Sequence record: NC_015700.1
Direction: 5' to 3' (one strand)
DNA from: a plasmid
DNA length: 12,160 nt
The notes beneath the pieces are model-generated. The model was not told where the DNA came from. It saw nothing but the letters and a program-made list of their open reading frames with translations, and ran no database searches. Below are positions 1 through 12,160 of the stretch, piece by piece. Position 1 is the stretch's first letter. Each line of letters opens with the position of its first letter. The position numbers and the translations under genes were made by a program.

Positions 1-91
1 GAACACATTTCCTAATAACTATTTATTTACTTTTTGAGATTACATTCAAAAAGTAAATGTTACCTTTTTCATTAAAAGGTAACGCCAAAAT

Positions 92-129
92 AAAAAATTC
101 CCAATGCCTTTTGGCAAAGGGAATTTTTT
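92..129. terminator. Bidirectional rho-independent terminator-like hairpin (AAAAAATTCCC...GGGAATTTTTT) just 3' of the 152..547 minus-strand gene
   Basis: Inverted repeat aattcccaatgcc / ggcaaagggaatt is flanked by an A6 run on one side and a T6 run on the other. It sits 22 bp past the stop of the minus-strand ORF ending at 152. A second 8-bp-stem hairpin, tacctttt-tcatt-aaaaggta, lies at 61-81. Confidence 0.6.
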
Positions 130-151
130 ACAATCCAGCTTTAACATTTAG

Positions 152-547
152 TTAATCTGGATTGTTCCCATTGGGAAATTCATTATCATGTAATGGATTC
201 TTTCCCAATGGTTTTGCGTGACTTTGTTCCTGCTGCTCTTGTTTTATTTTAGCCACAAATGCAGTCACAAAATCATGCAAATCTTTTTTCGCAAATGGCT
301 TTTGATCATCACCAATTTGCGAATTAATAATGCTGTTTAAGCGTTGCATTAAGTCATCATTATTGCTGGCCAAAGTTAGCATAGCTTCGGCCAATTCCGC
401 TTTCCATTTTAGTTCGTTTAAGGCTAAAACATCAGCGTTATGTTTCATCTGGAGCTTCTTATACTCCATATCTTCAGGAACAGTACGACCACTCAGTTTT
501 TTGGCTTTAAGTTCTTGCCAACGGGCAATTGATTTAGGGGACATCAT
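152..547 (-). CDS. Hypothetical 131-aa charged, predicted alpha-helical/coiled-coil protein, co-oriented 38 bp downstream of the antitoxin gene. No family recognised.
   Basis: Intact ORF with no internal stops. It is Lys/Glu/Gln-rich with a Gln-rich tail (QEQQEQ) and lacks a signal peptide. Only a weak SD-like stretch (GAAAGAAG) lies upstream. A terminator follows immediately after its stop. Confidence 0.45.
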   Translation of the reverse strand: MMSPKSIARWQELKAKKLSGRTVPEDMEYKKLQMKHNADVLALNELKWKAELAEAMLTLASNNDDLMQRLNSIINSQIGDDQKPFAKKDLHDFVTAFVAKIKQEQQEQSHAKPLGKNPLHDNEFPNGNNPD

Positions 548-585
548 GATAAAAACTTCTTTCTATTAAGTAATTAGATTAACTA

Positions 586-861
586 TTATGAGAAGTTAAC
601 AGTCAATCTCTTGCCCAAAGCGTTAGCAATTTTGGTTAAAGTATCAATACTGGTGTTAGCGCCGCTTTCAATTCGTGCAATTGTTGATTGAGGAACATCA
701 GAAACAGTAGCTAGATCTCGTTGAGAAAGGCCTGATTCTTTTCTAACCTTAGTTAATGCAATGGCACTCTCTAACTTAGTTGTTTCGTTTTCAAATTCCT
801 TTTTAAATGCCGGATCCTTTAATTGTTCATTTAAGTAGTCTTTAAAATTAATGTTGCTCAT
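586..861 (-). CDS. XRE-family HTH antitoxin (HigA-like addiction module antidote)
   Basis: 91 aa. The C-terminal half carries a classic XRE HTH (LSQRDLATVSDVPQSTIARIESGANTSIDTLTKIANALG). A good RBS (AAGGAG, 8-nt spacer) precedes it. The start lies 2 bp after the stop of the upstream toxin gene, so the two genes are arranged as an operon. Confidence 0.8.
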   Translation of the reverse strand: MSNINFKDYLNEQLKDPAFKKEFENETTKLESAIALTKVRKESGLSQRDLATVSDVPQSTIARIESGANTSIDTLTKIANALGKRLTVNFS

Positions 862-863
862 AA

Positions 864-1226
864 TTATTGCTCCTTTCGGTTGGCAAAGTATTCGTCACGT
901 AATTTCTTAGCATGATTAATTTCTCGTGGCGGTGTTTTCTGGGTTTTCTTAGTAAAGCCATGGGTAATAACGTAGTGAACGCCATCAACGTGAAAATAAA
1001 GGCCACGTTGTTGATTATTACTAACCCGAGAGCGAATTTCATAGAGGTTCTTCTCCAGTGGCTTAACCCAGTTATGTTGAATTCCAGCACTAAGTCCATA
1101 AGTTGCGACCATGTTAATCCGTGCTAATAACTTTGCTTTAGCTTTAACGTCAAGACTATCTAAATATTCTGCAAATTCAGTATGGCCATTAGGGCGAGTA
1201 TAAAATTCAAATTCTAAATCTTCCAT
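864..1226 (-). CDS. Type II toxin of the RelE/ParE superfamily, Gp49-like (HigB-type 'addiction module killer'), encoded upstream of its antitoxin
   Basis: 120 aa, basic, with the size and layout of the Gp49/DUF891 killer proteins that precede an XRE antidote gene (toxin first, as in HigBA). It is immediately followed by the XRE gene. A palindromic operator lies just upstream of the start. Confidence 0.7.
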   Translation of the reverse strand: MEDLEFEFYTRPNGHTEFAEYLDSLDVKAKAKLLARINMVATYGLSAGIQHNWVKPLEKNLYEIRSRVSNNQQRGLYFHVDGVHYVITHGFTKKTQKTPPREINHAKKLRDEYFANRKEQ

Positions 1227-1234
1227 GCCCTAAT

Positions 1235-1272
1235 GATAGCATATATTGTATCAATTATCAATATATGCTATC
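1235..1272. promoter_or_regulatory. Perfect 14-bp inverted repeat (GATAGCATATATTG - 10 bp - CAATATATGCTATC) 9 bp upstream of the toxin start. Likely the autoregulatory operator and promoter of the TA operon.
   Basis: Arms at 1235-1248 and 1259-1272 are exact reverse complements. The region is AT-rich with TATA-like hexamers inside, positioned immediately 5' of the toxin start codon (minus strand). Confidence 0.6.
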
Positions 1273-1301
1273 TAGAACAACTACCGTGCTTCGCTTGCTG
1301 G

Positions 1302-1350
1302 ACTCGTTAATCAGAACGGTTTATGACTAAACCTAACCTGATTAACGAGT
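1302..1350. repeat. 13-bp perfect inverted repeat (ACTCGTTAATCAG ... CTGATTAACGAGT) with a 23-bp spacer, between the recombinase 3' end and the TA promoter
   Basis: Arms at 1302-1314 and 1338-1350 are exact reverse complements. Possible recombination or resolution site, or a transcription barrier. Function not determinable from sequence. Confidence 0.5.
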
Positions 1351-1353
1351 GAA

Positions 1354-1367
1354 TTTTTTGGGGGGGG
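1354..1367. repeat. Homopolymeric tract T6G8 immediately 3' of the recombinase stop codon
   Basis: The sequence ttttttgggggggg is read directly. A G8 run is unusual in a roughly 35% GC backbone. Confidence 0.9.
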
Positions 1368-1372
1368 AGTGC

Positions 1373-1960
1373 TTAATCGAACTTAACTTCATCGAGCATT
1401 TGTTCTCGGCTGACTTGATCCAGACCTAAATATTTTAAGGTCATGGCTTCTGAGGAATGATTAAGCAGCGACATCACTAAACCGATATTGTAATGAGTTT
1501 GTGTGTAGACCCGGTAAGCCCCAGTTTTTCTCATTGTGTGAGTACCGAGGTAGTTAATCCCAAGTAAATCGCCAGTTTTAGCCATGATTTTGTAAAACTG
1601 TTTTTCAGTGATGTGCCGATCGGGGTGTTTAGTCGATGGAAAAAGCCAATCTGAGTGGAGATTTTGTTGGTTTAGCCACTGAAAATAGTCTTTTAGGTCT
1701 TGTTTAACTGGTTTTAGGTACAAAGTATTGGGCTTTCCGGTCTTTTTATCCCGAATATAAGCATTTTTAGCGATAGTCCCATCGTTATTGAAGATTTCAT
1801 TGCGTCTGAGAGCTAATAAATCGGACACTCGGAGTAACGTTGCCTTGCCAACTTGGAAAATTGTGTAATTTCGGCGGCCAGCTTTAAAATTATGTAGGAG
1901 AGTATCTTCGACTTCATGCAGGATATTGGAATCTTTGATGGGTAAAACGAGTTGTTTCAT
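1373..1960 (-). CDS. Small tyrosine site-specific recombinase/integrase (catalytic domain only, 195 aa)
   Basis: Conserved tyrosine-recombinase boxes are present: LRVSDLLALRR (Arg I), HTMRKTGAYRVY (H-x-x-R box II) and LNHSSEAMTLKY (terminal catalytic Tyr). A strong RBS (AAGGAG, 9-nt spacer) precedes it. The 195-aa size suggests it lacks an N-terminal core-binding domain, as is typical of plasmid multimer-resolution or integron-like small integrases. Confidence 0.85.
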   Translation of the reverse strand: MKQLVLPIKDSNILHEVEDTLLHNFKAGRRNYTIFQVGKATLLRVSDLLALRRNEIFNNDGTIAKNAYIRDKKTGKPNTLYLKPVKQDLKDYFQWLNQQNLHSDWLFPSTKHPDRHITEKQFYKIMAKTGDLLGINYLGTHTMRKTGAYRVYTQTHYNIGLVMSLLNHSSEAMTLKYLGLDQVSREQMLDEVKFD

Positions 1961-1979
1961 GATTAATTGCTCCTTATTT

Positions 1980-2090
1980 AGGGGCTACTTTTTGTATATA
2001 TAAATTAAAAGCCCCTATATTCTGATTGTAGAATACAGGGGCTTATTATATCAATGTTCTTTAGGGGCTATTTATAAGAAATAGCCCCTA
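1980..2090. repeat. Cluster of three hairpins carrying five copies of the heptamer AGGGGCT(A/T), immediately upstream of the recombinase gene
   Basis: Motif copies lie at 1980-1987, 2010-2016 (rc), 2037-2044, 2063-2070 and 2082-2089 (rc). Hairpin 1 spans 1980-2016 (GGGGCT/AGCCCC stem with an AT-rich loop). Hairpin 2 is TATTCT-gattgt-AGAATA at 2018-2035. Hairpin 3 at 2062-2090 is a perfect 12-bp stem (TAGGGGCTATTT / AAATAGCCCCTA) with a 5-nt loop. No T-run follows on either strand, so these are unlikely to be simple terminators. Confidence 0.7.
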
Positions 2091-2184
2091 CTTTAAAAAC
2101 GATGAAAATTAATCTTTACTTTTTAGTTTCCCATTCGTTGTTATATATGGGAGGAATAAAGTGAATAATACAAAATTCAATTGA

Positions 2185-2214
2185 AAATAAAAAAGGACAT
2201 CTTTTCAGATGTCC
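2185..2214 (-). terminator. Rho-independent terminator on the minus strand (GGACATCT-GAAA-AGATGTCC followed by a T-run), at the left boundary of the high-GC tet(W) segment
   Basis: On the minus strand an 8-bp perfect stem is followed by TTTTTTATTTTC. It lies about 350 bp downstream of the tet(W) stop and is the only clean intrinsic terminator between tet(W) and the recombinase. Confidence 0.7.
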
Positions 2215-2562
2215 CGCCGGCTCGGTAATCGGGAGCTACCCGATTCCAATTTGCACACCGACTTTATCATTTTGGTCGTGCCTAATAAACACGTTAAAAA
2301 ATCAATTAAAAAGGTGATTGCTCTGATTCGTAAGATGATGAAATAATATTGCTACTTTTTCTGCGCTGACTTCGGTTGGCGCTTTTTATTCAGAAACCTT
2401 TATAACAAATAGGCTTAAAACATAAAAAGAAGTATTAGCTCTTTGCTTTCCTGTTGTAATATTCGTCTGTTCCTGGTTCAAAATAGTTTCTCCTCTCTGA
2501 TACTGATTTTATCAATGATATTTCGCAATAGCCAGCAATGAACGCTTGCATTGCGCAAGACG

Positions 2563-4482
2563 TTACATTATCTTCTGAAACATATAGCGCACCTTGTCCA
2601 GGCGGCTGTTTGGACGGCGGGGCTGGATGACTGGCTTGCCGACAGCGGCCTGATACCCTTTCAGTTCTGTAAGGCATACGCTCTGCCCGTTGGTGTAAGA
2701 GGCCAGATCAGTACGGTATGCCTGTATACAGCGGGCGGGAATCTCGCCAGTAAAGACAACTTCATCCTTTTTTACCTGGACCGTTTCGATGGTGGCACAG
2801 TATTTCGGTGCATCATGATAAGCCCTGGAAAGATATTCCCGGGGCGCATAGAGGGTGAAGGAGAGATAAGGTTCCAGCAGTTGCGTCCCTGATTCCTTCA
2901 ATGCCTGTTCCAATACAATCGGGGCCAATGAGCGGAAGTCCGCCGGCGTGCTGACCGGACTGTAATAAAGCCCGTATTCAAAGCAAATCTTACAGTCCGT
3001 TACGTTCCAGCCGAACAAGCCCTGCTCCAGCCCGTAACGGATACCATCCCTGACAGCGTTTTGAAAACTCTGGTTCAAGTATCCCAGCGAAACCCGGCTC
3101 TCGTATTGTACACCGGAGCCAAGCGGGAGTGGTGTAACAGACAGTCCGATGGATGCCCAAAACGGGTTGGGCGGCACCTCGATATGGATGGTGTGGCTGG
3201 CTGCTTTGAGCGGCCGCTCCATATAAATGACGGTGGGTTCCTTTACCACTGTTTCAAGCTTGTATTTTTCCGACAGCAAAGCGGAAACAACCTCCAACTG
3301 CACCCGGCCCAAAAAAGAAAGAATGATCTCATGGGTGATGGAATCCACCTCGCAGCGCAAAAGCGGGTCAGTATCCGCAAGTTGCGTAAGAGCGTCCAGC
3401 AGCCGTTCTCTTTGCGCTGCCGTTTTCGGCGCAATCGACGTCCGCAGCATGGGGAGGGGGTCCTCACGCCACCTTTTACGAGGGAGCCGGGTTGGGTCCC
3501 CTAATACATCGTTTAACCTCACGCTGTCGCTGGGAAGGATAACAATTTCACCCGGATAAGCGGTGTCTGTCCGAACAATTTCCCCTTTGGATGGAATACG
3601 CATCTCTGTGATTTTCAGCTTTTCTCTCCCGGCCAGGGCCACCGTATCCCGCAGGCGCAGCGTTCCGCTGTATAGCCGTAGATAGACACGCCGCTGGCCG
3701 CAATCTGTATACTCCACCTTGAAAACGCTGCCGCATAGGGCGGCGCTCCCCTGTTCCCCAATCGGTTGGAACAGCCCTGTCACCGCATCCATCAACGGTT
3801 GAATGCCAAGGCCCTTTTTGGCGCTGCCATAATAGACCGGGAACAGGGAGGCGTCTTGAACCCGCCGCTGTTCCTCCCGCACAAGTTTTTCCCGGCTGAT
3901 TGGTTCTCCTGCGATATACTTTTCCAATAATTTATCGTTATTTTCGATGACCGCATCCCATGCTTCTATGTCGGTATTTTCCTCCAGGACTATTTCCGGG
4001 GACAGCGACACCGTCTGCTTGATGATAATATCGGCGGAGAGCTTATCCCGAACAGACTGAACCACGCTCTGCAAATCAACGCCAGCCTGGTCGATCTTGT
4101 TGATAAAGATAACGGTGGGAATGTTCATTTTCCGCAGGGCATGGAACAGAATACGGGTCTGGGCCTGCACGCCATCTTTAGCGGAGATCACCAAGATGGC
4201 CCCATCTAAAACAGCCAAAGAGCGGTACACCTCCGCCAAAAAATCCATGTGGCCGGGCGTATCCACAATGTTGACTTTACATCTGTGCCACTGGAAGGAA
4301 GTGACTGCCGCTTGAATGGTAATCCCACGCTGCCGCTCCAAAAACATGGTGTCCGTCCTCGTTGTCCCTTTTTTGACGCTCCCCGGTTCTGAAATGGCTC
4401 CGCTGGCATATAGCAGGCTCTCCGTCAAGGTCGTCTTTCCAGCGTCTACATGGGCAAGAATTCCAATATTGATTATTTTCAT
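2563..4482 (-). CDS. tet(W): Tetracycline resistance ribosomal protection protein Tet(W) (translational GTPase, EF-G-like)
   Basis: 639 aa. It has the N-terminal G-domain motifs ([18 protein letters not shown]). The full length matches my recollection of Tet(W) nearly residue for residue ([36 protein letters not shown]...[13 protein letters not shown]). An RBS (GGGAGGA) precedes the ATG. Confidence 0.95.
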
Positions 4483-4513
4483 GTGATTGTCCTCCCTTTA
4501 CTGCCCCGAAGGG

Positions 4514-4586
4514 CATAAAAATCCCCAGCAGTAAAATACTTTTACCACTGGGGATGATAATTTGCGGACATACACATATACAGCAT
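4514..4586 (-). promoter_or_regulatory. tet(W) 5' leader: a candidate 14-aa leader peptide ORF (4542..4586, MLYMCMSANYHPQW) overlapping a strong terminator/attenuator hairpin (4521-4555) followed by a U-run. A GCCC-UUCG-GGGC tetraloop hairpin lies at 4503-4514, just before the RBS.
   Basis: On the minus strand the order is: ATGCTGTATATGTGTATGTCCGCAAATTATCATCCCCAGTGGTAA, then ATCCCCAG..CTGGGGAT (8-bp outer stem plus 6-bp inner stem), then TTTTTAT, then GCCCTTCGGGGC, then AAGGGAGGA-N7-ATG. The 3' end of the leader ORF forms the 5' arm of the terminator. This is the architecture expected for translation-coupled attenuation, as described for ribosomal-protection tet genes. Confidence 0.6.
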
Positions 4587-5127
4587 ACACCTGTTTGTGA
4601 GTGCTGTTTTTGGGGATATGTCAAAATTGATAAGGCAAAAGTATTCTTTAATTGGGTACAAAAAACTAAGCCCCTACAAAAGGGACTATCATAATCCTTT
4701 GTTCCCACTATTTGATTATAGTTTTATTTAAGAATACCTTGCCGCATATTTTTTACTCCTTTTCTGGAATTGAATCATTATATCACATCAGTTTTAGGAA
4801 AACAAGTATATAAAAGAAATTTTTCTTCCCCTTATATGTAACAATCATACCGGCTTCCTAACGTTCAGAATGGTTTCTACTGTCTGCTGCGGTGTTTGGT
4901 TGGAATTGTCCAGCCAAAAGCCGATCCGTGGTGTTGTCTGCATTTTACTAAATACAAATTCAATGTATACAGAAAGAAATATATAAGGAGTGGGAGGGAT
5001 TCCGCCGTAGTCGGCATTGTAGGAAAATCCAAAAGTTTAGATTTTCTCAAAATGCTTATCTTTTGGTCTTTGGTTCGGAATAGTGTAGTGCTGGCGGTCT
5101 ATCTATTGTTTTCGGTTGCTTGCTTCT

Positions 5128-5418
5128 TTACCGTACATGAGCATTGTTATAAAAAGGTGTATCAACTACTTTTGTACCATCATAGCTAGGTACAGTGGTA
5201 GATGGTGCAATTGGTGTTGTTGTATCAGTAGCAGATGCTATACCTGTTTGAGTACCAGTAGCAGATGTGGTTTGAGCGTCGGCTGAAGCACTCATTCCCA
5301 TAAATGTGAAACCAATCAAAACCGAAGCAACTCCAATGGTTAATTTCTTAATCGTAAACCGTTGTTTATTCGGTTCTTGTTGCCGAACTTGTTCTTTCCA
5401 ATTATTCCTCGATAACAT
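5128..5418 (-). pseudogene. N-terminal fragment (96 aa) of a YSIRK-type signal-peptide cell-surface protein (adhesin/mucus-binding-like), truncated after a Ser/Thr-rich linker
   Basis: The N-terminus MLSRNNWKEQVRQQEPNKQRFTIKKLTIGVASVLIGFTFMG matches the YSIRK/KxYKxGKxW-type Gram-positive signal (FTIKKxxxGxxSxxIG). It has an excellent RBS (GGAGGG) and a consensus-like promoter. The ORF stops after 96 aa in a Thr/Ser-rich region, with no LPXTG, repeats or continuation in any frame. It is therefore most likely a truncated remnant next to the tet(W) island. Confidence 0.55.
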
Positions 5419-5455
5419 AATTGACCCTCCATAATATTATTTATTCTACACCCTC

Positions 5456-5484
5456 AATATAATACAACTCCTTGAATCTTTCAA
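5456..5484 (-). promoter_or_regulatory. Sigma-70-type promoter (TTGAAA - 17 bp - TATATT) for the YSIRK fragment, reading towards the tet(W) leader
   Basis: On the minus strand: TTGAAAgattcaaggagttgtatTATATT. The -35 lies at 5479-5484 and the -10 at 5456-5461, with an exact 17-bp spacer. The RBS and ATG of the YSIRK fragment follow about 35 bp further on. Confidence 0.55.
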
Positions 5485-5552
5485 ACTTATTTTTCGTGGA
5501 AATCGTTTCTAACTGTTTCCAACTGATAAACAAGTTGGTATATCTAAGTCTT

Positions 5553-5804
5553 CTAAATTTTACAATCTACCTTATCACTAAATACATCACCCATTTTTTC
5601 ATAATTAACCTTAGTTAATGGCGGGTACAGCATTAAGATTAAGCCAATTGCAATCGGAATAGACGTAGTTCCCACTGACCAACTGTTGATCAACTTAGGC
5701 AAGGAAGGGGAAATAAATCCACTTAAAATCCCAAGTGCCATAGCTAAAAACACCCATAGGGTCATGTAACGATCCATAAATAATAGGTTTTTCGACGTCT
5801 TCAT
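5553..5804 (-). pseudogene. Truncated 5' fragment (first ~78 codons) of a second ACR3-family arsenite efflux gene. Homology to the full copy ends abruptly at about 5570/5571.
   Basis: [78 protein letters not shown] is about 90% identical to residues 1-78 of the full acr3 copy at 6631..7665. It then diverges (…DK|VDCKI*) into unrelated sequence. Confidence 0.8.
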
Positions 5805-5866
5805 ATTAATCCCCTTCATATAGATAATTATCTATGTTTGCGGTAAAAATAAAAGGATTATCTTTT

Positions 5867-6169
5867 TTAATTAGCATCCTTACACATACAATTGTCAGTA
5901 TTGGACAGCGTACGGGTTAAGCCGTTAATAATAAGTGCAGTAGTGTCTGGATTTAATGAATAGTAATGCCATTTTGACTTCTTACTTACGATGACCAATC
6001 CTTTATCCTCTAATACTTTCATATGATGAGAAAGCGTTGGTTGGGTAAAATCAAAGTGATCAAGAATGTTGCAGGCACACATTTCACCACAGGAAAGCAT
6101 TTCAAGAATTTTAAGTCGATTTGGTTCAGCAACTACCTTAAGTAAGTTAGCTAATTTTTGATAATCCAT
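5867..6169 (-). CDS. arsR: ArsR/SmtB-family metalloregulatory repressor, second (diverged) copy
   Basis: 100 aa with an HTH and the metal-binding motif SCGEMCACNIL (ELCVCDL-like), plus a C-terminal CMC. It is about 80% identical to the copy at 7722..8033 and is followed by the truncated acr3. Confidence 0.8.
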   Translation of the reverse strand: MDYQKLANLLKVVAEPNRLKILEMLSCGEMCACNILDHFDFTQPTLSHHMKVLEDKGLVIVSKKSKWHYYSLNPDTTALIINGLTRTLSNTDNCMCKDAN

Positions 6170-6251
6170 TTACGTTACCTATTATGTAATAGTTGTACAT
6201 ATTGCCATAAATAATGCTGTTTAAACAGGGGTGATTCATTACAAATAGACC

Positions 6252-6625
6252 CTAAATTAATCCTTTAACTAATTGTTTAATCTCATCACGTACTTGTCGA
6301 AACACTACCATTTTCTGTTCAGGAGTACCTTTAGCTTGTGCGGGATCAGGTAACGGCCAATGAACGCTTTGGGCCTGAGAAGGAATCACCGAACAGCGGT
6401 CCCTAGCATCGCCGCATAAAGTCATAATTAAATCAGCTTTGATTTTTGCTGACTAATATCAATGCCGTCTTCAGCCATGGCCTCTACTGCGTAAGGATTA
6501 AGTCCGTGTTTTTCAACACCAGCACTTCTACATTCATATTGATCCTTGAGTAATGCTTTGCCATATCCTTCAGCCATTTGGCTACGACAAGAATTACCAG
6601 TACATAGGAAATAAATCTTTTTCAT
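6252..6625 (-). pseudogene. arsC: Thioredoxin-coupled arsenate reductase (LMW-PTP-type ArsC), disrupted by a frameshift and small deletion around 6425-6440
   Basis: The N-terminal 65 aa (6428..6625) carry the CX5R P-loop (CTGNSCRS) and end at KSKLI*. The C-terminal part ([60 protein letters not shown]) continues in a different reading frame down to the stop at 6252-6254. It contains the Cys82/Cys89 region. About 6-8 residues appear to be missing at the junction. Confidence 0.75.
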
Positions 6626-6630
6626 AGCTT

Positions 6631-7665
6631 TTAATAGAATTTTCTCTTAATCCATAATGCCACATCAACTAACAGAATCATCACTGGTACTTCGACCATG
6701 GGGCCAATAACGGCCGCAAATGCTTCTCCTGAACTTAATCCAAAGATACCAACGGTAACCGCCACGGCTAATTCAAAGTTGTTACTTGCAGCAGTAAATG
6801 ATTGGGTTGCGGAGATTGAATAACTAGTACCAGTCTTTTTAGCAATCCAAAAAGTAATAAAGAACATCAAAACGAAATAAAGTAATAAGGGAACAGCGAC
6901 ACGAACTGCGTCAAGTGGTAGTTCAACGACCCGCGCTCCTTTTACTGAGAACATAACTACTATAGTAAATAGTAAGGCCCAGGTAGTGATGCGACTAATC
7001 TTCGGAACATATTTATCTTCAAACCAGCCCCGACCTTTACTTTTAATAATCAAATAACGGGAACTAATGCCGAGGATAAATGGAATACCAAGGTAAATAA
7101 AAACCGTTTTAGCAATTTCACTCATTGTGATATTCACTGTTTGGGTTTGAATCCCAAAAAACTTAGGCAAAATACTGATAAAGAGGTAGGCATAAATCGA
7201 GTAGAAAATAATTTGGAAAATTGAATTAATCGCTACTAGCCCTGCTGCATAGTCATTATTACCGTGCGCAAGTTCATTCCACACAATGACCATTGCAATG
7301 CATCGTGCCAGACCAATCATAATTAAGCCAATCATGTAACTAGGATAATTTCGCAGAAAGATAATTGCTAATGCAAACATCAATAGTGGACCGACCACCC
7401 AGTTCTGAATTAATGAAAACGTAAGCTCCTTCTTATCACTGAAAACGTCTCCCATTTTCCCATAATTAACCTTAGTCAATGGTGGATATAACATTAGAAT
7501 TAAACCGATCGCAATTGGAATTGACGTCGTCCCAACCGACCAGCTATTGATTAGCTTAGGTAATGAAGGGAAAATAAAGCCACTTAAAATTCCTATTACC
7601 ATTGCTAAAAATACCCATAAAGTCATATAACGGTCCATAACTGATAAATTTCTTGATGTTTTCAT
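6631..7665 (-). CDS. acr3: ACR3-family arsenite efflux permease (start assigned to the internal Met preceded by AGGAGG)
   Basis: 344 aa from [16 protein letters not shown]..., polytopic and hydrophobic throughout. It lies between arsR and arsC in the classic operon order. A perfect RBS (AGGAGGAG) sits 7 nt before the ATG at 7663-7665. The ORF-track start at 7695 has no SD. Confidence 0.85.
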
Positions 7666-7721
7666 AGTAGCTCCTCCTAATATGTAAACGCTCATCTATG
7701 TATAAAACCAAGAGAAAAGGA

Positions 7722-8033
7722 TTAACATTGCTTGTTAGTAATTTTGCAAATGCAATCCTCAGTATTAGATAAGGTCTTAGACAGTCCATTAATAAGTAGC
7801 GCAGCTGTGTCTTGATTTAGAGAATAATGGTGCCACTTGCCCTTTTTAGTTACGTGGACTAGCTCCTCTTTTTCTAATACTTTCATATGGTGAGAAAGGG
7901 TAGGCTGAGTGAAATCAAAATTTTTGAGAATATCACAAGCACACATCTCTCCACAGGAAAGCATTTCAAGGATTTGTAACCGATTTGGTTCTGCAACGAC
8001 TTTTAACAAACTTGCTAGCTTTTGATAATCCAT
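7722..8033 (-). CDS. arsR: ArsR/SmtB-family metalloregulatory repressor, first gene of the complete ars operon
   Basis: 103 aa with an HTH and SCGEMCACDIL, plus a C-terminal CICKITNKQC. An RBS is present. Acr3 starts 56 bp after its stop. Confidence 0.85.
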   Translation of the reverse strand: MDYQKLASLLKVVAEPNRLQILEMLSCGEMCACDILKNFDFTQPTLSHHMKVLEKEELVHVTKKGKWHHYSLNQDTAALLINGLSKTLSNTEDCICKITNKQC

Positions 8034-8191
8034 TTACATTCCTTCTCACATAGACATTTATCTATATGATAGATTACTCTAACTTAGATGTAAACCTAAG
8101 TAGTGGAATTCTTTGCAGTTAAAGACCTGAAAGGAAGATATTAGGAAAATAAGCATGTAATAATTATTATCTTCACATCGTATTTCCGTCA

Positions 8192-8219
8192 TTTAGAGCG
8201 GAATTAGATATGCTACAAT
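8192..8219 (+). promoter_or_regulatory. Putative promoter with extended -10 (TTTAGA - 16 bp - TGcTACAAT) for the 8270..8824 gene, in the divergent intergenic region shared with arsR
   Basis: The hexamers were read directly. The gene start lies about 50 bp downstream. The assignment is weak. Confidence 0.3.
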
Positions 8220-8269
8220 GTAAATAAGCAAGTTACACTGTTTTCGATGGTCGGAAGAAGGTCGTAAAT

Positions 8270-8824
8270 ATGATGGAAGAAAAGTTATATACCATCAATG
8301 AAATTATTAAAGACGCAGGTATAGCCCGCTCTACATTTGATAAATTTGCTGAAGCCAATAACTTACGTCCAGTAAAGACAGAAAAGCGAGGGAAGAAGTT
8401 ATATTCCTTGAAAGACAAGGAATTTGTAGTTTCTCACTATGTAAGTGGAAAAGGGAAAGAAGAAAAAGAAAAATTCACTAATCACAAAGCCGAACGGCAT
8501 GATGAAGTCGTTGATTTACTTCGCGAACAGGTTCAGCAACTTAAGAGAGCCAACGAACAACTCGTCCATGACAATGACATTCTGACAGACCAACTGAAAG
8601 TTAAAGATAACCAGATTGCAGCCGCACATCAGCTAACCGACCAAGCACAAAAGTTGCATCTCGGACTAGAGAAACAGGTCAAAGCCCTCACAGGAGACGC
8701 TGACAAGCCCGTAGTGGATGGCGAATCATCTGATATAAATTCATCGAATAACCAACAGAAGCCCACAGACGAGCCTATGGGCACGAAAAAAGCCACCCGT
8801 AAATCGTGGTGGCATATCTTTTAG
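8270..8824 (+). CDS. Plasmid-associated DNA-binding protein: N-terminal HTH (excisionase/MerR-like, LYTINEIIKDAGIARSTF) plus a long coiled-coil. Possibly a RepB/DUF536-like or KfrA-like accessory protein.
   Basis: 184 aa with an intact ORF and a GAAGAAGG RBS. Its domain architecture (HTH followed by a charged coiled coil) is typical of plasmid replication or partition accessory proteins of lactic acid bacteria. The family assignment is tentative. Confidence 0.55.
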   Translation: MMEEKLYTINEIIKDAGIARSTFDKFAEANNLRPVKTEKRGKKLYSLKDKEFVVSHYVSGKGKEEKEKFTNHKAERHDEVVDLLREQVQQLKRANEQLVHDNDILTDQLKVKDNQIAAAHQLTDQAQKLHLGLEKQVKALTGDADKPVVDGESSDINSSNNQQKPTDEPMGTKKATRKSWWHIF

Positions 8825-8828
8825 TAAG

Positions 8829-9605
8829 TTAAATTTGAAATGTTGTTTTGACGGGAGTGATGTCGAGTGTATATCCGACAACCTTCCGTCCTTTTTTCTC
8901 TGTCGTAAGATAGAATATTGTCTTTGGATAAAGTTCTCCCAGTTCTTTTAAGCTAACGCCTAGAACCCGTTGCCGAAAACGACCAGCGCTCCATTTTCGC
9001 GGCTTTCCGTCATCATCAGTGCCTAGAAACCAGCTTTGCCATTCTGTAATACTTCCTCTAATAGTTGCCTTTTGAAGTTTGCCCATTGAATTAGCATTCC
9101 AAAGCTTAAGCAAAGTCAGCGTATACTTCGAGCGCACAGTTGCCAATTCTGAGAGCTTAAACGAGTAATAATTCTGCTTTAGTTCAAAAACAAATGGGGC
9201 AACCTTTTTGCTGAACTGGAATTCAATCTTCCCGTCCTCAACAATCTCAATGTAATCAAAGAGCGAAGTCATTAAAATTCCATTCATACCATTTTTGTAC
9301 GTCCGGAGATAAATGGCTGTTTTAGTGTTTAATGCTCGAAATGCTTCACCTACTCGCTGATAATTCTTCCCAGAACTATTCAGCCCCAGATGGCGAATAA
9401 TATCAATCATCTGGACAGTGTACGTATGGTCACTGGTATCTTCGGCTTTCACAAAGCTAAAGCAATAGTCAAGCACCTTGTGTTCAAATGTTGTTAGATT
9501 ACCAAATGACCGCGCGAGATCATTAGCCTGTGTAACTAAATAATTTTGGCGACTAAGTAAGTTGCTAATGGTTTTATCCATTTTCTTGTTCTGAACAACA
9601 GCCAT
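8829..9605 (-). CDS. rep: Rep_3-family (RepB-type) theta-replication initiator protein. The start is assigned to the internal Met (MAVVQNKK...) nearest the iterons.
   Basis: About 258 aa, with size and composition typical of iteron-binding Rep_3 initiators of lactobacillus/lactococcal theta plasmids. It is immediately preceded by 22-bp iterons. The ORF-track N-terminal extension (MDCTNMVEMIFLKYDIFFLGG) looks non-coding. Confidence 0.8.
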   Translation of the reverse strand: MAVVQNKKMDKTISNLLSRQNYLVTQANDLARSFGNLTTFEHKVLDYCFSFVKAEDTSDHTYTVQMIDIIRHLGLNSSGKNYQRVGEAFRALNTKTAIYLRTYKNGMNGILMTSLFDYIEIVEDGKIEFQFSKKVAPFVFELKQNYYSFKLSELATVRSKYTLTLLKLWNANSMGKLQKATIRGSITEWQSWFLGTDDDGKPRKWSAGRFRQRVLGVSLKELGELYPKTIFYLTTEKKGRKVVGYTLDITPVKTTFQI

Positions 9606-9672
9606 AATTCTGCCCCCCAAAAAAAATATATCATATTTTAAGAATATCATCTCTACCATATTTGTGCAATCC

Positions 9673-9770
9673 ATGGCATTAATGACGTACTAAAATGGCA
9701 TTAATGACGTACTAAAATGGCATTAATGACGTACTAAAATGGCATTAATGACGTACTAAAATGGTATTTA
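9673..9770. repeat. Iterons: four perfect tandem 22-bp direct repeats (ATGGCATTAATGACGTACTAAA) plus a degenerate partial fifth. Assigned as the origin of theta replication.
   Basis: Units at 9673-9694, 9695-9716, 9717-9738 and 9739-9760 are identical. 9761-9770 (atggtattta) is a partial copy. There are no spacers, so this is not a CRISPR array. It lies directly upstream of rep. Confidence 0.9.
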
Positions 9771-9777
9771 TTTTCGC

Positions 9778-9804
9778 CGAAACCCTTTAATCTCAAGGGT
9801 TTCG
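9778..9804. repeat. 10-bp perfect inverted repeat (CGAAACCCTT - taatctc - AAGGGTTTCG) adjacent to the iterons. An origin-associated IR.
   Basis: Read directly. The iterons-plus-IR-plus-AT-rich layout matches the lactococcal/lactobacillus theta-replicon ori organisation. Confidence 0.7.
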
Positions 9805-9813
9805 TACCCCTCT

Positions 9814-9900
9814 AATGTATATTAAATGTAATAATAATGTATTTACTTAATGTATGACCTTGGCAAACTGAGTAAAAAATAAACTCATACTAAAAAATTA
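9814..9900. promoter_or_regulatory. AT-rich origin region with helically phased AATGTA motifs (starts at 9814, 9825, 9836 and 9849; spacings of 11, 11 and 13 bp)
   Basis: Read directly. Phasing at roughly one helical turn in a stretch of more than 80% AT suggests intrinsic bending, an unwinding element, or sites for a host factor or secondary Rep binding. Confidence 0.45.
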
Positions 9901-9905
9901 TAGTT

Positions 9906-12017
9906 TCAACGTTGTAGATCATTATCTTGACTAAGTTGCTTATTAATGTTGTTTTTAAGTTGCTGATTAGTCCGTTGTAATTGTTCAGTGTTAGCAATTA
10001 ATATAGCTTTCTTTAGTTTAAGAACAGGATTATTTTCCAATTGTTCCTCTTTTAGGTGACTGAATGGGTGAATTGATGCTTGAATTGTATTTGGGTCTAT
10101 ATATGCACTGTGCAAATGATCTGGTTTTGTATTAGGTGTTGTTATTAAAACTTTTGTTGTTTCATTGATTAAGTTAATAGCTTCAATCTTGATTTTTTGG
10201 AGAACCTTGATTGCAGTATCCATAAGGTACTTTAGGGTTTGGCGTAAGTGTTGTTTACGTCCAATGTCAGAAATAACTGGTTGAGCTGTTTCATTGGGGT
10301 TTAGTAATGATGATCCAACCTTATGTTCAGGTGCATTCTCAGCAATGGTATCGACTAATTGGTTTTTGTAGTCGTTAATTTGGTTTTGTACGGTTGTATT
10401 CTCATTCTGGAGTTGCTGATTCTGGGTGGTTAATTGTTGGTTGGTAGTTGATAATTCAGTTTTGGTAGTACGGGCAGTAGTTATCTCTTGGTTTAGGTTA
10501 TCAAGTTCATCTTGATAGTCTTGTTTATCTGTTTCCCAATTATCTCGCTCTTCTTGACGCCAGGAATCTAATTCCTGTTCCATTTGGGTTACATTAGCTT
10601 CGGTTACTGTAATTGGTTGATCGTTGTTATCGAGTAAGTCGTTTTGGTCAATTTCTTTTTGGGCGGCTTTGATACGCTGGAGCTTGCGCTGCTTAATTTG
10701 TTCTTCAGCGTCGCTAATCTGATTTTGCAGGGTTTGTAATTGCTGCTGTTGCTGGGTCAGTTGTTGTTCCAATTGCTTCTGTTGGTTTTCAGCAGCTGTT
10801 TGCTTTTCTTGGGCTGCATCAGCGTCTTTTTCAGCTTGTTGTTTATCCCTCTGAGAGCTTCTAGCAGCCCTTGTAATGTCGTTTGCCATTTCTAAGGGTG
10901 AAAGGTCGTTACCGTCTTTATCGACCGCCTGATGGCCTGTGGTGGCTTCGTAGATGCCCTTTAGGTTCTGAGTGACGGTTGCTACTTGTGACTGGACATC
11001 ATTCTTTTGGTTAGTTAAGTTATCAGCTTGGTCTTGTAATGACTGAACTGCTTTTTGGTGGTCCGCAATTTCCTGATGTTGAGCTTTTAACTGTTCCATG
11101 GAAAGCCCGGTTTGTATGGTCTTATCTTCCTTGGTTTTACGTTCAAAATCGAGGATTTTTTTATTTTGCGGCACTTTATAGGTCTTATGTAGTTCATCTT
11201 CCAGGCATTTTAAGGCGAATTGGTCCATGTTAGTCCGAAACCATTTCGTAGCGTCACGTCCGGAACAGTATTTACCTGTAACGGCGTGATGGAGACTTAC
11301 TAAGGCCTGATTGAGTGAATTAGTCACGTGAGCGGCTCGCTTTTTACCGCCTCTGGTCATGCCAAAGGTAGCTAGTTCATAATGAATGTGAGAGATTCCC
11401 ATTTCATCGTTATTGGTGGCGTAGCGTCCTCGGTGTAAATAATCGCCAACGTGAATCCATTGTTGATGATTATTGTTTAGCTTCCAGCCAACATTGTTGT
11501 TAGTAGCTTTAATTAGGGCTCGATTGAAACAATCATAAAACTGCTTGGCAACTGCAATATTATCTGGGATTGGTTGTCCGTTTTGGTCCTTTAATTTGAA
11601 AACTAGGTGCGTAGTACCGTCTGGCAACTTTTCTTCCTGATAGGAAGTCTTGGGACAGAATTGTTGCATCAATTTGCTTTGGACTTCCATATTGCCAATA
11701 GTCAGGACAGCGGTGGCTTTCTTTTTCCGTTTAAGGTAGTTTTTAACGCTGCCATACTGCCGCTCAGCGTGTCCTTTTTCTCGTTGGTGCTTATCGTGTT
11801 CCTCAACATAGTCTTTGAAATGTTCATTGTTCCATTGGTCGATTGCTGCTCGTGTTTTCGGAGATTTATCATATTGATTAAATTGAGTTTCGCTGAACAC
11901 AATATCTTGGTTAGTGTGATTAATCTTTTTATCATGTTCAACGTGCTTTTGAATGCCAGAATAACCGTTCTTATCCTTGGCTTGTAAGTCAGTTGTTACC
12001 GTGCATTTAATCGACAT
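9906..12017 (-). CDS. mob: Mob_Pre/MobV-family plasmid mobilization relaxase with a long Q-rich coiled-coil C-terminal region
   Basis: The N-terminus MSIKCTVTTDLQAKDKNGYSGIQKHVEHDKKINHTNQDIV fits the MobV motif I pattern (MS...K..G..G..KH.ER....N.DI). An HxDE..PHxH-like motif III (NNDEMGISHIHYE) is present. It is about 700 aa with a QQ-rich coiled-coil tail. The start is uncertain: 12017 is preferred (GGTGA-like SD), with the alternative ATG at 12032. Confidence 0.8.
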   Translation of the reverse strand: MSIKCTVTTDLQAKDKNGYSGIQKHVEHDKKINHTNQDIVFSETQFNQYDKSPKTRAAIDQWNNEHFKDYVEEHDKHQREKGHAERQYGSVKNYLKRKKKATAVLTIGNMEVQSKLMQQFCPKTSYQEEKLPDGTTHLVFKLKDQNGQPIPDNIAVAKQFYDCFNRALIKATNNNVGWKLNNNHQQWIHVGDYLHRGRYATNNDEMGISHIHYELATFGMTRGGKKRAAHVTNSLNQALVSLHHAVTGKYCSGRDATKWFRTNMDQFALKCLEDELHKTYKVPQNKKILDFERKTKEDKTIQTGLSMEQLKAQHQEIADHQKAVQSLQDQADNLTNQKNDVQSQVATVTQNLKGIYEATTGHQAVDKDGNDLSPLEMANDITRAARSSQRDKQQAEKDADAAQEKQTAAENQQKQLEQQLTQQQQQLQTLQNQISDAEEQIKQRKLQRIKAAQKEIDQNDLLDNNDQPITVTEANVTQMEQELDSWRQEERDNWETDKQDYQDELDNLNQEITTARTTKTELSTTNQQLTTQNQQLQNENTTVQNQINDYKNQLVDTIAENAPEHKVGSSLLNPNETAQPVISDIGRKQHLRQTLKYLMDTAIKVLQKIKIEAINLINETTKVLITTPNTKPDHLHSAYIDPNTIQASIHPFSHLKEEQLENNPVLKLKKAILIANTEQLQRTNQQLKNNINKQLSQDNDLQR

Positions 12018-12113
12018 ATTATCATCACCCATATCGTAGTTTTGCTACCATCATTGTAACATATTCGGTAATAAGTAAAGTGGTTAACTTATCCAATTTA
12101 CTAGCTCCCTAGT

Positions 12114-12135
12114 CAAAATGGAGTAATCCATTTTG
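12114..12135. promoter_or_regulatory. Candidate oriT hairpin (CAAAATGGA-gtaa-TCCATTTTG) about 80-100 bp upstream of the relaxase gene
   Basis: A perfect 9-bp inverted repeat read directly. MobV oriTs are IR-containing and normally lie just upstream of mob. The nick site itself is not recognisable. Confidence 0.35.
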
Positions 12136-12160
12136 TCGGTCGCTCTGCTGAGGGCATTAG

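Follow-up and report, generated by a model that had tools for sequence, protein, structure and literature searches.

The window analysed here (sequence record NC_015700.1) is a complete circular plasmid of 12,160 bp. It carries a full-length tet(W) gene on the minus strand (2563-4482), and translation of the open reading frame gives a predicted ribosomal protection protein of 639 amino acids. This protein matches the Tet(W) profile NCBIfam NF033148 over residues 1-639 of 639 with 1281.9 bits (cut-off 1100), while the Tet(M) model reaches 1042, under its own cut-off of 1420. The EF-G-type domains GTP_EFTU, EFG_III, EFG_IV and EFG_C are all present, and only 0-4 residues differ from tet(W) copies labelled by AMRFinder (99.4-100% identity). 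A near-identical tet(W), that of pJA144188, from which the window protein differs by 3 amino acids, gives C. glutamicum higher tetracycline MICs (PMC3350403).

Upstream of tet(W) and on the same strand, a leader peptide ORF, MLYMCMSANYHPQW (4542-4586), is followed by an attenuator-type terminator hairpin (4521-4555) of 16 pairs with a subsequent T-run. The hairpin overlaps the leader ORF at its end and is located 39 nt upstream of the ATG of tet(W). A putative tetLP gene has been described upstream of tet(W), the transcription of which is inducible by tetracycline (PMC3350403), and the hairpin may have a regulatory role. An Rfam search of the whole window returned no family match, so the leader is without a curated RNA model.

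To the left of this region lies a small tyrosine recombinase gene of the Pfam family Phage_integrase (1373-1960, minus strand, 195 amino acids), and the intergenic backbone DNA that reaches from it towards tet(W) (2177-2441) contains an intrinsic-terminator-like hairpin (2194-2215), with its T-run located 3' on the minus strand. To the right, the tet(W) block adjoins a truncated YSIRK surface-protein ORF of 96 amino acids (5128-5418, minus strand), which was already recognised in an earlier note on this DNA and is recovered by Pfam as YSIRK_signal.

Extent of the acquired segment

A tet(W)-free L. oris plasmid, CP125631 (L011), provides the corresponding empty site. It is collinear with positions 1-2443 and 5144-12032 of the window at 93-99% identity (97.5% for 1-2276; 98-99% for 2177-2441, which in the ancestor was located downstream of the YSIRK gene). 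In place of the tet(W) block, L011 contains 2,854 bp, consisting of the 3' part of an intact YSIRK gene encoding 1,229 amino acids plus a further 447 bp; relative to this plasmid, target DNA at the block is deleted and not duplicated. The backbone is indeed of the lactobacillus type and tet(W) is horizontally acquired DNA, as had been proposed.

Homology to tet(W) contexts in 10 plasmids and at least 120 genomes delimits the acquired segment to 2442-5145 (2,704 bp, minus strand). As the earlier note had anticipated, alignment with known contexts defines how far the shared flanks extend, and the common block ends at 2442 and 5145. Within these limits are a 5' terminal inverted repeat (TIR), upstream and leader DNA (663 nt), tet(W) and the initial 13 codons of an HTH gene downstream. 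Among the ten plasmid contexts, the right limit of homology is 5145 in every one that reaches that far, followed by flanks that are all different, and the left limit is ragged (2442-2568). The remnant at the left end belongs to an HTH_3 (XRE-type) gene, of which LNQEQTNITTGKQ remains (2442-2481, minus strand). This gene is intact in loci L078 and L134, where it encodes 129-151 amino acids; pTE15 and pLRI04 retain a 56-amino-acid 5' fragment of it, and the window breaks after codon 13.

The island that had been placed at 2190-4870 thus exists, but its limits lie at 2441/2442 and 5145, so that the first estimate was off by about 250 bp on the left and about 275 bp on the right. The hairpin at 2215-2194, to which the left boundary had been assigned, is present, but it has no boundary role, as it is situated 228 bp outside the segment in DNA common with the tet(W)-free L. 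oris plasmid. Base composition accounts for the displaced limits. The tet(W) coding sequence is GC-rich, as stated earlier (GC 0.531 and GC3 0.614, compared with GC 0.36-0.38 in the plasmid backbone and GC3 0.23-0.41 in backbone genes), but the leader, for which the same had been claimed, is not: GC is 0.390 at 4483-4700, 0.366 at 4701-5145 and 0.374 over 4483-5145. Because the 663-nt leader and upstream region is backbone-like (0.37), the right junction cannot be located by GC or GC3, the approach initially suggested. A quarter of the tet(W) island has the composition of its new host, and the island thus illustrates that borders of acquired DNA are misplaced if they are drawn from the GC profile alone.

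The complete element IME_Rho_tet

The right end of the segment, ...CCGTACATGAGCATT at 5145, is found exactly in at least 120 genomes and is joined there to over 100 distinct flanks. The scan, which covered species-representative genomes, yielded at least 120 loci, which all end in ...CATGAGCAT(T) and continue into 106 different flanks. In the flanks of the matches listed, a consensus G stands at +8 (98/108) and at +9 (87/108), and Maff2 ORFs are a recurrent target of this end. The shared sequence, AATGCTCATGTACGGTAAAGAAGC (5122-5145, minus strand), is the 5' TIR of IME_Rho_tet and forms an attR-type junction with the plasmid. According to Sidibé et al. 2026 (PMC12904643), IME_Rho_tet is an integrative mobilizable element of about 11 kb with a large serine recombinase that prefers maff2 genes, with 21-bp TIRs and with a 5' boundary that precedes tet(W) by about 656 bp; 45% of the elements are located in MAFF2 ORFs. 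The distance from this boundary to the ATG is 663 nt in the window and about 656 bp in that article, and the two values were probably measured differently.

A complete element of 11,178 bp is present in locus L175 between the two halves of a maff2 gene, and its far-end recombinase (9581-11197) combines Resolvase, Recombinase, Zn_ribbon_recom and DUF4368 domains. The element starts with the 5' TIR, the leader, tet(W), the HTH gene in some copies, a SAM-methyltransferase, a sigma-like factor and MobC, and continues with a relaxase, a Cys-rich protein, RepA_N, a DnaC-like protein, the large serine recombinase and the 3' TIR. Relaxase and mobC are present in L022, L134 and L175. All 24 copies of the 3' end that were seen read TT-TGCTTATGTG, and 18 of 24 positions agree between the 5' TIR and the 3' end, TTTGCTTATGTGTGATAAAGAAGC. 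AA/TT is present in natural attL as well as in natural attR, and the reconstructed attP, ACATAAGCA-AA-TGCTCATGT, has an 8/9 dyad. The gene content of the complete elements reconstructed here (L175 and others) and their MAFF2 target agree with PMC12904643. Two other readings were rejected. The element is not a large conjugative element, as the T4SS genes past the L175 recombinase are those of the host ICE with the interrupted maff2, and the Subdoligranulum 'plasmid' OY725880 did not provide a complete element, its tet(W) being an 88% variant with neither TIR nor annotation.

The window shares with IME_Rho_tet the 5' TIR, the upstream region of about 0.66 kb and tet(W). Partial elements are defined in PMC12904643 by an RPP gene with one or both TIRs within 6 kb, and the 5' TIR of the window ends 663 nt upstream of the ATG. 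Of the complete element, relaxase, mobC, serine recombinase and 3' TIR are missing from the window. Its variant is distinguished by an additional HTH_3 gene that separates tet(W) from the methyltransferase and that is reduced to the 13 codons here. Among the matches listed, the complete-variant loci L078, L101 and L117 share 99.7-99.8% identity with the segment over its 2,704 bp. The nearest complete copies of this variant, again among the matches listed, all occur in Bacillota (Massilicoli, Ca. Scatomonas and Clostridiales Family XIII), which leaves the proposed cross-phylum acquisition unsupported for the proximate step.

No ORF for a relaxase, mobC or a large serine recombinase was detected in the window by the ORF list and domain search, the 3' TIR TTTGCTTATGTGTGATAAAGAAGC has no match in the window at up to 3 mismatches, and no transposase or IS was found at either junction. 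The earlier observation that mobility genes are missing at both junctions is therefore correct, and it is explained by the loss of recombinase, relaxase and 3' repeat from the plasmid. The conclusion that the acquisition mechanism is not evident does not hold, because the right junction is the exact 5' TIR of a serine-recombinase element, the mobility genes of which are gone.

Origin of the two junctions

The right junction has the sequence ACATGAGCA-TT-GTTATAAAAAGG in the window, compared with CCTCGAGAG-TT-GTTATAAAAAGG at the empty site in L011. The TT at 5144-5145, common to the element end and the plasmid target, is the putative crossover dinucleotide. At the left junction (2442-2443), a TT is likewise common to the plasmid (GCTC-TT-GGAGGG in L011) and the element interior (GACGTA-TT-TGCTTTCC). 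In the search for short direct repeats that had been suggested for the junctions, only the shared TT was found, and there is no target duplication. An imperfect direct repeat of 19 nt (P about 3e-4) lies immediately beyond the two junctions. The YSIRK ORF terminates in NAHVR*, the last five codons and the stop being derived from the IME TIR, and this is the same tail that the TIR gives to truncated Maff2.

It is highly likely that the tet(W) segment is the 5'-terminal 2.7 kb of IME_Rho_tet, which integrated into the YSIRK gene and subsequently lost its remaining part together with plasmid DNA. The source of the segment (2442-5145) would be IME_Rho_tet of gut Clostridia, and the recipient a plasmid of the L. 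reuteri / L. oris type with arsenic resistance. The serine recombinase of the element would have joined attP to the TT inside the YSIRK gene, creating the exact junction at 5145. A deletion, presumably the later of the two events, would have removed the other 8-9 kb or so of the element, including recombinase, relaxase and 3' TIR, plus 2,854 bp of plasmid, and created the junction at 2441-2443. The product would be a tet(W) gene that is predicted to be functional and attenuator-controlled, but that is no longer self-mobile.

Insertion by an IS or a composite transposon, or by the tyrosine recombinase of the plasmid itself, is extremely improbable. A Phage_integrase-family gene is located about 480 bp left of the tet(W) block, and insertion sequences are positioned next to tet(W) in some other plasmids (IS1182 in L003; IS3 and IS1628 in Corynebacterium). 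However, neither a transposase ORF nor a pair of terminal inverted repeats nor a duplicated target site is present around 2442-5145, the tyrosine recombinase gene occupies the same position in the tet(W)-free L008, L009 and L011, and the right end is the recombination site of a serine-recombinase element that is joined to more than 100 unrelated flanks.

Both junctions could also have been made elsewhere, if tet(W) arrived from another Lactobacillaceae replicon as an already truncated fragment and entered the plasmid through homologous or illegitimate recombination. Several L. reuteri, L. oris and L. amylovorus plasmids carry the same variant with 99.7% identity, and pTE15 and pLRI04 have a common left flank (HTH'-adhP) and different right flanks, which indicates that flanks were reshuffled by crossovers inside tet(W). 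Import nevertheless appears very unlikely for the window, because the block is bordered on both sides by DNA that is collinear, base for base, with one and the same tet(W)-free plasmid (L011), the backbone carries the continuation of the interrupted YSIRK gene, and neither junction is found in other records except for copies of the same plasmid.

The preferred explanation, integration of IME_Rho_tet followed by deletion, treats the left junction as a deletion endpoint that happens to resemble the 3' repeat. The element sequence that follows the left-junction TT starts with TTTGCTT, the first 7 nt of the 3' TIR, and matches this repeat at 13 of 24 positions; just 13 of the 6,407 interior positions score as well. 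A possible, though on balance unlikely, explanation for this similarity is that the serine recombinase also produced the left junction, with an internal sequence that mimics the 3' TIR (TT-TGCTTTCC, 2442) as its site, in which case 2442-5145 would be a recombinase-delimited mini-unit and not the result of random decay. Among 595 TT positions, the breakpoint, where TT is followed by an exact 5-nt match to the 3' TIR, ranks second, and the 6.4 kb of element interior contain just three copies of TTTGCTT. The 11 nt GCTC-TT-TGCTT at the junction are the same as in the natural attL of L175, L183, L195 and L207. In addition, the Collinsella partial element L039 breaks within 1 nt of the best-scoring look-alike site, and mini-elements with both true TIRs exist in Collinsella (2,845 bp) and in pTZC1 (3,365 bp). 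A mini-unit could arise by post-integration site-specific deletion between pseudo-sites or from a small circle that is mobilised in trans by a complete IME.

Several observations argue against this possibility. The resemblance was noticed post hoc and involves about 7 core-proximal bases, whereas serine-recombinase sites span 40-50 bp, and the break in L039 is out of register by 1 nt. The other left junctions in Lactobacillaceae and Corynebacterium (L001/L010, L002, L003 and L004) have neither TT nor TIR-like sequence, a unit with its left end at 2442 is found in this plasmid only, and at the tet(W) block 2.85 kb were replaced, which differs from a simple insertion. That serine-recombinase crossovers bound the 2.7-kb unit on both sides, at the TT of the true 5' TIR and at the TT of the 3'-TIR look-alike, thus seems unlikely. 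If it were true, partial IME_Rho_tet copies in Lactobacillaceae would be aberrant recombinase products on pseudo-ends, they might still be excised and moved by a recombinase provided in trans by a complete IME, and the fixedness of tet(W) in probiotic lactobacilli would be reopened as a question; the 19-nt repeat outside the junctions might then belong to the same process.

Integration followed by deletion, which we continue to prefer, also has to accommodate conflicting data. The two plasmid sites were evaluated as pseudo-attB sites with weight matrices derived from natural flanks, and both were rejected as poor, ranking 353 and 626 of 3,390 TT sites in L011; a recombinase event directed by sequence is accordingly at most putative for this plasmid. 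The full element was absent from every Lactobacillaceae record examined, and PMC12904643 likewise reports no complete IME_Rho_tet in this family, which makes the intermediate hypothetical. Moreover, at least 6 different right-hand flanks follow the exact TIR in Lactobacillaceae plasmids, so that integration and loss of the same half would be needed repeatedly, and this counts against the explanation.

Relation to published elements and plasmids

The structure in the window is an ordinary and already known one, a partial IME_Rho_tet, many of which are reported in Lactobacillaceae. PMC12904643 lists 1,090 partial elements, about 792 of them with tet(W), and a quarter of the partial tet(W) ones belong to Lactobacillus and Limosilactobacillus. 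As the element family and its truncated Lactobacillaceae copies were published in 2026, the novelty here is restricted to the base-level reconstruction for one plasmid, the element-plasmid junctions and empty site of which are not described in the accessible part of PMC12904643.

Other IMEs target maff2-related genes of Tn5252-superfamily ICEs; IME_ScoC232_maff2_site1 and IMESp2907 (PMC5704250), for instance, encode a large serine recombinase, a relaxase, and replisome-organizer and DnaC-type proteins. Like complete IME_Rho_tet, they insert site-specifically inside maff2, but they carry other cargo in streptococcal hosts, and the window contains a terminal fragment alone, outside maff2. The cargo of IMESp2907 includes, for example, erm(TR).

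A conserved tet(W) core with 657 bp upstream and 43 bp downstream was reportedly defined by Kazimierczak et al. in 2006, and Schröder et al. 2012 gave a core of 2,323 bp (PMC3350403). Both represent the same conserved block as in the window, and neither study is known to have recognised the upstream limit as a recombination site. PMC12904643 equates the 657-nt upstream limit with the 5' TIR.

The window plasmid is very probably pLR581 (EU583804), the tet(W) plasmid of the probiotic L. reuteri ATCC 55730 / SD2112, the cured derivative of which is DSM 17938. The size of pLR581 is 12.2 kbp (PMC9930590), compared with the closed circle of 12,160 bp in the window, and the Tet(W) difference from pJA144188, exactly 3 residues, equals the number given for pLR581 by Schröder et al. 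(PMC3350403). The practical question concerns the onward movement of tet(W) from a probiotic-type lactobacillus. The tet(W) fragment has kept one recombination end and has lost the recombinase, the relaxase and the other end. Egervärn et al. are said to have found low transferability of this plasmid, which fits the lost mobility parts and the typing of its closest relatives as non-mobilizable. The exact plasmid is also contained in the assemblies GCA_002112805.1 and GCA_925285275.1.

Limits and content of the tet(W) segment

The L. oris plasmid CP125631 carries no tet(W) and is collinear with the window, with identities of 97.5% over 1-2276, 99.4% over 2264-2443, 93-94% over 5144-5228 and 5257-6247, and 97.3% over 6235-12032. 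In place of the tet(W) block it contains 2,854 bp, which comprise the 3' 2.4 kb of an intact gene for a 1,229-aa YSIRK-signal protein and 447 bp downstream. The left junction reads GTATTAGCTC-TT-TGCTTTCC in the window and GTATTAGCTC-TT-GGAGGG in the L. oris plasmid, and the right junction ACATGAGCA-TT-GTTATAAAAAGG and CCTCGAGAG-TT-GTTATAAAAAGG, respectively. Direct repeats at the junctions are thus limited to a TT common to both plasmids at each side; comparison of the two plasmids revealed no target duplication, and the tet(W) event was therefore a replacement without target duplication. Just outside both junctions lies an imperfect 19-nt direct repeat (15/19; 2422-2440 and 5149-5167), a score that only 1 of 3,000 randomly placed pairs with this spacing attained. 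Both copies are already present in the tet(W)-free plasmid, and no wider homology was found around them.

In BLAST comparisons of the window with ten plasmid loci (L. reuteri, L. oris, L. amylovorus, Corynebacterium and Cutibacterium acnes), the left limit of the common block fell at 2442-2568 and the right limit at 5145. The right end is sharp, as the window and seven other contexts read ...CCGTACATGAGCATT and then continue into eight unrelated flanks, whereas the left end is ragged among the plasmids (2442, 2473, 2482, 2512 and 2568). In the window, the left break (2441/2442) falls 13 codons into a gene for an XRE-type HTH protein, of which pTE15 and pLRI04 keep a 56-aa fragment and which is intact in complete elements. 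The limits of 2190 and 4870 proposed in the earlier note have to be moved by about 250 and 275 bp, to 2442 and 5145. The terminator that it took as the left border, a terminator-like hairpin at 2215..2194 on the minus strand, belongs to the backbone, since it lies within DNA shared with the L. oris plasmid.

tet(W) itself (2563..4482, minus strand, ORF listing) is full-length: the NCBIfam model NF033148 covers residues 1-639 of the 639-aa product with 1281.9 bits (cut-off 1100 bits), EF-G-type domains are present (Pfam), and 0-4 residues differ from the copies of other plasmids that AMRFinder labels tet(W) (99.4-100% identity). The GC-rich island described earlier applies to the coding sequence (GC 0.531, GC3 0.614), but not to the leader region 4483-4700 (GC 0.390) or to 4701-5145 (0.366). 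With GC values of 0.36-0.38 in the rest of the window and GC3 values of 0.23-0.41 in backbone genes, the compositional contrast is real but limited to the coding sequence.

A leader ORF of 14 codons (MLYMCMSANYHPQW, 4586..4542) precedes the gene on the minus strand and extends into a hairpin of 16 pairs with a T-run (4555..4521), which lies 39 nt ahead of the tet(W) ATG. Translation-coupled attenuators are arranged in this way, and tet(W) may be controlled by attenuation; Rfam contains no model for this putative attenuator. In the near-identical region of pJA144188, tet(W) transcription is induced 52-fold by tetracycline (PMC3350403).

A partial IME_Rho_tet

The right end of the segment is the terminus of a mobile element. 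Scanning species-representative genomes with a 20-mer from 5085-5104 yielded at least 120 loci. Among the matches listed, homology stops at the same base in every locus (two read ...GCATA), and beyond it at least 106 distinct flanks follow with the consensus NNCNCC-GGG-NTTNTC, in which G occupies +8 in 98/108 and +9 in 87/108. A repeated target among these matches encodes ...GYGNDNPGA in a small ORF, identified as Maff2 by Pfam, which adjoins a VirD4-type coupling-protein gene in two loci (L022 and L119). The mobile unit is large, because the first 6.4-6.8 kb from this end are common to four loci (99-100% identity) that have four different flanks; its interior encodes a SAM-methyltransferase, a sigma-70-region-4 protein, HTH_16, MobC/NikA, a relaxase, Cys_rich_VLP and RepA_N.

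These features correspond to IME_Rho_tet, described by Sidibé, Doublet & Leclercq (Microb Genom 2026, PMC12904643). In that article, the canonical element of Roseburia hominis A2-183 has 10.7 kb, and these elements end in 21-bp terminal inverted repeats (TIRs) and combine tet(W) or tet(32) with mobC and genes for a relaxase, a serine recombinase and a SAM-methyltransferase. In 80% of cases, about 656 bp separate tet(W) from the 5' boundary upstream of it, and the conserved 657 nt of Kazimierczak et al. represent the stretch up to the 5' TIR. The authors count 504 complete and 1,090 partial elements, the latter defined by linkage of an RPP gene to at least one TIR, and locate 45% of the elements in MAFF2 ORFs. 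Complete tet(W) elements are reported there only from Bacillota, mostly Clostridia, while a quarter of the partial ones occur in Lactobacillus and Limosilactobacillus. That maff2-related genes of Tn5252-type ICEs serve as targets for IMEs with a serine recombinase had already been established in an earlier review (PMC5704250).

By the definition of Sidibé et al., the window carries a partial IME_Rho_tet(W): the 5' TIR (5122-5145), 663 nt upstream including the leader, tet(W) and 121 nt downstream. Relaxase, serine recombinase and 3' TIR are absent from the window by ORF listing, Pfam and repeat search, which explains why the earlier note rightly saw no mobility gene at the junctions. Its observation that tet(W) abuts a truncated YSIRK gene also holds, and the TIR itself closes this ORF: read on the minus strand, 5128-5145 encodes NAHVR and a stop codon, which likewise terminate Maff2 in natural insertion sites.

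Complete copies were found by a metagenome scan with the RepA_N protein. In one of them (L175; 11,178 bp), the Maff2 N-part is followed by the element end, tet(W), the interior genes, an IstB/DnaC-like protein and a large serine recombinase with Resolvase, Recombinase, Zn_ribbon_recom and DUF4368 domains. About 90 bp past the recombinase, the sequence reads ...CACACATAAGCA-AA-GAGCCAGGGC, the Maff2 C-part, beyond which TrbL, PrgI and VirB4-like genes of the host ICE are located. The far end is TT-TGCTTATGTGTGATAAAGAAGC in window orientation in 24/24 copies and agrees with the near end in 18 of 24 nucleotides. The attP reconstructed from both ends, ACATAAGCA-AA-TGCTCATGT, has an 8/9 dyad; this and the end sequences suggest that AA (TT on the window plus strand) would be the crossover dinucleotide.

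Two mini-elements have both true TIRs: one in Collinsella sp. (L108, 2304-5148 in window-like orientation), in which IME positions 1-286 are joined to 8584-11178, and one in C. acnes pTZC1 (L005, 2214-5578), in which positions 3-529 are joined to 8338-11178. The block diverges from pTZC1 at 2563; this was rejected as a truncation point because the pTZC1 mini-element has both terminal repeats, and two element variants differ there.

The exact 5' TIR also occurs in seven MAGs (L032, L065, L066, L071, L077, L089 and L128) labelled Gastranaerophilales, Spirochaetales, Lentisphaeria, Saccharibacteria, Victivallales or Kiritimatiellae, outside the two phyla covered by the screen of PMC12904643; this could reflect a wider host range or binning error. 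In an Acetatifactor MAG (L015, 1-3453 in window orientation), the similarity to the IME 5' end is limited to its final 102 bp. A ribosomal-protection gene is missing behind it; instead, unannotated ORFs of 459 and 149 aa follow, which by their starts alone resemble a MATE-type transporter and a MarR-type regulator. The cargo behind this end is thus a different one. In Flavonifractor sp. An306 (L070, 5222-6721 in window orientation), the ORF of another large serine recombinase directly adjoins the IME 5' TIR and forms an in-frame fusion with Maff2 residues 5-43, which points to occupation of one maff2 gene by two different serine-recombinase elements.

Formation of the segment

The window shows the exact TIR at the YSIRK junction with the TT common to the target. 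Most likely, the IME_Rho_tet recombinase joined attP to this TT in the YSIRK gene, and a later deletion took out the remainder of the element along with 2.85 kb of the plasmid. Against this reading, both plasmid sites score poorly by matrices from natural flanks (ranks 353 and 626 of 3,390), and no complete element is known from Lactobacillaceae (PMC12904643). Moreover, the exact TIR adjoins at least six different flanks in Lactobacillaceae plasmids, which would require repeated loss of the same half. Since pTE15 and pLRI04 share the left flank but not the right, crossovers inside tet(W) can reshuffle flanks; this lowers the number of separate losses needed, but the problem of repeated loss remains.

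In a refinement of this reading, the recombinase could also have made the left junction, which we consider rather unlikely. The sequence at the left breakpoint, TT and then TGCTT, is the one with which the 3' TIR begins, and this TT ranks second among 595 TT positions in the 6.4-kb element interior. Over 24 nt it matches the 3' TIR at 13 positions, a score that only 13 of 6,407 positions reach, and the 11 nt of the junction GCTCTTTGCTT are identical to the natural attL in several copies. However, the look-alike was recognized post hoc, and other left junctions show no TT/TGCTT motif. A Collinsella partial element does break at the best look-alike site to within 1 nt, although not in register, and the internally deleted mini-elements of Collinsella (2,845 bp) and pTZC1 (3,365 bp) keep both true TIRs.

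The earlier note was thus partly confirmed in its observation and partly supported in its interpretation: the feature is a known resistance gene that lies within a truncated copy of a known element, and the plasmid is most likely a well-known one. Our analysis adds the empty site, the 2,854-bp replacement and the TT at both junctions at base level, and a modest hypothesis on the left end.

The plasmid backbone

The window is 100% identical to NBBF01000066.1 (12,287 bp), whose ends overlap by 127 bp, and thus represents a closed circle of 12,160 bp. Plasmid pLR581 of L. reuteri ATCC 55730/SD2112 has 12.2 kbp (PMC9930590), and between its Tet(W) and the pJA144188 protein there are three residue differences (Schröder et al., PMC3350403), exactly as many as for Tet(W) of the window. 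By size and by this difference, the window is very probably pLR581.

A 195-aa tyrosine recombinase (1373-1960) has the identical location in tet(W)-free relatives. At 2264-2276, the window has lost 112 bp relative to CP125631, in which the missing stretch lies between 14-nt direct repeats (CTTATCATTTTGGT). A partial second arsR-arsB' copy (5553-6169; an 88-aa ArsB N-terminal fragment and a 100-aa ArsR) adjoins the full arsR-arsB-arsC set at 6252-8033, in which arsC is interrupted after ...QQKSKLI, the ArsC of pLRI03 being intact with 133 aa. Next to the Rep3-family initiator gene (8829-9674), 4.4 tandem copies of a 22-bp unit (9673-9768, 98% matches) are probably iterons. The Q-rich 708-aa ORF at 9906-12032, with an apparent coiled-coil, has no Pfam or NCBIfam match, and its homologues on related plasmids are annotated as 'replication protein'.
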